A DNA stretch of 64,000 bases from an uncultured Candidatus Rokubacteria bacterium (GTDB taxonomy: Bacteria > Methylomirabilota > Methylomirabilia > Rokubacteriales > DASRDR01). The stretch spans positions 256,001 through 320,000 of the forward strand of contig CAVPSB010000031.1 in assembly GCA_963708025.1 (NCBI GenBank), given 5' to 3'. Shown one piece after another: positions 1 to 64,000 of this stretch. Each line of letters opens with the position of its first letter. Position 1 is the stretch's first letter. A model generated the notes under the pieces. That model was not told where the DNA came from. It ran no database searches and was given only the letters and a program-made list of their open reading frames with translations. The translations under genes and the position numbers were made by a program.

Positions 1-1
1 G

Positions 2-265
2 ATCAACAAGGTCGCCGAGGGCTGGCGGCCCAACATCGTGGACCTGATGAAGCAGGGGGAGATCGGCCTGGTGATCAACACGCCCGAGGACGGGCGCGCC
101 CGGCGCGACTCGTACCTGATCCGGCGCACCGCCGTCATGCAGAACATCCCGTACTACACGACGATCGAGGGGGCCCAGGCGGCGCTGGAGGCGATCGAGG
201 CCCAGCGGACCGGGACGCTCGAGGTGAAGCCGCTGCAGGCGTACCACCAGGCGCTCATCCGATGA
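2..265 (+). CDS. carB: Carbamoyl-phosphate synthase large subunit, C-terminal MGS domain (5'-truncated by window edge)
   Basis: INKVAEG.RPNIVD...LVINTP...DSYLIRRTA...IPYYTT is the CarB C-terminus; directly upstream of pyrF. Confidence 0.92.
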   Translation: MNKVAEGWRPNIVDLMKQGEIGLVINTPEDGRARRDSYLIRRTAVMQNIPYYTTIEGAQAALEAIEAQRTGTLEVKPLQAYHQALIR

Positions 266-972
266 ATCCCGGGCCGATCGATCGCCTGTGGGTCGCCCTG
301 GACGTGGCGGGCCTGGCCGAGGCCGAGGCGCTTCTCGACCGCCTCGGCGGCGTCGTGTCGGCCTTCAAGATCGGCTCCCAGCTTTTCACGGCGGCCGGGC
401 CGGCCGCGGTCGAGCTCGTCCGGAAGCGCGGCGGGCGGGTCTTCCTCGATCTCAAGTACCACGATATCCCGGTCATCGCCGCGGGCGCCGTGCGGGAGGC
501 GGCCCGGCTCGGCGTCACGCTGCTGACCGTCCACACCTCGGGCGGGAGCGCCATGCTCCGGGCCGCCGTGGCGGCCGCCGCCGACGCCGGACGGGAGCGC
601 CCCCGCATCCTCGGGGTCACCGTGCTGACCAGCCTCGACCGCGCCACGCTCCAGCGGGAGCTGCAGGTCCCGGTCTCGGTCGAGGGGCAGGCGGTACACC
701 TGGCCGATCTGGCCCGGGAGGCGGGCTGTGACGGGGTGGTCGCGTCGCCCCGGGAGGCGCGCCGCCTCCGGATGACGCTGGGGCCCGGCATGCTGATCGT
801 CACGCCGGGCATCCGCCCGATCGGCGCCGACGCCGGGGATCAGGCGCGGGTAGCGACGCCGCCGGCCGCCCGCCGGGCCGGCGCCGACGCGATCGTCGTC
901 GGCCGCCCCATCACCGGGGCGGCCGATCCGGCGCGGGCAGCCGAGGCGATCCTCCGGGAGCTCGGCGAATGA
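262..972 (+). CDS. pyrF: Orotidine-5'-phosphate decarboxylase
   Basis: [38 protein letters not shown] motifs. Confidence 0.97.
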
Positions 973-1047
973 GACACCCTGTGTCAACCCTCTCGTTCCG
1001 CCGACCTCGTACACCGTGGGGAGGGCGGGGCGCCTCCCCTCCCCCCG

Positions 1048-1108
1048 GCCAAAGGCCGCAGGCCGTCGAACTGGTCGGGGGGGGTCGCCAAAGGCCGCAG
1101 GCCGTCGA
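1048..1108. repeat. 22-bp direct repeat GCCAAAGGCCGCAGGCCGTCGA x2 (REP-like, GGCC-GCA-GGCC mini-hairpin)
   Basis: Identical copies at 1048-1069 and 1087-1108 in the pyrF-pyrE spacer. Confidence 0.75.
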
Positions 1109-1139
1109 CGGGTCGGGGTGGACCCAAGTGAACGGGACG

Positions 1140-1742
1140 ATGGACCAGGCCGCCTTGATCCGCCGGCTCTACGACATCGGGGCGATCCGGTTCGGCGAGT
1201 TCGTTCTGAAGTCCGGCATCACCTCTCCGTTCTACATCGACCTCCGCGTCGTGATCTCGTATCCCCCCGTCCTGGCGGAGATCGGGTCCCGCCTGGCCGC
1301 CGAGGTCGGCCGGTACCGGGCCGACCGGATCGCCGGGATCCCCTATGCCGGGCTGCCCCTGGCCGTGGCGGCCAGCCTGGCCGGCGGCGTCCCCCTCGTG
1401 TACCCCCGCCGCGAGGCCAAGGGCTACGGGACGAAGCGCCAGGTCGAGGGGATCTTCGAGGCCGGCGAGCACGTCGTCGTCATCGACGACATGGTCACCG
1501 ACGGGACCAGCAAGCTCGAGGCGATCGCGCCCCTGGAGGCGGCGGGCCTGATCGTCCGGGACCTGGTGGTGCTGATCGACCGCGAGCAGGGCGGGCGCGA
1601 GCGCCTGGCGGCCCGGGGATACGCGCTCCACCCGCTGGTGACGATCTCGGAGTGCTTCGACGAGCTGGAGCGAGGGGCGCTGGTCGAGCCGGGCGTCGTC
1701 CAGGCGGCCCGCCGGTTCGTGCAGGCCACCCGCTTCGCCTGA
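1140..1742 (+). CDS. pyrE: Orotate phosphoribosyltransferase
   Basis: [28 protein letters not shown] loop [15 protein letters not shown] at 1140 preferred to the ORF-track start 969, which runs through repeats. Confidence 0.95.
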
Positions 1743-1751
1743 TCCCTGGCC

Positions 1752-2576
1752 CTACCCCCGCGCCTGGTACTCCGGGCGCCAGCGGAGAAGCCGCGCCTCC
1801 ACCTGCCGGATCCCGACCGCCAGCGCGATCCCGGTAACGGCCAGGACGATCAGCGCGACCATCATGTCGGCGGCGTTCAGCGTGCCGAGCGACGCGATGA
1901 TCAGGTAGCCGATCCCGCCCCCCGACTCGCCGCCGATGAACTCGCCGATCACCACCCCGATCAGCGCGAAGGACACCGAGGGCGTCAGCGAGGCGAAGGT
2001 CCACGCCAGGGCCGATGGCACGACCACCGTCCACATGATCTGCCGCTCGGACGCGCCCAGGAAGCGGGCCGAGTTGATCAGGTCCGGGTCCACTCCGCGG
2101 GCCCCCTGGAAGGTGTTGAAGAACACGATGAAGAAGACGATGAGCCAGGCCAGCACCACCTTGGCGGCCAGCCCGAAGCCGAAGATCATGGTGACCAGCG
2201 GGACGAGCGCGATCCGCGGCAGCGAGTTCACGGCCACGATGTAGGGCTCCAGGATGAGCGCCAGGCGGTCGTTCCGCCCCAGGACGAGCCCGGCCACGAA
2301 TCCCGTGGACACCCCCGCCGCGAAGCCGAGCGCGGTGGACTGGAGCGTCGAGAGCAACAGCTCCCACAGCGGCACCCGCACCGCCGGAGAGTTGAGGTGC
2401 CAGAACCGGCTCCAGATGGCCGAGGGGCGGCTGATGAAGAAGGGGTCGATGAAATAGACGGTGCGAGACACCGACTTGGTGATGGCCGGGTGGGTCAGGC
2501 CTTCCCACAGGCCGAAGAACACCACCAGGATGCTGGCCCGCCAGATCTGGATCCGGGACCGCTCGGTCAGCTTCAC
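1752..2576 (-). CDS. NitT/TauT-family ABC transporter permease
   Basis: Multiple TM segments, SLPRIALVP, EAA-like SARFLGAS, VIGEFIG. Confidence 0.93.
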   Translation of the reverse strand: MKLTERSRIQIWRASILVVFFGLWEGLTHPAITKSVSRTVYFIDPFFISRPSAIWSRFWHLNSPAVRVPLWELLLSTLQSTALGFAAGVSTGFVAGLVLGRNDRLALILEPYIVAVNSLPRIALVPLVTMIFGFGLAAKVVLAWLIVFFIVFFNTFQGARGVDPDLINSARFLGASERQIMWTVVVPSALAWTFASLTPSVSFALIGVVIGEFIGGESGGGIGYLIIASLGTLNAADMMVALIVLAVTGIALAVGIRQVEARLLRWRPEYQARG

Positions 2577-2592
2577 CAGAGCCCCCGACGGA

Positions 2593-3381
2593 TCACGACT
2601 CGGCGTCGGCCCTGGCGAATTCCTCGCCGAGGACGTGCCACAGGCTGCTGAACTCGCGCGCGTACTCCTCCGTCTCGCGGATCCGGATGACGTCGCGCGG
2701 CCGCGGCAGCTTCACCTCGTGGACGAGCTTCACCCGGCCCGGCCGGCTGGTCAGCACGATGACCCGATCGGAGAGCGTGATGGCCTCGGCCAGATCGTGG
2801 GTGACGAAGATCACCGTCTGGCGCTTGGCCACCCAGAGGGAGAGGAGCTGGCCCTGGAGCCGGAGCTTCGTGTGGGTGTCCAGGGCGCCGAAGGGCTCGT
2901 CCATCAGGAGGATCTCGGGCTCCACGACGAGCGTCCGCATGAGGGCCACCCGTTGCCGCATCCCACCCGACAGGGTGGCCGGATAGGCGTCCTCGAAGCC
3001 CTCCAGCCCGACGAGCCGGATCGCCGCCGTCACGCGCCGCTCCCGCTCGGAAGCCGCGATGCCCCGGTACTCGAGGCCGAGGCCGATGTTTCGCCTGACC
3101 GTCCGCCAGGGAAGGACCGTGTCCTTCTGGAAGACGTAGCCGACCTGCGGCGGCACCCCAGAGTACGGGTGGCCGTCGAGGCGGATCTCGCCCGCCGATG
3201 GCGGGATCAGGCCGGCGATCATGTTGAGCACCGTGGACTTGCCGCACCCGGAGGGACCAACCAGGGCGACGAACTCCTTGTCGCGGACGTCGAAGGACAC
3301 CGAGGCAACCGCGGGCACGTCGCGGCCGCCTCCGGTGAACGTCTTGCCGAGGCTCTCGACCTCGACCCGGGACGGGGTCAG
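2593..3381 (-). CDS. NitT/TauT-family ABC transporter ATP-binding protein (probable CTG start at 3381; first canonical start 3318)
   Basis: GPSGCGKST, LSGGMRQR, LLMDEPF, FVTHD; N-terminal VEVESLGKTF lies upstream of GTG 3318. Confidence 0.93.
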   Translation of the reverse strand: MTPSRVEVESLGKTFTGGGRDVPAVASVSFDVRDKEFVALVGPSGCGKSTVLNMIAGLIPPSAGEIRLDGHPYSGVPPQVGYVFQKDTVLPWRTVRRNIGLGLEYRGIAASERERRVTAAIRLVGLEGFEDAYPATLSGGMRQRVALMRTLVVEPEILLMDEPFGALDTHTKLRLQGQLLSLWVAKRQTVIFVTHDLAEAITLSDRVIVLTSRPGRVKLVHEVKLPRPRDVIRIRETEEYAREFSSLWHVLGEEFARADAES

Positions 3382-3383
3382 GC

Positions 3384-4475
3384 TTACCCCTTCTGGTGGG
3401 CCTTGCGGACGAACGACATGTCAGCGACCTGGGCGAAGGGGATCTCCTTGTCGAGGGTTTTCGTCGCCAGGAAGATCTTCAAGGCCTCGTTGTACTCCTT
3501 CTCGTCGACCAGGAAGTCCCAGTCGAAGATGCCCTTGTAGTAGCGGATCGACTTGAGGACCTCCTCGCGGGAGAAGGTGTCCATGTACGGCCTGTAGAGC
3601 AGCTCCAGGATCTCCGTGTCACTCGCCTTCTGGATCCACTTCTGCGCACGGTAGCAGGCGGTCACGTAGCCCTGGACCGCGTCGGGCGCCTTCTCGATAG
3701 TCTCCTTCAGGCAGTAGCCGACGGTGACGGGGAGGGGACCACCGAAGACCTGGTTCCAGGTCTTCTCGTCCAGGATGTTGTAGATCGTCTTCCCGAAGCC
3801 CTGGTCCTCGGCCGCCCACAGCCACTCCGGCACCGCCATGATCCCGTCGAACTTCCCGGCCTTGAGGCCACCCAGCATCGTGGTGGAGGCGCCGCCCCCG
3901 ACCCACTCGACCGCGCCGTTCAGTGGCCGGCCGTCGGGCGACCGGTACTGCTCGAGCACGTAGTTGCCGTAGACGTAGGTGCCGGAGCCGATGGCGGTGG
4001 CGGCGATCACCCACTTGCTGCCGCCCGGCTTCTTCATCGTCCCGAGCTTCTCCACGGTGGTGAGCCCGGCGTCGTACAGCTCCTTCCGGATCACGATATT
4101 CGCGTACGAGCACCGGGTGTCGGTCGCGAACAGGATGACGGCGTCCTTGCCCTTTTCCGAGATCTTCAGCGGGTGATTGGAGTCGCCGAGGGCGAACATC
4201 ACCTGGCCGGCGGCCAGGGCCTGGACCACCTTGGCGCCGCCGCCGGGCACGATGAAGCCCTTGTCCGGGGTAACCCCCTCCTCCTCGAACAGCTTCTTCT
4301 CCCTGGCCACGAGGTGCTGCGCGTAGACGAAGGTCGAGACGCTGTGGGACGCGGTGATGGAGCGGGGGGCCCGGGTCTGCGCGGCGACGGAGCTGGAAAG
4401 GGTCGCTGCCGCGCCGAGCGCGCCCGCGGCGACCAGGAACTCCCGGCGAGTGTGATCACGGGGGAGCGTCGGCAT
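3384..4475 (-). CDS. ABC substrate-binding protein (NMT1/SsuA-like) with Tat signal peptide
   Basis: ATG 4475 with GGAGG SD; TRREFL twin-arginine motif; operon with ATPase and permease. Confidence 0.9.
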   Translation of the reverse strand: MPTLPRDHTRREFLVAAGALGAAATLSSSVAAQTRAPRSITASHSVSTFVYAQHLVAREKKLFEEEGVTPDKGFIVPGGGAKVVQALAAGQVMFALGDSNHPLKISEKGKDAVILFATDTRCSYANIVIRKELYDAGLTTVEKLGTMKKPGGSKWVIAATAIGSGTYVYGNYVLEQYRSPDGRPLNGAVEWVGGGASTTMLGGLKAGKFDGIMAVPEWLWAAEDQGFGKTIYNILDEKTWNQVFGGPLPVTVGYCLKETIEKAPDAVQGYVTACYRAQKWIQKASDTEILELLYRPYMDTFSREEVLKSIRYYKGIFDWDFLVDEKEYNEALKIFLATKTLDKEIPFAQVADMSFVRKAHQKG

Positions 4476-4560
4476 GAATCCTCCTGTGCGAAGCGCGCGG
4501 GCGCAGCGCGATCGCGGGCCGAAGCGCGCCAAACGCGGACAAGCCGGCGAAATCGGGAGG

Positions 4561-4590
4561 ACTATACCCGCCGGGCGGCGGCCCTGTCAA
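4561..4590 (-). promoter_or_regulatory. Sigma70-type promoter for the ABC operon (TTGACA-N18-TATAGT)
   Basis: Minus-strand -35 at 4590-4585 and -10 at 4566-4561. Confidence 0.7.
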
Positions 4591-4657
4591 CGGCCGCCGG
4601 CCGGCGTCCGGGGCGATGGAGCCGGGTAACTTCCTGGAAGGACTCGGGAATCAGGAC

Positions 4658-4983
4658 CAACGCCTCTGAATCAGTGCCGGCGCCCTCAGTTCCACCGGCC
4701 CGGAGCGCGCCGAGGGCGGCGTCTAGCGCAACGCCTCTGAATCAGTGCCGGCGCCCTCAGTTCCACCGGCCCGGAGCGCGCCGAGGGCGGCGTCTCGCGC
4801 AACGCCTCTGAATCAGTGCCGGCGCCCTCAGTTCCACCTGGCCCGGAGCGCGCCGAGGGCGGCGTCTCGCGCAACGCCTCTGAATCAGTGCCGGCGCCCT
4901 CAGTTCCACCTGGCCCGGAGCGCGCCGAGGGCGGCGTCTCGCGCAACGCCGCTGAATCAGTGCCGGCGCCCTCAGTTCCACCG
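4658..4983. repeat. Non-coding tandem repeat, about 4.5 copies of a 71/72-bp unit
   Basis: Units start at 4658, 4729, 4800, 4872 and 4944 (CAACGCCTCTGAATCAGTGCCGGCGCCCTCAGTTCCACC...), nearly identical. Confidence 0.97.
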
Positions 4984-5062
4984 CTGTCGGCTTCCCGCAA
5001 CCCTCTGAGTGTGGCCACGCGGTCGCGGTCTCCGAGGGGGCTTCCGAGACCCTCCGCTGTTC

Positions 5063-5341
5063 CTAGCCGCGGGCGCGGCGACTCTCGGTCACGTGGCTCC
5101 CCAGCCCGAGCCGCTGGTGAAGAAGCTCGACCAGGTCGTCGGGGAGGACCTCCGTGGCGCCCAGGCAGTACTGGCAGATCATCCGGACGTGACCCGTCCA
5201 GAAATCCGACCAGAGGCCGATCTTGTGGAACATCTCGACCGACTTGGTGGGCGGGTCCCACGACAGGAGATAGAGATGGCAGCTCGGACATACGTAGTGG
5301 GTGGGGCGGAACCGCGATGGTTTGGAGGCATCGGGACCCAT
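5063..5341 (-). CDS. Small hypothetical protein (92 aa) with CxxC...CxxC zinc-ribbon signature
   Basis: ATG 5341 with GGAGGG SD; CPSC and CQYC; good promoter upstream. Confidence 0.7.
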   Translation of the reverse strand: MGPDASKPSRFRPTHYVCPSCHLYLLSWDPPTKSVEMFHKIGLWSDFWTGHVRMICQYCLGATEVLPDDLVELLHQRLGLGSHVTESRRARG

Positions 5342-5413
5342 GCTGGACTCCCTCCTGCCCGGGCTATCCTCGACCGGGCGCAGCGCACGCGGGCCACTCA
5401 AACGATCGCAAAG

Positions 5414-5443
5414 AGCGTAGAACTGTCAACGCTTGTCTGTCAA
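5414..5443 (-). promoter_or_regulatory. Sigma70-type promoter (TTGACA-N18-TACGCT) with a second TTGACAG copy 14 bp downstream
   Basis: CTGTCAA at 5423-5429 and 5437-5443; -10 at 5419-5414. Confidence 0.55.
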
Positions 5444-5558
5444 TAATAAACATCGGAGGCGGCCGCGGGCACCCTCCCCGACCGGCTCCGGCCGTGTCTC
5501 GTCCAGGAGTGAGCTCCATCTCCTCGTCATTTCGAGAGTTCCGCCGCTTTCGCGCGCG

Positions 5559-5588
5559 TTGACACCGTCGGGAGGCATCGGCTAGCAT
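5559..5588 (+). promoter_or_regulatory. Sigma70-type promoter of the yicC operon (TTGACA-N18-TAGCAT)
   Basis: -35 at 5559-5564, -10 at 5583-5588, ATG at 5601. Confidence 0.65.
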
Positions 5589-5600
5589 GGGAAAATCGCA

Positions 5601-6485
5601 ATGGGCCTGATTGCCAGCATGACGGGGTACGGCCGCGCGGAGGCGCGAGGCGCGCGGCTGGCGGTCGTCGTCGAGGCCCGCTCGCTCAACCATCGCTTCC
5701 TCGAGATCGGCGTCAAGCTCCCGCGGGCGCTCTCCGGGCACGAGACCGGCCTCCGCCAGCTCGTCCAGGGACGCGTCGCCAGGGGGCGTCTGGACGTGTC
5801 GGTCGTCGTCCGGCGCATCGCCGGAAGCCAGAACGTCGTCCGGACCGATCTCGCGCTCGGCGCGGACTACGTCCGGGCGGCCCGGGCCCTCGCCGACGCG
5901 CTCGGGCTCCCGGGTGACCTCCCCGTTGCGGATCTGCTGCGGCTGCCCGGCGTGGTGGCGGTCGAGGAGGCGGAGGACGAGGAGGGAGAGAGCGCCGTCC
6001 TGCTGAAGGAGGCCGCCGGGCAGGCGCTCGGCGAGCTGGTCCGGATGCGGCAGACCGAGGGCGCGGCGCTCTCGGCCGACCTCGGCGGTCACCTGGGGAC
6101 GCTCGAGGGCTGGGCGGCGGGCCTGGCCGGGGTGCTGCCGGTTGTGCTCCGGCGCATCCAGGAGCGCCTCCGGGCTCGGATCCGCGCGCTGCTCGAGGAG
6201 GCGCCGGCGGATCCGGCCCGGATCGTCCAGGAGGCCGCCATGCTGGCCGCTCGGAGCGATGTCGCCGAGGAGCTGGCCCGGCTCACGTCACATTGCGGCC
6301 AGCTTCGCGCGCTGCTGGTGGGCGGCGGCCCGGTCGGCCGCCAGCTCGACTTCCTACTGCAGGAGATGCATCGCGAGGTGAACACGATCGCCTCGAAGGC
6401 CGATGACCAGGAGATGGTGGCCCGGGTCCTGGAGGCCCGCACCGTCGTCGAACGCCTCCGCGAGCAGGCTCAGAATGTCGAGTGA
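5601..6485 (+). CDS. yicC: YicC/YloC family endoribonuclease
   Basis: SMTGYGR, RSLNHRFLE, GRQLDFLLQEMHREVNTIASK, REQAQNVE; synteny with gmk-rpoZ. Confidence 0.96.
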   Translation: MGLIASMTGYGRAEARGARLAVVVEARSLNHRFLEIGVKLPRALSGHETGLRQLVQGRVARGRLDVSVVVRRIAGSQNVVRTDLALGADYVRAARALADALGLPGDLPVADLLRLPGVVAVEEAEDEEGESAVLLKEAAGQALGELVRMRQTEGAALSADLGGHLGTLEGWAAGLAGVLPVVLRRIQERLRARIRALLEEAPADPARIVQEAAMLAARSDVAEELARLTSHCGQLRALLVGGGPVGRQLDFLLQEMHREVNTIASKADDQEMVARVLEARTVVERLREQAQNVE

Positions 6486-6543
6486 CGGCTGCGTTGCCCC
6501 CGCCGCGAGGAGCCGACCCCCGGCGGCCGGCCCGGGCGCGTAG

Positions 6544-7200
6544 GTGTCTGGCCGGCGCGGCATGCTCATCGTGGTCTCGGCGCCCTCGGGCGCCGGGAAG
6601 ACCTCGCTGTGCCACGAGATTCGGAAGGTGGTCGCCAACCTCGGCTACTCGGTCTCCCACACGACCCGCCCGCCGCGACCCGGGGAGGTCGAGGGGCACG
6701 ACTTCTACTTCGTCGCCGAGCCGGTCTTCCGGGCGATGGCCGAAGGGGGGCAGTTCGCCGAGTGGGCGCGGGTGCACGGCAACCTGTACGGCACCACGGC
6801 GCGCGCCCTGGAGGACGCGATCGAGCGGGGGGAGGACATTCTCCTCGACATCGACACCCAGGGGGCCCGCCAGCTCCGCAGCCGGTACCCACAGGGACTC
6901 TACGTGTTCGTGGTGGCGCCGTCCCTGAAGGATCTGGAGCTGCGCCTGCGTGAGCGGAAGTCCGATGCGCCCCAGGAGATCCAGCGACGGCTGGCGCGGG
7001 CCGTCGAGGAAATCGCGGCGTGGCGGGAGTATGATTACCTCATCGTCAACCGGCACCTGGACGAGGCGGTGCGACAGCTCGCCTGCATCATCGAGGCCGA
7101 GCGCTGTCGCACCTCCCGGCTGGCGCTGATGCTGCCCGACTTGCCGGCAGCCGGCGGAGAGCCGAAGACGGAGTCGACCGATCAAGGAGGCGTGCACTGA
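6544..7200 (+). CDS. gmk: Guanylate kinase
   Basis: SAPSGAGKTS, SVSHTTRPPRPGE, EWARVHGNLYGT, LDIDTQG. Confidence 0.97.
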   Translation: MSGRRGMLIVVSAPSGAGKTSLCHEIRKVVANLGYSVSHTTRPPRPGEVEGHDFYFVAEPVFRAMAEGGQFAEWARVHGNLYGTTARALEDAIERGEDILLDIDTQGARQLRSRYPQGLYVFVVAPSLKDLELRLRERKSDAPQEIQRRLARAVEEIAAWREYDYLIVNRHLDEAVRQLACIIEAERCRTSRLALMLPDLPAAGGEPKTESTDQGGVH

Positions 7201-7433
7201 TGTCGTTCCCCGCTCTCGAAAAGGCTCTGGAGCGAATCTCGAACCGGTACCTGCTCGTGGTGCTGACCGCCAAGCGGGCCCGGCAGCTCAACCGCGGCGC
7301 GAATCCGCAGGTCGAGAGCAAGCGCAAGAAGTGGACGAGCGTGGCCCTGGAAGAGGTGATCGCCGGCAAGGTCCATCCCAAGCGTCCGGAGGACGAGGTG
7401 AAGCCAGAGACGCCGGCTCCGACCGGCGCCTAG
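7200..7433 (+). CDS. rpoZ: RNA polymerase omega subunit
   Basis: NRYLLVVLTAKRARQL, VALEEV; between gmk and coaBC. Confidence 0.94.
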   Translation: MSFPALEKALERISNRYLLVVLTAKRARQLNRGANPQVESKRKKWTSVALEEVIAGKVHPKRPEDEVKPETPAPTGA

Positions 7434-7556
7434 GGCCGGGCCGATACCCTTCGCATCGCGTCGTCCTCGGTCGTCGCCGATCCTCGGCGTACTCGGAGTA
7501 CGCCTGCGGTCGGCGACTCCCTGCGTCCTAGCGCTGCTCGGGTCTCGGCCCGGCCC
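7433..7556. repeat. Long imperfect palindrome (REP/MITE-like hairpin)
   Basis: Arms 7433-7449 and 7540-7556 match 16/17; central GGCGTACTC-G-GAGTACGCC at 7486-7504. Confidence 0.7.
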
Positions 7557-7594
7557 ACCCGGGTTCAGTAGCCAGGCGGTCAGGAGTTCGTAGG

Positions 7595-8824
7595 GTGGCT
7601 GTGTTGACCGGGCGGGAGGTGGTTCTCGGCGTCACCGGGAGCATCGCCGCCTACAAGGCCGCCTACCTGCTGCGCGAGCTGCGCCGCCTGGGCGCCGGCG
7701 TCACCGTCGTGATGACCGCGCACGCCCGGGAGTTCGTGACGCCGCTCACCTTTCGAACGCTCTCCGGCCGGCCGGTCCTCTCGGATCTGTTCGATCCCGG
7801 GGAGCCGGCCGCGGTCGAGCACGTGGCCCTGGCCGAGCGGGCGGAGCTGATCGTGGTCGCCCCCGCCACCGCCAGCGCGCTGGCCCGGGCGGCGCTCGGG
7901 CTCGCCGACGATTTCCTCGGGACCGTGCTCCTGGCCGCCCGGGCGCCGGTGCTGTTCGCGCCGGCCATGGACGGCGAGATGTGGCACCATCCCTCCGTGC
8001 AGGGACACGTGGCCACCCTCCGCGCCCGTGGCGTCACCGTGATGGACCCCGGCCTCGGCGAGCTGGCGTCGGGGCTGTCGGGCGTCGGCCGGTTTCCCGA
8101 GATCGTCGACATCGTGGAGGCCGCGGCCGCGCTCGTCTGGCCCAAACGTGATTTCGAGGGCGATCACGTCCTGGTCACCGCCGGCCCCACGCGGGAGCCG
8201 ATCGATCCGGTCCGTTACATCTCCAACCGCTCCTCGGGCCGCATGGGCTACGCCCTCGCCACGCTGGCCGTCCGGCGCGGCGCCCAGGTGACCCTGGTGA
8301 CGGGCCCGACCGGGCTCGCCGCACCGCCGGGCGTGCGGGTGATCCCGGTCCAGACGGCGGAGGAGATGCGGGAGGCGACGCTGCACGCCCTCGGCGCCGC
8401 CACGGTGGTGATCAAGGCGGCCGCGGTCGCCGACTACCGGCCGGCGGCGCCGGCGAGCGCCAAGATCCGCTCGAGGCAGGACGGGCTCGCCCTCGCTCTC
8501 ACGCCCACCCCGGACATCCTGAAGGAGATCGGCCGTACGAAGGGCCAGCGGTTCGTCGTGGGCTTCGCGGCCGAGACGGGCGACCTGGCCCGGAGCGCCC
8601 GCGCCAAGCTCGAGGCGAAGGGCGTGGATCTCATGGTGGCCAACGACGTGAGCCGGCGGGACATCGGGTTCGACGTCGAGGAGAACCAAGTGGTCATGCT
8701 GGATCGCTGGGGGGGCGTGGTCGAGCTGCCGCGCCGGCCGAAGCTCGAGATCGCCGACGCCATTCTCGACCGCGTCCAGACGTTGCGACGGGCGGCGAGC
8801 ACCGCCCGCGTGACGGTGTCGTGA
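7595..8824 (+). CDS. coaBC: Bifunctional phosphopantothenoylcysteine decarboxylase/ligase
   Basis: GVTGSIAAYKA, APAM...MW, TAGPTREPIDPVRYISNRSSGRMG, VGFAAET. Confidence 0.97.
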   Translation: MAVLTGREVVLGVTGSIAAYKAAYLLRELRRLGAGVTVVMTAHAREFVTPLTFRTLSGRPVLSDLFDPGEPAAVEHVALAERAELIVVAPATASALARAALGLADDFLGTVLLAARAPVLFAPAMDGEMWHHPSVQGHVATLRARGVTVMDPGLGELASGLSGVGRFPEIVDIVEAAAALVWPKRDFEGDHVLVTAGPTREPIDPVRYISNRSSGRMGYALATLAVRRGAQVTLVTGPTGLAAPPGVRVIPVQTAEEMREATLHALGAATVVIKAAAVADYRPAAPASAKIRSRQDGLALALTPTPDILKEIGRTKGQRFVVGFAAETGDLARSARAKLEAKGVDLMVANDVSRRDIGFDVEENQVVMLDRWGGVVELPRRPKLEIADAILDRVQTLRRAASTARVTVS

Positions 8825-9516
8825 GCGAGGCGGCCCGGCTCCTCGCCGAGGCGGCGCGCGGCCTGGCCGATCACCTCCGGTTCCAGCAGGCCCTCGGCCT
8901 GCGGGAGCTCCCCTTGACGCAGGACTACCTGGCCGGGCCCGATGTCGCGCTCCGGCGCGTCCAGAGCGCGATCGCCGGCTGCACCCGCTGCAAGCTCTCC
9001 AAAGGCCGGACCACCATCGTCTTCGGCAGCGGCGCTCCCGGCGCCCGTCTCGTCTTCATCGGGGAGGGGCCCGGCGAGGAGGAGGACCGGCAGGGTCTGC
9101 CCTTCGTCGGCCGGGCGGGGCAGAAGCTCACCGAGATGCTCGCCGCGGTCGGGATCACGCGCGACGAGGTCTACATCTGCAACATCGTGAAGTGCCGGCC
9201 CCCCGGGAACCGGAATCCGGAGTCGGACGAGATCGCGTCCTGTGCCCCATTCCTCGCCGGCCAGCTCGCCGCGATCCGCCCCGGCGTCATCGCGGCGCTG
9301 GGGACGTTCGCCGCCCAGACGCTTCTCAAATCGAAGGAGCCGATCAGCCGCCTGCGCGGTCGACTTCACGAATACGGCGCGGCCGTCGTCGTGCCGACGT
9401 TCCACCCGGCCTTCATCATCCGCAACCCGGGGCTGGAATACCGGAAGCAGGCCTTCGAGGACATGAAGCTGATCCGCCGGGAGTACGACCGGGTCCGCGG
9501 GGTCGCCGCAGGGTGA
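8821..9516 (+). CDS. udg: Uracil-DNA glycosylase, family 4 (Fe-S)
   Basis: CTRCKL, GEGPG, PFVGRAG, NIVKCRPPGNR, FHPA. Confidence 0.94.
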   Translation: MSEAARLLAEAARGLADHLRFQQALGLRELPLTQDYLAGPDVALRRVQSAIAGCTRCKLSKGRTTIVFGSGAPGARLVFIGEGPGEEEDRQGLPFVGRAGQKLTEMLAAVGITRDEVYICNIVKCRPPGNRNPESDEIASCAPFLAGQLAAIRPGVIAALGTFAAQTLLKSKEPISRLRGRLHEYGAAVVVPTFHPAFIIRNPGLEYRKQAFEDMKLIRREYDRVRGVAAG

Positions 9517-9525
9517 AGGACAGGC

Positions 9526-9570
9526 AATCGGTCCCTCCGGCTCGGGGTGGGCGGGAGGTCCCGAGCTGAG
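9526..9570 (+). repeat. Short, internally deleted copy of the dispersed G-rich REP-like element
   Basis: Ends match the copies at 25538-25614 and 35889-35969 (reverse strand). Confidence 0.75.
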
Positions 9571-11416
9571 CTCGGCGCCGGAGCCCGGCGCCCGCCGGGC
9601 CCAGGTCGTGGTCGGGCTACCCGTCCCCCGCGTCTTCAGCTATTCCGTCCCCCCGCACCTGGCGGCCGGGCTCGCCCCGGGCCACCGGGTGCGCGTGCCG
9701 TTTCACGGCCGGGCCCGGGCCGGCGTGGCGGTCGAGGTCGCGGACGGGGAGGTCGCCGGGCTCGAGCCGGTCGAGGCGCTTCTCGATCCGGTCCCGGCGC
9801 TCACCGAGCCGCTACTGGCCCTCGCGCGCTGGGCCGCCATCGAGACCGCCAGCGCCTGGGGCGAGGCCGTCGCGCGCGCCCTGCCGCCGTCGGCCCGTCC
9901 GCGCGGCCCGGCGTCGCTCCCGGGAGACCCGCCGCCATCGCCGCCGGGGCCGCTCGTCGTCGGCTACGGCGGCGGGCGAGCTCGCCTGGTGGAGGCCGCG
10001 GTGCGGCGGGCGCTCGACGACGGCCGAGGGGCGCTGGTCCTCGCTCCGGAGATCGAGACGGCGGCCGCCTGGGCCACGGTCCTCGAGCGACTGGTGGGCG
10101 AGCCGGTGCCCTGCCTCACCAGTGACGCGAGCGCCCGCCGGCGGTGGGAGGTCTGGTGGGCCTTCCGGCAGGGCGCCATGCGTGTCGCGGTCGGCACGCG
10201 GGTCGCCGCGTTCCTGCCGGTTCGCGCGCTGGGCCTCACGGTCGTCCTCGACGAGCACGACCCGACGCACAAGGCGGTCGACGTGCCGCGCTGGCACGCG
10301 CGGGAGCTGGCGATCGGCCGCGCGCGCATCGAGGGCGGGGCCTGTCTGCTTGCCAGCGCCACGCCGAGCCTCGAGAGCTGGGCGCGCCTCCAGGCCGGCC
10401 AGGCGACGGCCGAGGAGGCGAAGACCGACGGGTGGCCGGTCGTCCACCGAGTCGACCTCCGGACTGGCGCCGGCGCGGGTTGCCTGTCGCCCGAGCTGCG
10501 GGAGGCGGTGCGGGCAGCGCTCGCCGCCGGGCAGTCGGTGCTCCTCCTCCTGAACCGCCTGGGTTACGGTCGCGCCCTCGGCTGTGGAGACTGCGGCGCC
10601 GTCCGTCGCTGCCCCCGCTGTCGGGTCGCCTTCACGTACCATTTCGGCACGCGCCTCCTGGCCTGCCGGCTCTGCGGCGAGCGGGAGCCCGCCCCGCGCC
10701 AGTGCGAGCGCTGCCGCGGCCGGCGCCTCCAGGCGCTCGGCTGGGGGACGGAGCGGCTCGAGGCCGAGGCGCAGGCGACCTTCCCCGGGGTCCAGGTCGC
10801 GCGCTACGACGGCGAGCTGAGCCCGGAGCGGGCCATGGCGGTCCGCGACGCGTTTCGCGCGGGTCAGGTGCGGGTGCTCGTCGGGACGCAGATGGCGCTC
10901 CGGCTGGGCGCCGGGGCCCCGGTCGGCCTGGCCGCCCTCGTCCTGGCCGACGCGAGTCTGCATCGGCCCGACTTCCGGTCGGGCGAGCGGACGTTCCAGC
11001 TCGCCTGGCACCTGGCCGAGGCCGTGGCGCCGGGAGGGAGCCTGTGGCTCCAGTCCTACTATCCGGACCACCCGGCGCTGGAAGCCGTGGCCCTCGGCGC
11101 CCGCGAGCGATTCTACGAGCCCGAGTGGGCGGACCGCCGAGAGCTCGGGTATCCGCCCGCGCGCCGGATGGCCCGGATCGTCGCCGAGGGCGCCGACGCC
11201 AGCCGGCTGGCGACCGACCTGGCTGGCCGCGCCCGGGCCGCCGGACTCTCGGTCCTCGGGCCCGCCCGGATGGCGGCCGGCCGGTTGCAGCTCCTGCTGC
11301 TGGGCGGTGACGAGCTGCCGGCCGCCGTGGCGGACACCCTCGAGCCGCTTCGCGGCCGGCGCCGGGTGGGCTCGGTCCGGCTGACGGTCAACGTCGATCC
11401 GGTGGAGCTCTCCTGA
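9566..11416 (+). CDS. priA: Primosomal protein N' with degenerate helicase motifs (possible CTG start 9566; GTG 9608 alternative)
   Basis: N-terminal FSY..P/RVRVPF domain, four CxxC pairs, GWGTERLE, PDFRSGERTFQL, VDP C-terminus; coaBC-priA-def synteny. Confidence 0.9.
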   Translation: MSSAPEPGARRAQVVVGLPVPRVFSYSVPPHLAAGLAPGHRVRVPFHGRARAGVAVEVADGEVAGLEPVEALLDPVPALTEPLLALARWAAIETASAWGEAVARALPPSARPRGPASLPGDPPPSPPGPLVVGYGGGRARLVEAAVRRALDDGRGALVLAPEIETAAAWATVLERLVGEPVPCLTSDASARRRWEVWWAFRQGAMRVAVGTRVAAFLPVRALGLTVVLDEHDPTHKAVDVPRWHARELAIGRARIEGGACLLASATPSLESWARLQAGQATAEEAKTDGWPVVHRVDLRTGAGAGCLSPELREAVRAALAAGQSVLLLLNRLGYGRALGCGDCGAVRRCPRCRVAFTYHFGTRLLACRLCGEREPAPRQCERCRGRRLQALGWGTERLEAEAQATFPGVQVARYDGELSPERAMAVRDAFRAGQVRVLVGTQMALRLGAGAPVGLAALVLADASLHRPDFRSGERTFQLAWHLAEAVAPGGSLWLQSYYPDHPALEAVALGARERFYEPEWADRRELGYPPARRMARIVAEGADASRLATDLAGRARAAGLSVLGPARMAAGRLQLLLLGGDELPAAVADTLEPLRGRRRVGSVRLTVNVDPVELS

Positions 11417-11563
11417 TGCCAATCAGGAGTCTCGCGTTTCGCGTCGAGGCGCGCTGGCCGATCCCTGGGGCCCGCGCCGCCTCCGCCCGAGTCCGGGACG
11501 CCGACGCAGGCGTGAGTGGACCGGAGCCGTCCTTCGGAACAGAGCGATTGACGCGATTCGCCT

Positions 11564-11678
11564 CTCGGTCATGGGTGAGGCTCTCAGCACGACCATGATC
11601 TACACTAATCTACACTCACGTTCTGAACCGCGCCCGGGCGCGGTCCGAAGTCCGGCGGACCGGAAGTTCCGCACATGA
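11564..11678 (+). pseudogene. intI: Integron integrase 3' remnant
   Basis: Across frameshifts it reads LGH...STTMIYT/HVLNR/PGAVRSPADRKFRT*, the IntI C-terminus with the catalytic Tyr; ATCTACACT duplicated at 11598-11606 and 11608-11616. Confidence 0.85.
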
Positions 11679-11822
11679 CGCCATCGCCCTCGGCTGGCGC
11701 CGCGCATCGTCTGACCAGACTCGACGGTTCCGCAGAGCACGGACGGCTTCCGCACGACGGCGTGACCTAAGCTGTGGAAACTCCACGTTGAGGTTTCCGG
11801 TCGATTCCGAGCCCTACGCGGC

Positions 11823-11831
11823 TGCTACACT
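11823..11831 (+). promoter_or_regulatory. Candidate cassette promoter Pc (extended -10 TGcTACACT)
   Basis: TGn-TACACT about 50 bp upstream of the first GTT core; no good -35. Confidence 0.4.
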
Positions 11832-11855
11832 GCAGCGCACGCTGCGTCACCGTTT

Positions 11856-11885
11856 CTCGACGGTTCCGCCGAATTCACGTTAGCC
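11856..11885 (+). other. Putative attI site
   Basis: GTTAGCC core at 11879 starts cassette 1 with no attC hairpin before it; CTCGACGGTTCCGC direct repeat at 11720-11733 and 11856-11869. Confidence 0.6.
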
Positions 11886-11902
11886 CGCTTCAGGAGCACA
11901 TA

Positions 11903-12469
<567 letters not shown>

Positions 12470-12560
12470 AGTCTATGATTCCCAGGTCGTCGTTCCTTCT
12501 ACATCGGGCCGCCAGCGGTCGCTTGGCGTGTCGCACTTAGCATGCGAATTCGCGGAAGCG

Positions 12561-12568
12561 GGCTAACA
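12561..12568 (+). other. attC1 left part (R'' box), cut off by IS insertion
   Basis: GAAGCGGGCTAAC (12555-12567) is the exact reverse complement of the cassette start GTTAGCCCGCTTC (11879-11891). Confidence 0.85.
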
Positions 12569-12599
12569 CTTATCAGGCCCCCGGTTGTCAAGAGGAGAC

Positions 12600-13090
12600 A
12601 CCGGTCCGTTCGCGGGAGCGGGAGGGTTCCCGCGTGACGAGGCGGCCCCGTTCGGCGCAGCGAGCCGTGCGCTGACTTGATTTCGAAGGCGGCGTCAGAC
12701 CACGTGGTCTGCACCAAACACTTATTGACGCTCAATCTGGCGACCGGACAGCCGTCGGGTCCCCAGAGCGGAGAGGGCATCTCCGCGGCCTAGAAACTCA
12801 TCGGTGCCCTCCTGCCGGCCGACTCAATGCGGGCGGGCTCTGGCGCAAGACCAGTCCCAGTTAGCACGCAGCTCGGGGGAGGGGCAGCCCACAGCGCTCG
12901 GGCCGATAGGGCGCCGAGAGGAAGGTCGAGCGGGCACGGCGTCCAATCAACGCACCGGACTCCGGGACATGCACGGCCCACATGCCGGCACGCGGTCGCG
13001 GCCGCAGGAGACGACGCGGCATCACGGTCGGGCTCAGTCCCCGGGCGGGTCCAGTTAGACGGCAGGCTCATCCGTGCCCCTCGAGCGCAA
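12600..13090 (-). ncRNA. Predicted bridge/seek RNA in the IS 3' non-coding region (boundaries approximate)
   Basis: About 525 nt non-coding downstream of the transposase, as in IS1111 elements; short segments match the IS ends and the attC target. Confidence 0.6.
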
Positions 13091-13094
13091 GCGG

Positions 13095-14291
13095 TTAGCC
13101 GGTGGCGGTCATGACGGCCTCCGGGGGATTGGCGGTGGGGACAATGGACCGTGGCTTCCGAGCCCCGCGCCGCCGGGCGCCGGCGATCGCCGGGTCCAGC
13201 GGAGCGTCGGGCTCGACCTCGGCGCGCACCGGCGGCGCCGGGGTGGTGGGCAGGGGGAAGAAGCGGGTCGCATCGAAGGCCTGCTCGCGGTGGAGCATAT
13301 AGTAGATGGCCCGCGCGAGCTTGTGGGCCAGGATGGTGAGCGCTTTGGCCTTGCCGTGCTGCTGGGCGAGGCGAGCGACGTACCGCTGGGCCGCGGGATT
13401 CTTGCGCAAGCTGAGGACGGCGGCCTCGGAGAAGGCCCACTTGAGATGGACGTTGCCGATCTTCTTGCCGGAGTATCCATAGTGCTTCCCGTCGGACTGC
13501 TTGGCGCACTTGACGAGCCGGCAGTAGGAGACGAAGTCCTGGACGCGCGGGAAGCGGTGGATGTCGTGGATCTCGTAGAGGAGCACGAGCGACAGGATCT
13601 TGCCGATCCCCGGCACGGAGCGGAGGCGGTAGAAGGCGTTGACGTCGTGGACCTTGGCGCTGCGGGTGAGATGCAGCTCGAGGTCGGTGAGGAGCCGATC
13701 GTAGTGGTCGAGGAGGTCGAGGTTCGTCTCGATGCTCTTGCGCACCTCGGGATCGGCAAACTGCTCGGCCACGTCGGTCCGGTTGGCTTTGTAGGCAATC
13801 TTCTTGCCGAAGGTGGGCAGGATGTACTGGCTGGTGGTGTTCTGGATGTGGGTCAGGAGCTCGGCGCGCTGGCGCATGAAGTGGCACCGCCGGCGCAGCA
13901 GGTCCCGGGTGGCCCGCATCTCGCGCGGGTAGACGTAGGCCATCGGCAGCATACCGCCGCGCAGCAGCACGGCGATCTTGTGGGCGTCGATCTTGTCGTT
14001 CTTGGCCTTGCCGCCGTGGATCGCCTTCATGTACAGGGCGTGACCGAGGACGAAGGCGATCCCCTCCTGCGCGCAGAGGTCGGCGACCCAGTACCAGGTG
14101 AAGATGCACTCGACGGCCACCACGATGTCCTCGCGGTATGCCGCGATCGTGGCCAGCAAGTGCTCCGGGGTGGCGGGGCCATTGCGGTGGACGCGCACCT
14201 TACCCTCGGCGTCCAGCACGCAGATGTACATCCGTCGGGCGTGCAGATCGATCCCACAGTAGTATCGGTGCTGCGCAGTGTAGAATCTCAT
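13095..14291 (-). CDS. IS110 family transposase/recombinase
   Basis: GIDLH, AVEC, KNDKIDA (DEDD RuvC), SVPGIG, QSDGK serine motif, AHKLARAIY; ATG 14291 with GGAGGAG SD. Confidence 0.96.
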   Translation of the reverse strand: MRFYTAQHRYYCGIDLHARRMYICVLDAEGKVRVHRNGPATPEHLLATIAAYREDIVVAVECIFTWYWVADLCAQEGIAFVLGHALYMKAIHGGKAKNDKIDAHKIAVLLRGGMLPMAYVYPREMRATRDLLRRRCHFMRQRAELLTHIQNTTSQYILPTFGKKIAYKANRTDVAEQFADPEVRKSIETNLDLLDHYDRLLTDLELHLTRSAKVHDVNAFYRLRSVPGIGKILSLVLLYEIHDIHRFPRVQDFVSYCRLVKCAKQSDGKHYGYSGKKIGNVHLKWAFSEAAVLSLRKNPAAQRYVARLAQQHGKAKALTILAHKLARAIYYMLHREQAFDATRFFPLPTTPAPPVRAEVEPDAPLDPAIAGARRRGARKPRSIVPTANPPEAVMTATG

Positions 14292-14380
14292 CCAGTCTCC
14301 TCCTTGCCCCGGCGGGGCGGTGTTGTTTGGCCGCAATCACCTTACCCTGACGTGTGGCAAGGGGGGGCCTGGATGAGGAT

Positions 14381-14438
14381 CAACTCGCTCCAGCCGACCC
14401 CTCGCTGCGCTCGGGGCGGCTGAGCTCGGCCGTTAGCG
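14381..14438 (+). other. attC1 right part (L''-loop-L'-R')
   Basis: GCTC(C)AGCCG pairs with CGGCTGAGC leaving an extrahelical base; R' GTTAGCG at 14432-14438. Confidence 0.88.
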
Positions 14439-14453
14439 GGCTGAAGGTGTCGC

Positions 14454-14933
14454 GTGGTTGATCGTGCAGACGAAATGCTGGCCCGCATTGCCGGCGCGAT
14501 CGTGCCGCCTGCGGTTCGACAGCAGACGGAGCATGCGGCTCTTCACGACCTATACGCGGAGATTCCGATCAGATTCCCGGTTCTCTACGAGGACCTGATC
14601 CTTGGGTATCGGTGGGAAGCTGGTGCGGAACTCGGCTCGTTGGAGCTTCTCGCGAACCCAATGGGGCATGCATCGCTGGCAGGCCTTCTGGTATCGATTC
14701 GCTACGATCCGCACCTGGCGGCGGCCTTGCTGCCCGCGAGCCTCGTGCCGTTCGCGCGGCCAGCCGGCGGGAGCTATGACCCAGTCTGCTTCAGGAAGAG
14801 CGCGGGCGTACGTGACTGCGAGGTTGTCCAGATCGATCACGAGAGCATTCTCTGCAACCACAAGATCAAGGTCACCGCGGTCCTTGCCCCGAGCTTTCGG
14901 AGGTTGGTCGAGAATGTGCTGTCAGCCCGCTAA
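14454..14933 (+). CDS. Cassette 2: hypothetical protein, SMI1/KNR4 (SUKH)-like
   Basis: YDPVCF...EVVQIDHE...LAPSF..LV resembles the SUKH C-terminus; stop TAA lies in the R'' box. Confidence 0.6.
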   Translation: MVDRADEMLARIAGAIVPPAVRQQTEHAALHDLYAEIPIRFPVLYEDLILGYRWEAGAELGSLELLANPMGHASLAGLLVSIRYDPHLAAALLPASLVPFARPAGGSYDPVCFRKSAGVRDCEVVQIDHESILCNHKIKVTAVLAPSFRRLVENVLSAR

Positions 14934-14959
14934 CAAGCGCGTTACGCACAACGTTATGC
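14928..14959 (+). other. attC2, internally deleted (32 bp)
   Basis: R'' CGCTAAC and R' GTTATGC only 18 bp apart; TCAGCCCGCTAAC (14922-14934) complements GTTAGCGGGCTGA (14432-14444). Confidence 0.75.
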
Positions 14960-15057
14960 GGCATTCGACGCCGTGCGGCGTATCCTGTGTGATGGCCGCT
15001 ATGGCCAGAAGCCGGCATTGGCTGCCGCTGCGGATTGACCGGCCAGGTCACCAAAGG

Positions 15058-16095
15058 ATGCCCGGCGCGATAAGAACCGCTTGCCTGGTGCTCCCGTTGT
15101 TGTTGACGTCCTCGCTCGCGGAGGCGAACGGGAAGGATATCGTTCTCGCCGATAGCCGGAGCGATGAGATAAGGAAAGGGACAGTTATCGGAAGTAAGGG
15201 ACGACATCTGAACGCCGATGACCGCATACGCGATCTCCTCGGCCACCCAGCCTTCGCCGGTTTCGCGAGGCTGCTGTTGCCGTGGGATGGCCGTAGCTAT
15301 GACCAAGCCATGCGCCTGAGCGATATCGGCTCGCTCCTGCCGTATCACAGCCACGTGGATCCTAAGACGGTGGTGGGCGCACTCAATCGCATGATCGACG
15401 ATGTAAATAGCGGTCACGCCGTGTTCTTCCCGTTCTACAGCGAAGAACAGAAGCAGAAGCAACCCGCACGCGAACATACAGGTTTGTTCTTCTTCCGCGG
15501 AAAGCCCAGTGCTCCCTTCGCCGTGATATCCCCCGGCGGTGGCTTCTCCTATGTTGGGGCCGTCCACGAAGGGTTCCCCTATGCCAGCGAAATCAGCGCC
15601 ATGGGCTACAACGCTTTCGTGCTGCGATATCGCGCAGGCTATGGCGGCGCAGTGGCCACCGAGGATCTAGCTGCAGCCATCTCCTACATCTTCCGCAACG
15701 CGAAGGCGCTCGGCGTCAGCGTCCGAGACTACTCCCTTTGGGGAAGCTCGGCCGGCGCAAGGATGGCGGCTGCCATCGGTTCGCACGGCGTTGCCGCCCA
15801 TGGTGGCGACATGATTCCAAAACCGTCAGCGGTCGTGATGGCCTACACAGCCCATTCAGATCACTCGTCCGCTGAGCCTCCGACCTTCGTCGTGGTCGGC
15901 GAACAGGACGCAATCGTGCCGCCGGCTTCGATGGAAAGGCGAATTGCGGCCCTGCGCAGCGCAGGAACAGAGGTGGAGTACCATAAGTATAGAAATCTCG
16001 GTCATGGCTTCGGGCCAGGAACCGGGACCAGCGCCGAAGGCTGGATCGCGGACGCCGTTCGGTTCTGGGAAAAGTTCATCACCCAACGGAACTGA
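15058..16095 (+). CDS. Cassette 3: secreted alpha/beta hydrolase (esterase-like)
   Basis: Signal-peptide-like N-terminus from ATG 15058, PGGGF oxyanion loop, GSSAG nucleophile, GEQD, HGFG. Confidence 0.88.
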   Translation: MPGAIRTACLVLPLLLTSSLAEANGKDIVLADSRSDEIRKGTVIGSKGRHLNADDRIRDLLGHPAFAGFARLLLPWDGRSYDQAMRLSDIGSLLPYHSHVDPKTVVGALNRMIDDVNSGHAVFFPFYSEEQKQKQPAREHTGLFFFRGKPSAPFAVISPGGGFSYVGAVHEGFPYASEISAMGYNAFVLRYRAGYGGAVATEDLAAAISYIFRNAKALGVSVRDYSLWGSSAGARMAAAIGSHGVAAHGGDMIPKPSAVVMAYTAHSDHSSAEPPTFVVVGEQDAIVPPASMERRIAALRSAGTEVEYHKYRNLGHGFGPGTGTSAEGWIADAVRFWEKFITQRN

Positions 16096-16255
16096 TGCGC
16101 CGGATGCCCCGCTGCTCCGTCTGTTTACGCGGCTATTCAACCGCTTCCAATGCCGGTGGCGTCAACTCGCATCTGCGTGTCCCGTCCTTCCCCAAGCAAA
16201 ACATGTCTGCTTTGGGCGAAAGTGGATAACCAGTGGCTGCCTCAACCAAAATGCC

Positions 16256-16333
16256 GCATAACTTCCGCATGCACCTGACCGGCTACAGCGGGCTTCGCCC
16301 GCTTCCGCCGGCAGGTGATGCGGGGCGTTAGCG
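16256..16333 (+). other. attC3 (78 bp, canonical)
   Basis: R'' GCATAAC; CCGCAT(G)CACCTG(A)CCGG pairs with CCGGCAGGTGATGCGG; R' GTTAGCG; AATGCCGCATAAC complements the cassette start 14953-14965. Confidence 0.93.
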
Positions 16334-16368
16334 CGCATTCGATTAAGGCCGGTGGATAGGGGTGGGGC

Positions 16369-16650
16369 GTGGCCTACGTCTTCGAATGGGACGCGGCAAA
16401 GGCGATCGCGAATGTCCAGAAGCATCGTGTCACGTTCGACGAAGCGTCCACGGTCTTCGGCGACCCGCTGGCGTTGCTAATGCCCGATCCGGATCACTCG
16501 GAAGGCGAGGAGCGTTACCTGCTCCTCGGGATGTCAACTCGTCAGCGGCTCTTGGTGGTAGCCTTCTCAGAGCGCCTACCCCAGACGCGGCTCATCTCAG
16601 CCAGACGGGCGACCCGACGAGAGCGGAGGCGATATGAAGCGAAGAGCTAG
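16369..16650 (+). CDS. brnT: Cassette 4: BrnT family toxin
   Basis: FEWD..K...N..KH.V.F.EA..VF.DP, DHS.GEER, RLISARRAT..ER..YE. Confidence 0.93.
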   Translation: MAYVFEWDAAKAIANVQKHRVTFDEASTVFGDPLALLMPDPDHSEGEERYLLLGMSTRQRLLVVAFSERLPQTRLISARRATRRERRRYEAKS

Positions 16651-16882
16651 GGGCGGTAACGGAGCAGCCGAGCGCGACACACTGCGGCCTGAGTACGATT
16701 TCACTCGAGCTGTCCGCGGTGCAACTGCAGCCCGGTACGCCGAGGGCGCCAATATCGTAGTCGTCGATCCCGCGGTCCTCGACGTGTTCCCAGACGGAGC
16801 GTCGGTAAACGAGGCGCTCAGGGCACTGGCACCCGTCATTCGGCGAGGTCGGCGTGGCGTGCGCCGGCGGCGAAGCGCCTGA
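16634..16882 (+). CDS. Cassette 4: BrnA-like antitoxin
   Basis: LRPEYDF...DP.V..VFPD..SVNEALRAL; overlaps the brnT stop. Confidence 0.82.
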   Translation: MKRRARGGNGAAERDTLRPEYDFTRAVRGATAARYAEGANIVVVDPAVLDVFPDGASVNEALRALAPVIRRGRRGVRRRRSA

Positions 16883-16933
16883 CTTCGGCATGCAGCCGAC
16901 GCCTTCGGCCGCGGCTGACGCCGATCGTTCGGC
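16877..16933 (+). other. attC4 (57 bp) with non-canonical R'' (GCCTGAC)
   Basis: CGGCAT(G)CAGCCG pairs with CGGCTGACGCCG (one mismatch); R' GTTCGGC at 16927-16933. Confidence 0.82.
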
Positions 16934-16986
16934 GGGCAAGAAGCACCCGTGAGTGGGGCTCGGTACAAGCGCGAAGGCCAGGTGCC

Positions 16987-17544
16987 ATGACACTTGAACG
17001 CATTGAACGCTATGTCATCGAGCCGAGTGCTCATGGCGCCGTCCTGAGAATGCGCCAAGGCCGGCGTGCCCTGGGCGTCGCGTTCTTGTCACTCGCCGTT
17101 TTGCTCGTGAGCTGGTGGTTCGGGCCGTATGAACCACGGCCTGGTTCGGACTGGGCGCTATCGGATTCGTTTTACTGGCTTTGGTCCGGCTTTTTTTCGC
17201 TGGGCTTCATCTTGGGACTGCTTGGCGCCTTGTACCGAGAGAATTGGACCATCAGCGCGCAGGATATCGTCGTGACGAGATCGGTCGGGCCCTGGCGCAG
17301 GACTCGCCGCGTCTCGAGGGGTCGCTCGGTAGGGATTCGCGTTGAGATCATCACGGGCGGAGGCGATGGGCCGATCTTCCCATACCAACTCCGCTTCTTG
17401 GATGCTGAGCAGAAAGATTCGGGACTTCGGATTGAATTGCAACTGACCCGCAGCGTGGATCAGGTTCTCGAGGCGTTACGTCCAGTGCTGGCATTGGAAG
17501 TCGATGACCGGAGGAAGAGCTACCGAACAACCGGATGCAGCTGA
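16987..17544 (+). CDS. Cassette 5: hypothetical membrane protein (two TM segments plus soluble domain)
   Basis: Fills the cassette between attC4 and attC5; stop codon inside attC5. Confidence 0.75.
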   Translation: MTLERIERYVIEPSAHGAVLRMRQGRRALGVAFLSLAVLLVSWWFGPYEPRPGSDWALSDSFYWLWSGFFSLGFILGLLGALYRENWTISAQDIVVTRSVGPWRRTRRVSRGRSVGIRVEIITGGGDGPIFPYQLRFLDAEQKDSGLRIELQLTRSVDQVLEALRPVLALEVDDRRKSYRTTGCS

Positions 17545-17646
17545 CGAGCGCCCTCGCTGCGGCCCCACGGGGACGGAGGAGGGGCACTCCGCGTGCTCGC
17601 CCTTCGGCGAGCACCGGGCGCTCGCAGCTGATCCGGGGTGTTCGGC
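17522..17646 (+). other. attC5 (125 bp, canonical)
   Basis: R'' ACCGAAC; CCGGAT(G)CAGCTG(A)CGAGCGCCC pairs with GGGCGCTCGCAGCTGATCCGG; R' GTTCGGC at 17640. Confidence 0.92.
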
Positions 17647-17741
17647 TCCGAGGACCAGACCAGAGGGAGGTGAGTCTCGACGCGGCAGGGTCCGGCCCGG
17701 AATACGGCCAATGACAAGGCAGGCGATCCTCTTCGGTTGCG

Positions 17742-17797
17742 ATGGACCACGCATCGGTCTTGTCACTCTCGGCGTCGCCGACCTTGAAAGAGCCTGA
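17742..17797 (+). pseudogene. N-terminal remnant of a VOC/glyoxalase family gene (truncated sixth cassette)
   Basis: PRIGLVTLGVADLERA* matches typical VOC-family N-termini, then stops. Confidence 0.65.
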
Positions 17798-17851
17798 GTC
17801 GGGTCGAGCTCCTGAGGGTACAATAGGTCGGCAAGGGAGAGGGGACGGCCC

Positions 17852-18373
17852 ATGGCGATCCTTCCGGTCCGGCTCTATGGAGACCCCCTGCTTCGCCGGC
17901 GCGCCGAGCCGGTTCGGGAGGTCACGCCCGAGATCGACGCGCTGATCGACGACATGATCGAGACGATGTACGACGAGACCGGGATCGGGCTCGCTGCTCC
18001 GCAGGTCGGCTGCGGCCTCCGCCTCCTGGTGGTGGACGAGGGGAAGGGCGTGGCGCGGGCGTACCTGAACCCCGTCGTCGTGGAGCAGAGCGGGCAGGCC
18101 GTCGCCGAGGAAGGCTGCCTCTCCCTGCCCGGGATCTTCGCCGACGTGGCGCGGGCCGAGTCGGTGGTGGTGGAGGCTCGGGACCGGGCGGGCGCCCCCA
18201 TCCGCCGCCCGGCGTCGGGCCTCCTGGCCCGGGTCTTCCAGCACGAGATCGATCACCTGGATGGCGTCCTCTTCATCGATCGCCTGGACCGCGTCACGCG
18301 CGACCGGATCAAGCGCCGGATCAAGCGCCACGGGTTTCCGGAGGACGTCCCCGCGGGCGCCGCGGCCCTCTAG
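17852..18373 (+). CDS. def: Peptide deformylase
   Basis: GIGLAAPQVG, EGCLS, QHEIDHL. Confidence 0.97.
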   Translation: MAILPVRLYGDPLLRRRAEPVREVTPEIDALIDDMIETMYDETGIGLAAPQVGCGLRLLVVDEGKGVARAYLNPVVVEQSGQAVAEEGCLSLPGIFADVARAESVVVEARDRAGAPIRRPASGLLARVFQHEIDHLDGVLFIDRLDRVTRDRIKRRIKRHGFPEDVPAGAAAL

Positions 18374-18403
18374 TCGGGCCGACCCCGGGCGCGCGGCCGC
18401 CTC

Positions 18404-19333
18404 ATGCGCGTCCTCTTCTACGGCACCCCGGCTTTCGCCCTGCCCACGCTCCGCGCCCTGCTCGCCCGGCACACCGTCGTCGCCGTGGTGACCCAGCCCG
18501 ACCGCCCGGCCGGCCGCGGCCAGCGGCTCCAGCCCTCGCCGGTCAAGCAACTCGCCCTCGCCCAGGGACTGCCGCTGCTCCAGCCGCCCCGCCTTCGCGA
18601 TCCGGACTGGGTCGCGCCGCTCCGGGCCTTCGACGCCGAGGTGGCCGTCGTCATCGCCTTCGGCCAGATCCTGCCCCGGGTCGTCCTCGACATTCCCGCT
18701 CGCGGCTCGATCAACGTCCACGCCTCGCTCCTCCCGCGCTACCGGGGCGCCGCCCCGATCGCGTGGGCGATCATCCGGGGCGAGCGCGAGACCGGCATCA
18801 CGACCTTCCAGATGGACGAGGGGATGGACACCGGGCCGATGCTGCTCCGGCGGGCCGTCGCGATCGGCCCCGAGGAGACGGCCGGGGAGCTGGCCGCGCG
18901 CCTGGCCGAGGTGGGCGCGGAGATGCTCCTGGAGACGCTCGACCGGCTGCCGGCCCTCACCCCGGCCCCCCAGGATCACGGGACGGCGACCCTGGCGCCC
19001 CGGCTCCGCAAGGAGGACGGTGCGCTCGACTGGACGCGGCCGGCGGCGGAGCTGGCGGCCCGGGTCCGCGGCGTCAACCCCTGGCCCGGCGCCGTCACCG
19101 CGACGCCCGTCGGGCGGCTCCTGGTGTGGCGGGCGCGGGCCGTGACCGGGCAGGGAGACCCCGGGGTCTTGACGCCGGCCGGCGGACGGCTCTACATCGG
19201 CAGCGGGGAGGGACTCCTGGAGCCGATCGAGGTCCAGCCCGAGAGCCGGCGGGTTCTGTCCTGGGAGACGTTCCTCCGCGGGGCGCGGCTCGAGCCGGGC
19301 GCCGTGTTCGGTGAGCATGTCCCGGCGCGGTGA
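18404..19333 (+). CDS. fmt: Methionyl-tRNA formyltransferase
   Basis: GTPAFA, VTQPDRPAGRG, INVHASLLPRYRGAAPI, MDTGP. Confidence 0.97.
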   Translation: MRVLFYGTPAFALPTLRALLARHTVVAVVTQPDRPAGRGQRLQPSPVKQLALAQGLPLLQPPRLRDPDWVAPLRAFDAEVAVVIAFGQILPRVVLDIPARGSINVHASLLPRYRGAAPIAWAIIRGERETGITTFQMDEGMDTGPMLLRRAVAIGPEETAGELAARLAEVGAEMLLETLDRLPALTPAPQDHGTATLAPRLRKEDGALDWTRPAAELAARVRGVNPWPGAVTATPVGRLLVWRARAVTGQGDPGVLTPAGGRLYIGSGEGLLEPIEVQPESRRVLSWETFLRGARLEPGAVFGEHVPAR

Positions 19334-20706
19334 GCTGGCCGCCGCCCCGGCGCGGGAGCGTCGGGGGTCGGCGCGCGAGGTGGCGCTGGAGATCCTCCGC
19401 CGCGTCGAGCACGACCTCGCCTATCCGGACCCGCTCCTCGATCGCCTCCCGGTGCGGGCGGGCCTCGACGCCCGGGACCGGGGCCTGACGACCGAGCTGG
19501 TCTACGGCACGCTCCGCTGGCAGCGCTGGCTCGACTGGCAGTTGGGGCGCGTCTCGCGTCGCCCGGTCGGCGAGCTGCCCGGCTGGCTCCGCGCGCTGCT
19601 CCGCGCGTCGGCCTACCAGCTCGCCTTCCTGGACCGCATCCCGGCGCGCGCCGTGGTCCACGAGGCGGTGGAGCTGGCCAAGCGACGCCGCCGGCTCGGC
19701 GTTCCCCTGTTCGTCAACGCGGTGCTGCGCGCCCTCGCCGACGGTCCGCGCCCGTGGCCGGAGCCGGCGCCCGCCGACGCGGAGGACCCGGTTGACCGGC
19801 TCGCCCTCCGGACGTCGCAGCCGACCTGGCTCATGCGCCGCTGGGTGGCCCGCTACGGAGAGGCGGAGGCCGAGGCCCTCGCCCGGGCGCTCAACGAGCG
19901 GCCGCCCCTCACGCTCCGGGTCAACACCCTCCAGACCACCCGGGAGGCCCTGGTCGAGGCGCTCCGTCGCCACGGCGCCCGCGTGGCGCCCGGCCGCTGG
20001 GCTCCGGATGGGCTCGCGGTCGAGGAGGCCGGCGACCCCCGGGAGTTGGCGCCGCTCCGGGCCGGCTGGTGCGCGGTGCAGGACGAGGCGGCGATCCTGG
20101 TGGGACACGCGCTCGATCCGCAGCCGGGCGAGACCGTCGTTGAACGTCGGGGCCGCGCCGGGGACGAAGACCACGCACCTCGCCCAGCTCATGGAGAACC
20201 GTGGCCGCATTCTGGCCGTCGATCGCCAGCCGGCGCGGCTCGCCCGACTCCGGGCGGCGTGCCTGCAGATGGGGGCGCGCATCGTGGAGACCCACGAGAG
20301 TGGGGTGGAGGCGATCGCGCCGACGGTCGGCGCGGTCGCCGACCGTGTCCTCGTCGACGCGCCGTGCTCGAACCTCGGCGTCCTGCGCCGGAACCCCGAC
20401 GGCAAGTGGCGTCGCCAGGCGGCCGACCTGCCCGCGCTCGCCCAGGCTCAGGGCGCGATGCTCGACGCGGCGGCGAGTCTCGTGCGGCCGGGTGGGGTCC
20501 TCGTCTACGCCACCTGCTCGCTGGAGCCCGAGGAGAACGAGGAGGTCGTGGCCGCGCTCCGCGCGCGGCGGCCCGAGTTCGCGCCCGATCCCATGCCCGG
20601 GGCGATTCCGGCCCCGTGTCTGGACGCCCCCGACCGGCTGCGCACGTTCCCCCATCGCCACGGCACCGATGGCTTCACGGCCCACCGCCTGAGGAGACGC
20701 CCATGA
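19317..20706 (+). CDS. rsmB: 16S rRNA m5C967 methyltransferase, frameshifted near 20139 (possible sequencing error)
   Basis: NusB-like N-domain and VQDE in one frame; AAPGTKT, VDAPCS, VYATCSL, DGF in the next. Confidence 0.9.
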
Positions 20707-21350
20707 TCAAGATCGCCCCCTCGATCCTCTCCGCTGACTACGCCATCCTCGCCGACGAGATCGCACGCGTCGAGGCGGGCGGCGCTGACGTCCTCCACGT
20801 CAACGTGATGGACGGCCACTTCGTCCCCAACATCACGATCGGCCTCCCGGTGGTCGAGGCCATCCGCAAGCGCACGCGGCTGCCGCTCGACCTCCACCTG
20901 ATGATCTCCAACCCGGACCCGTTCCTGGAGCGCTTCGTCAAGGCGGGCGGGGACTGGCTCACCGTGCACGTCGAGGCGTGCCCGCACCTCCACCGGACGC
21001 TCGGCCGGATCCGGGAGCTGGGCGCCCGGGCCGGCGTGGCGCTCAACCCCGCCACGCCGCCCGGGGTCCTCGACTATGCGATGGACAGCGCCGACCTCGT
21101 GCTCGTCATGTCGGTGAACCCGGGCTTCGGGGGGCAGAAGTTCATCCCGACCACCTACCCGAAGGTCCGCGACGTCCGGCAGCGGATCGGGGCCCGCGCG
21201 CTGGACGTGTCCATCGACGGCGGGGTGAAGTTCGAGCACGTGAAGCCGCTGGCCGACCACGGCGCCAGCGTCCTGGTCGCCGGCTCGGCCATCTTCGAGG
21301 CCAAGGACCCCGGCGCCGAGGTGCGCCGGATGCGGGAGGCCGCCGGCTAG
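20703..21350 (+). CDS. rpe: Ribulose-phosphate 3-epimerase
   Basis: IAPSILSAD, VMDGHFVPN, DLHLM, MSVNPGFGGQ, IDGG, VAGSAIF; ATGA overlap with rsmB. Confidence 0.95.
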   Translation: MIKIAPSILSADYAILADEIARVEAGGADVLHVNVMDGHFVPNITIGLPVVEAIRKRTRLPLDLHLMISNPDPFLERFVKAGGDWLTVHVEACPHLHRTLGRIRELGARAGVALNPATPPGVLDYAMDSADLVLVMSVNPGFGGQKFIPTTYPKVRDVRQRIGARALDVSIDGGVKFEHVKPLADHGASVLVAGSAIFEAKDPGAEVRRMREAAG

Positions 21351-21359
21351 GTCGGCGGG

Positions 21360-21470
21360 GAGGATGTCGCGCCCGAACTCGTCCGTGCCGAAGAGGTGGA
21401 GCCGGGCCGGCCGGTGCAGCCGCTCCGGGGGTTCGATCTCCAGGGGGTCGTACGGCGCCAGCCACGGGGC
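21360..21470 (-). pseudogene. 37-codon fragment of a DppC/OppC peptide ABC permease
   Basis: APWLAPYDP...HLFGTDEFGRDIL. Confidence 0.78.
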
Positions 21471-22457
21471 AACGTGGCGCCGCTCGTCGGTCACGTGACG
21501 CTCCGGGCCACGGTCATGGGATACGCCCAGCGGCCGCCGACCGCCGAGGAGCTGGAGCGGATGCGGGGGCTGGCCCGGGAGGCGATGCGCGACGGCTGCT
21601 TCGGGCTCTCGACGGGGCTCGTCTATCCGCCCGGCGCCTACGCCGATACGGAAGAGCTCGTCGAGCTGGTCCGGGTCGTGGCCGAGGCCGGCGGCTTCTA
21701 CGCGAGCCACATCCGCGGTGAGGGGTACTCGCTCTTGCGCGCGGTGGCGGAGGCCCTCGAGATCGGCGAGCGCGCGGGGTTGCCGGTCCAGATCTCGCAC
21801 CACAAGGCGTCCTTCCGGCCCTACTGGGGGCGTCTCCGCCACGCGCTCCGGCTCTCGGAGTGGGCGCGAGAGCGCGGCCAGGACGTCGCGTTCGACGTCT
21901 ATCCCTACACGGCCGGCAGCGCGCCGCTGACCCAGATCGTCCCCGACTGGGCCCACGAGGGCGGGCTCCCCGTGCTGGTGGCCCGCCTGCGGGCCGCCGA
22001 GACGCGGGCGCGCCTCACCCGGGAGATCGCCGAGCAGGGCCGCGAGTGGGACCAGACGCTCGTCGCGTGGCTGCCGGACGGACCGGGCAAGGCCGACGAG
22101 GGGCGCTCGCTCGCGGAGGCCGCGGAGCGCCGGGGAACCGACCCCATCGCCGCGCTTTTCGCCCTCCTCGATGAGTCCGAGGGCCGGGCCATCATGGTCC
22201 ACTTCGTGATGGCCGAGGAGGACGTCCGGACCGCGCTCCGCCACCCCTTCGCCACGTTCGGGTCCGACGGCTGGGTGCTGACCCCCGCCGGCCCGCTCTC
22301 AGAGGGGAAGCCGCATCCGCGCTGCTACGGGACGTACCCGCGCATCCTCGGGCACTACGTGCGCGAGCTGAAGGTCCTCGGGCTGGAAGAGGCCGTGCAC
22401 AAGGCCGCCTACCGCCCGGCCGAGCGGCTCGGGCTCCGGGGCAAGGGACGCGTCCGG
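21471..22457 (+). pseudogene. Internal fragment of N-acyl-D-amino-acid deacylase (both ends missing)
   Basis: NVAPLVGH..LR, GLSTGLVYPPG, YASHIRGE, DVYPYTAGS, GSDG, HPRCYGTYPR; no N-terminal HxH region; similarity ends after GLRGKGRV. Confidence 0.85.
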
Positions 22458-22543
22458 AAGCGTCCCCCGTCTGCTACTCGACGTCTCTTCTGGCTTGGGG
22501 CACACGTCCTGCACCGCTCCGGCCATTTGCTCCGGCCATTTGC

Positions 22544-22572
22544 TTGACGAGCGGGGAAATCTCTTATAATCT
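22544..22572 (+). promoter_or_regulatory. Sigma70-type promoter of the ffh operon (TTGACG-N17-TAATCT, overlapping TATAAT)
   Basis: AT-rich patch about 50 bp upstream of ffh. Confidence 0.65.
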
Positions 22573-22619
22573 AAGGTGCTTTCAGCGCTTCCAGCACACC
22601 GAAGCCCTGAGGTTTACCG

Positions 22620-23969
22620 ATGTTCGAAGCCCTGACGCAGCGCCTCGAAGGCATCTTCGACCGCCTCCGTGGAGCCGGCCGCCTGACCGAGGAGAACATT
22701 CAGGAGGCCCTCCGCGAAGTGCGCGTCGCCCTGCTCGAGGCCGACGTCAACTTCAAGGTCGTCAAGTCGTTCGTCGAACGGGTGCGCGAGCGAGCGGTCG
22801 GCCAGGACGTGCTGCGGAGCCTCACGCCCGGCCAGCAGGTGGTCAAGGTCGTGCACGCCGAGCTGGTGAGCCTGCTGGGCGAGTCGGCCACTCGCCTGAG
22901 CATGGCCCCGCGCCCGCCCACGGTCATCATGCTGATCGGGCTCCAGGGCTCCGGGAAGACGACGAGCGTCGCGAAGCTCGGCCGTCACTTCCAGCGCGAG
23001 GGCTTCCGGCCGCTGCTGGTCGCCGCCGACATCTACCGGCCGGCGGCGATCGACCAGCTCAAGATCCTCGGCGCGGAGCTCGGCATCCCGGTCCACGGGG
23101 CCGAGGGCCGCCGGCCGGTCGAGCTGGCCCGGGAAGCGGTGGAGCAGGCGGCCGCGCAAGGGCTCAACCCGGTCATCCTCGACACCGCCGGGCGGCTCCA
23201 CATCGACGAGGCGATGGTCGAGGAGCTGAAGCTCCTCCGCCGCGAGGTCACGCCGCATCACGTCCTGCTGGTGGTGGACGCCATGACCGGACAGGACGCC
23301 GTCACGATGGCCGAGCGCTTCAACGCGCAGGTGGGCTACGACGGCGTGATCCTGACGAAGCTGGACGGCGACGCCCGGGGCGGGGCGGCGCTCTCGATCC
23401 GGGCCGTGACCGGGCGGCCGATCGTCTTCTGCGGCGTCGGCGAGCGGACGGATGCCCTCGATCCCTTCCACCCCGACCGCATGGCCTCCCGGATCCTCGG
23501 CATGGGCGATGTCCTGTCGCTCGTCGAGAAGGCGCAGGCGACCGTGGACGCCCGGCAGGCCGAGGAGCTGGCCAGGAAGCTCCGCGAGGACAGCTTCACG
23601 CTGGAGGACTTCGCCGAGCAGCTCCGCCAGCTCCGGAAGATGGGGCCGCTGGATCAGATCATGGACATGGTGCCGTTCTTCAAGGGCGCCAAGCTCGGAG
23701 CGGACGAGCTGGACGGGGAGAGCCGGCAGCTCCGGCGCTTCGAGGCGATCATCGGCTCGATGACGCCGGAGGAGCGGCGGTCGCCGGCGATCATCAACGG
23801 GGACCGTCGCCAGCGGATCGCGCGAGGCAGCGGCACCTCGGTGTCGGACGTGAACCGGCTGCTCAAGCAGCACGCGCAGCTGCGGAAGATGATGAAGGGA
23901 CTCAAGGGCATGCAGGGGCGAGCAGGGATGAAGCAGCTTCGCCGGGCCATGCCGTTCCTCGAACCATAG
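22620..23969 (+). CDS. ffh: Signal recognition particle protein
   Basis: [43 protein letters not shown] domain. Confidence 0.98.
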
Positions 23970-23985
23970 ACGGAGGAGACAGAAG

Positions 23986-24234
23986 ATGGCGGCTCGAATT
24001 CGGCTGCGGCGGACGGGCACGACCCGGCGCCCCACCTATCGGGTGGTGGTGGCGGACCAGCGGAGCCCCCGCGACGGGCGCTTCGTGGAGCACCTCGGGT
24101 ACTACAATCCCCTGACCAAGCCCCCCCAGCTCAAGATCGACACCGAGAAGGCGGCCGCCTGGCTGAAGAAGGGCGCCCTGCCGTCCAACACCGTCCGCCA
24201 CCTGCTGGCGCGGGCGGGGCTGCGCGTCGGCTGA
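23986..24234 (+). CDS. rpsP: 30S ribosomal protein S16
   Basis: IRLRR.G....[24 protein letters not shown]. Confidence 0.97.
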
Positions 24235-24257
24235 GACCCCGGGGAGGACGCCCGACC

Positions 24258-24773
24258 ATGGAGCTGATCGCGGTCGGCCGTATCCTCCGCCCCCAGGGAC
24301 GGCGAGGAGAGGTCCGGGTGCAGCTCTTGACCGACGAGCCCGGCCGCCTGGCCGAGCTGACCGACTGCTATCTGGTCCCGCCCGAGGCCGGGGAGCCGGT
24401 CCGGATCGAGACCGTCTGGTTCCAGGGGCCGGTGCCGGTGGTCAAGCTGGCCGGGACCGACTCCATCGGAGCGGCCGAGGCGCTGGCCGGCCGCCTGCTG
24501 TCGATCCCCCGGGCAGCGGCGCGACCGCTCGCCGTTGATCGCTTCTATGCCTTCGACCTGCTGGGCTGCGCGGTGCGAACCCCGGACGGCCGGGCCCTGG
24601 GCGTGATCGCCGAGGTGAACCCCGGGCCGGCGCACGACTTCTGGGTGGTGCGGGCGGGGGAGCGGGAGTGGCTCCTTCCGGCCGTGACCGCGATGGTGGA
24701 GCGGGTGGATCTCGGGAGCCGGGTCGTGGTCGTGACGCCCCCCGACGGGCTGGTGGAGCTGGACGGGGCCTGA
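24258..24773 (+). CDS. rimM: Ribosome maturation factor RimM
   Basis: VGRI..PQG.RGEV, FY..DLLG, PRC barrel; synteny. Confidence 0.93.
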   Translation: MELIAVGRILRPQGRRGEVRVQLLTDEPGRLAELTDCYLVPPEAGEPVRIETVWFQGPVPVVKLAGTDSIGAAEALAGRLLSIPRAAARPLAVDRFYAFDLLGCAVRTPDGRALGVIAEVNPGPAHDFWVVRAGEREWLLPAVTAMVERVDLGSRVVVVTPPDGLVELDGA

Positions 24774-25519
24774 TGCGCATCGACGTCGTCACCCTCTTCC
24801 CCCAGATGTTCCCCGGTCCGCTGGCCGAGTCGATGCTGCGCGTCGCCCGGGACAAGGGCGCGGCCGAGATCCGGGTCGTCGACCTCCGGGAATACACCGA
24901 GGGCCGGCATCGGGTCGCCGACGACTATCCCTTCGGCGGCGGTGGCGGGATGATCCTGAAGCCGGAGCCGCTGTTCCGGGCGGTCGAGGCGCTCCGGGGC
25001 CCCGAGACCCGGGTCGTCCTGCTGTGCCCGCAGGGCCCGACCTTCGGCCAGGCGACGGCCATCCGGCTGGCCACCGTCCCGCATCTCGTCCTCCTGTGCG
25101 GGCACTACGAGGGCGTCGACGAGCGGGTCCGGAGGCATCTGGCGGACGAGGAGCTGTCGATCGGCGACTACGTGCTGACCGGGGGCGAGCTGCCGGCGCT
25201 GGTCGTGATGGACGCGGTGGTCCGGCTCCTGCCGGGCGTCCTCGGTGACCCCGACGGCCCCGCCCGGGAGTCGTTCGCCGAAGGCCGGCTCGACTATCCG
25301 CAGTACACCCGCCCCGCCGAGTTTCGCGGCCACGGCGTGCCTGAGGTGCTCCTGTCGGGGGACCACGAGCGGATCGCCGCCTGGCGGCGCCGGGAGGCGC
25401 TCCGCCGAACGGTCGAGCGCCGGCCCGATCTCCTGGCGGGCGTGCCGCCCACGGATGAAGAGAAGCGCTGGCTGGCCGAGCTGCGGGAAAGCGCGCGCGG
25501 CTCGGGCCACGGGAACTAA
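24773..25519 (+). CDS. trmD: tRNA (guanine-N1)-methyltransferase
   Basis: [42 protein letters not shown] at 24773. Confidence 0.97.
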
Positions 25520-25537
25520 CTCAGAGCGTATGTGACG

Positions 25538-25614
25538 ATTGGTTCCTCCGGCCCCCCCTCCCCCCAGTGGGTGGGGGAGGGGGTTGGGGGGTGGGCGGGA
25601 GGTCCCGAACGGAG
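25538..25614 (+). repeat. Dispersed G-rich REP-like element (full copy)
   Basis: CCCCCTCCCCC...GGGGGAGGGGG hairpin plus GGGGTGGGCGGGAGGTCCCGAAC tail; homologous to 35889-35969 and 9526-9570. Confidence 0.85.
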
Positions 25615-25626
25615 AGGAGCGACGTC

Positions 25627-25986
25627 ATGGATGCGATCTCGGTCGTCGAGGCGAGCACGCTCAAGCGGGACCGGGGCGAGTTCGCGCCCGGGGACACCGT
25701 CCGCGTGCACGTCAAGGTCGTCGAAGGTGAGAAGGAGCGCGTGCAGATCTTCGAAGGCGTCGTCATCCGCAAGCGCGGGGAAGGCGCCCGGGCCAGCTTC
25801 ACGGTCCGGCGCGTGTCCTACGGCGTGGGCGTCGAGCGGACCTTCCCGCTCCACTCGCCGCGGGTCGATCGGGTCCAGGTGATGAAGTCGAGCCACGTGC
25901 GGCGCTCCAAGCTCTACTACCTGCGCGAGCGCACCGGCAAGGCGGCGCGCCTGAAGGAGAAGCGGACCACCGCCGCCCCCGCCTGA
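25627..25986 (+). CDS. rplS: 50S ribosomal protein L19
   Basis: [43 protein letters not shown]. Confidence 0.98.
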
Positions 25987-25998
25987 GCCGGGCGTCCC

Positions 25999-26694
25999 GT
26001 GGGACGCAAGGCCGCGAGGCCCGTCCAGCCGGCGCTGTTCGACCTGGCCGAGGGCCTGTACGCCCAGGAGCAGGAGTTCTGGGCGCGCCGGCGCCACGTG
26101 GCCGGCGTGGACGAGGCGGGGCGCGGCCCGCTCGCGGGGCCGGTCGTCGCGGCGGCCGTGATCCTGGATCCCCGCCGGCCTCCCATCGACGGGCTGCGGG
26201 ATTCCAAGCTCCTCACCGCGCGGCAGCGGCGGCGGTTGGCCCGCGTGATCCGTGGCCAGGCCCTGGCGTGGGCCGTCTGCCGCGCCGGTCCGGGCCGCAT
26301 CGACGCGGACAACATCCTCCAGGCGACCTGGCACGCGATGCGCCGGGCGCTGTCGCGCCTGACGGTCGCGCCGGCCGCGGTGCTCGTCGATGGCCGGCTT
26401 CGCGTGCCTCGGCTCGACTGCCCGCAGCGCGCCATCGTCAAGGGCGACCGCCGCTGTGCGTCGATCGCGGCCGCCTCGATCCTGGCCAAGGTCGCCCGGG
26501 ACATCATCATGATCCGCGCGGACGGGCGCTATCCGGGTTACGGCTTCCGCCTCCACAAGGGGTACGCCACGGCGGCGCACCTCGAGGCGCTCGGCCGGCT
26601 GGGACCCTCGCCGATCCATCGCCGGAGCTTCCACGGCGTGGTCCGGGTGCTGGACCTCGGCCCGTCGATCCTTCCGCTGATTCCGCCGGAATAA
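25999..26694 (+). CDS. rnhB: Ribonuclease HII
   Basis: [39 protein letters not shown]. Confidence 0.97.
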
Positions 26695-26713
26695 GCACCG
26701 CCGCCCGGGTCGG

Positions 26714-28084
26714 GTGATGGGGTATCGGGTCGTCCGCCGTCTGGCCCGGTGGCTCCTGAGTCTCTTCTACGGGCGCGTCGAGGTGGTCGGCGCCGAGCGC
26801 ATCCCGCCATCCGGCCCCCTGATCCTGGTGGCCAATCACCAGAACGCCCTCGTGGACCCCATGCTCCTCATCGCCGCGGTGCCGCGGCGGCTCCGGCCCG
26901 TCGCCAAGGCGCCGCTGTTCCGCTACCCGGTCCTCGGCCCGCTCGTCCGCCTGGCCGGGGCGATTCCCGTGCACCGGCGGCACGATCCCGGGAGCGACCC
27001 CGCGCAGAACGCCGCGATGTTCGCGGCCGCCACCGCGACGCTGGCCGCCGGAGGCGCCGTCCTGATCTTCCCCGAGGGCGTGAGCCAGGCCGAGCCGCGG
27101 CTGATGCCGCTCCGGACCGGGGCGGCGCGCATGGCGCTCGCGGCGGCGGCGGCCGGCGTGACGCCGACCCTGCTTCCCGTGGGGCTCGTCTATCACGAGC
27201 CCGGCACGTTCCGCACCGGGCGCGCGATCGTCCTGGTCGGCGAGCCGGTGCCGCTCGTCGACGGCGCCGCCCTCCACGCGACGGCACCCGAGGCCGCCGT
27301 CCGCCAGCTCACGGATCGGCTGGAGACGGCGCTCCGCCGGCTCATCGTCGAGGCGCGCGATCGGCACGTGCTGGGGCTGGCGCGGGCGGCCGAAGCCATC
27401 TGGCGGGCAGAGGCGGGTGAGCCGGCCGCCGCCGGCGCGGGGGAGGCGCCCATCCCGACCGCGTGGCTCCAGCGGGCGCTCCGGGCCTATCGGTACCTGC
27501 TGGCCCGGGATCCCGATCGGATCCAGGCGCTGGTGCACGCGCTGGAGCGATACGCGCGGGACCTCGCGGGCGCGGGGGTCACCGACGCGCAGCTTTCCCG
27601 GAGTTACGCGCCGTCGGTCGTCCGGCGCTACGCGCTCCGCGAGGGCCTGCCCCTGCTCCTGGGGGTCCCGCTCGCCGCCCTGGGTCTCGTCGTTCACCTG
27701 CTGCCCTACCAGCTCACCCGGCTGGTCGTCCGGATCTTCCGGCCCGACCTCGACGCTGAGGCCACTTACAAGATTCTCGCGGGGGTGGTCCTTTATCCGC
27801 TCGGCTGGGCAGCGGAGGGCTGGCTGGTCTGGCGCCTGGGCGGCAGCCCGGCCCTCGTCCTCTTCGTCCTCCTGCTCGCCCCCACGGGCTTCTTCGCGCT
27901 CACGTGGTGGGAGCGCCTCGCGCGTGTCCGCCGCGAGGCGCGCGGCTTCCTGCACTTCGTGGTGCGCCGGGATCTCCACACCCGTCTGGGCGAGCGGCGA
28001 CGCGCCCTCGTCCGGGAGCTGGAGGCGCTGGCGGAGCAGGTACCCGAGACCGTGCTGGCCGCGGATCGCCAGGAGGCGGGGTAG
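26714..28084 (+). CDS. Lysophospholipid/glycerol acyltransferase family protein with C-terminal TM segments
   Basis: NHQNALVD (HX4D), IFPEG, LRTGAAR. Confidence 0.9.
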   Translation: MMGYRVVRRLARWLLSLFYGRVEVVGAERIPPSGPLILVANHQNALVDPMLLIAAVPRRLRPVAKAPLFRYPVLGPLVRLAGAIPVHRRHDPGSDPAQNAAMFAAATATLAAGGAVLIFPEGVSQAEPRLMPLRTGAARMALAAAAAGVTPTLLPVGLVYHEPGTFRTGRAIVLVGEPVPLVDGAALHATAPEAAVRQLTDRLETALRRLIVEARDRHVLGLARAAEAIWRAEAGEPAAAGAGEAPIPTAWLQRALRAYRYLLARDPDRIQALVHALERYARDLAGAGVTDAQLSRSYAPSVVRRYALREGLPLLLGVPLAALGLVVHLLPYQLTRLVVRIFRPDLDAEATYKILAGVVLYPLGWAAEGWLVWRLGGSPALVLFVLLLAPTGFFALTWWERLARVRREARGFLHFVVRRDLHTRLGERRRALVRELEALAEQVPETVLAADRQEAG

Positions 28085-28208
28085 CCGACCGGCACCGGCC
28101 ACGATCCGATACACCCCGTCGGCGGATCGGCTCGGCGATCGGCGCGCGCCCCGCTGACGGACTCCCGGAATCCGGCGCCGGCGTACGCGGTGCCGATGCC
28201 CGGCGCCC

Positions 28209-28224
28209 TGGCGCACCCCTTGCA
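28209..28224 (+). promoter_or_regulatory. Sigma54 promoter of yraN-comM (TGGCGC-ACCCC-TTGCA)
   Basis: GG-N10-GC with near-consensus flanks, 14 bp before ATG 28238. Confidence 0.7.
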
Positions 28225-28237
28225 CCGCGGGTTCGCC

Positions 28238-28645
28238 ATGCCGACGAAGAAGGCGTTCCGGGGCTCGACTCCCCCGCTCGGTCAGCTCGGCGAGCAGATC
28301 GCGGCCCGCTATCTCGAGGCGCGCGGCTTCGAGATCCTGGCCCGCAACCTGCGGTCGCGCCTCGGGGAGATCGACCTCATCGCCCGGGATGGGCCGACGC
28401 TCGTCTTCGTCGAGGTGAAGACCCGGCGGGGCCGGCCGGCCGATCCGCCGCAGGCGGGCGTGGACGCGCGCAAGCGAACTCGGCTGGCCCGCCTCGCGCT
28501 CGACTACCTCGCGCGCGAGTGGCTGCGCGATCTGGCGTGCCGGTTCGACGTCGTCGCGGTGACCCTGGATCCCGACGATACGGGGGGTCCGCCCCGGGTC
28601 GAGCACTTCCCCGGTGCCTTCACCGCCGACGGCTGGAGCGGGTGA
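28238..28645 (+). CDS. yraN: YraN family PD-(D/E)xK nuclease (UPF0102)
   Basis: G..GE..AARYL, GEIDLIA, FVEVKTR, RFDVVAV. Confidence 0.95.
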   Translation: MPTKKAFRGSTPPLGQLGEQIAARYLEARGFEILARNLRSRLGEIDLIARDGPTLVFVEVKTRRGRPADPPQAGVDARKRTRLARLALDYLAREWLRDLACRFDVVAVTLDPDDTGGPPRVEHFPGAFTADGWSG

Positions 28646-28652
28646 GCCCGCG

Positions 28653-30176
28653 ATGCTGGCGCGGGTCTTCTCGGCGTGTCTCTCCGGCGTCGAGGCGGCC
28701 CTGGTGCGCGTCGAGGTGGACGTGAGCCACGGTCTGCCGACCTTCACCACCGTCGGGCTGCCGGACCCGGCGATCCGCGAGAGCCGGGATCGCGTCCGGG
28801 CAGCCCTCCGGAACTCGGGGTTCACGTTTCCCCAGGATCGGATCACGGTGAACCTGGCGCCGGCGGACCTCCGGAAGGAAGGCGTGAGCTTCGACCTGCC
28901 GATCGCGCTCGGGCTCCTGGCCGCCGCCGGCGCGCTGAAGCGCGAGCGCCTCGACGGCCTGCTGGTGGCGGGCGAGCTGGCGCTCGACGGCGGCATCCAT
29001 CCGGTGCGGGGCGTGCTGTCGATGGCCCTGGCGGCTCTGCGCGCCCGGGTCGGCGGCTGTCTCTTGGCGCCGGGGAACGCGATGGAGGCAGCGGTCGTGG
29101 ACGGCCTCGCCGTGTACCCGGCGGCGTCGCTCGCCGAGGCAGCGGCCTTCCTGAACGGGGAGCGTCGGGTCGAGGCGGCCCGCGCCGATCCGGCGACGCT
29201 GCTGGCGGCCCCGCGCGTGGACGAGGTGGACTTCGCCGACGTGCGGGGACAGCTCCACGCCAAGCGCGCCCTGGAGATCGCCGCGGCCGGCGGCCACAAC
29301 GTCCTGATGGTCGGGCCCCCCGGGACCGGCAAGACCATGCTCGCGCGGCGGCTCCACACCGTCCTGCCGCCGCTCACCCTGGCCGAGGCGCTGGAGGTCA
29401 GCGTGGTGTGGAGCGTCGCCGGTCACTTGCCGGCGCTGGGGCTCATGGTGGACCGTCCCTTCCGGGGGCCGCATCACACGACGTCGGATGCCGGCCTGAT
29501 CGGCGGCGGCCGGCTCCCGCATCCGGGCGAGGTGAGCCTGGCGCATCTGGGCGTGCTGTTCCTGGACGAGCTGCCGGAGTTCCAGCAGCACGTGCTGGAG
29601 ACGCTCCGGCAGCCGCTCGAGGACGGAGCGGTGACCGTGTCACGGGCGGCGGGGAGCGTCCGGTTTCCGGCCGAGTTCCAGCTCGTGGCCGCCACCAACC
29701 CGTGCCGGCGCGGATGCCGCAGCCTGGAGGCCTGCGGCTGCACTCCGGGCGAGCGGGCGCGCTATCTGGCCCGGCTCTCGCGGCCGCTTCTCGACCGGAT
29801 CGACGTCCACGTGGAGGTACCGCCGGTCCCCTACCGGGAGCTGGGCGCCGGCGGGCTGGTCGGAGAAGCCTCGGCGACGATCCGGCGGCGGGTCGTGGCG
29901 GCGCGGGAGCGCCAGCGAGCGCGGTTCGGCCGGGCGCGCGTGCGAGTGAACGCCCGCATGACCCCGCGGCACGTCGGGCGCTACTGCCTCCTCTCGGACG
30001 ACGGGCGGGAGCTGGTGGCACAGGCGGTGGACCGGCTGGGGCTGTCGGCGCGGGCCCACGATCGCGTGCTCAAGGTATCGAGGACCATCGCCGACCTGGC
30101 CGGCGAGGAAGCGATCGGCGTCGAGCACCTCGCCGAGGCGCTCCAGTACCGCGGGCTCGATCGGTGGTTCGGGTGA
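28653..30176 (+). CDS. comM: ComM/YifB Mg-chelatase-like AAA+ helicase
   Basis: VGLPD..IRES.DRV, NLAPADL.KEG, GPPGTGKTMLA, GEVSLAH.GVLFLDE, LDRID. Confidence 0.96.
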   Translation: MLARVFSACLSGVEAALVRVEVDVSHGLPTFTTVGLPDPAIRESRDRVRAALRNSGFTFPQDRITVNLAPADLRKEGVSFDLPIALGLLAAAGALKRERLDGLLVAGELALDGGIHPVRGVLSMALAALRARVGGCLLAPGNAMEAAVVDGLAVYPAASLAEAAAFLNGERRVEAARADPATLLAAPRVDEVDFADVRGQLHAKRALEIAAAGGHNVLMVGPPGTGKTMLARRLHTVLPPLTLAEALEVSVVWSVAGHLPALGLMVDRPFRGPHHTTSDAGLIGGGRLPHPGEVSLAHLGVLFLDELPEFQQHVLETLRQPLEDGAVTVSRAAGSVRFPAEFQLVAATNPCRRGCRSLEACGCTPGERARYLARLSRPLLDRIDVHVEVPPVPYRELGAGGLVGEASATIRRRVVAARERQRARFGRARVRVNARMTPRHVGRYCLLSDDGRELVAQAVDRLGLSARAHDRVLKVSRTIADLAGEEAIGVEHLAEALQYRGLDRWFG

Positions 30177-30462
30177 GCCGGGCCCCGCTCGCCCGCGGAC
30201 CCGGCGCCAGCTTCGTTCTCATTGACCCGAGCGGTGGCGCACCATTCGCGCTCGCATCGTCCCTCCTCCGGATCCCCTGTGGTGAAAACCTCGAACGTCG
30301 ACGCTGCGCGGGAGACGATGCCGGGCACCTGCCGCGGCGGGCTGGATCGCCGGTAGGTGATGCGTCAGGCGCAGGCCAAGAAATCGGGGTGTCGAGATCG
30401 GGCGCTCGGTTCCGCCGCGACGCCCCTGGTCGGCCCTCGCGTCGCGGGCGCCTCGCTGTTCC

Positions 30463-30549
30463 GGGTTGTTCCGGCCCGACGGTCTGCCGCACCCGCTCGC
30501 CTTCGATCACGAGCGGATCCTGGCCGACTACTTCGACGGTCGCTACTGA
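30463..30549 (+). pseudogene. C-terminal remnant of a NUDIX hydrolase
   Basis: GLFRPDGLPHPLAFDHERILADYFDGRY*; no Nudix box or start upstream. Confidence 0.7.
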
Positions 30550-31280
30550 GTGGTGGGGGGCCTGAGGGTCGGAGTGGGCCGGGGCGGCAGGTTCGTGAAC
30601 GTGACCGTCCCGTCGGCCGAGACCTGCCGGTAGATCTGCTGGGGTGCCTCTCCGGCGGCCCAGGCCCGCCCGGGCCCTTCGACGCCCTCGTAGAGGGCGC
30701 GAATCCTCCGGACATACTCCTGGGTCTCGGGATACGGGGGAACACCGCGGTAGTTGCGAACCGCCTCTTCTCCCGCGTTGTAGGCAGCCAGCGCCCGCGT
30801 CACGTCGCCCCCGAACCGCTGGAGCAGGTCGCGCAGGTGCCGGACGCCGCCGTCGACGTTCTGCTCCGGATCGAAGGCGTTGCGCACGCCCAGCTCGGCG
30901 GACCGCTGGGGCATGAGCTGCATGAGCCCCTGGGCGCCCTTGCGGGACACGGCGCGCGGGTTGCCTCCGGACTCGACGGTGACCACGGCCTCGACGAGTC
31001 GGTGGTCGACCCGGTGTCGCTCCGCCGTGGTCCGGATCAGGTCGGCGTAGGGGCCGACGCCGAGACCGCGGAGGACCGGGCGGGCGGCGAAGGGGACCGA
31101 GGCGCGGTCCGCCGGCAGGCCGCGCACCCGGCGATACCGGGGGTCGGCCGGAGCGTTCGTGTAGTGAATGGTACCGGCTTCGTCCTGGTAGCGGAACGTG
31201 CCCGCTTCCGCCGTGCCCGCGAGCACGAGAGCCACCAGCGCGCCCAGCCACATCGTCGTGGAGACACCCCTACCGAGCAT
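30543..31280 (-). CDS. Secreted lytic transglycosylase (SLT) with DUF4124-like motifs at both ends
   Basis: Signal peptide, VES, GAQGLMQLMP, ALAAYNAG, PPYPETQEYV. Confidence 0.93.
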   Translation of the reverse strand: MLGRGVSTTMWLGALVALVLAGTAEAGTFRYQDEAGTIHYTNAPADPRYRRVRGLPADRASVPFAARPVLRGLGVGPYADLIRTTAERHRVDHRLVEAVVTVESGGNPRAVSRKGAQGLMQLMPQRSAELGVRNAFDPEQNVDGGVRHLRDLLQRFGGDVTRALAAYNAGEEAVRNYRGVPPYPETQEYVRRIRALYEGVEGPGRAWAAGEAPQQIYRQVSADGTVTFTNLPPRPTPTLRPPTTQ

Positions 31281-31288
31281 GGGGCGTC

Positions 31289-31318
31289 AGTCTAGGAAAG
31301 CGCGAGGCGCGCTGTCAA
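31289..31318 (-). promoter_or_regulatory. Sigma70-type promoter of the SLT gene (TTGACA-N18-TAGACT), near-leaderless
   Basis: -10 ends 8 nt before ATG 31280; no SD. Confidence 0.65.
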
Positions 31319-31321
31319 TGT

Positions 31322-31351
31322 TTCCGGGGCTCCCAGGTGGGAGCCCCGGAA
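31322..31351 (-). terminator. 13-bp GC stem-loop just after lon (no U-tract)
   Basis: TTCCGGGGCTCCC-AGGT-GGGAGCCCCGGAA. Confidence 0.5.
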
Positions 31352-31358
31352 GCGCCCG

Positions 31359-33797
31359 TCAGTTCGGCTGGTACCCCGCGAGAGCCGGCACCGGCCGGCG
31401 CGACGATGGTTCGGGCAAGGCCAGGCGGAGCACGTCGGCCACGCTGGAGACCAGGTGGACGGTGAGGGCTCGCCGGACCTCGGCGGGCACGTCCTCCACG
31501 AGCGCCTTCTCGTTCTGGCGAGGGAGGATCAGGGTGGTGATGCCCGCGCGATGCGCGGCCAGGACCTTCTCCTTGATGCCGCCCACCGGCAGGACCCGAC
31601 CGCTCAGCGTGATCTCGCCCGTCATGGCGAGCCGCCCGCGCACCGGCCGGTTCGTCAAGAGCGACACCAGCGCGGTGGCCAGGGTGATCCCCGCCGAAGG
31701 CCCGTCCTTGGGGATCGCGCCGGCCGGGACGTGGAGGTGCAGGTCGTACTCGCTCCAGAAGCCCGGGTCGATGCCCAGGTCCTCGGCGTGCCCCCGCACC
31801 CACGACACCGCCGCCTGCGCGGACTCCTTCATCACGTCCCCGAGCTGCCCGGTGAGGGTGAGGGACTTCCCCCCCTTCATCTTGGAGGCCTCGATGAAGA
31901 GGAGGTCGCCGCCGGCCGGCGTCCACGCCAGCCCGACACTGACGCCGGGTACGCGCGCCCGCTCGTCCAGCTCCTCCTCGACGAGGAAGCGCGGCGCGCC
32001 GAGACGGGTCCCGACCTGTTCCGGCGTGATGGTCACCGGATCGACCCACCCGCCGGCCCGCTGCCGGGCCACCTTCCGGCAGAGGGACGCGATCTCCCGC
32101 TCCAGGTTCCGGACGCCTGCCTCTCGGGTGTAGCTCCGCGCCAGGAGGCGCAGGGCGTCGTCGGTGAAGGCGATGTCCCGGTCGAGCGCGAGGCCGTGCT
32201 CGCGCGCCTGCTTCGGACACAGGTGGCGGCGGGCGATCTGGATCTTCTCCTCCTCGGTATAGCCCGCCAGGTTGATCACCTCCATCCGGTCGCGCAGGGC
32301 CGGCGGGATGGGATCCAGCAGGTTGGCCGTCGTGATGAAGAGGATCCGCGACAGGTCGAACGCCACGTCGAGGTAGTGGTCCCGGAACGTCGCGTTCTGC
32401 TCGGGGTCCAGCACCTCGAGGAGGGCCGCCGCCGGGTCCCCCCGGAAGTCATGGCCCAGCTTGTCCACCTCGTCGAGCATGAAGACGGGGTTCCGCGATT
32501 CGGCGCGGCGAACCCCCTGGATGATCTGACCCGGCAGCGCCCCGATGTACGTCCGCCGGTGCCCGCGGATCTCCGCCTCGTCGCGCATGCCGCCCAGCGA
32601 GATCCGGTGGAACGTACGTCCAAGGGCACGGGCGATGGAGCGGCCGAGCGAGGTCTTCCCGACGCCCGGCGGACCCACGAAGCAGATGATCGGCTCCTTC
32701 CCGTCCGGCCGGATCTTCCGCACCGCCAGGTGCTCGAGGATCCGGTCCTTGATCTTCTCCAGCCCCCAGTGGTCCTCGTCGAGCACGGCCCCGGCCCGCT
32801 CGAGGTCGATCGCGTCGCCGGTCTCCTTCCGCCAGGGCAGGGAGACGAGCCACTCCAGATAGGTCCGGGCCACGGTGTACTCGGCGGCTGCCGGCGGCAT
32901 CTTGGCGAGCCGGTCCAGCTCCCGGAGAGCCTCCCGATGGGCCTCTTCCGACATGCCGGCCGCCTCGACCTTCTGCCGCAGGTCCTCGAGCTCCTGGGTG
33001 CGCTCGTCGCCCTCCCCGAGCTCCTTCTGGATGGCCTTCATCTGCTCGCGGAGGTAGTACTCCCGCTGCGTCTTCGTCATCTCGCTCTGGATCTGGGACT
33101 GGATCCGGGATCCCAGCTCGAGGACTTCGGCCTCCTTGACCAGGGCCGCCACCAGGGTCTTGAGACGCACCTTGACCTCCGGCGTCTCGAGGAGCGCCTG
33201 CTTGCTCTCGGCGGTCAGGGAGGGCAGCACGGCCGCGATGGCGTCAGCCATCCGGCCGGCGTCCTCGGCTCCGGACACCAGCGTCACCAGCTCGTCGGCC
33301 AGCATCGGCGACAGCTCGACGATCCGCCGGAACAGGGACAGGGCCTGCCGGCCGAGCGCCTCGGCTTCGAGGTCATCGGGCGCCGGCACACGGCTTGGCA
33401 GCCGCTCGATCCGCGCCTTGAAATAGGGAACCGCCTGGGTGAACTCGGCGATCCGGAAGCGCTCCAGGCCCTGGACCACCAGCCGGACCGTGCCGTCCGG
33501 CTGCTTGAGCATCTTGTGGATCACCGCGACCGTCCCGATGGCGTGCAGCTCGTGCGCCGCCGGCGTCTCCTGGGCGGCGTCCCGCTGGGTCACCACGCCG
33601 ATCAGCCGCGGCCCCAGCACCGCCTCGTCCACCAGGTGGACCGACGAGGAGCGGGCGACCGCCAGCGGCAGCACCGCCTGCGGGAACAGCACGGTCTCCC
33701 GGAGCGGGAGGACCGGCAGCTCCTCGGGAGTGCCCAGGCGAACCTCGGGTGCGGCCTCGGCCTCTTTCGTCCGAATTGCGCTGCCCGGCTCGCTCAT
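31359..33797 (-). CDS. lon: ATP-dependent protease La
   Basis: [53 protein letters not shown] 33797 (ATGA overlap). Confidence 0.98.
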
Positions 33798-34288
33798 GTC
33801 ACTTCTTCGGCCACGCTGCGGCTCCGGACGGCACCGATCTCCGGGCGGGACTGGTCGCGCTCCCACGCTTCCTGGCAACGGGTGCAGCGGACCGCGAACG
33901 GATGGGCGCGAAGCCGGAGGACGTTGATGGGCTCCTCGCACACCTCGCACCGCCCGTAGTTCCCCTCGTCCATCTTCTTCAGCGCGAGATTGATCTGACC
34001 CAGCATCGCGGCGCGCCGGTCGGCCACCGCGAACCCCATCTCGTCGTCGGGACTCAGCGCCGGTCGGTCCCCGAACGGGGTCCCCTCGATCTTTTCCCGC
34101 TGAGCGCCGTCCCGCCGACCTTCGCGCTCCTCGCGCAGCTTGGTGATCAGCTCGTCCCGCTTGCTCAGAAGCATCGCCCGGAGTTCGGCCTGGACCGCGG
34201 CCGGGCTCTTCGTCTCGGCCGGGGCTTTGGCCGTCCGGGATCCGGTCCGCGCGGGGGCCGAGCTCTTCACAGGACGTGATCGCGGCAT
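33794..34288 (-). CDS. DksA/TraR family C4 zinc-finger protein
   Basis: [20 protein letters not shown]...RL.A.P....CTRCQ; ATG 34288 with GGAGGAGG SD. Confidence 0.9.
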
Positions 34289-34337
34289 CGTGCCTCCTCC
34301 GTTGAGTCGTAGGCGTCCAGGGCGAAGGCGTGATCCA

Positions 34338-34721
34338 TCAGAAGACATCGAGCTTGCGCAGCCGTCGGTCGGCTACCCGCACGAGCGCCGCCTCCTGGGC
34401 GGGCTCGGTCCGCGGACCGGCTCCCGGCTGCTGCCGGACGTACGCCGCCAATTCCTCCAGCTCCTCCTGCATGGCCAGCATCTGACGCCTCATCCTTAAG
34501 ATGATCTCGACCCCTGCCAGATTCACGCCAAGGTCGCGAGTGAGGCGGAGGACCCGCCGAATGTCCTCCACATCCTCCTCCGAGTACATGCGCGTTCGCC
34601 CGACCGTCCGGCTCGGACGGATCAAGCCCTTCCGCTCGTGGAGCCGGAGCGTCTGGGGGTGAATCTTGAGCATGTCGGCCACCACTCCGATCAAGTACAG
34701 GGGCTTCCCCGGATCGCTCAT
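34338..34721 (-). CDS. hspR: MerR-family heat-shock repressor
   Basis: YLIGVVADMLKIHPQTLR..ERKGL..PSR, LGVNLAGV; follows dnaJ. Confidence 0.9.
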   Translation of the reverse strand: MSDPGKPLYLIGVVADMLKIHPQTLRLHERKGLIRPSRTVGRTRMYSEEDVEDIRRVLRLTRDLGVNLAGVEIILRMRRQMLAMQEELEELAAYVRQQPGAGPRTEPAQEAALVRVADRRLRKLDVF

Positions 34722-35731
34722 CGTTCGACTCCTCGGGCCCACAACGCCGCCCGTGGATCCTCGGGCAGCAGTCGCTGCAGGGCGCGCAGGACCTCTTCCA
34801 GGGTCGAGTCCGCGTTGCGGGGGATCGTGACCCGGGCCTCGACGAACAGGTCGCCCCGCCCGTCCCGGTCGAGCCGGGGACAGCCCTTCCCACGGAGCCG
34901 GAACACCTGGCCGCTCTGGGTGCCGGCCGGCATCGTGAGGATCGCCGGCCCCTCCAGGGTCGGCACCTGGATCCGCGCCCCCAGCGCCGCTTCCGGAATC
35001 GTGATCGGCACCTCGCAGTAGAGGTTGTCCCCCTTCCGGGTGAAGAACGGATGCGCGCGCACCCGCGTGATGACCAGCAGGTCTCCCGACAGTCCCGGGG
35101 ACCGCGCGGCGTGGCCCGCGCCGGGTACCCGGATCTGCGACCCGGTGTCAACGCCCGGTGGGATGTGGACCGTCACGCGGACCTCCCTGGGCACCGTGCC
35201 CCGGCCCGCGCATCCCGGGCAAGGTTCCGGAGCCTGCCAGCCCGCCCCGCCGCACGCTGCGCAGCGGATGGTCGAACGGCCTCCGGGCTCGATGGACCGG
35301 ACAGCCTGGCCACCGCACTCGCCGCAGCGGGTCATCCCGCGCCCCTCGACCCCGCCGGTTCCCTGGCAGCCTGGACACGGCGCCTGCCCGGTGACGTCCA
35401 CCACCGCCGAGATGCCGCGGAGGGCGTCCTCGAACTCGATCTCGACCGGACAATGCAGGTCGTCGCCGCGGAGGTCCCGCGCCGCGACCGGCTCGCTGGC
35501 GGCCTCGAACGCCCGATGGCCGAGGCGGTCGTACAGGGCTCGGGACGCCGGTTCGGCCAGCACCCGGTAGGCCTCGCTGATCTCCGCGAAGACCTCGCCC
35601 GCCCTATCGTCCCAGACGTTGATGTCGGGTGAGCACTGGCGGGCCAGGCGCCGGTACGCCTGCCGGATCACCTGACCCGTGGCCTCGCGTGGAACCCCGA
35701 GGATGTCGTAGTAATCTCGCTTCCGCATCAC
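34718..35731 (-). CDS. dnaJ: DnaJ-family chaperone with SPD in place of HPD
   Basis: DYYDILGV J-domain, four CxxCxGxG-like repeats, GDLLV...HPFF.RKG.NL C-domain. Confidence 0.9.
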   Translation of the reverse strand: MMRKRDYYDILGVPREATGQVIRQAYRRLARQCSPDINVWDDRAGEVFAEISEAYRVLAEPASRALYDRLGHRAFEAASEPVAARDLRGDDLHCPVEIEFEDALRGISAVVDVTGQAPCPGCQGTGGVEGRGMTRCGECGGQAVRSIEPGGRSTIRCAACGGAGWQAPEPCPGCAGRGTVPREVRVTVHIPPGVDTGSQIRVPGAGHAARSPGLSGDLLVITRVRAHPFFTRKGDNLYCEVPITIPEAALGARIQVPTLEGPAILTMPAGTQSGQVFRLRGKGCPRLDRDGRGDLFVEARVTIPRNADSTLEEVLRALQRLLPEDPRAALWARGVER

Positions 35732-35836
35732 AACCGCCCCGGGATCTCCTCTCCCGACTCAACTCCCCAGGCTTCTCGCAATGCCTTGGCTCCCGGCCTC
35801 ACGGCCACGGCTCTCCACTCCGAGCCGCGGCTTCTC

Positions 35837-35969
35837 CGCGGCCTCCGAGGGGGGGGGCATCGGGGGGTCTTCCGAGACCCCCGAAGAACTCAGTTCGAGA
35901 CCTCCCGCCCACCCCCCAGCCCCCCTCCCCCACCCACCGGGGGGAGGGGGGAGCCGGAGGGACCCGATT
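35837..35969 (-). repeat. Composite REP-like cluster between dnaK and dnaJ
   Basis: 35889-35969 is a reverse copy of 25538-25614; 35837-35883 resembles 5023-5056. Confidence 0.8.
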
Positions 35970-35983
35970 CCTTCACGGCGCTC

Positions 35984-37897
<1,914 letters not shown>

Positions 37898-38024
37898 GTC
37901 TCCGCTCTCCTTCGTGGTCTGTCTCTGACTGCACTTCCAGGAGGTCACGGAAGGGATCCAGCAACTCGAGCCGAATCGGTCGCCAACGCTCCACGCCCAT
38001 TTGCGTCCTCCTGAGGAACTGAGT

Positions 38025-38068
38025 ATTGAGTCATCTGTACGTATATCAGGTGATATGGTGACTGTCAA
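38025..38068 (-). promoter_or_regulatory. dnaK promoter (TTGACA-N17-TATACG) overlapped by a partial HAIR-like site
   Basis: -35 at 38068-38063, -10 at 38045-38040; ATTGAGT-N7-ACGTATA at 38025-38045. Confidence 0.55.
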
Positions 38069-38130
38069 GTCAGTGGTGATTCCGCATGTTGTGTCTTGAT
38101 TCGCTACGCTACGCGGGATATTGTGGGCCC

Positions 38131-38761
38131 GTGAAGCTCCGAGGGTCGGGGATTGCCGTACCTCTCCTGCTGGCTGGCCTGGCTGCGGTGGGCGGCGGAC
38201 TGCTGGCGATGCGCCTCCTGGCTCAGCCCGACGCGGGGCTGGTCTCGCCCGCCCCGGGATCTAGCGCGCGCGTCCAGCAGGCGCTCGGCGAGCTGGTGAT
38301 GCGGGCCACGGGGGTGTCGAGTCGCAGCGAGCCCCTGGTGCTGACCTCCGGTGACCTCAACGAGTTCCTGGCCCGGCACGTCGAAAGCCGGAGGCTGTCG
38401 CTCCGGCCGCTCCTGGTCCAGGCGGGGGAGGACGAGCTCCAGCTGACGGGTCGGACCTCCCTGGGGCAACTCACCGGTCGGTCCTGGATCCGGACGGTCC
38501 TCACGTGGCTCCCGGCCGGCGTCCGCGACCTCGATCTCTGGGTCTCGGTGCAGGGACGCCTCGTCGCTGCGTCAGGGGGAGCTGGAGTTCGCCGTCCAGC
38601 GAACCACGCTGGGGCGGCAGCCGGTGCCGCCCACCTGGCTATGGCAGGCTCTGGATTTCGACCCGCGGGAACAGCTTCGCTGGCGGTTGCCCCGGGTGGT
38701 CGAGCGGATCGAGGTCAGGCCGGGCCAGCTGGTCATCTATACCCGCCACCACGGCCGCTAA
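38131..38761 (+). CDS. Membrane-anchored hypothetical protein (LmeA/DUF2993-like), frameshifted at the G5 run 38575-38579
   Basis: N-terminal TM helix; the shifted frame continues [18 protein letters not shown]...[11 protein letters not shown] to TAA 38761. Confidence 0.6.
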
Positions 38762-38799
38762 CGGGGCGGGGCAGCTCCGGGCGCCGGTCGAGAGCCGGG

Positions 38800-39216
38800 T
38801 TATCGGCCCGGGCGGCTCGCGCGGACGAACGCCATGCGCAGCGTGGCGAGGATCTCCTCGAGGACGCCCGACTCCTCGGGTGTCCGATTGCCCTCGGTCT
38901 TCTCCCGCAGCATGCCGAGCAGGTCGATGGTGAACTGAGCCTGCTCGAGATCGCGATGCGGCTGCCCCGTCACGGGATCGGGCACCTGGCCGAGATGCAC
39001 GAGGGCCTCGCTGTAGAGCATGACGAGGAACGAGGCCAGATCGGCCCGGGCGGGTCCGCCGGCCGGCGCGGCCGGCTCGGGGCGCGGTGGCGCGGTGGCG
39101 CTCGCGCGCGCCGACGGCGCGGCGGGGGGCGGACCCGGCGGCGCTGTCACCTCGTCCTCCGCGCGGCGCCGGCGATCGACGAAAGTGAATCCGGGCTCGG
39201 GCTCTCGATCCGGCAC
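38800..39216 (-). CDS. DUF1844 domain protein
   Basis: GFTFVDRRR, ALVHLG.VPDP.TG, AQFTIDLL.ML.EKT.GN.T.EE; GTG 39216 with AGGAGGT SD. Confidence 0.88.
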   Translation of the reverse strand: MPDREPEPGFTFVDRRRRAEDEVTAPPGPPPAAPSARASATAPPRPEPAAPAGGPARADLASFLVMLYSEALVHLGQVPDPVTGQPHRDLEQAQFTIDLLGMLREKTEGNRTPEESGVLEEILATLRMAFVRASRPGR

Positions 39217-39414
39217 GCTGTACCTCCTGGAGGCAGGACGCCTGCGGGTGCGCTCGGCGCGGCGGTCTTCACCGTAGCACACGGCCTCCGGGACGGCAAG
39301 GAAGGCGGGATCCCCGGGTCATCCGCGATCCGGGACGCGGCTGGTCGCCCGGCGCCCACCGGCGCGGGCGCTGGTGGAGGCGGGCGGGGGGCTCCGAGTA
39401 TAATGGGGCCACCG

Positions 39415-40207
39415 ATGCGGAGCCCCGACGCCGGTCAGCGCTTCGTGGAGTTGCTCTCCCTCATGGCCCGGCTGCGGGGCGAGGGGGGATGCCCCTGGGA
39501 TCGGGAGCAGACACGGAAGACGCTCCGCCCTTTCCTCGTCGAGGAGACCTACGAAGTCCTCGAGGCCCTCGACACCGGCGAATCGGCCCGGATCATGGAG
39601 GAGTTGGGGGACCTGCTCTTTCAGGTCGTGTTCCATGTCGAGATCGCCCGAGAGCGCGCCGAGTTCTCGATGGCCGACCTGCTGGTCGCGCTCGTTCGAC
39701 AAGATGGTACGTCGCCACCCGCACGTCTTCGGCGACCGCACGGTCGGCAGCGCCAGTGAGGCCCTGACCCAGTGGGAGGCGATCAAGCAGGCCGAAGGGG
39801 GCCCGGGCCGCTCGGCGCTCCACGGGATCCCCAGGGGCCTGCCCGGTCTGCTGCGGGCCCAGCGGATCCAGCATCGTGCCTCGCGCGTCGGTTTCGATTG
39901 GCAAGACCCGATGGCCGCTCTGGACAAGGTCCGGGAAGAGGTGGGGGAGCTCGGGGCCGCGCTGCAGGAGGGTGACGACGCGGCGATCCAGCACGAGACG
40001 GGGGATCTCCTGTTCGCCGTCGTCAATGTGGCCCGCCTCGCTCAGGTGGATCCCGAAACGGCGCTGCAGGACGCCATCGAGCGGTTTCGCGCGCGGTTCC
40101 GGCACATGGAGGGCGCGGCGCAGGAAGGCGGCCGCGAGCTCCGCTCCCTGACCCTCGACGAGATGGAGCGGTTGTGGATGGAGGCCAAGGCCCAGGAGCC
40201 TCGCTGA
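39415..40207 (+). CDS. mazG: Nucleoside triphosphate pyrophosphohydrolase, frameshifted near 39695 (possible sequencing error)
   Basis: [28 protein letters not shown], then [22 protein letters not shown] in the shifted frame. Confidence 0.92.
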
Positions 40208-40322
40208 CCGGCGAGGGCAATCGGCGGCTCTCCATTCCCGGCGGCTTTCGACTGCCCGACTAGGACGAGTCGAGGGCAATCCCGAGCCGCACACCAGCCC
40301 AGGAGGTCTGAGGAGAGGCGGG

Positions 40323-40868
40323 ATGAAGGTCAGGGTCGGCCAGACGGACGTCATCCTCGATCGCGGGGACATCACCGAGTACGAGGTGGACGCCATCGTC
40401 AATGCCGCGAACAACCAACTCTGGATGGGCGCCGGGGTGGCCGGCGCGATCAAGCGGAAGGGCGGCACCATCATCGAGGAGGACGCCGTCCGACAAGGGC
40501 CGATCGAGGTCGGCGAGGCGGTGGTGACGACGGCCGGCAACCTGCCGGCCAGCTATGTCATCCACGCCGCCGTCATGGGCCAGGATCTCGCCTCGAGTCC
40601 GGAAATCGTGCGGCAGGCGACGCTGGCCGCCCTGCGCCGGGCCGAGGAGATGCGGCTCGGGAGCGTCGCCTTTCCGGCCTTCGGCACCGGCGTCGGACGC
40701 ATGGCGCCCAAGGACTCGGCCGAGGCGATGGTCGCCGGACTCCGGACGCACCTCATCGAGGTTCCCGGCTCCAGCCTGCGTCGCGTGCACATCGTCCTGT
40801 TCCAGGACGACATCCTGCGGGCCTTCATGGCGGCCCTCGGCCTCGGCGGCGCCCGGCGCGCCGGGTGA
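40323..40868 (+). CDS. Macrodomain (ADP-ribose binding/hydrolase) protein
   Basis: [39 protein letters not shown]. Confidence 0.95.
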
Positions 40869-40873
40869 CCGCG

Positions 40874-40889
40874 TGGCACAGCGGTTGCA
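40874..40889 (+). promoter_or_regulatory. Sigma54 promoter upstream of the response regulator-pilBTCSR run (TGGCAC-AGCGG-TTGCA)
   Basis: Consensus -24/-12 elements. Confidence 0.78.
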
Positions 40890-40972
40890 TCGGCCCCGGG
40901 AGGTGGCCGGCGCGAAAAAGACTACCTCCCCCCGCCAGGTGGCGGCGAAGATGAGGGCCACGCTGATTTCCC

Positions 40973-41350
40973 ATGGCTAAGATCCTCGTTGCCGACGACG
41001 CTCCGGCGGTCCTGGACGTCCTCCACGATGCTCTCAGCAACGCGGGGCATCAAGTTGTTCGGGCGGCGAGCGGGGGCGAGGCGCTCCGGAAGTTCCAGGA
41101 TGCGCGGCCCGAGCTCGCCGTGATCGACATCATGATGCCGGACATGGACGGGCTGGTGGTTCTCGAGGGGATCCGCAGGATCGACGGCGAGGTTCCGGTG
41201 ATCCTGATCACGGGGATCGTCGGGGAAGGGGTCACGCGGCAGGTCGAGCATTACCGTTCCGTGGCGTTCTTCGAGAAGGGAACGGGACTCGATCGGTTCG
41301 TCGAACTGGTCAACAAAACGCTTGGTGTACCCGGCAGGCCCGGGTCATAA
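40973..41350 (+). CDS. Single-domain (CheY-like) response regulator
   Basis: ILVADD, DIMMPDMDG, ILITG, FFEK. Confidence 0.92.
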   Translation: MAKILVADDAPAVLDVLHDALSNAGHQVVRAASGGEALRKFQDARPELAVIDIMMPDMDGLVVLEGIRRIDGEVPVILITGIVGEGVTRQVEHYRSVAFFEKGTGLDRFVELVNKTLGVPGRPGS

Positions 41351-41408
41351 TGCCCCCCTTTCCGCTCAGAACTGCCGTCGGTGAACGGGGAGGGGTCCGC
41401 TAGCTGCC

Positions 41409-43115
41409 ATGAACCCGCGTCTGCTCGAGCTGCTCGTCAAGGAGAATCTGCTGACCGCCGACGACGCCCAGAAGGCGACGGCGGAGCAGCGTCGGTCGAA
41501 CGAGCGTCTCGGCACCGTCCTCCGGCGTCTCGGCTTTCTGAGCGACGAGGACCTCCTCGATTTCCTGAGCCGCAAGTACGGCATCCCGGTCATCAACCTG
41601 CAGCGGGTGGAGGTGACCGAAGAGATCATCCGGCTCGTCAGGAAGGAGATCGTTCAGAAATACCAGGTGTTCCCGGTCCGCAAGGTCGGCAATACCCTGA
41701 CGCTCGCGCTCTCCGACCCCACCGTCGTCCTCGCCATCGACGACGTCCAGTTCGCCACCGGACTCCACGTGATTCCGGTCCTGGCCTCCGAGGCGGCCAT
41801 CAAGGAGGCCATCGACAAGTCGTACACCGACAGCACCGCCAAGCTCGACGAGCTGCTCCAGAAGGAGCAGCAGGTCGGCGCCGATGCCCTCGAGCTGGTC
41901 GACCGCTCCTCGTCCAAGGTCGATATCAGCGAGCTGGGAGAGGAGGCTGGCGAGGCGCCGGTCATCCGGTTCGTCAACCTGATCCTTGCCGACGCCATCC
42001 GCAAGCGGGGCTCGGACATCCACCTGGAACCCTACGAGAAGGTGTTCCGGGTGCGGTACCGCATCGACGGGGTGCTGCACGACGTGATGGCGCCGCCCAA
42101 GCAGATGGAGGCGGCGATCCTCTCCCGGGTCAAGATCATGGCGAACATGGACATCGCCGAGCGACGCCTGCCACAGGACGGGCGCATCTCGGTGAAGTTC
42201 TCGAACAAGGAGGTCGACCTCCGCGTCTCCTCGCTCCCGACGATCTTCGGCGAGAAGATCGTCATGCGCATCCTCGACAAGTCGGGCGTCGTGCTCGATC
42301 TCCAGAAGCTGGGCTTCGAGGCGGACGACCTGGAGCGCTTCAGCAAGATCATCCAGACGCCGTACGGGATGATCCTCGTCACGGGTCCCACCGGCAGCGG
42401 CAAGTCGACCACCCTCTACGCCGCGGTCTCGACCATCAACTCGGCCGAGATCAACATCATGACCGCGGAGGACCCGGTCGAGTACAACCTGCCCGGGGTC
42501 AACCAGGTTCACGTGCGGGACGACATCGGGATGAGCTTCCAAGTCGCCCTGCGCTCCTTCCTCCGGCAGGACCCGGACGTGATCCTGGTCGGTGAGATGC
42601 GCGACACGGAAACCGCGTCCATCGCCATCCGCGCCGCGCTGACCGGCCACCTGGTTTTTTCCACCCTCCACACGAACGATGCGCCGAGCACGGTGACGCG
42701 GCTCCTCGACATGGGCATCGTGCCCTTCCTCGTCTCCTCGTCGCTGCTGCTGGTGGTGGCCCAGCGTCTCTGCCGCCGGATCTGCGTCGAGTGCCGCGAG
42801 CAGATCGAGCTGCCGCTGTCGGTGCTGCTCGACGTCGGGTTCAAGCCGGAGGAGGCGGAAGGGATCAAGGTCTACAAGGGCCTGGGCTGCGGGAACTGCG
42901 CCAACACCGGGTACCGGGGCCGGATGGCGATCCACGAGATCCTCTACATCAACGCGGAGCTCCAGGAAGCGATCGTCAAGCTGCGGCCCGCGAACGAGCT
43001 CAAGGAAATCGCGACGAAGCACGGCATGCGGACCTTGCGCCAGGCCGGTCTGCGAAAAGTCGCGCTGGGCATGACCACCCTGGACGAGATCATCCGGGTG
43101 ACGTTCGCCGACTGA
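41409..43115 (+). CDS. pilB: Type IV pilus assembly ATPase
   Basis: SDIHLEP, ERRLPQDG, GPTGSGKSTT, LRQDPD, TGHLVFSTLHTND, Zn CxxC pairs. Confidence 0.97.
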   Translation: MNPRLLELLVKENLLTADDAQKATAEQRRSNERLGTVLRRLGFLSDEDLLDFLSRKYGIPVINLQRVEVTEEIIRLVRKEIVQKYQVFPVRKVGNTLTLALSDPTVVLAIDDVQFATGLHVIPVLASEAAIKEAIDKSYTDSTAKLDELLQKEQQVGADALELVDRSSSKVDISELGEEAGEAPVIRFVNLILADAIRKRGSDIHLEPYEKVFRVRYRIDGVLHDVMAPPKQMEAAILSRVKIMANMDIAERRLPQDGRISVKFSNKEVDLRVSSLPTIFGEKIVMRILDKSGVVLDLQKLGFEADDLERFSKIIQTPYGMILVTGPTGSGKSTTLYAAVSTINSAEINIMTAEDPVEYNLPGVNQVHVRDDIGMSFQVALRSFLRQDPDVILVGEMRDTETASIAIRAALTGHLVFSTLHTNDAPSTVTRLLDMGIVPFLVSSSLLLVVAQRLCRRICVECREQIELPLSVLLDVGFKPEEAEGIKVYKGLGCGNCANTGYRGRMAIHEILYINAELQEAIVKLRPANELKEIATKHGMRTLRQAGLRKVALGMTTLDEIIRVTFAD

Positions 43116-43150
43116 GTCGCCGGCTGCTGCGACAGGGGGAGGGCTGATCC

Positions 43151-44230
43151 GTGACAATGCGGGATCTGCTGGTGGCGATGGCCGAGCGCAATGCCTCGGA
43201 CCTCCACATCACGTCCGGCACGCCACCGACCCTGCGCGTGCACGGCCACCTGATGCCGCTGGAGTATCCGCCCCTCACCCCGGACCAGACCAAGGCGCTC
43301 GCCTACAGCCTGATCACGACCGAGCAGCGGGAGCGGTTCGAGGCCAACCACGAGCTGGACTTCTCCTACGGAATCACCGGGCTGTCCCGCTATCGCGTGA
43401 ACGTCTACCAGCAGAAGAACGCGGTCGGCATCGCCATTCGCTCGATTCCCCACCAGCCGAAGACGTTCGAGGAGCTGGGCCTGCCGGCCGAGATCTGCAA
43501 CAACCTGATCAGCAAGACCAAGGGGCTCATCCTGGTCACCGGGCCCACCGGGCACGGCAAGACGACCACGATGGCGGCGATGATCGACAAGATCAACAAG
43601 ACCCGCGACGTCCACATCGTCACCGTCGAGGATCCGCTCGAGTACCTGCACGAGCACCAGAAGGCGCTGGTGAACCAGCGGGAGGTCGGTCAGGACACCC
43701 ACTCGTTTCCGGCGGCCCTCAAGTACGTCCTCCGTCAGGACCCCGACGTGGTCCTCATCGGTGAGATGCGGGACCTGGAGACGATCCAGGCGGCCCTGAC
43801 CATCGCCGAGACAGGGCATCTGACCTTCGCCACCCTGCACACCAACTCCTGCGCCCAGTCGATCGACCGCATCATCGACGTGTTCCCGCCCCACCAGCAG
43901 TCCCAGGTGCGGGCCCAGCTCGCGCTGGTCCTGGAGGCGGTGTTCAACCAGCTCCTCATCCCCCGGAAGGACGGGCGGGGCCGGATGCTGGCGATGGAAA
44001 TCTTGGTCGCCACGCCGGCCATCCGGAATATGATCCGGGAGGAGAAGGTGCACCAGATCTACTCGGCGATGCAGGCCGGCCAGAAGTTCGCGATGCAGAC
44101 GATGAACCAGGCACTGGCGAATGTGTACCTGCGGGGACAGATCACCCGGCAGGAGGCGATCTCGCGGAGCCTGTATCCGGACGAGCTGCTCCGCCTCATC
44201 GAGCAGCCTGCCCAGATGGCGTCGCGATAG
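43151..44230 (+). CDS. pilT: Type IV pilus retraction ATPase
   Basis: ASDLHI, GPTGHGKTTT, EDPLEY, AETGHL, AIRNMIRE. Confidence 0.97.
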   Translation: MTMRDLLVAMAERNASDLHITSGTPPTLRVHGHLMPLEYPPLTPDQTKALAYSLITTEQRERFEANHELDFSYGITGLSRYRVNVYQQKNAVGIAIRSIPHQPKTFEELGLPAEICNNLISKTKGLILVTGPTGHGKTTTMAAMIDKINKTRDVHIVTVEDPLEYLHEHQKALVNQREVGQDTHSFPAALKYVLRQDPDVVLIGEMRDLETIQAALTIAETGHLTFATLHTNSCAQSIDRIIDVFPPHQQSQVRAQLALVLEAVFNQLLIPRKDGRGRMLAMEILVATPAIRNMIREEKVHQIYSAMQAGQKFAMQTMNQALANVYLRGQITRQEAISRSLYPDELLRLIEQPAQMASR

Positions 44231-44251
44231 GGGCTCGACAGGGAGGGAACC

Positions 44252-45481
44252 ATGCCGACGTTCACGTACAAGGGCCTCAAGTCCGACGGCGGCGCCGTCG
44301 CCGCCGAGATCACGGCGGCGGACGAGCGGGCCGCGGCCCGCCAGCTGCGGTCCCAGGGGATCACGGTCCAGACCCTGGCCGCCAAGCGGGCCGCCGCCGG
44401 CAGCTTCGATCTCGCGAACCTCCCGGTCGTGGGGTCGCTCCTGGGCGGGGTCCGGAGCCGGGACGTCTCCGTGTTCACCCGGCAGTTCGCCACGATGATC
44501 AGCGCCGGGTTGCCGCTGGTCCAGTGCCTGCAGGCGCTCGGACAGCAGGCCGAGCGGAAGCGCTTCCAGGACATCATCGCCCGGGTCGCCGCCGACGTAG
44601 AGGGCGGGGCCACGCTCTCCGAGGCGATGTCGCGGCACCCGAAGGTGTTCGACGAGCTGTACGTCAACCTGGTCCACGTCGGCGAGATCGGCGGCGTCCT
44701 GGACTCGATGCTGGCCCGGCTCGCCATCTACATGGAGAAGTCCGAGGCCCTGAAGCACCGGGTGCGGACGGCTCTGGTATACCCGATCCTCGTCATCACC
44801 GTGGCGCTGGGCGTCGTGACCTTCCTGCTGATCTTCATCATCCCGATCTTCACCCGGTTCTACGATCAGGCCGGCGTGCCCCTGCCGCCGCCGACGCAGT
44901 TCGTCGTGAGCTTATCCAGGTTCGTCGTCACCTACTGGTACGGCCTGCTCATCGGGGCGGCCGCGATCTTCGTCGGGTTCCGCTGGTGGTACAAGACCGA
45001 GGCCGGGCGGCTCACGGTGGACCGCTTCCTCCTGCGGGCGCCCATCTTCGGCGTCCTGTTGCGGAAGATCGCGGTCGCCCGCTTCACCCGGACGCTGTCC
45101 GCGCTCATCAGCGGCGGCGTTCCGATCCTGGACGCCCTGCGGATCACCGCCAAGACCGCCGGCAACCGGATCGTCGAGAACGCCGTCATGGACGCCCGCG
45201 AGCGCGTGACCGCCGGCCAGACCCTGGCCGAGCCCTTGCGCCAGAGCAAGGTGTTCCCGGCGATGGTCGTCCAGATGGTGTCGGTGGGTGAGCAGACCGG
45301 CGCCCTGGACAACATGCTCGGCAAGGTCGCCGACTACTACGAAGACGAGGTGGACGTCGCCGTCTCCGGTCTGACGTCCCTGCTGGAGCCGATCATGATC
45401 GTGTTCCTCGGCATCGTGGTCGGCGGCATCGTCATCTCGATGTACCTGCCGATCTTCCAGGTGATCACGCTCGTGAAGTAG
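44252..45481 (+). CDS. pilC: Type IV pilus platform protein
   Basis: FTRQFATMISAGLP, GE.GG.LD, GEQTGALDNML, LLEP, MYLPIF. Confidence 0.96.
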   Translation: MPTFTYKGLKSDGGAVAAEITAADERAAARQLRSQGITVQTLAAKRAAAGSFDLANLPVVGSLLGGVRSRDVSVFTRQFATMISAGLPLVQCLQALGQQAERKRFQDIIARVAADVEGGATLSEAMSRHPKVFDELYVNLVHVGEIGGVLDSMLARLAIYMEKSEALKHRVRTALVYPILVITVALGVVTFLLIFIIPIFTRFYDQAGVPLPPPTQFVVSLSRFVVTYWYGLLIGAAAIFVGFRWWYKTEAGRLTVDRFLLRAPIFGVLLRKIAVARFTRTLSALISGGVPILDALRITAKTAGNRIVENAVMDARERVTAGQTLAEPLRQSKVFPAMVVQMVSVGEQTGALDNMLGKVADYYEDEVDVAVSGLTSLLEPIMIVFLGIVVGGIVISMYLPIFQVITLVK

Positions 45482-45508
45482 CGACAGCCGGGCGAACCGG
45501 CGGCCGCC

Positions 45509-47167
45509 ATGGCCCCGCGCACCGAGACCGACAACGCCGTCCGCTGGCTCATCATCATGCGGGCGGGCGTGACGACCCTCCTGCTGGTCTCCGCGGGCGG
45601 GGTCTACATCTGGGGGTACCTGCCGTTCGGCTTCAAGCCGTTCGCGGCGGTGGTGGCCGCCAGCTACGGGTTGTCCGCCGTCTCGTGGATCGCGGCCCGC
45701 TGGCTCGGTGGGTCCCTCCGGTTCGCCGAGATCCAGATCTACCTCGACATCCTGCTGGAGACCGCTCTCATCTACGTCACCGGCGGGATCTTCAGCCTCT
45801 TCGCGTTCATCTACCTCTTCTCCATCATGGCGACCAGCATCGTGGTCGCCCCCCGCAAGAGCTTCGTGACCGCGACCGTGAGCGTCCTCGCCCACGGCTT
45901 CCTGCTCGACCTGCAGTTCTACCGGGTGTTGCCGCCGATCGGCGACTTCGCGGCCCGCCAGGACGTCCTCGCCGAGGGGAGCTTCACCATTCTGCTGATC
46001 TCGGCCAACGCGTGCGCCTCGTTCACGGTGGCCTACCTGGCCACCTACCTCGCCGAGCAGCTGCGCCAGGTGCGGTTCCAGGCCCGGCGCACCGAAGCGA
46101 GCCTGGTTGAGCTGCAAGTCCTGCACGAGGACATCGTCCAGAGCGTGTCCAGCGGGCTGGTCACCTTCGACCGCGACGGCCGACTCCTGACGGCGAACCG
46201 GACGGTCGAGGCGCTGGATGGGCGCTCCCAGGCCGAGCTGCGCCGGACGCCGTGGGATCGAATCTTCCAGCAGGCCCTGTCGTTCCCCCAGCTCTGGCGG
46301 ACTCTGCACGACCGGATGCGGGGGCCCCATCGGTTCTCGGCGATGCTGGTCCGGGGCGACGGCAGCACGATTCCCATCGGCGTGAGCGCGTCGGTGCTCC
46401 GGCGCGGCTCCGGGGAGCCGGTCGGCGTCATCTGCTCGTTTCAGGACCTGTCCGAGATCAAGCGCATGGAGGCTCAGATGCGACATGCCGATCGCCTGGC
46501 GGCGATCGGGCGGCTGGCCGCCGGGCTGGCGCACGAGATCCGGAACCCGATCGCCTCCATCCGGGGCGCGGTCGAGGTGCTCCGGCAGAATCTCAAGCCG
46601 CAAGGCGCCGACCGGCGTCTCATGGACATCGTCCTGCGTGAGTCGGACCGGCTGGACGGCACGATCACCGAGTTCCTGGAGTTCTCGCGACCACGCCGGC
46701 TCCAGCCAGCCCTGACCGACGTGACCCAGATGATCGACGAGGTCCTGCTGTTGATCGGCCAGAGCGGTCAAGGCGTGCGGATCGTCAAGGAGTACCCTGA
46801 CGGGACGGTGAAGGCGTACGTCGATGCCGCGCAGGTCCGGCAGGCGCTGTGGAACCTCTGCCGGAACTCGCTCGACGCCATGCCCCAGGGTGGCGACCTC
46901 CGGGTGGTCGCGCGGCTCGCCCCCGCCGAGGGTCGGGAGCAGCGAACCCTGATCGAGATCCTCGTGGAGGATTCCGGTCCCGGCATCTCCTCCGAACATC
47001 TGCCGAACATCTTCGAGCCCTTCTTCACCACCAAGCCCGACGGGACCGGCCTGGGGCTGGCCATCGTGCACCGGATCATCCAGGAGCACGAGGGCGACAT
47101 CCGGGTCGAGACCGCCCGGAGCGGGGGGGCCCGGTTCGTGATCCTGCTTCCGAACGTGGAGGCCTGA
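45509..47167 (+). CDS. pilS: PilS-type membrane sensor histidine kinase
   Basis: N-terminal TM region, PAS, AHEIRNP, FFTTK..GTGLGL. Confidence 0.9.
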   Translation: MAPRTETDNAVRWLIIMRAGVTTLLLVSAGGVYIWGYLPFGFKPFAAVVAASYGLSAVSWIAARWLGGSLRFAEIQIYLDILLETALIYVTGGIFSLFAFIYLFSIMATSIVVAPRKSFVTATVSVLAHGFLLDLQFYRVLPPIGDFAARQDVLAEGSFTILLISANACASFTVAYLATYLAEQLRQVRFQARRTEASLVELQVLHEDIVQSVSSGLVTFDRDGRLLTANRTVEALDGRSQAELRRTPWDRIFQQALSFPQLWRTLHDRMRGPHRFSAMLVRGDGSTIPIGVSASVLRRGSGEPVGVICSFQDLSEIKRMEAQMRHADRLAAIGRLAAGLAHEIRNPIASIRGAVEVLRQNLKPQGADRRLMDIVLRESDRLDGTITEFLEFSRPRRLQPALTDVTQMIDEVLLLIGQSGQGVRIVKEYPDGTVKAYVDAAQVRQALWNLCRNSLDAMPQGGDLRVVARLAPAEGREQRTLIEILVEDSGPGISSEHLPNIFEPFFTTKPDGTGLGLAIVHRIIQEHEGDIRVETARSGGARFVILLPNVEA

Positions 47168-47168
47168 C

Positions 47169-48545
47169 GTGGCCGAGCGCCTCCTGATCGTCGACGACGA
47201 GCAGAGCATGCGCGAGTGGCTCAGCATCGCGCTGTCCCAGGATGGCTTCGAGGTGGAGAGCGCCGGCAGCGGTGAAGAGGGGCTCAAGGTCCTCGAGCGG
47301 ACCCCGGTCGACCTGGCCCTGGTGGACCTGCGCATGCCGGGGATGGACGGGCTGGAGACGCTCCGCCGCATCAAGCAGCTCGACGAGGGCATCTCGGTCG
47401 TGATCATGACCGCCTACGCGACCGCCGAGACCGCGGTGCAGGCCCTCAAGGAAGGGGCCTACGACTACATCATCAAGCCGTTCAAGGTGGACGAGCTGCG
47501 CCACCTCCTCCAGAAGGCGCTCGAGGAGCGGCGACTCCGGGGCGAGAACCTGCGGCTCCGGCGCGAGATCGAGCTGCGCTACCACTTCGGGAACCTGATC
47601 GGCAAGAGCCCCAAGATGCAGGAGGTGTTCTCGACGATCGGGCGCCTCGGGGACAGCAAGGCCACCGTGCTCGTGACCGGGGAGAGCGGGACGGGCAAGG
47701 AGCTGGTGGCCAAAGCCGTCCACTTCAACTCCAATCGGAAGGACCGGGCTTTCGTGACGGTCAACTGCGGGGCGATCCCGCAGGAGCTGATGGAGTCCGA
47801 GCTGTTCGGGCACGTCAAGGGCGCTTTCACCGGGGCGGTGGCCGCCAAGCAGGGGCTCTTCGAGGTGGCGGACGGGGGCACGCTGTTCCTGGACGAGGTG
47901 AGCGAGCTGCCTCTGCACCTCCAGGTCAAGCTGCTCCGGGTGCTGGAGGATCCGGAGATCCGACCCGTCGGCGGCGTGAAGCCGGTCTGGGTGGACGTCC
48001 GGATCGTCGCCGCCACCAACCGGGACCTGCCCCAGGCCATCGCCGCCCGGACCTTCCGGGAGGACCTCTTCTACCGCCTGAACGTCATTTCGCTGCACAT
48101 CCAGCCGCTCCGGGAGCGGCGCGAGGACATCCCGCTCCTGGTGAGCCACTTCCTGCAGAAGTTCGCTGGTTCCGGCAACCCTCCCAAGCTGATCTCGCCC
48201 GACGCCCTCGCCGCGCTCGAGCGCTTCCCCTGGCCCGGCAACGTGCGGGAGCTCGAGAACGTCATCGAGCGGGCGACGACCCTGGAGGCCGGCCCGGTGC
48301 TGCGCGTGGAGAGCCTGCCGGAATCCGTCCAGGGACCTCAGACCCCCGACTTCGGCGGCGGCATCGTCTTGCCCGCCGAGGGGCTCGATCTCGACGAGCT
48401 CATGGAGCGCATCGAGCGCGATCTGCTCCGGCAGGCGTTGCGTCGGGCTGAGGGCATCCAGAACCGGGCCGCCCAGCTCCTCCGGACGAGCTTCCGGTCC
48501 TTCCGGTATCGCCTCCAGAAGTACGGTCTCGACCGGGCCGACTGA
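47169..48545 (+). CDS. pilR: PilR-type sigma54-dependent response regulator
   Basis: Receiver domain, GESGTGKE, GAFTGA, FREDLFYRL, WPGNVREL, HTH. Confidence 0.93.
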   Translation: MAERLLIVDDEQSMREWLSIALSQDGFEVESAGSGEEGLKVLERTPVDLALVDLRMPGMDGLETLRRIKQLDEGISVVIMTAYATAETAVQALKEGAYDYIIKPFKVDELRHLLQKALEERRLRGENLRLRREIELRYHFGNLIGKSPKMQEVFSTIGRLGDSKATVLVTGESGTGKELVAKAVHFNSNRKDRAFVTVNCGAIPQELMESELFGHVKGAFTGAVAAKQGLFEVADGGTLFLDEVSELPLHLQVKLLRVLEDPEIRPVGGVKPVWVDVRIVAATNRDLPQAIAARTFREDLFYRLNVISLHIQPLRERREDIPLLVSHFLQKFAGSGNPPKLISPDALAALERFPWPGNVRELENVIERATTLEAGPVLRVESLPESVQGPQTPDFGGGIVLPAEGLDLDELMERIERDLLRQALRRAEGIQNRAAQLLRTSFRSFRYRLQKYGLDRAD

Positions 48546-48563
48546 CAATTCTTGTCAGTCGGC
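48537..48563. promoter_or_regulatory. Perfect 12-bp inverted repeat (candidate PilR enhancer and/or terminator)
   Basis: GCCGACTGACAA-TTC-TTGTCAGTCGGC, about 155 bp upstream of the pilA sigma54 motif. Confidence 0.55.
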
Positions 48564-48715
48564 TACTCCTTTTCGGCTGAGTGGGCAGATCATCAACGAC
48601 GGCAGGCACTTAGAGCCAGCAGGGCCCGACGGCGCCCGCCCGATGCTGGTCAGCCTGGAGCCGCCGTTCCCCCGGGATGATGTCTAAGTCATCGTCGATT
48701 ATCACTTTCCGGCGC

Positions 48716-48731
48716 GGGCACGACCATTGCT
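48716..48731 (+). promoter_or_regulatory. Sigma54 promoter of pilA (GGGCACG-ACCA-TTGCT)
   Basis: GG-N10-GC between pilR and the pilin. Confidence 0.8.
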
Positions 48732-48797
48732 ACTCTCCTTGGCGCGCGCGGCGTGGTGCCGGGCGTGCGAAACCAACCCAAACAGGAGGAGGTCCTC

Positions 48798-49130
48798 ATG
48801 ACGTTCCGACGCTTGAAGAACCAGCGCGGTGTGACGCTGGTCGAGCTCATGGTCGTCGTCGCGATCATCGCCATCATCGCGGCCATCGCCATCACGCTCT
48901 ACCAGGACGTCCAGAAGAAGGCCCGGCTGGCCGCCGACAACGGCACGATCGCCGCGCTCCGCTCGGCCAGCGCGATCTACTACGGCAAGAACGACGGCAC
49001 CTTCCCGACCCAGGGCACGCTCCAGACGCTGGTCCAGGGCTTCGCGCTCCAGTGCCCGGGCGCAAACTGGGCGGCGGACGCCACCAACGGGAAGATCACG
49101 TACAACCCGAACGACATCAGCGCCTGCTAA
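48798..49130 (+). CDS. pilA: Type IV pilin, copy 1 (99-aa mature)
   Basis: KNQRG|VTLVELMVVVAII prepilin motif; AGGAGGAGG SD. Confidence 0.92.
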   Translation: MTFRRLKNQRGVTLVELMVVVAIIAIIAAIAITLYQDVQKKARLAADNGTIAALRSASAIYYGKNDGTFPTQGTLQTLVQGFALQCPGANWAADATNGKITYNPNDISAC

Positions 49131-49276
49131 CCACGTAGGAACGGACAGGTGAGGCGGAGGAGGGCGCCGAGGTGATCTCGAAAGCGGACCACCTCGGCGT
49201 CCTCGATCCGCGGACGAGGACGAACATGAACGCGAACAGAACTCCGGGAGGCCGGGTCGGGGAGGGGGGATCCACC

Positions 49277-49606
49277 ATGCGGCGACGGCTCCGCAACCAG
49301 CAGGGTGTCACGCTCGTCGAGCTCATGGTCGTGGTGGCGATCATTGCCATCATCGCGGCCATCGCGATCACGCTCTACCAGGACGTCCAGAAGAAGGCCC
49401 GGCTGGCCGCCGACAACGGCACCATCGCGGCGGTGCGCTCGGCCAGCGCCATCTACTTCGGCAAGAACGACGGCACCTTCCCGACGCAAGGCACGCTCCA
49501 GACGCTGGTCCGGGTTTTCCAGCTCCAGTGTCCGGGGGCGACGTGGGCGACGGACGTCACCAACGGGAAGGTCACGTACAGCCCGAACGACATCTCCGCG
49601 TGCTAG
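49277..49606 (+). CDS. pilA: Type IV pilin, copy 2 (89/99 identical to copy 1)
   Basis: RNQQG|VTLVELMVVVAII; tandem paralogue. Confidence 0.9.
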   Translation: MRRRLRNQQGVTLVELMVVVAIIAIIAAIAITLYQDVQKKARLAADNGTIAAVRSASAIYFGKNDGTFPTQGTLQTLVRVFQLQCPGATWATDVTNGKVTYSPNDISAC

Positions 49607-49613
49607 GACGGCG

Positions 49614-50588
49614 ATGACGGCGATCGAGCGGCAGGCGACGAGACCGGGAAGCCGGGTCGAGATCTCGGTAGTGGTCCCGATTCTCGACGAGATCGAGAGC
49701 CTGCCCACGCTCTACCGGGAGCTCAGCGAGGTGCTGGAGACGCTCGGTCGCCCGTACGAGCTGGTGTTCGTGGACGACGGCAGCCGGGACGGGTCGTTCC
49801 ACACGCTCGAGAAGCTGCACCGGAGTGACGACCGGGTCCGCGTCATCCAGCTTCGCCGGAACTTCGGGAAGGCGGCCGCGCTGGCGGTCGGGTTCCGGGC
49901 GAGCCGTGGCGATGTCATCGTGACGCTGGATGCGGATCTTCAAGATTCTCCGTCGGAGCTGCCGCGGCTCCTGCAGCGACTGGAGGACGGCTACGACCTG
50001 GTGTCGGGCTGGAAGCAGGACCGCCAGGATCCCCTGTCGAAGACGCTGCCGTCACGGCTCTTCAACCGGGTGACCGCCTGGCTCACCGGCCTTCCGCTCC
50101 GGGACTTCAACTCCGGCTTCAAGGCGTACCGCCGGGAGGTCGTCGAGGAGCTGAGGCTGTACGGCGAGCTGCACCGGTTCATCCCGGCGCTGGCGGCGTG
50201 GCGCGGGTTCCGGGTCGACGAGGTCCCGGTCCACCACCGGCCCCGGCGGTTCGGGCGGTCGAAGTACGGCTCCGCGCGGTTCTGGCGCGGGTCGCTCGAC
50301 CTGCTCACCGTGCTCTTCCTGACCCGCTACACGCGGCGCCCGCTCCACCTGTTCGGGGGACTCGGACTCCTGGCCTGGGCGGGCGGCGGCGTCGTGAACC
50401 TCTATCTGGTCGGCCTCTGGCTGGCGGGCGTGCGACCGATCGGGAATCGCCCCCTCCTGGCCTTCGGCATCCTGAGCATGGTGGTCGGGCTCCAGTTCTT
50501 CTGCCTGGGACTCCTCAGCGAGCTGGTCCTCAGCTACCAGACTGCCCGCGGCGCCGACGACACTTCGATTCGGTGTCAGCTGAACTGA
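49614..50588 (+). CDS. GT2 polyprenyl-phosphate glycosyltransferase (ArnC/DPM1-like)
   Basis: ISVVVP, VDDGSRDGS, RNFGK, LDADLQD, ELHRFIP, two C-terminal TMs. Confidence 0.94.
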   Translation: MTAIERQATRPGSRVEISVVVPILDEIESLPTLYRELSEVLETLGRPYELVFVDDGSRDGSFHTLEKLHRSDDRVRVIQLRRNFGKAAALAVGFRASRGDVIVTLDADLQDSPSELPRLLQRLEDGYDLVSGWKQDRQDPLSKTLPSRLFNRVTAWLTGLPLRDFNSGFKAYRREVVEELRLYGELHRFIPALAAWRGFRVDEVPVHHRPRRFGRSKYGSARFWRGSLDLLTVLFLTRYTRRPLHLFGGLGLLAWAGGGVVNLYLVGLWLAGVRPIGNRPLLAFGILSMVVGLQFFCLGLLSELVLSYQTARGADDTSIRCQLN

Positions 50589-51196
50589 GGGCCGACCGGC
50601 CGGTCGGGGCGGCGCGCAGTGACAACGAGGGTAAGTACCGCTCGTCGAATCCTGTCGTTCGACGGCTGGTGGCGCGGTTCCTGGAGTGCGTGGGCGATCT
50701 GGTCGAGGCTCAGCAGCCCCGCCGGATCCTCGAGGTCGGGTGCGGTGAAGGAATCGTCATCGAGTACCTGTCGGCGCGCGTGCCCGGCGCCCGTTTCGAG
50801 GGGATCGAGCTGGATCCCGGCGCCCTCGCCCGCGGCCGCGTCCGCTGTCCGGCGGCGGCCCTCCTGCAGGGCGACGCGTACGACCTACCCTTCGCGCGGA
50901 GCAGCTACGACCTCGTGCTCTGCCTCGAGGTGCTGGAACACCTCCGGGAGCCCGGCCGGGCCCTCCAGGAGATCCGGCGCGTCGCCCGGGCCGGGTGCCT
51001 GCTGAGCGTTCCCCATGAACCCTTCTTCCGGCTCGGTAACCTCTTCCGCGGCAAGAACCTCGGCCGCCTCGGAAACCCGACCGACCACGTCCAGCACTGG
51101 GGCGCCCGTGGCTTCGCCGCGTTCTGTGCCCGGGAGCTGGCCGTCCGGACCGCCACTCGCTCCTTCCCCTGGCTCATCGTCCACGGGACCGTCTGA
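50585..51196 (+). CDS. Class I SAM-dependent methyltransferase (probable CTG start in a CTGA overlap)
   Basis: KY.S.NP, LEVGCGEG, EVLEHL, SVP.EP. Confidence 0.88.
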   Translation: MRADRPVGAARSDNEGKYRSSNPVVRRLVARFLECVGDLVEAQQPRRILEVGCGEGIVIEYLSARVPGARFEGIELDPGALARGRVRCPAAALLQGDAYDLPFARSSYDLVLCLEVLEHLREPGRALQEIRRVARAGCLLSVPHEPFFRLGNLFRGKNLGRLGNPTDHVQHWGARGFAAFCARELAVRTATRSFPWLIVHGTV

Positions 51197-52919
51197 GCGG
51201 ACGGTCCTGCTGCTCCTGGGGGCGCTGCTCCTGGTGGGGGCGGTCGTCCGCATCTGGGGCAACGACTACGGCCTGCCGCACACCTATCACCCGGACGAGG
51301 GGCACATCGTCAACCGGGCCATCCGGTTCCACGGTGGCGACCTCGACCCGAAGTTCTTCAACTGGCCGAGCCTGTACATGTACCTCCTCTCCGCCGTCTA
51401 CGGCGTGGTCTTTGGCCTGCGCGGCGTCGTCGAGTCGTTCAGCCAGGACCCGGTCCCGTTTTACCTCATCGGGCGGACGCTGACCGCGCTCATGGGCACG
51501 GCCACCATCGCCGTGCTCTACGTGCTCGCCGCCGAGCTGTACGGCGCGACCGTCGGCCTGCTGGCGGGCCTGTTCCTGACCGTCAATCTGCTCCACATCC
51601 GCGACTCGCACTACATCACGACCGACGTCCCGCTCACGTTCCTCATCACGGTCGCCCTCCTGTTCGTCTTCCGCTACTGGCGCGCCGGCCGGGGCCGCGA
51701 CGCGCTCTGGGCCGGCCTCTTCGCCGGGCTGGCCGCCTCGATGAAGTATCCGGGGGGGCTCGTGCTGCTTCCGCTGGCTCTGGCGCATCTGCTTCGCGAG
51801 CGGCCGCCGGGAGGGATCGTGCGGTGGGTGGTGAGCCCGACCATGATCCTGGCCGGGGTCCTGGCCGTAGTGGGCTTCCTGATCGGCACCCCCTACGCGG
51901 TGCTGACTCCGGTGGCGTTCGCCCGCGGGGTGTTCAGCGAGCTCCGGGAAGTGAACACCGTACAGTTCGGCAACGAGGCCGACATGAACGCCTATCTCTT
52001 CCACCTCCTCCATTCGTTCCCGGAGGGGATGGGCGTGCCGCTCTTGCTCCTGGCCCTGGTCGGCGTCGTCCTGACGGTCCTCCGTCAGGGCCGTCGCGAG
52101 GTGATCCTGCTGGCGTTCCCGTTGCCGTACTTCCTGGTGATCGGCAGCTGGAGCTCCCGCTTCGAGCGCTACACGCTTCCGCTCCTTCCGTTCCTCACGC
52201 TGCTGGCCGCCCTCGGCCTGGTCGCCATCGCCAGCTGGCTCCACGAGCGTGCGGCCCGGTGGTCCGGGCGGGTCACCGCCACCTGGTGGCCGGGGCTGGC
52301 GCTCGCGCTCGCCGTGGCCCTCCTGGTCGGCCCCGAGGTGGCGCGGGGGATCCACTGGCACCGGCTCCTGGCCCGGCCGGACACGCGGGCGGTGGCGGGG
52401 GAGTGGATCGAGCGGGAGATTCCGGCCGAAGCCCGGATCGCGATGGAGCCCTACTCCCCGGCCATCCGCCTCTCCCGCGCCATGGTGCGGGCCGAGCGGG
52501 AGCGTCTCGGCAACAGCGTGGCGGACACGATCACCCGGAATCGATACGATCAATTCCTGGCGAGCCAGGTTCCACCGACCGAGCGGGGGTACTGGCTCTT
52601 CCGCCTGAACCGGTACGATCTCGACCGGCTGCTCGGCGAGAAAGTCGAGTACGTGGTCCTGTCCGGCTTCACCTACCAGCGCTACCAGCGCGCCTGCGAT
52701 CGATACGCGGAAGCCTGCCGCTTCTACCGGGAGCTCGAGCGGCGTGGCACCCTGATCTACGCCATCGAGCCGGGTGCCGACGGACAGGCTCTCTGGGTCG
52801 GGGACATCTACTCGCCGCTGACCCGGCTCACCGAGCGCACTCGTCCGGGCCCGCCCATCAGGATCTACCGGCTCCTGGTGACCGGGCCCGCCGCCGGCCC
52901 GCCGCCGGGACGAGGCTGA
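51192..52919 (+). CDS. ArnT/PMT-like (GT-C) membrane glycosyltransferase; start unresolved
   Basis: YHPDE first loop, FFNWP, SHYITTD, SMKYP, RY.LP, many TMs. Confidence 0.85.
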   Translation, partial: SERTVLLLLGALLLVGAVVRIWGNDYGLPHTYHPDEGHIVNRAIRFHGGDLDPKFFNWPSLYMYLLSAVYGVVFGLRGVVESFSQDPVPFYLIGRTLTALMGTATIAVLYVLAAELYGATVGLLAGLFLTVNLLHIRDSHYITTDVPLTFLITVALLFVFRYWRAGRGRDALWAGLFAGLAASMKYPGGLVLLPLALAHLLRERPPGGIVRWVVSPTMILAGVLAVVGFLIGTPYAVLTPVAFARGVFSELREVNTVQFGNEADMNAYLFHLLHSFPEGMGVPLLLLALVGVVLTVLRQGRREVILLAFPLPYFLVIGSWSSRFERYTLPLLPFLTLLAALGLVAIASWLHERAARWSGRVTATWWPGLALALAVALLVGPEVARGIHWHRLLARPDTRAVAGEWIEREIPAEARIAMEPYSPAIRLSRAMVRAERERLGNSVADTITRNRYDQFLASQVPPTERGYWLFRLNRYDLDRLLGEKVEYVVLSGFTYQRYQRACDRYAEACRFYRELERRGTLIYAIEPGADGQALWVGDIYSPLTRLTERTRPGPPIRIYRLLVTGPAAGPPPGRG

Positions 52920-53095
52920 GGGGCGACGGTGGGCGCCGTCGGGATCGCGTCGCCGCCGGCGCACGCCTGAGGCCCACCTTTTAAGCGTCGGCGGCAGCGG
53001 CTGGCTCGGTTAGGATGCCGTGAAAACGGAGCGCGAGAGAGGCGACCAATGCGACACGAGTGCGAGAGCTACGTAGGGCGGCGGCGACGGACGCC

Positions 53096-55423
53096 ATGAA
53101 GCAGGTCGGCACCGATCGAAGCATCGCCGTCCCGACGACGCTCGTGCGGGCCGCGGCGGCCGATCCAGCCACGGCCCACGCCCTCGCCGTGCTCGCGATG
53201 GTCGCGATAGCCGGCGGCGCGGCGCTGTCCTGGGAAGTGGTCTGGCAGCTCCACGCCTCGCTGGCGCTCGGCGCGTCGGCCAAGGCCGCCGCGGTCGTGC
53301 TGGTCGCGACCATGGCCGGGATGACGGTGGGTTCCATGTTGATGGGCAGAGCGCTCCGCGGGCGGTGGGCGGACGCCCCGCTTCGGGTGTACGGCACCCT
53401 CGAGCTGGTCGTCGGGTTGTCGGGGCTGTGCCTGGCCGGCGGCTTCCGCGTGCTCGAGGGGCTCGACGGCGCGCTGTTCCTGGACGCGCCGGGGTCCAGC
53501 ATCGCCGCCCGTCTCGCGGGCATCCTGGTGCTGCTCGGTCCGCCCACGGTCGCCATGGGGGCGAGCATCCCGGTGTTCGGGCTGCTGGCGCGCAGGTCGC
53601 GACGCTCCATCGCGGCCCTGTACGCCGCCAACACGGCGGGGGCGGCGGCCGGGGCGCTGGTGGTGGCGCTGGTGCTCCTTCCCGAACTCGGCGTGGCGCT
53701 GACGACGCGCGCACTCGCCGCGCTCGACATGCTCGTGTGCGCGGTCGCCTGGCTGATTCGCCTGCCCGACCCGCCGCCAGCCGCCACCACCGAGACGACA
53801 CCACCGGAGACCGGGGAACCGGCCGACTCTCGACTCGAGCCGGCCGGGCCGATCGCCCGAGCTCCGGCAATGGCGTGGGCAGTGGTGTTCTGCACCGGCG
53901 TCGTCACCTTCGCCCTGGAGGTGGCGTGGTTCCGCTCGCTCCGCGCGGCGTTCCAGAGCACGACGGACACGTTTGCCATCATGCTGGCGTCGGTCCTGCT
54001 GCCGCTGGCCGCCGGCGCCCGCCTGGCCCCGTGGCTGCGCGCCCGGCGGGTGGAGCTTGGCACGATCCTGGGGGGCGCGGCCATCGCGACACTGCTGGCG
54101 ACGCCGGTAGTGGAACGCTTCGACGTCATCACCGGCATCGAGAGCCGCTACTGGGTGTTCATGGGGACGTGGTTCGCGACCTCGCTCGCCGTGCTGGGTC
54201 CGCCGATCCTGCTCCTGGGGGTGGCGCTGCCCTGGCTCCTGGAGGAGCAGCGGTCTCCCGTCCGCTGGGGACAGCTGTACGCGGTGAACACTCTCGGCGC
54301 CATCGTCGGCTCGGTCGGTGCGGCATGGATGCTGCTCCCGGTGGTCGGGGCGACCGCGACGGCGTGGATCGCCGGCGCGGTGCTGCTGGTCGCGGCCACC
54401 GGCGTCTCGACCGGGCGTGCCCGGCGGGTGGTACTGGTCGCGGGCGTGATCGCGCTGGGGCTGGCGGTGTCCGCCGCGTCCGGTGTGGGGAGGATGCGGG
54501 TGCAGGGAAGGCTGCGGTTCCCTGTGCAACGGGTCCTCGGACACCACGAGACGCCCGATGCCACGGTGGCCGCGGTGGAATACGAGGGCGGCTCGCGGGC
54601 GCTGGTCGTGGACGGCTTCGTCGCCGCGCTGGAGCACTCCAGCGCCCACTACATGGAATGGATGGGGCGGCTGCCGATGATCCTGCATCCGTCGCCACGC
54701 CGCGCCCTCGTCATCGCCTTCGGCACCGGCCAGACCGCCAACGGCGTGCGCGTGGAAGGACCGGCCGCGCTCGACATCGTGGATCTCAACGAGGCCGTGT
54801 TCCGGCTTGCCCCGTTCTTCCCGACGAATCAGGGCGTCCTGCGCGACCCGCGCGTGCACCCGGTGGTGATGGACGGCCGGGCCTGGCTCCGGCGCACCCA
54901 GGAGAGCTACGACGTCGTGACCCTGGAGCCCATGCCGCCCTACTTCGCCGGAGTCAACTCGCTGTACTCCCTGGAGTTCTACCGTCTGGCGGCCGCTCGG
55001 ATGAACCCGGGCGCCGTCATCGCGCAATGGCTCCCGTTCCACCTCCTGCCGCCTCACCATGCGGTCGCGGTGGCGGCGACGTTCCGCGCGGTGTTCCCCG
55101 ACTCGATCGTCTGGATCGACCCGGTCGGGCGGACCGGGATCCTCCTGGGACGGCGCGAGCACGGCACGCCGCCGCTCGGCCTCGAGTGGCCGGGCCTCCA
55201 GCGCCCGGCGCCGGGACGCCTGCAAGCCCAGGTGATCGCGGACGCGGTCGCGCTGGATACCGCCGGGCTGGCCCGGTACGCGGCGCTCGGCAGTCTGGTG
55301 ACCGACGACAACCAGTTGCTCGCCTACGGCCGCGCCCGGCAGCAGATGGCCGACTATGGCACCGGCATGGAACAGTTCAACCTCTTGCTGGTGACCGCGG
55401 CCCGGGAGGGGCGGCTGCCGTGA
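53096..55423 (+). CDS. Fused multi-TM/spermidine synthase-like protein
   Basis: YAANTAG/YAVNTLG membrane repeats; LVIAFGTGQT, DGR, YDVVTLEP, LYSLEFY, TDDN. Confidence 0.88.
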   Translation: MKQVGTDRSIAVPTTLVRAAAADPATAHALAVLAMVAIAGGAALSWEVVWQLHASLALGASAKAAAVVLVATMAGMTVGSMLMGRALRGRWADAPLRVYGTLELVVGLSGLCLAGGFRVLEGLDGALFLDAPGSSIAARLAGILVLLGPPTVAMGASIPVFGLLARRSRRSIAALYAANTAGAAAGALVVALVLLPELGVALTTRALAALDMLVCAVAWLIRLPDPPPAATTETTPPETGEPADSRLEPAGPIARAPAMAWAVVFCTGVVTFALEVAWFRSLRAAFQSTTDTFAIMLASVLLPLAAGARLAPWLRARRVELGTILGGAAIATLLATPVVERFDVITGIESRYWVFMGTWFATSLAVLGPPILLLGVALPWLLEEQRSPVRWGQLYAVNTLGAIVGSVGAAWMLLPVVGATATAWIAGAVLLVAATGVSTGRARRVVLVAGVIALGLAVSAASGVGRMRVQGRLRFPVQRVLGHHETPDATVAAVEYEGGSRALVVDGFVAALEHSSAHYMEWMGRLPMILHPSPRRALVIAFGTGQTANGVRVEGPAALDIVDLNEAVFRLAPFFPTNQGVLRDPRVHPVVMDGRAWLRRTQESYDVVTLEPMPPYFAGVNSLYSLEFYRLAAARMNPGAVIAQWLPFHLLPPHHAVAVAATFRAVFPDSIVWIDPVGRTGILLGRREHGTPPLGLEWPGLQRPAPGRLQAQVIADAVALDTAGLARYAALGSLVTDDNQLLAYGRARQQMADYGTGMEQFNLLLVTAAREGRLP

Positions 55424-55454
55424 TCGACCCGCGGGGGCCGGACCCGTCGGCGCG

Positions 55455-57392
55455 ATGCGCCGGCACGTGCGCCCGATGAGCGGGGCCCGGGCGTCGATGG
55501 CGGGTCGGCTGGCCGGCCTGGCGGCGCCGCGGACGGGTGCTTGGCCCCGGCTCGTGGCGCCGACGCTGATCCTGGTCGTCGCGGCTGCCTGCCTCCCCGC
55601 CGCCTTCTACGGGATGTTCAGCGGCTTCCGCGACTACGACGACGAGGGCTACCTGCTCATCTCCCTGCGGGACTACGCGCGAGGGGGGGTTCTGTACGAC
55701 CAGGTCTACACGCAGTACGGTCCCGTCTACTATCAGCTGCTGACCGCCGTCTTCGGGCTGCTCGGTCTCGAGTTCACCCATACCGCCGGGCGGGCGTTCG
55801 TCCTGGCCCTGTGGGTCGCGGTGCCCGCCCTCTGTGCCTTCGCCACGTATCGGCTGACGCGCAACCTCGCCGTCACGCTGGCCACGCAGCTCCTGGTGTT
55901 CCTGGCGCTGGTTCCGCTCCGCGACGAGCCGCCGCACCCGGGCGGCCTCCTCACGCTCCTCGTCAGCGCCGTCGTGGTGGCCGGCACCTTTCTGCAGACT
56001 CGGGGCCGGCCGGTGGCGATCGCCCTCATCGGGGCCTTCCTGGGGGCCGCGACCCTGATGAAGGTCAACGTCGGCCTCTTCGGGGTCGCCTCGACCGTCT
56101 TCGTCTTGCTGATGGCGGCCCACCCCGCGCCGGGCCGTCGGCTGTTGAGAGCGGCCGCCGGGGCGGGCCTGCTGCTGACGCCGGCCGTCCTGATGATCGG
56201 CCAGGCGGCGATGCCACTGGTGCGCACCTACCTCGTGGTCGGCGTGCTGTCCGCGCTGGCGGTCGTCCTGGTGGCGTGGACGGTCGCCCCTCGAGCGTTC
56301 GGGTGGAGGGACGTCGCGCTGTGCGGTGCGGCCTTCGTGACGACGCTGGGGGCGTCCTGCGCCTGGGAGCTGGCCCGGGGTACGACACCGGCGGCGCTGG
56401 CTCGGGGAATCCTGCTGGCGCCGCTCGATCAACCCGGCACTCTCCTGCTGTTGCTGCCGATCCCTCCTTCGGCCGTCTGGTGGGCGCTGGCGGCCGTGGC
56501 CTTCGCGGCGCTGCTCGGCGTCGCCCGCCGCCGGGGGCTGATCGCGCAGCCCCTCGTGACCGGCCTTCACGGGATCGGCCAGATCCTGGCGGGGCTCTTC
56601 ATCTGGCTGGTGGCCGACGAGCGGCTGCCCGTCGGGCCACTGGCGCCGTGGGCGCTCCTGTGGCTAGCATTGGCGCCACCTCGAGCGGATGGAGATCAGG
56701 AGCGGGGGGTCGGAACATTCCTGCTGGTCGCCATCGCTCTGCTTCAGGCGCTCCATGCCTATCCGGTCGCGGGCAGCCAGGTGTCCTGGGCGACCTTCCT
56801 CTTCATCCCGGTGGGCGCCGTCCTGATTGCCGATGGCTGGCGGGTGGTGGTCGCCACCGGGGTGACGAGCCGCTGGCGCCTGCTGGTCCCCGCCCTGGCC
56901 ACCGCGACGCTCGCCCTGTCCATGGCCTCCGCGTTCGCGACCGGCCAGCTTCTCCGGTCCGCCTATCGCGAGGGCGTCCCCCTGGGCCTGCCGGGAGCCG
57001 AGACCATCCGGGTCACGCCCCGCCAGGCCGCGCGCTATCGGCTGCTGACGCAGAATCTCGCTCGCTGCACGACGTTCGTCACGTTGCCGGGTCTCAACAG
57101 CCTCTACCTGTTCAGCCAGGTGGAGCCGCCCACGATGATGAACACTACGGCATGGGTCACGCTGCTGAGTCGAGGTCAGCAGCTCGAGATCGTGGAGCGC
57201 GTGTCGCACATGCCCAATCCCGTGTGCGCCGTCCGGATCCGTGACGCGGCGCTGGACCGGTTCGACACTCCGCTGATCCGGTACATCAGAGACGAGTTCG
57301 TTCCCGTCTTCAGCGTGGACGACTACGCGTTCATGGTCGAGCGACGGCCGCACGCGCGACTCGGCGGATCCCATGGGCCTGCGAGCGCCTGA
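55455..57392 (+). CDS. Polytopic membrane protein, GT-C-like (start uncertain)
   Basis: YDDEGY...LYDQVYTQYGP first loop, many TMs, C-terminal soluble domain. Confidence 0.72.
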   Translation: MRRHVRPMSGARASMAGRLAGLAAPRTGAWPRLVAPTLILVVAAACLPAAFYGMFSGFRDYDDEGYLLISLRDYARGGVLYDQVYTQYGPVYYQLLTAVFGLLGLEFTHTAGRAFVLALWVAVPALCAFATYRLTRNLAVTLATQLLVFLALVPLRDEPPHPGGLLTLLVSAVVVAGTFLQTRGRPVAIALIGAFLGAATLMKVNVGLFGVASTVFVLLMAAHPAPGRRLLRAAAGAGLLLTPAVLMIGQAAMPLVRTYLVVGVLSALAVVLVAWTVAPRAFGWRDVALCGAAFVTTLGASCAWELARGTTPAALARGILLAPLDQPGTLLLLLPIPPSAVWWALAAVAFAALLGVARRRGLIAQPLVTGLHGIGQILAGLFIWLVADERLPVGPLAPWALLWLALAPPRADGDQERGVGTFLLVAIALLQALHAYPVAGSQVSWATFLFIPVGAVLIADGWRVVVATGVTSRWRLLVPALATATLALSMASAFATGQLLRSAYREGVPLGLPGAETIRVTPRQAARYRLLTQNLARCTTFVTLPGLNSLYLFSQVEPPTMMNTTAWVTLLSRGQQLEIVERVSHMPNPVCAVRIRDAALDRFDTPLIRYIRDEFVPVFSVDDYAFMVERRPHARLGGSHGPASA

Positions 57393-58431
57393 CCGGGGCG
57401 CGGAAGCATCCGGCGGCTCCGACGATCGGGATCGTCGGTCCGTTCCCGGCCCGGACGCGGCCCCCCTCGTCATCCTCATGCCGCTCTACAACGACTGGGC
57501 CGCCCTGCCCATTCTGCTCGAGCGGCTCGACAAGGCGCTGGGCGGCGCGGGTCTCCCCGCCGAGGTCGTGGTGGTCAACGATGGCTCGTCCTCGATTCCG
57601 GATGATCGGGAGTGGCTCGATGCCCGGGGATACGGCCAGATCACGTCGGTGACCACGCTCCATCTCGGTCGAAACGTCGGCCATCAGCGTGCCATCGCGA
57701 TCGGGCTGGCGTACGTGCACGCGCACCGGCCGTGCCGGGCGGTGGTCGTCATGGATGCCGACGGGGAAGACGACCCCGAGGACGTTCCCCGGCTCGTCGC
57801 GGCGTGCGGGGTCGAGCATCCGGCCCTGGTGTTCGCGCACCGGGCGGAACGATCGGAAGGACCGGTTTTCCGGGCCCTGTATCGTCTCTACCGACTCGCC
57901 TATCGGCTGCTCACGGGCTCGACCATCTCGTTCGGCAACTTCAGCGTCGTCCCGACCCGCCTGCTGACCCGCCTCGTTCTGCTGTCGGAGCTCTGGAACC
58001 ACTACCCCTCGGCGGTGGTGAAGGCGCGCCTTCCCTTCGCGACGATCCCCGTCCAGCGCGCCCACCGCCTGGCCGGCCGGTCGCACATGAACCTGGTGTC
58101 GCTCGTCCTGCACGGGCTGGGCGGGATCGCGGTTCACGGCGACGTCATCGGCGTTCGGGCGCTGCTCGGCACGCTGGTCGCGATCGTGGCGTGCGTGATC
58201 GGCATCGCGGTGGTGGTCGCGATCCGGGTCGCCACCACCCTGGCGATTCCCGGCTGGGCCACCTACGTGGTCGGTCTCCTCGTGGCGATCCTCCTGCAAG
58301 CCGTCCTGCTGTCGCTCGTGTTCATCTTCATGATCCTGAACAGCCGGAACTACTCGACGGTCATCCCGCGGCGGGACTATGGCGACTACATCGCGAGCGT
58401 GGTGGAGCGCCGGGTCGAGCGACATGACTGA
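57373..58431 (+). CDS. GT2 polyprenyl-phosphate glycosyltransferase (second, divergent)
   Basis: MPLYND, VNDGS, RNVGHQRAI, MDADGED, FGNF, two C-terminal TMs. Confidence 0.9.
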   Translation: MGLRAPDRGAEASGGSDDRDRRSVPGPDAAPLVILMPLYNDWAALPILLERLDKALGGAGLPAEVVVVNDGSSSIPDDREWLDARGYGQITSVTTLHLGRNVGHQRAIAIGLAYVHAHRPCRAVVVMDADGEDDPEDVPRLVAACGVEHPALVFAHRAERSEGPVFRALYRLYRLAYRLLTGSTISFGNFSVVPTRLLTRLVLLSELWNHYPSAVVKARLPFATIPVQRAHRLAGRSHMNLVSLVLHGLGGIAVHGDVIGVRALLGTLVAIVACVIGIAVVVAIRVATTLAIPGWATYVVGLLVAILLQAVLLSLVFIFMILNSRNYSTVIPRRDYGDYIASVVERRVERHD

Positions 58432-58539
58432 AGCCTGTGAAGCCATTCAGTTCCTCCGGCCCCCCTCCGGCGTCCGCTCGGGGAGCCGAATCCGAGCGTC
58501 GCGATCCCGGCGCCGGCCCGTCTGCTAGGGAGGATCCCC

Positions 58540-60012
58540 ATGGTCAGGTGGCGTGGAGCCGCGGTGACGGCCGCGGTCCTAGTGGGGATCGGGGTGGTCA
58601 TGCTGTATCCCATCGACGATCTGGACGTCTGGTGGCTCCTGCGCTCGGGCGCGTACATGCTGGAGACCCGATCGTTCCCGACGGTCAACCCGTTCTCCGG
58701 GCCGGCGCGCGGGGCGCCGTGGGTGAATCACGCGTGGGCCTTCGAGCTGGTGCTCTACGGCGTCTACCGGCTGACCGGCACCACCGGGCTCATCCTTCTC
58801 CAGGCCGCGTTCGCGGTCGCGACGTTCGCCGTGCTCTATGGACTCCTCCGCCGGGAGGGCGCCGCCCGCGGATGGGCGCTGGCCGTCATCGCGGCTGGCG
58901 CCCTCGCCAGCCGGGGCTTCTGGGCGCCGCGGCCGCAGCTCGTGACCTATCTCGGCCTGGCCGTGTTCTGGGCGATCCTGCGCGACTGGCGGGACGGCCG
59001 TAACCGCCGGCTCTGGTGGCTGCCCCTCATCACGGTCGTCTGGGCCAACTTCCACGGCGGGTACATGGTGGGGCCGGTGCTGATCGGGCTCACCCTCGTC
59101 GGCGAGCTGTGGGATCGCGTGTTCGGGGTGCCGGCCGGCGGGGTGACGTCGCCCAGCCGCGAACCGGGGCGACTGGCGGTCGTCCTGGGCGCTTCGCTGC
59201 TGGCGACCGTCCTCACGCCCTTCCACTACCACGCCGTGCTCTTCCCGTTCCAGGTGCTGGGCGACCAGCTCGCCCAGGCCTTCATCATCGAGTGGACCTC
59301 GCCGCCGTTCCAGTACGGGGCGATCCGCCTGGTCGAGGGCCTGGTCCTCCTGACCCTGGGTCTTCTCCTCGCCGGCTCGCGGCGCTGCCCGGCCGCCGAC
59401 GTCGTCGTGCTGGCCGCCTTCCTCCACTTCGGGCTCCAGGCCCTCCGAAACATCCCGCTGCTGATCGTGGTCCTGCTGCCGATCCTGATGCGGGCGCTGA
59501 CCCACGTGCTGACCGACCGGGTCCCGGTGCTGATCGCGGCGAGCGGCCTCCCTCCGCGGCGGCTCGGAGCCGCGCTGGCGGCGGTCGCGCTCGCGTTCGC
59601 GGTCTGGTGGAACTTTCCGTCCCGGGGTGTCCGGGACGTCCTCCCGCGCGTCGGCGTGGCGGACATCTTTCCCGCCGGCGCCGTCGAGTTCCTGCAGCGG
59701 ACCCGTCCGCCGGGGCCGCTGTTCAACGACTACGGCTGGGGCGGGTACCTGATCTGGCGGCTCTATCCGGACTACGCGGTCTCCATCGACGGCCGGATGG
59801 CGGTGCACGGGCCGAAGCGCTTCGCCGACCATCTCGAGGTGACCGAGGTCCGGCCCCGGTGGCGGGAGACGCTCGAGCGGTCGGGCGCTCGGCTCACCCT
59901 CATCCCGGCGCGCTCGCCCCTGGCCATCGTCCTGCGGGCGTCCTCCGACTGGGACGTGCTGTACGAGGACCGGGTGTCGGTCCTGTTCGGCAAGCGGGGA
60001 CCGGCCTCGTGA
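58540..60012 (+). CDS. Polytopic membrane protein, GT-C-like
   Basis: DLDVWW...G, W.NH.W, RPQL, WANFHGG, EW.SP, FNDYGWGGYL, IDGR. Confidence 0.78.
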   Translation: MVRWRGAAVTAAVLVGIGVVMLYPIDDLDVWWLLRSGAYMLETRSFPTVNPFSGPARGAPWVNHAWAFELVLYGVYRLTGTTGLILLQAAFAVATFAVLYGLLRREGAARGWALAVIAAGALASRGFWAPRPQLVTYLGLAVFWAILRDWRDGRNRRLWWLPLITVVWANFHGGYMVGPVLIGLTLVGELWDRVFGVPAGGVTSPSREPGRLAVVLGASLLATVLTPFHYHAVLFPFQVLGDQLAQAFIIEWTSPPFQYGAIRLVEGLVLLTLGLLLAGSRRCPAADVVVLAAFLHFGLQALRNIPLLIVVLLPILMRALTHVLTDRVPVLIAASGLPPRRLGAALAAVALAFAVWWNFPSRGVRDVLPRVGVADIFPAGAVEFLQRTRPPGPLFNDYGWGGYLIWRLYPDYAVSIDGRMAVHGPKRFADHLEVTEVRPRWRETLERSGARLTLIPARSPLAIVLRASSDWDVLYEDRVSVLFGKRGPAS

Positions 60013-61832
60013 CACGGTCCGGCCTCGCGGTCGCCGTCCTGTACGGGCTGACGCTCCTGGCGGTCTTCACCCTCGCCCTGTCATCGCTCACCGAGTTCGA
60101 CTTCTGGTGGTACCTGGCGTCCGGTGAAAGGATCCTGGCGACCCGCTCCGTCCCCGCCACCGATCCGTTCTCCTACACGGCTCAGGGCCGGCCGTGGATC
60201 AACCACATGTGGGCCAGCCAGGTCCTCGTCCTCGAGCTCTGGCAGGCCGGCGGCCGCATCGCGCTGGTCGTCCTCAAGGGATTGATCGTGACGGCGACGT
60301 TCGGGGTGGTCCTCCTCACGATGCGCCGGCGGGGCGTCCATCCGATCCTGGCCTCCCTGGTGACGCTCGTCGCGGCGTGGGCGGGCTGGGAGTTCTGGGA
60401 CGTGCGCCCGCAGATCGTCACCTACCTGCTCCTGGCGGTGTTCCTCTACCTCCTGCGCGAGGGCTGGGAGACGCGCCCCCGCACCCTGGTGTGGCTCCCC
60501 CTGCTCATGGTCCCGTGGGCGAACCTCCACGCCGGCTTCGTCACCGGGATCGCCATCATCGGGCTGGTCGGCGTCGGGACGGCGGTGCCCTCCCTCGCCG
60601 GCCAGGAGCGGCGCCGGGCGGGCTGGCGGGTGCTGGGCCTGGCCACCGGCGTGGGCGCGGTCACCGGGCTGGCGAGCCTCGTCAACCCGTATGGCCTCCG
60701 GGCGGTCCTCTTCCCCCTCGAGGTGGTCAACACCCGGCTGTTCATGTCGTCCACGGCGGAGTGGTTCTCCCCGAACTTCCACAACCCGGTCTACCGGGGA
60801 TTCGAGCTGATGCTGCTGCTGCTCGTCCCGGCGTTCGCCTGGGGCCGCGGCCGCCTCGGCGTCACCGACGCGCTGGTCGGCCTGACTTTCGCGCATCTTG
60901 GCCTGTCCTCGGCTCGTCACGTCCCGCTCTTCGCGGTGGCGGTGGCGCCCCTCCTTGCCGACGGCCTCCAGGGCGCGGTACAGGAGGCATGGTCGCGCCG
61001 GCCCCGGGCGTGGGATCTGGCCGGCCGCCTGCGGCGAGCGCTACCGTCGTTCTGGCCCATCGTGACCTCCGCGCGGACCCCCGTGGCCGTCGTCGCCTTC
61101 GGCCTCCTGGTCGGCGTCGCCGCCGGGTGGATTGGCTTCCTCGATCCCATCGCCAACCCGTTCCTGCAGGACCTGAACGAGCGCCGCTATCCTCAGGACA
61201 CGATAGCCTTCATCAAGGGGGAGGGGCTTCCGGCGCCGCTGTTCAACGCCTACGCCTGGGGCGGCTACGAGCTGTGGCGGCTCTACCCCGAGTACCGGGT
61301 CTTCATGGACGGGCGGACCCACGTCTACGGCCGGGAGGTGCTGCAGGACTTCCTGGAAGTCAGCACCCTGGGCCGGCGCTGGCGCGCCGTCCTCGACAAG
61401 TGGGGGATCCAGACCGTGCTGGCGCAGCGGCCCTCGCAGCTGGCCCAGGTGCTCCTGGCCGTGGGCGGGTGGCGGCTTGTCTTCGTCGAGCGCGAGGCCG
61501 CCGTGTTCGTCCGGGAGAGCGAGGGGAACCAGGCGCTGCTGGAGCGGCTACCGCCGGTGAGCCTGTGGCCGCCGATCCCCGAGGTCGTGACCGCGCTGGT
61601 CGCCGGCCTGTCGGCGGTGGAGGCCGGCGACGACGAGCGCGCCGTCCGCCACTACCGGGAAGCTCTGGCGGTGGCCCCGGACCATCCGGTGGCCCTGATG
61701 AGCCTCGGCATCCTCCAGGAGAAGCGCGGCCGGACGGCCGAAGCGCGGGCGCTGTTCGAGCGGATCGTCGAGCTGTATGGGGAGGGGGAGCTCGTGGACA
61801 AGGCCAAGGGCCGGCTCCGGGGTCTCCCGTGA
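60009..61832 (+). CDS. GT-C-like membrane protein with C-terminal TPR, paralogue of 58540-60012
   Basis: GTGA overlap; DFWWY, WINH.W, RPQI, WANLHAG, EWFSP, FNAYAWGGY, MDGR; TPR-like helices. Confidence 0.8.
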   Translation: MTRSGLAVAVLYGLTLLAVFTLALSSLTEFDFWWYLASGERILATRSVPATDPFSYTAQGRPWINHMWASQVLVLELWQAGGRIALVVLKGLIVTATFGVVLLTMRRRGVHPILASLVTLVAAWAGWEFWDVRPQIVTYLLLAVFLYLLREGWETRPRTLVWLPLLMVPWANLHAGFVTGIAIIGLVGVGTAVPSLAGQERRRAGWRVLGLATGVGAVTGLASLVNPYGLRAVLFPLEVVNTRLFMSSTAEWFSPNFHNPVYRGFELMLLLLVPAFAWGRGRLGVTDALVGLTFAHLGLSSARHVPLFAVAVAPLLADGLQGAVQEAWSRRPRAWDLAGRLRRALPSFWPIVTSARTPVAVVAFGLLVGVAAGWIGFLDPIANPFLQDLNERRYPQDTIAFIKGEGLPAPLFNAYAWGGYELWRLYPEYRVFMDGRTHVYGREVLQDFLEVSTLGRRWRAVLDKWGIQTVLAQRPSQLAQVLLAVGGWRLVFVEREAAVFVRESEGNQALLERLPPVSLWPPIPEVVTALVAGLSAVEAGDDERAVRHYREALAVAPDHPVALMSLGILQEKRGRTAEARALFERIVELYGEGELVDKAKGRLRGLP

Positions 61833-61871
61833 GCGGCCCGGGCCGGGGCCCGTCGCCCCGGGTCGTCCGTT

Positions 61872-62099
61872 CATCCCGGCCGGGCCGCGGACGTCCCGGC
61901 CTCCGGGGTCGTCGGCAGGCCTCCCAGAAGGGAGCGACGTCCCGAGGGCCGCAGGCCCGAGGCGTCGCGACCAGATGGACGTATGCGGCATGCGTCTCGG
62001 CCCACCTCACCGTCCATCCCGGCCGGGCCGCGCTCGGCCTCCGGCCTTGCGGCCGTCCCGGCCTCGGGGCGTCCTACCGGGGCTCGGGCCGCGGCCCGG
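61872..62099. repeat. Composite palindromic intergenic element
   Basis: CCGGGCCGCGG/CCGCGGCCCGG inverted ends (61880, 62089); CATCCCGGCCGGGCCGCG repeated at 61872 and 62015; GGGCC-GCA-GGCCC hairpin. Confidence 0.55.
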
Positions 62100-62143
62100 T
62101 ACACTTCCATGCAGGTTGCCATGTCTGACCCGAGGATAGACCC

Positions 62144-63505
62144 GTGAGCGGCGCCGTCGCCGATCTCCGGGCCTCGGCCTCCAGCCCGGCGCTGCGGACC
62201 GGGGCGGCGATCGTCGGCTCCCGCTCGCGGCGGGCGGCGTGGCTGCTCGTCCTGGCCAGCCTGGTCGTCTACAACGCGAACCTGCGCGAGGTCAGCTCGG
62301 CCGACACGATCGCCACCCGCCTGGTGCCGGTCGCGCTCATCCAGGAGCAGCGGCTGACCCTGGACCGCTACTTCCGCGACGACCCGGCCGTGCCGTACTG
62401 GGTGCAGCGGGTGGGCGATCACTACGTCTCGTCGTACCCGATCGTGCCCGGCGTCCTGGCGGTTCCGGTCTATCTCCTGCCCATTCTGGTGCTGGGCGAC
62501 GGCTCGTGGGCGCTCATCAACGGGCTGGCGAAGCTGAGCGCGTCGCTGATGGCCGCGCTCTCGGTGCTGTTCGTCTACCTGGCGGCGCGCCGGCTCGCCC
62601 TGGAGTCGGTGGCCGTCCCGATCGCCCTCGTCTACGCCTTCGGGACCGCGACGTGGTCGGTCTCCAGCCAGGGGCTCTGGGGCCACGCCCCCGCCCAGCT
62701 CTTCATGGCCGTGGCCATCTATTGCCTCCTGCGGGGCGCCGACGACCGGCGTCACCTCCTCTACGGCGGGCTGGCCACCGGCGTGATGGTGGCGAGCCGG
62801 CCGACCACCGCCGTCGTGGCGGCCGCGCTCCTCGCGTGCGGGCTCGCCCGTGACGGCGGCCCGGGCATCCGGATCGTCGTGGGCGTCCTGGCCATCACGG
62901 CGCCGGTCGCGCTCCACAATCTCTGGCAGTTCGGCTCGCTCCAGGGGGGCTACGCGAAGCTCCACGCCACCCACGCCACCTACCACGGCGTGGCCGACGC
63001 GTGGACAGGCTCGGTCGCCCAGGGGCTGGCCGGACTCCTGGTGAGCCCGAGCCGCGGGCTCCTCGTCTACTCCCCCGTCCTCCTCTTCGCTCTGGGAGGC
63101 GCCGTCCTGGCCTTCGGGGACCGCCGGCGGCCGCTGCTTCGCTGGCTCGCGGGGGCGGCCGCCGCCACCGTGCTGATGCTGGGCGGCTTCTCGGTCTGGT
63201 GGGGCGGCCATTCATTCGGGCCGCGGCTGCTCGCCGACGTGCTCCCCCTCCTGGCCCTGCTCCTGGTTCCGGTCTGGCCCCGGCTGCAGGGGGCACGATC
63301 CCTGCGGGCCGCCTTCGTCGTCCTGCTGGCGCTGTCGGTCGCCGTCCAGGTCGTCGGCGCCTTCTACCATCCATCGTCACGGTCGCTCGACTGGAACACG
63401 AGCCCGCGCGACGTGGACGAGGCGCACGACCGGCTGTGGGACTGGACGGACCCGCAGATCCTGCGGCTCCTGCGGAACGGACCGCACGCTCCGGGGTTCG
63501 AATGA
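62144..63505 (+). CDS. Polytopic membrane protein, GT-C-like
   Basis: SSADT first loop, SQGLW.H, SP.RGLL.YSP, WWGG.SFGPRLL. Confidence 0.78.
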   Translation: MSGAVADLRASASSPALRTGAAIVGSRSRRAAWLLVLASLVVYNANLREVSSADTIATRLVPVALIQEQRLTLDRYFRDDPAVPYWVQRVGDHYVSSYPIVPGVLAVPVYLLPILVLGDGSWALINGLAKLSASLMAALSVLFVYLAARRLALESVAVPIALVYAFGTATWSVSSQGLWGHAPAQLFMAVAIYCLLRGADDRRHLLYGGLATGVMVASRPTTAVVAAALLACGLARDGGPGIRIVVGVLAITAPVALHNLWQFGSLQGGYAKLHATHATYHGVADAWTGSVAQGLAGLLVSPSRGLLVYSPVLLFALGGAVLAFGDRRRPLLRWLAGAAAATVLMLGGFSVWWGGHSFGPRLLADVLPLLALLLVPVWPRLQGARSLRAAFVVLLALSVAVQVVGAFYHPSSRSLDWNTSPRDVDEAHDRLWDWTDPQILRLLRNGPHAPGFE

Positions 63506-63686
63506 CGTCCGGCGCCCCGCCCCGTCGCCCCGGAGGGCGCCGCCGCGGCCTCGATTTGCGGCCGGCTCCGTACGCCTCCTTTGCTAGAATGCTCGCCGGG
63601 GCGCCCAACCCCAGGCGGGACGCGGGGCCGGGCGGGCCGGGACCGGGGCTCGCCGGTGGGCTCCGAGGCGTCCGCCGAGGACCGGG

Positions 63687-63986
63687 ATGAGACAGCTGAT
63701 CGAGGCCGTCGCGCTCGAAGGCCAGAGCGTCCGCGTGACCGCGCGCGACCCGCTGCCCGTGGATCTCCGCGCGCTTGCCGTGGCGGCGGCCATCCGCGTC
63801 CTCGAGCGGTATCCCGCCCTCGACGGCCTCACGCTGACCGTGGGGAATCAGGAGATCACCCTCTCCCGCCAGGACGTCGATCGCCTGCTCGGCCCTGACG
63901 GATTCGCGCGGCTGAAGGACCGGGAGGCCGCCCGGGAGCTCCTCGAGCGTGCTATTCGCGACTTCACCCGGGACGGAACGGCGTGA
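63687..63986 (+). CDS. Hypothetical protein
   Basis: 99-aa ORF with host-like codon usage; TGcTAGAAT extended -10 at 63582-63590. Confidence 0.65.
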   Translation: MRQLIEAVALEGQSVRVTARDPLPVDLRALAVAAAIRVLERYPALDGLTLTVGNQEITLSRQDVDRLLGPDGFARLKDREAARELLERAIRDFTRDGTA

Positions 63987-64000
63987 CGGTCGACAATCCC

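Follow-up and report, generated by a model that had tools for sequence, protein, structure and literature searches.

A predicted guide RNA that combines a donor loop with two target-type loops is a real and family-wide feature of a lineage of insertion sequences (IS), one copy of which lies on the minus strand of the window (the whole 64,000-nucleotide stretch of DNA analyzed here, from an uncultured Candidatus Rokubacteria bacterium). All features described below are on this minus strand. The 3' noncoding region of the element contains the loop modules T1, T2, and D, arranged in that order, which nhmmer finds in 78, 79, and 77 of 82 sources, respectively; it is this recurrence, together with compensatory changes in the stems and covariation of the guides, that makes the two-target-type-loop arrangement family-wide. 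A first-pass annotation, made from the letters of the window alone, had proposed these three modules in the same order within about 525 nt, and the family survey bears this out. The explanation that best accounts for the data as a whole, and to which we assign a probability of roughly 55%, is a single long three-module guide RNA in which T1 would be site specific and T2 would serve as a second target loop of low specificity.

The Insertion Sequence and Its Ends

The element is an IS1111-type member of the IS110 family. Including the TG core present at both junctions (14381–14382 and 12567–12568), it covers positions 12567–14382, as read from the junctions themselves: on the left, ...GAGCGAGT-TG is followed by ATCCTCATCC (core 14381–14382), and on the right, ...CCTGATAAG-TG is followed by TTAGCC, the last base of the IS being 12567. 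The TG occurs once per junction, without target duplication, and in 77 of 78 loci it forms the last two bases of the left flank. Both ends could be read directly and in relatives. The left end, ATCCTCATCCAGGCC (14366–14380), carries the subterminal inverted repeat CCAGGCC (14366–14372) 8 nt inside, whose partner GGCCTG (12574–12579) lies 7 nt inside the right end, GGCCTGATAAGTG (12567–12579); relatives keep both repeats. Their length here, 6–7 bp, is at or just below the lower limit of the 7–17 bp range quoted in the portion of PMC11208160 used here. A second copy in the same genome (86% identity) has identical ends and sits in a different attC-like site, and the same IS ends were found again in relatives.

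The transposase gene (13095–14291, 398 amino acids plus stop) was recognized by Pfam and NCBIfam matches. Its product has an N-terminal DEDD (RuvC-like) domain (DEDD_Tnp_IS110, PF01548; 7.3e-15) and a C-terminal Transposase_20 domain (PF02371; 2.3e-18), and it scores 211 bits against the NCBIfam model NF033542, "IS110 family RNA-guided transposase" (cut-off 140). It ends in a C-terminal tail of about 53 amino acids that most relatives lack, matches stopping at residue 345 in most of them. These domain matches and the reading of the junctions uphold the initial identification of an IS110/IS1111-type IS inserted in an attC-like site. Noncoding sequence amounts to about 90 nt upstream of the gene and about 525 nt downstream of its stop (13095).

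The 5' leader (14292–14365), as read from the sequence, contains a putative long hairpin in which the Shine–Dalgarno motif AAGGAGGAG is paired with a C-rich stretch just inside the left end; by eye, the leaders of relatives contain similar C-rich and AAGGAGG stretches. A search of Rfam over positions 11500–15500 returned no family match and only subthreshold hairpin look-alikes, those in the leader having E-values of 0.68 and 1.6. Near the other end, a TTGACA motif (12586–12591) is the −35 half of a putative promoter that the left end would complete in the circular form of the element. TTGAC is conserved just upstream of the right end in 60/60 loci with a mapped right end, and the −10 half would lie in the left end, where we read, by eye, GATACT in most relatives and GATCCT here. 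Circle-junction promoters have been described for ISEc11 and IS621.

An attC-like Landing Site

The insertion point falls at G/TT of an attC-like R' box (TG/TT; slashes mark insertion points throughout), and in the window an R'' box GCTAAC, a bulged hairpin, and an R' box GTTAGC surround the IS. The left part of the target (14383–14437), delimited from the sequence and its DNA fold, comprises the R'' box (14432–14437), an imperfect L''/L' hairpin, and a 5-nt spacer to the core; GCTAAC is the reverse complement of the GTTAGC that spans the insertion point. Folded as DNA, positions 14381–14440 form a bulged hairpin of −16.3 kcal/mol (z −1.83; 12 of 200 shuffles are equally good). The right part, read from the sequence, is TTAGCC (12561–12566), which together with the core G makes up the R' box GTTAGCC. 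Relatives have similar surroundings: among 56 loci, 50 have a right flank beginning with TT (as TTAG, TTGG, TTAT, TTAA, or TTCG) and 30 fit a strict GTTRRRY, and a crude pattern, NTAAC[GA], occurs 40–145 nt upstream in 34 of 77 loci.

A search for other attC-like sites within the 64-kb window gave one match, which is unrelated, and no second similar site. Neither a cassette array nor an adjacent integron integrase was found at this site; its neighbors are PriA-like and hydrolase-like genes, and the sole strong integron-integrase match of the genome sits on another contig. The site would thus be a solitary attC-like element outside any visible cassette array.

Survey of the Guide-RNA Region

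The six short motifs from which the three loops had been proposed are indeed present in the window, read on the minus strand: TCTAACTGG (13051–13059) and GCGTTGA (12947–12953) for T1, GCTAACTGG (12857–12865) and GCATTGA (12824–12830) for T2, and GATGAGTTTCT (12792–12802) and ATAAGTG (12719–12725) for D. Within the window itself the matches are short. Of the five bases that precede the core, T1 and T2 each match three; in the right target, T2 pairs with the core G and positions RT1–5, T1 with the core G, RT1–4, and RT6. The fold energy of the 528-nt region is no better than that of shuffled sequences (z −0.58); structural support for the predicted modules stems solely from comparison across loci.

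We made this comparison on 82 sources: the window, locus L002, and 80 loci with 58–86% transposase identity taken from more than 533 relatives. Guide windows were cut out with purpose-made profile-HMM anchors. The loci are related to one another and mostly provide one insertion site (one flank pair) per element; covariation was assessed by comparing guide matches within a locus with those between loci, significance being obtained by permutation. The negative controls, the T1 guide against the right end and the D guide against the left flank, were flat in these permutation tests.

The annotation had itself warned that matches of 5–9 nt in a single window could be fortuitous, and one may ask whether the motif pairs are chance matches in a GC-rich spacer that encodes no guide RNA. 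The shortness of the matches, the ordinary fold energy (z −0.58), and the lack of an Rfam family would fit such a view, which is nevertheless contradicted by units that recur throughout the family, stems with compensatory changes, guides that covary with flanks and ends, and flat controls; we consider it hardly credible.

Sequencing data from RNA libraries are not counted here as evidence of expression. In four libraries labeled RNA-Seq, contigs with at least 85% likeness cover the noncoding region of relatives (e.g., 12704–13090 and 12604–12756), with DNA carry-over as a possible source; for library X1, whose source is labeled genomic, the assignment to RNA is a guess, and the contigs give no strand, starts, or ends. 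Shares of sampled words in public RNA runs were only 0.04–0.09, and because the contigs are mostly 85–95% alike, they derive from relatives.

T1, a Full Target Loop

The T1 unit (12924–13087; nhmmer and stem covariation) has a long closing stem and a GAGCC box, an internal loop that bears the guides, and an inner domain with branches. Its 18 predicted pairs, of which 12 make up the closing helix and the others two short helices further in, are formed in 89.1% of cells, versus 69.0% after shuffling (0 of 500 shuffles reach the observed value) and 32–46% when slid, and compensatory changes were counted in 282 cells and at 17 of the 18 pairs.

Its 3' guide (12946–12954), delineated by flank covariation, reads TGCGT, followed by the core TG and by AT, which repeats the first two bases of the IS in the manner of a handshake guide; the family consensus of this region is TTGATTGG. 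At the five positions preceding the core, the guide matches the flank of its own locus at frequencies of 0.46–0.73, versus 0.26–0.62 for the flanks of other elements. Against the host left flank, the mean own-locus match is 3.78 and the cross-locus match 2.77 (0 of 10,000 permutations), and the difference persists with one locus per distinct guide (2.88 vs. 1.79; 0 of 20,000). At least four of five flank bases are matched in 27 of 72 loci, where 6.2 are expected, and in L056, L047, L011, and L019 all five guide bases match their own flank, though these flanks depart from the usual ending. The own-flank match is far from perfect (mean 2.9 of 5).

The 5' guide, GTCTAAC (13054–13060), complements the top strand on the right side of the target (core G plus TTAG..). 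In 51 loci, the frequency of pairing is 0.69–0.98 at RT1–6 (wobble included) and 0.53 at RT7, beyond which pairing is at chance. Tested against positions 5–10 of the right flank, the 5' guides of T1 and T2 did not covary (1562 and 4389 of 10,000 permutations), as would be expected if the R' box hardly varies; any covariation of the T1 5' guide is made invisible by the almost invariant box opposite. These comparisons indicate that T1 is a full target loop whose predicted role is to read the left target flank. That the main programmable loop is T1 and not T2 had escaped the first-pass annotation, as had the two nucleotides by which the 3' strands run past the core as handshake-like bases.

D, the Donor Loop

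The D unit (12668–12811; nhmmer and stem covariation) holds a donor loop in a multi-branch setting, followed by a GGUGCAG hairpin and a GAAAYCAAGUCAG tail. Its 18 pairs are formed in 89.8% of cells (31–50% when slid), with 85 compensatory cells. The 5' guide GATGAGTTTC (12793–12802), identified by pairing and covariation, is complementary to the left end, of which it pairs positions 1 and 3–8 and never position 2. It covaries with this end at position 6 (own 0.79, cross 0.50) and position 7 (own 0.72, cross 0.56), and overall the mean match is 6.02 for own and 5.36 for other left ends (0 of 10,000 permutations). The 3' guide (12717–12725), located by its match to the right end, reads ATAAG, the core TG, and finally TT, which resembles a handshake guide in copying the first two bases of the target. 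It matches the five right-end bases left of the core at 0.93–1.00, with no match further out, and its variable base (A, G, or T) agrees with the own right end at 0.93 and with others at 0.43. The suggestion that D matches both IS ends is thus confirmed by covariation with these ends, and D is the predicted donor loop reading both of them.

T2, a Compact Second Target-Type Loop

T2 (12801–12892; nhmmer and stem covariation) is a compact target-type loop of about 88 nt. Its 11 closing pairs are formed in 98.9% of cells, versus 30–55% when slid, and compensatory changes occur in 60 cells; neither figure is attained in any of 500 shuffles. As originally proposed, the two T loops share one target-type frame after the GAGCC box: in T2 as in T1, the box is followed by CUAAC at a set distance, a UGG stem entry, a UG core, and an A at the handshake position. 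By our count by eye, the base after the T2 core is A in 74 of the 75 rows with a T2 3' strand (the exception is L022).

The guides of T2 reach less far. The 5' guide GCTAAC (12860–12865; pairing across loci) pairs in the family only with RT1–4 (0.55–0.98) and is at chance from RT5, a position that the copy in the window also pairs; its partner is the invariant TTAG only. The 3' guide (12823–12831; CGCAT, core TG, then AG) covaries weakly with the left flank, and only at positions −4 to −6 (own 0.36–0.48, cross 0.19–0.32). The signal is small (3.18 vs. 2.69; 1 of 10,000 permutations; 0 of 20,000 with one locus per guide), with at least four of five flank matches in 9 of 72 loci where 2.8 are expected. 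It disappears in the 35 loci whose T1 and T2 guides share at most two of five bases (3826 of 20,000 permutations), a subset test that is biased against detection, and where T1 mismatches the flank, T2 matches it at 0.27 versus a control of 0.21. The T2 flank signal is weak and may not be independent of T1. The earlier idea that the target loops read the flank thus stands for T1, by left-flank covariation, while for T2 the signal is weak and is lost where the guides differ; the function proposed for the duplication, recognition of variable attC sites by one recombinase through two slightly different guides, stays a proposal: the T2 5' guide pairs only TTAG, and the 3' guide tracks the flank weakly.

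Three further roles were considered and rejected. Reading of the other attC arm (the R'' side) fails, as 1818 of 5000 permutations for T1 and 1723 of 5000 for T2 reach the observed mean; in most sites (32 of 34 loci) this arm has CG at the place where the guides have UG. A T loop acting as an excision hybrid, combining a target 5' strand with a right-end 3' strand, is at odds with a T2 3' strand that, by eye, is unlike the right end. Pairing of the T2 5' strand with an extension of the D 3' strand inside the RNA does not fit the letters, again by eye.

Because the second target-type loop is retained among elements with only 58–86% transposase identity, it presumably does something. This need not be reading of DNA: T2 could be a duplicated loop turned into a structural, protein-docking, or RNA-processing module, leaving T1 and D alone to bridge the two DNAs. 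It might then be a second binding site for a transposase dimer or the precursor of a separately released short RNA, and its CUAAC and UUGA strands would have been retained for protein or RNA contacts. Guides that are at chance outside the invariant site core and a flank correlation that is not independent of T1 are in line with such a role, as are stems and a loop frame that vary less than in T1 (98.9% paired, most positions showing few pair types); likewise, among L025, L026, L040, L047, L060, and L081, the T1 guides differ between copies while the T2 3' strand is the same or one base off. However, T2 keeps all the elements of the target-loop frame (GAGCC box, CUAAC distance, UGG, UG core, and handshake A), its 3' guide positions vary over the family instead of being fixed, and this guide still matches its own flank above the cross-locus rate (1 of 10,000; 0 of 20,000 with one locus per guide). 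We therefore regard a purely structural T2 as rather unlikely, while giving it serious weight.

Proposed Architecture and Mechanism

Under the preferred reading, in which T1 and T2 are both target loops, the 525-nt region would encode a single long structured guide RNA of the bridge/seekRNA kind, which would be produced and bound by the transposase. In D, the 5' strand would pair with the top strand of the left end. The 3' strand would pair with the bottom strand at the right end, over its last five bases and the TG core, and continue into UU, the first two target bases, as a handshake guide. The T1 5' strand would pair with the core G and about six bases of the R' box, and its 3' strand with the TG core and the five programmable bases preceding it, followed by AU, the first two IS bases. 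T2, with GAGCC-N6/7-CUAAC-UGG on its 5' side and N-UUG-A on its 3' side, may contact DNA as well, with guides that would reach only the nearly invariant heart of the site, YTTG/TTAG. Site-specific recognition would then come from T1, and T2 would either load divergent attC sites as an alternative to T1 or take up a second DNA of the target type; the chemistry of strand exchange is likewise an inference. The bases after the core obey the handshake rule in all three modules (AU in T1, the IS start; UU in D, the target start; A in T2), a rule that was shown for IS621 in the portions of PMC11208158 and PMC13626964 used here.

As to what two tandem working target loops on one RNA would achieve, a programmable T1 beside a short-guide generalist T2 may serve a divergent attC population or allow two target-type DNAs to be held; we put this forward tentatively, at somewhat less than even odds. 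A more specific proposal is that both T loops act jointly in one complex, one on the target flank of a resident copy (or one attC) and the other on a new attC, which would permit target-to-target strand transfer (direct transfer) or help excision without two RNA molecules. The lineage studied does carry both target-type loops on one RNA. In addition, the preprint 10.1101/2025.10.25.684509, in the part used here, describes a truncated, target-loop-only RNA that, with a full bridge RNA, moves the left junction directly to a new target, and according to the part of PMC13626964 used, once an element is integrated, its two junctions can both be bound by dimers that carry target loops. But the model pathway is described for the IS110 group and not for IS1111, neither T guide tracks the R'' arm (1818 and 1723 of 5000 permutations), and the short T2 guides would have little hold on a specific flank, so that we judge joint action improbable.

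The rules that emerge for the guides seem simple enough for reprogramming: five bases plus TG in the 3' strand, about six plus the core G in the 5' strand, and two handshake bases. The lineage offers a handle on how such recombinases deal with natural targets that vary, on the organization of excision or direct transfer, and on the number of loops that can be used per tetramer. It also represents a second, independent route of IS1111-type elements to integron attC sites. Its insertion position is exactly where the integron integrase cuts, and interference with cassette exchange is therefore to be expected. If the two-target-loop reading is true, holding two target-type DNAs at once would allow transfer from junction to target without a free circle, and the RNA would be a third architecture beside the one-target-loop bridge RNA and the seekRNA, as well as a template for dual-target bridge editors.

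Comparison with Known Guide RNAs

Bridge RNAs and seekRNAs are described as bispecific, with one target loop and one donor loop. The second target-type loop present in 79 of 82 sources departs from this usual plan, and our literature search found no description of a guide RNA in which two target loops accompany a donor loop. In its general features, the element resembles the IS1111 group, with which it shares subterminal inverted repeats, a 3' noncoding region, the family domains, and a shared core without target duplication; it differs from the usual members by its long noncoding region (525 nt). In a plasmid collection, 1 of 823 matching records had at least 60% identity to the transposase, the next among the matches listed being at 31%.

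The closest parallels by target are ISKpn4, ISPst6, and ISPa25, which, in the portions of the source used here, likewise combine a DEDD transposase, a guide RNA encoded downstream, and an attC target (Siddiquee et al. 2024; PMC11187229). The same portions place the top-strand match 5' of the bottom-strand match in IS1111 seekRNAs, as here, and give peak seekRNAs of 82–86 nt for ISKpn4 and ISPst6, similar to the T2 of about 88 nt, a compact module that bears both target matches. According to Table 1 of PMC13604230, as far as it was used, ISKpn4, ISPst6, and ISPa25 insert at AA/CG in the L'–R' spacer, about 10 nt left of GTTAG, whereas the present lineage inserts at TG/TT on the R' box itself, about 10 nt to the right of the ISKpn4/ISPst6 point, and not at AA/CG. 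Compared by description only, and within the parts of the sources used, one target-match pair is described for these three elements, against two target-type loops plus a covarying donor loop here; their long seekRNA forms of 148–151 nt may also hold a second loop.

From the parts of the IS621 reports used here (Durrant et al. 2024, PMC11208160; Hiraizumi et al. 2024, PMC11208158), the IS621 bridge RNA has in common with our prediction internal-loop strands that pair opposite DNA strands on either side of a 2-nt core, separate target and donor loops, and two post-core handshake bases copying the other partner; its circle-junction promoter has a putative counterpart here. Unlike it, the RNA described here lies at the 3' end, has the reverse strand order, a TG instead of a CT core, a donor loop placed in a multi-branch loop, and a second target-type loop. 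For many IS1111 orthologs, the portion of Durrant et al. (PMC11208160) used notes that the donor loop lies inside a multi-loop. Finally, CazIS110-1, as presented in the part of the preprint considered (10.1101/2025.10.25.684509), employs more than one target-loop unit in its transposition cycle, as the present lineage would; there the additional unit is the same loop in truncated form, released as a separate RNA, whereas here a sequence-distinct loop would stand in tandem on one RNA.

An IS1111-Type Element in an attC-Like Site

The element is a complete insertion sequence on the minus strand, running from 14382 to 12567, with both junctions read in the sequence. In minus-strand reading, the left junction is ...GAGCGAGT-TG|ATCCTCATCCAGGCC and the right junction is GGCCTGATAAG-TG|TTAGCC; because the TG core stands at both, the empty site would be ...GAGT-TG-TTAGCC. 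The transposase gene (14291-13095, minus strand; 398 aa) encodes both IS110-family transposase domains (PF01548, 7.3e-15; PF02371, 2.3e-18) and passes the NCBI model 'IS110 family RNA-guided transposase' with 211 bits (cut-off 140). The layout comprises a short 5' leader, a 3' non-coding region of 525 nt and, as subterminal repeats, CCAGGCC / GGCCTG, the features by which the IS1111 group is defined in excerpts of two published studies (PMC11187229, PMC11208160).

The window transposase also has a C-terminal tail of ~53 aa (13095-13255) past residue 345, where the matches of most relatives stop; read by eye, it is rich in Pro, Ala and Arg. At 14292-14375 (minus strand), the 5' leader forms a long hairpin in which the Shine-Dalgarno AAGGAGGAG is paired with a C-rich stretch just inside the left end, and similar C-rich and AAGGAGG stretches were seen by eye in the leaders of relatives. 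This hairpin may prevent read-through transcripts from being translated.

Upstream of the left junction, GCTAAC (14432-14437) is followed by a bulged hairpin (-16.3 kcal/mol, z -1.83, 12 of 200 shuffles equally good), and the core G together with the right flank forms GTTAGC. As judged from the sequence, GCTAAC...hairpin...GTTAGC has the arrangement of R'' and R' in an integron attC site. This attC-like site seems to be solitary: no other similar site was found in the window, the genes flanking the element are PriA-like and hydrolase-like, and the sole strong integron-integrase match of the genome is on a different contig. An integron-integrase-like gene lies far from the window, near the end of contig C24 (97846-98792) of the same genome (G000), as two adjacent matched pieces covering profile positions 1-191 and 192-315 (236 and 200 bits).

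The same genome holds a second copy of the element (L002, contig C18, 1508-3350), 86% identical to the window copy, in a site of the same kind (...TCTAAC...GTGA-TG|TTGGGC). Its transposase gene is broken by frame shifts, with only 88 aa open from the ATG. The copy retains the three RNA modules described below at 88% mean column identity, and could still move in trans or provide RNA.

Insertion Point of the Family

A one-genome-per-species scan yielded 533 relatives. The best 80 of them, with 58-86% protein identity, were kept, and nearly all of these come from metagenome-assembled genomes, in many phyla. The right flank begins with TT in 50 of 56 loci (TTAG 25, TTGG 11, TTAT 5, TTAA 5, TTCG 4), and core G plus right flank gives a strict GTTRRRY in 30 of the 56. 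On the left, 77 of 78 flanks end in TG, and many resemble GTCGGCTGCAGCGnnTTG, an arm of the form CTAAC-G...AGCTCAGC lying 50-130 nt upstream. Taken together across loci, these right-flank, left-flank and upstream-arm patterns place the insertion point of the family as a whole at the G|TT of attC R' boxes.

Three Conserved Modules Downstream of the Transposase Gene

The first-pass annotation had proposed that the non-coding region encodes a guide RNA with two target loops (T1 and T2) and one donor loop (D), each marked by a pair of short motifs. Reading the sequence recovers all six motifs exactly where they had been placed. The units around them (T1, 12924-13087; T2, 12801-12892; D, 12668-12811; all on the minus strand) recur across the family, with profile matches to T1 in 78, T2 in 79 and D in 77 of 82 sources (the window, the second copy and 80 relatives' loci). 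No Rfam family matches the element's region.

The profile HMMs of the three modules derive from 58 complete 3' regions that were aligned. In the family consensus, T1 and T2 share a 5' frame (GAGCC, a gap of six or seven bases, CUAAC, and UGG leading into the inner helix) and a 3' frame (AGCC(C), a short gap, a variable stretch, UUGA, U(N)GG). The T1 unit, of ~160 nt, has a large branched inner domain, and the T2 unit, of ~88 nt, has a simple hairpin instead. The T1 profile also gives a weak match to the 5' half of T2 in example loci (e.g., L007, 2761-2819, E 0.019), and 10 loci have more than one T1-profile match.

Several other features were seen beside this common plan. A further conserved GAGCC box (GGG..GAGCC.G), with no CUAAC after it, lies within the T1 inner domain in the window (13003-13020) and in the T1 consensus; it could be a nested protein-binding motif. 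Some relatives have large insertions within the RNA region: in L022 (2571-3339), ~570 nt separate T1 from T2, and in L016/L017 (2830-3103) the D match spans 274 nt against the 132 positions of the D profile (measured in L016, by likeness in L017); the flanking modules are intact in all three loci. L038 (2920-3311) carries two copies, 245 nt apart, of the segment that runs from the D 3' guide through the right end, each ending in GGCCTTATAAGTG; the right end may have been duplicated in tandem here, or the event may have been abortive.

Folded alone, the window's region does no better than shuffles (z -0.58), so the case for structure comes from comparison across loci. The T1 fold has 18 pairs, 12 of them in the closing helix, with 89.1% of cells paired versus 69.0% when shuffled (0 of 500 as high) and 32-46% when slid; its 282 compensatory cells fall in 17 of the 18 pairs, and its covariation score over 72 distinct sequences is 0.630 versus 0.09-0.15 when slid. 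The T2 fold (11 pairs) has 98.9% of cells paired (0 of 500 shuffles as high; 30-55% slid) and 60 compensatory cells, and the D fold (18 pairs) has 89.8% paired versus 31-50% slid, with 85 compensatory cells. The D guide strands sit around a multi-branch junction, in which D resembles the many IS1111 orthologues for which Durrant et al. noted such a junction, according to excerpts of their study (PMC11208160).

Guides of D and T1

The guide strands were compared with DNA of the same locus (own) and of different elements (cross). By this comparison, D is predicted to read the IS ends. Its 3' strand equals the last five right-end bases plus the core, with own identity of 0.93-1.00 at the five positions and no match beyond them; at the variable position (A, G or T) the identity is 0.93 own versus 0.43 cross. 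On the left end, its 5' strand pairs with positions 1 and 3-8, never position 2, and covaries at positions 6 and 7 (0.79 and 0.72 own versus 0.50 and 0.56 cross). The earlier proposal that the D motifs match both IS ends holds up, the observed mean being reached in 0 of 10000 partner permutations for each strand.

At the right end itself (window 12567-12569), the base before the final G varies among 60 relatives' loci (GTG 39, GGG 14, GAG 6, GCG 1), and the D 3' strands, read by eye, nearly all have GUG at the core (L071 has GCG; L015 departs elsewhere in the guide). Because this base varies whereas the left TG and the D GUG are nearly constant, the first core base of the right junction may be target-derived, in which case GG or AG core sites would be used.

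T1 is predicted to read the target. The five bases of its 3' strand left of UG match the host flank of the same locus at 0.46-0.73, versus 0.26-0.62 for other loci, with no signal beyond five bases. Over nine bases the mean is 3.78 own versus 2.77 cross (0 of 10000 permutations as high), and over five bases, with one locus per distinct guide, 2.88 versus 1.79 (0 of 20000). The guide matches at least four of five flank bases in 27 of 72 loci, versus 6.2 predicted from cross-pairing; in L056 (...GTTGGA-TG) and L047 (...TTGAA-TG), whose flanks depart from the usual ...TTG, the guide matches 5 of 5. The flank belongs to the host, so common ancestry among the elements cannot account for the match. 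Control pairings (T1 guide with right end, D guide with left flank) were flat. Pairing of the T1 5' strand extends over the core G and target bases RT1-6 right of the core (0.69-0.98, wobble included; 0.53 at RT7), without covariation because the R' box is nearly invariant.

A Second Target-Type Loop

In IS621, two core-adjacent bases form pairs with the other partner once the strands have been exchanged, which drives the reaction forward, as described in excerpts of PMC11208158 and PMC13626964. The post-core bases of T1 and D follow this rule: AU comes next in the T1 3' strand where the IS starts with AT, and UU(UGG) comes next in the D 3' strand where the target continues with TT(AGG). In T2, the base after the core is A in 74 of 75 rows read by eye, all except L022, and the base after that is variable. 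Under the handshake rule, T2 belongs to the target-loop type.

What T2 reads is less distinct. Its 5' strand pairs with RT1-4 only, reaching chance level from RT5, and its 3' strand has a flank signal only at positions -4 to -6 (0.36-0.48 own versus 0.19-0.32 cross). The mean match to the left flank is 3.18 versus 2.69 (1 of 10000 permutations as high; 45 of 10000 with wobble), and the guide matches at least four of five flank bases in 9 of 72 loci, versus 2.8 expected. Compared locus by locus, T1 is the better match to the flank in 42 loci and T2 in 15, with 15 ties; where T1 fails to match, the rate for T2 is 0.27 versus 0.21 in the control. Covariation with target flanks, which the first-pass annotation had named as a check, is found for the T1 3' strand and more weakly for T2, where it disappears (1.69 versus 1.54, 3826 of 20000 permutations as high) in the 35 loci whose T1 and T2 guides share at most two of five bases, a subset biased against T2 because by construction it drops loci where both guides match. 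These data allow equally a short-guide, low-specificity target loop and a duplicated loop retained for some other reason. Conservation across the whole family argues against a decaying relic.

Proposed Mechanism and Comparison with Known Systems

The following is how the element most likely works. It would leave as a circle, as judged from its family. A -35 box, TTGAC, is found in 60 of 60 right ends, placed so that circularisation would bring it up to GATACT, a -10-like sequence of the left end; the transposase gene and the RNA downstream of it would be expressed from the resulting circle-junction promoter. D would be loaded with the circle junction by one transposase dimer, and a T loop with an attC R' box by another, strand exchange taking place at the TG core. 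The five programmable bases of T1 would set each copy's preference among attC variants, and with T2 the complex could accept any YTTG|TTAG site, a weaker form of the initial proposal. Alternatively, T2 and T1 may act on two target-type DNAs; for an IS110 element, a target-loop-only RNA cooperates with a full bridge RNA in a direct-transfer pathway, according to an excerpt of the preprint 10.1101/2025.10.25.684509.

Four RNA-Seq-labelled soil and sediment metagenome libraries contain contigs, at least 85% alike, over parts of the element; the source label of X1 is genomic and its RNA nature only a guess. Over the non-coding region these are X5 record 26 (12704-13090), X4 record 17 (12690-12950), X1 record 1 (12752-13090) and X2 record 9 (12604-12756). 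They are from relatives, perhaps from DNA, with strand and ends not readable, and are not counted as evidence of expression.

Excerpts of the literature on bridge RNA/seekRNA, IS1111 and attC describe one target loop; the matches listed hold nothing relevant on a second or tandem one, and the long-seekRNA figures of ISKpn4, ISPst6 and ISPa25 (PMC11187229) could bear on the point. What is new here is a predicted bridge RNA/seekRNA with tandem target-type loops, in an uncharacterised attC-seeking IS1111 lineage. In the plasmid collection, one of 823 matching records exceeds 60% identity to the window transposase, the next among the matches listed having 31%. The attC-targeting IS1111 elements ISKpn4, ISPst6 and ISPa25 insert at AA*CG, according to a table in PMC13604230 (Table 1), ~10 nt left of the G|TT used by the window family, whose insertion point is the integrase crossover position. 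From the published insertion site and the plasmid-collection identities, we take the window family to be an attC-seeking lineage separate from these three elements.
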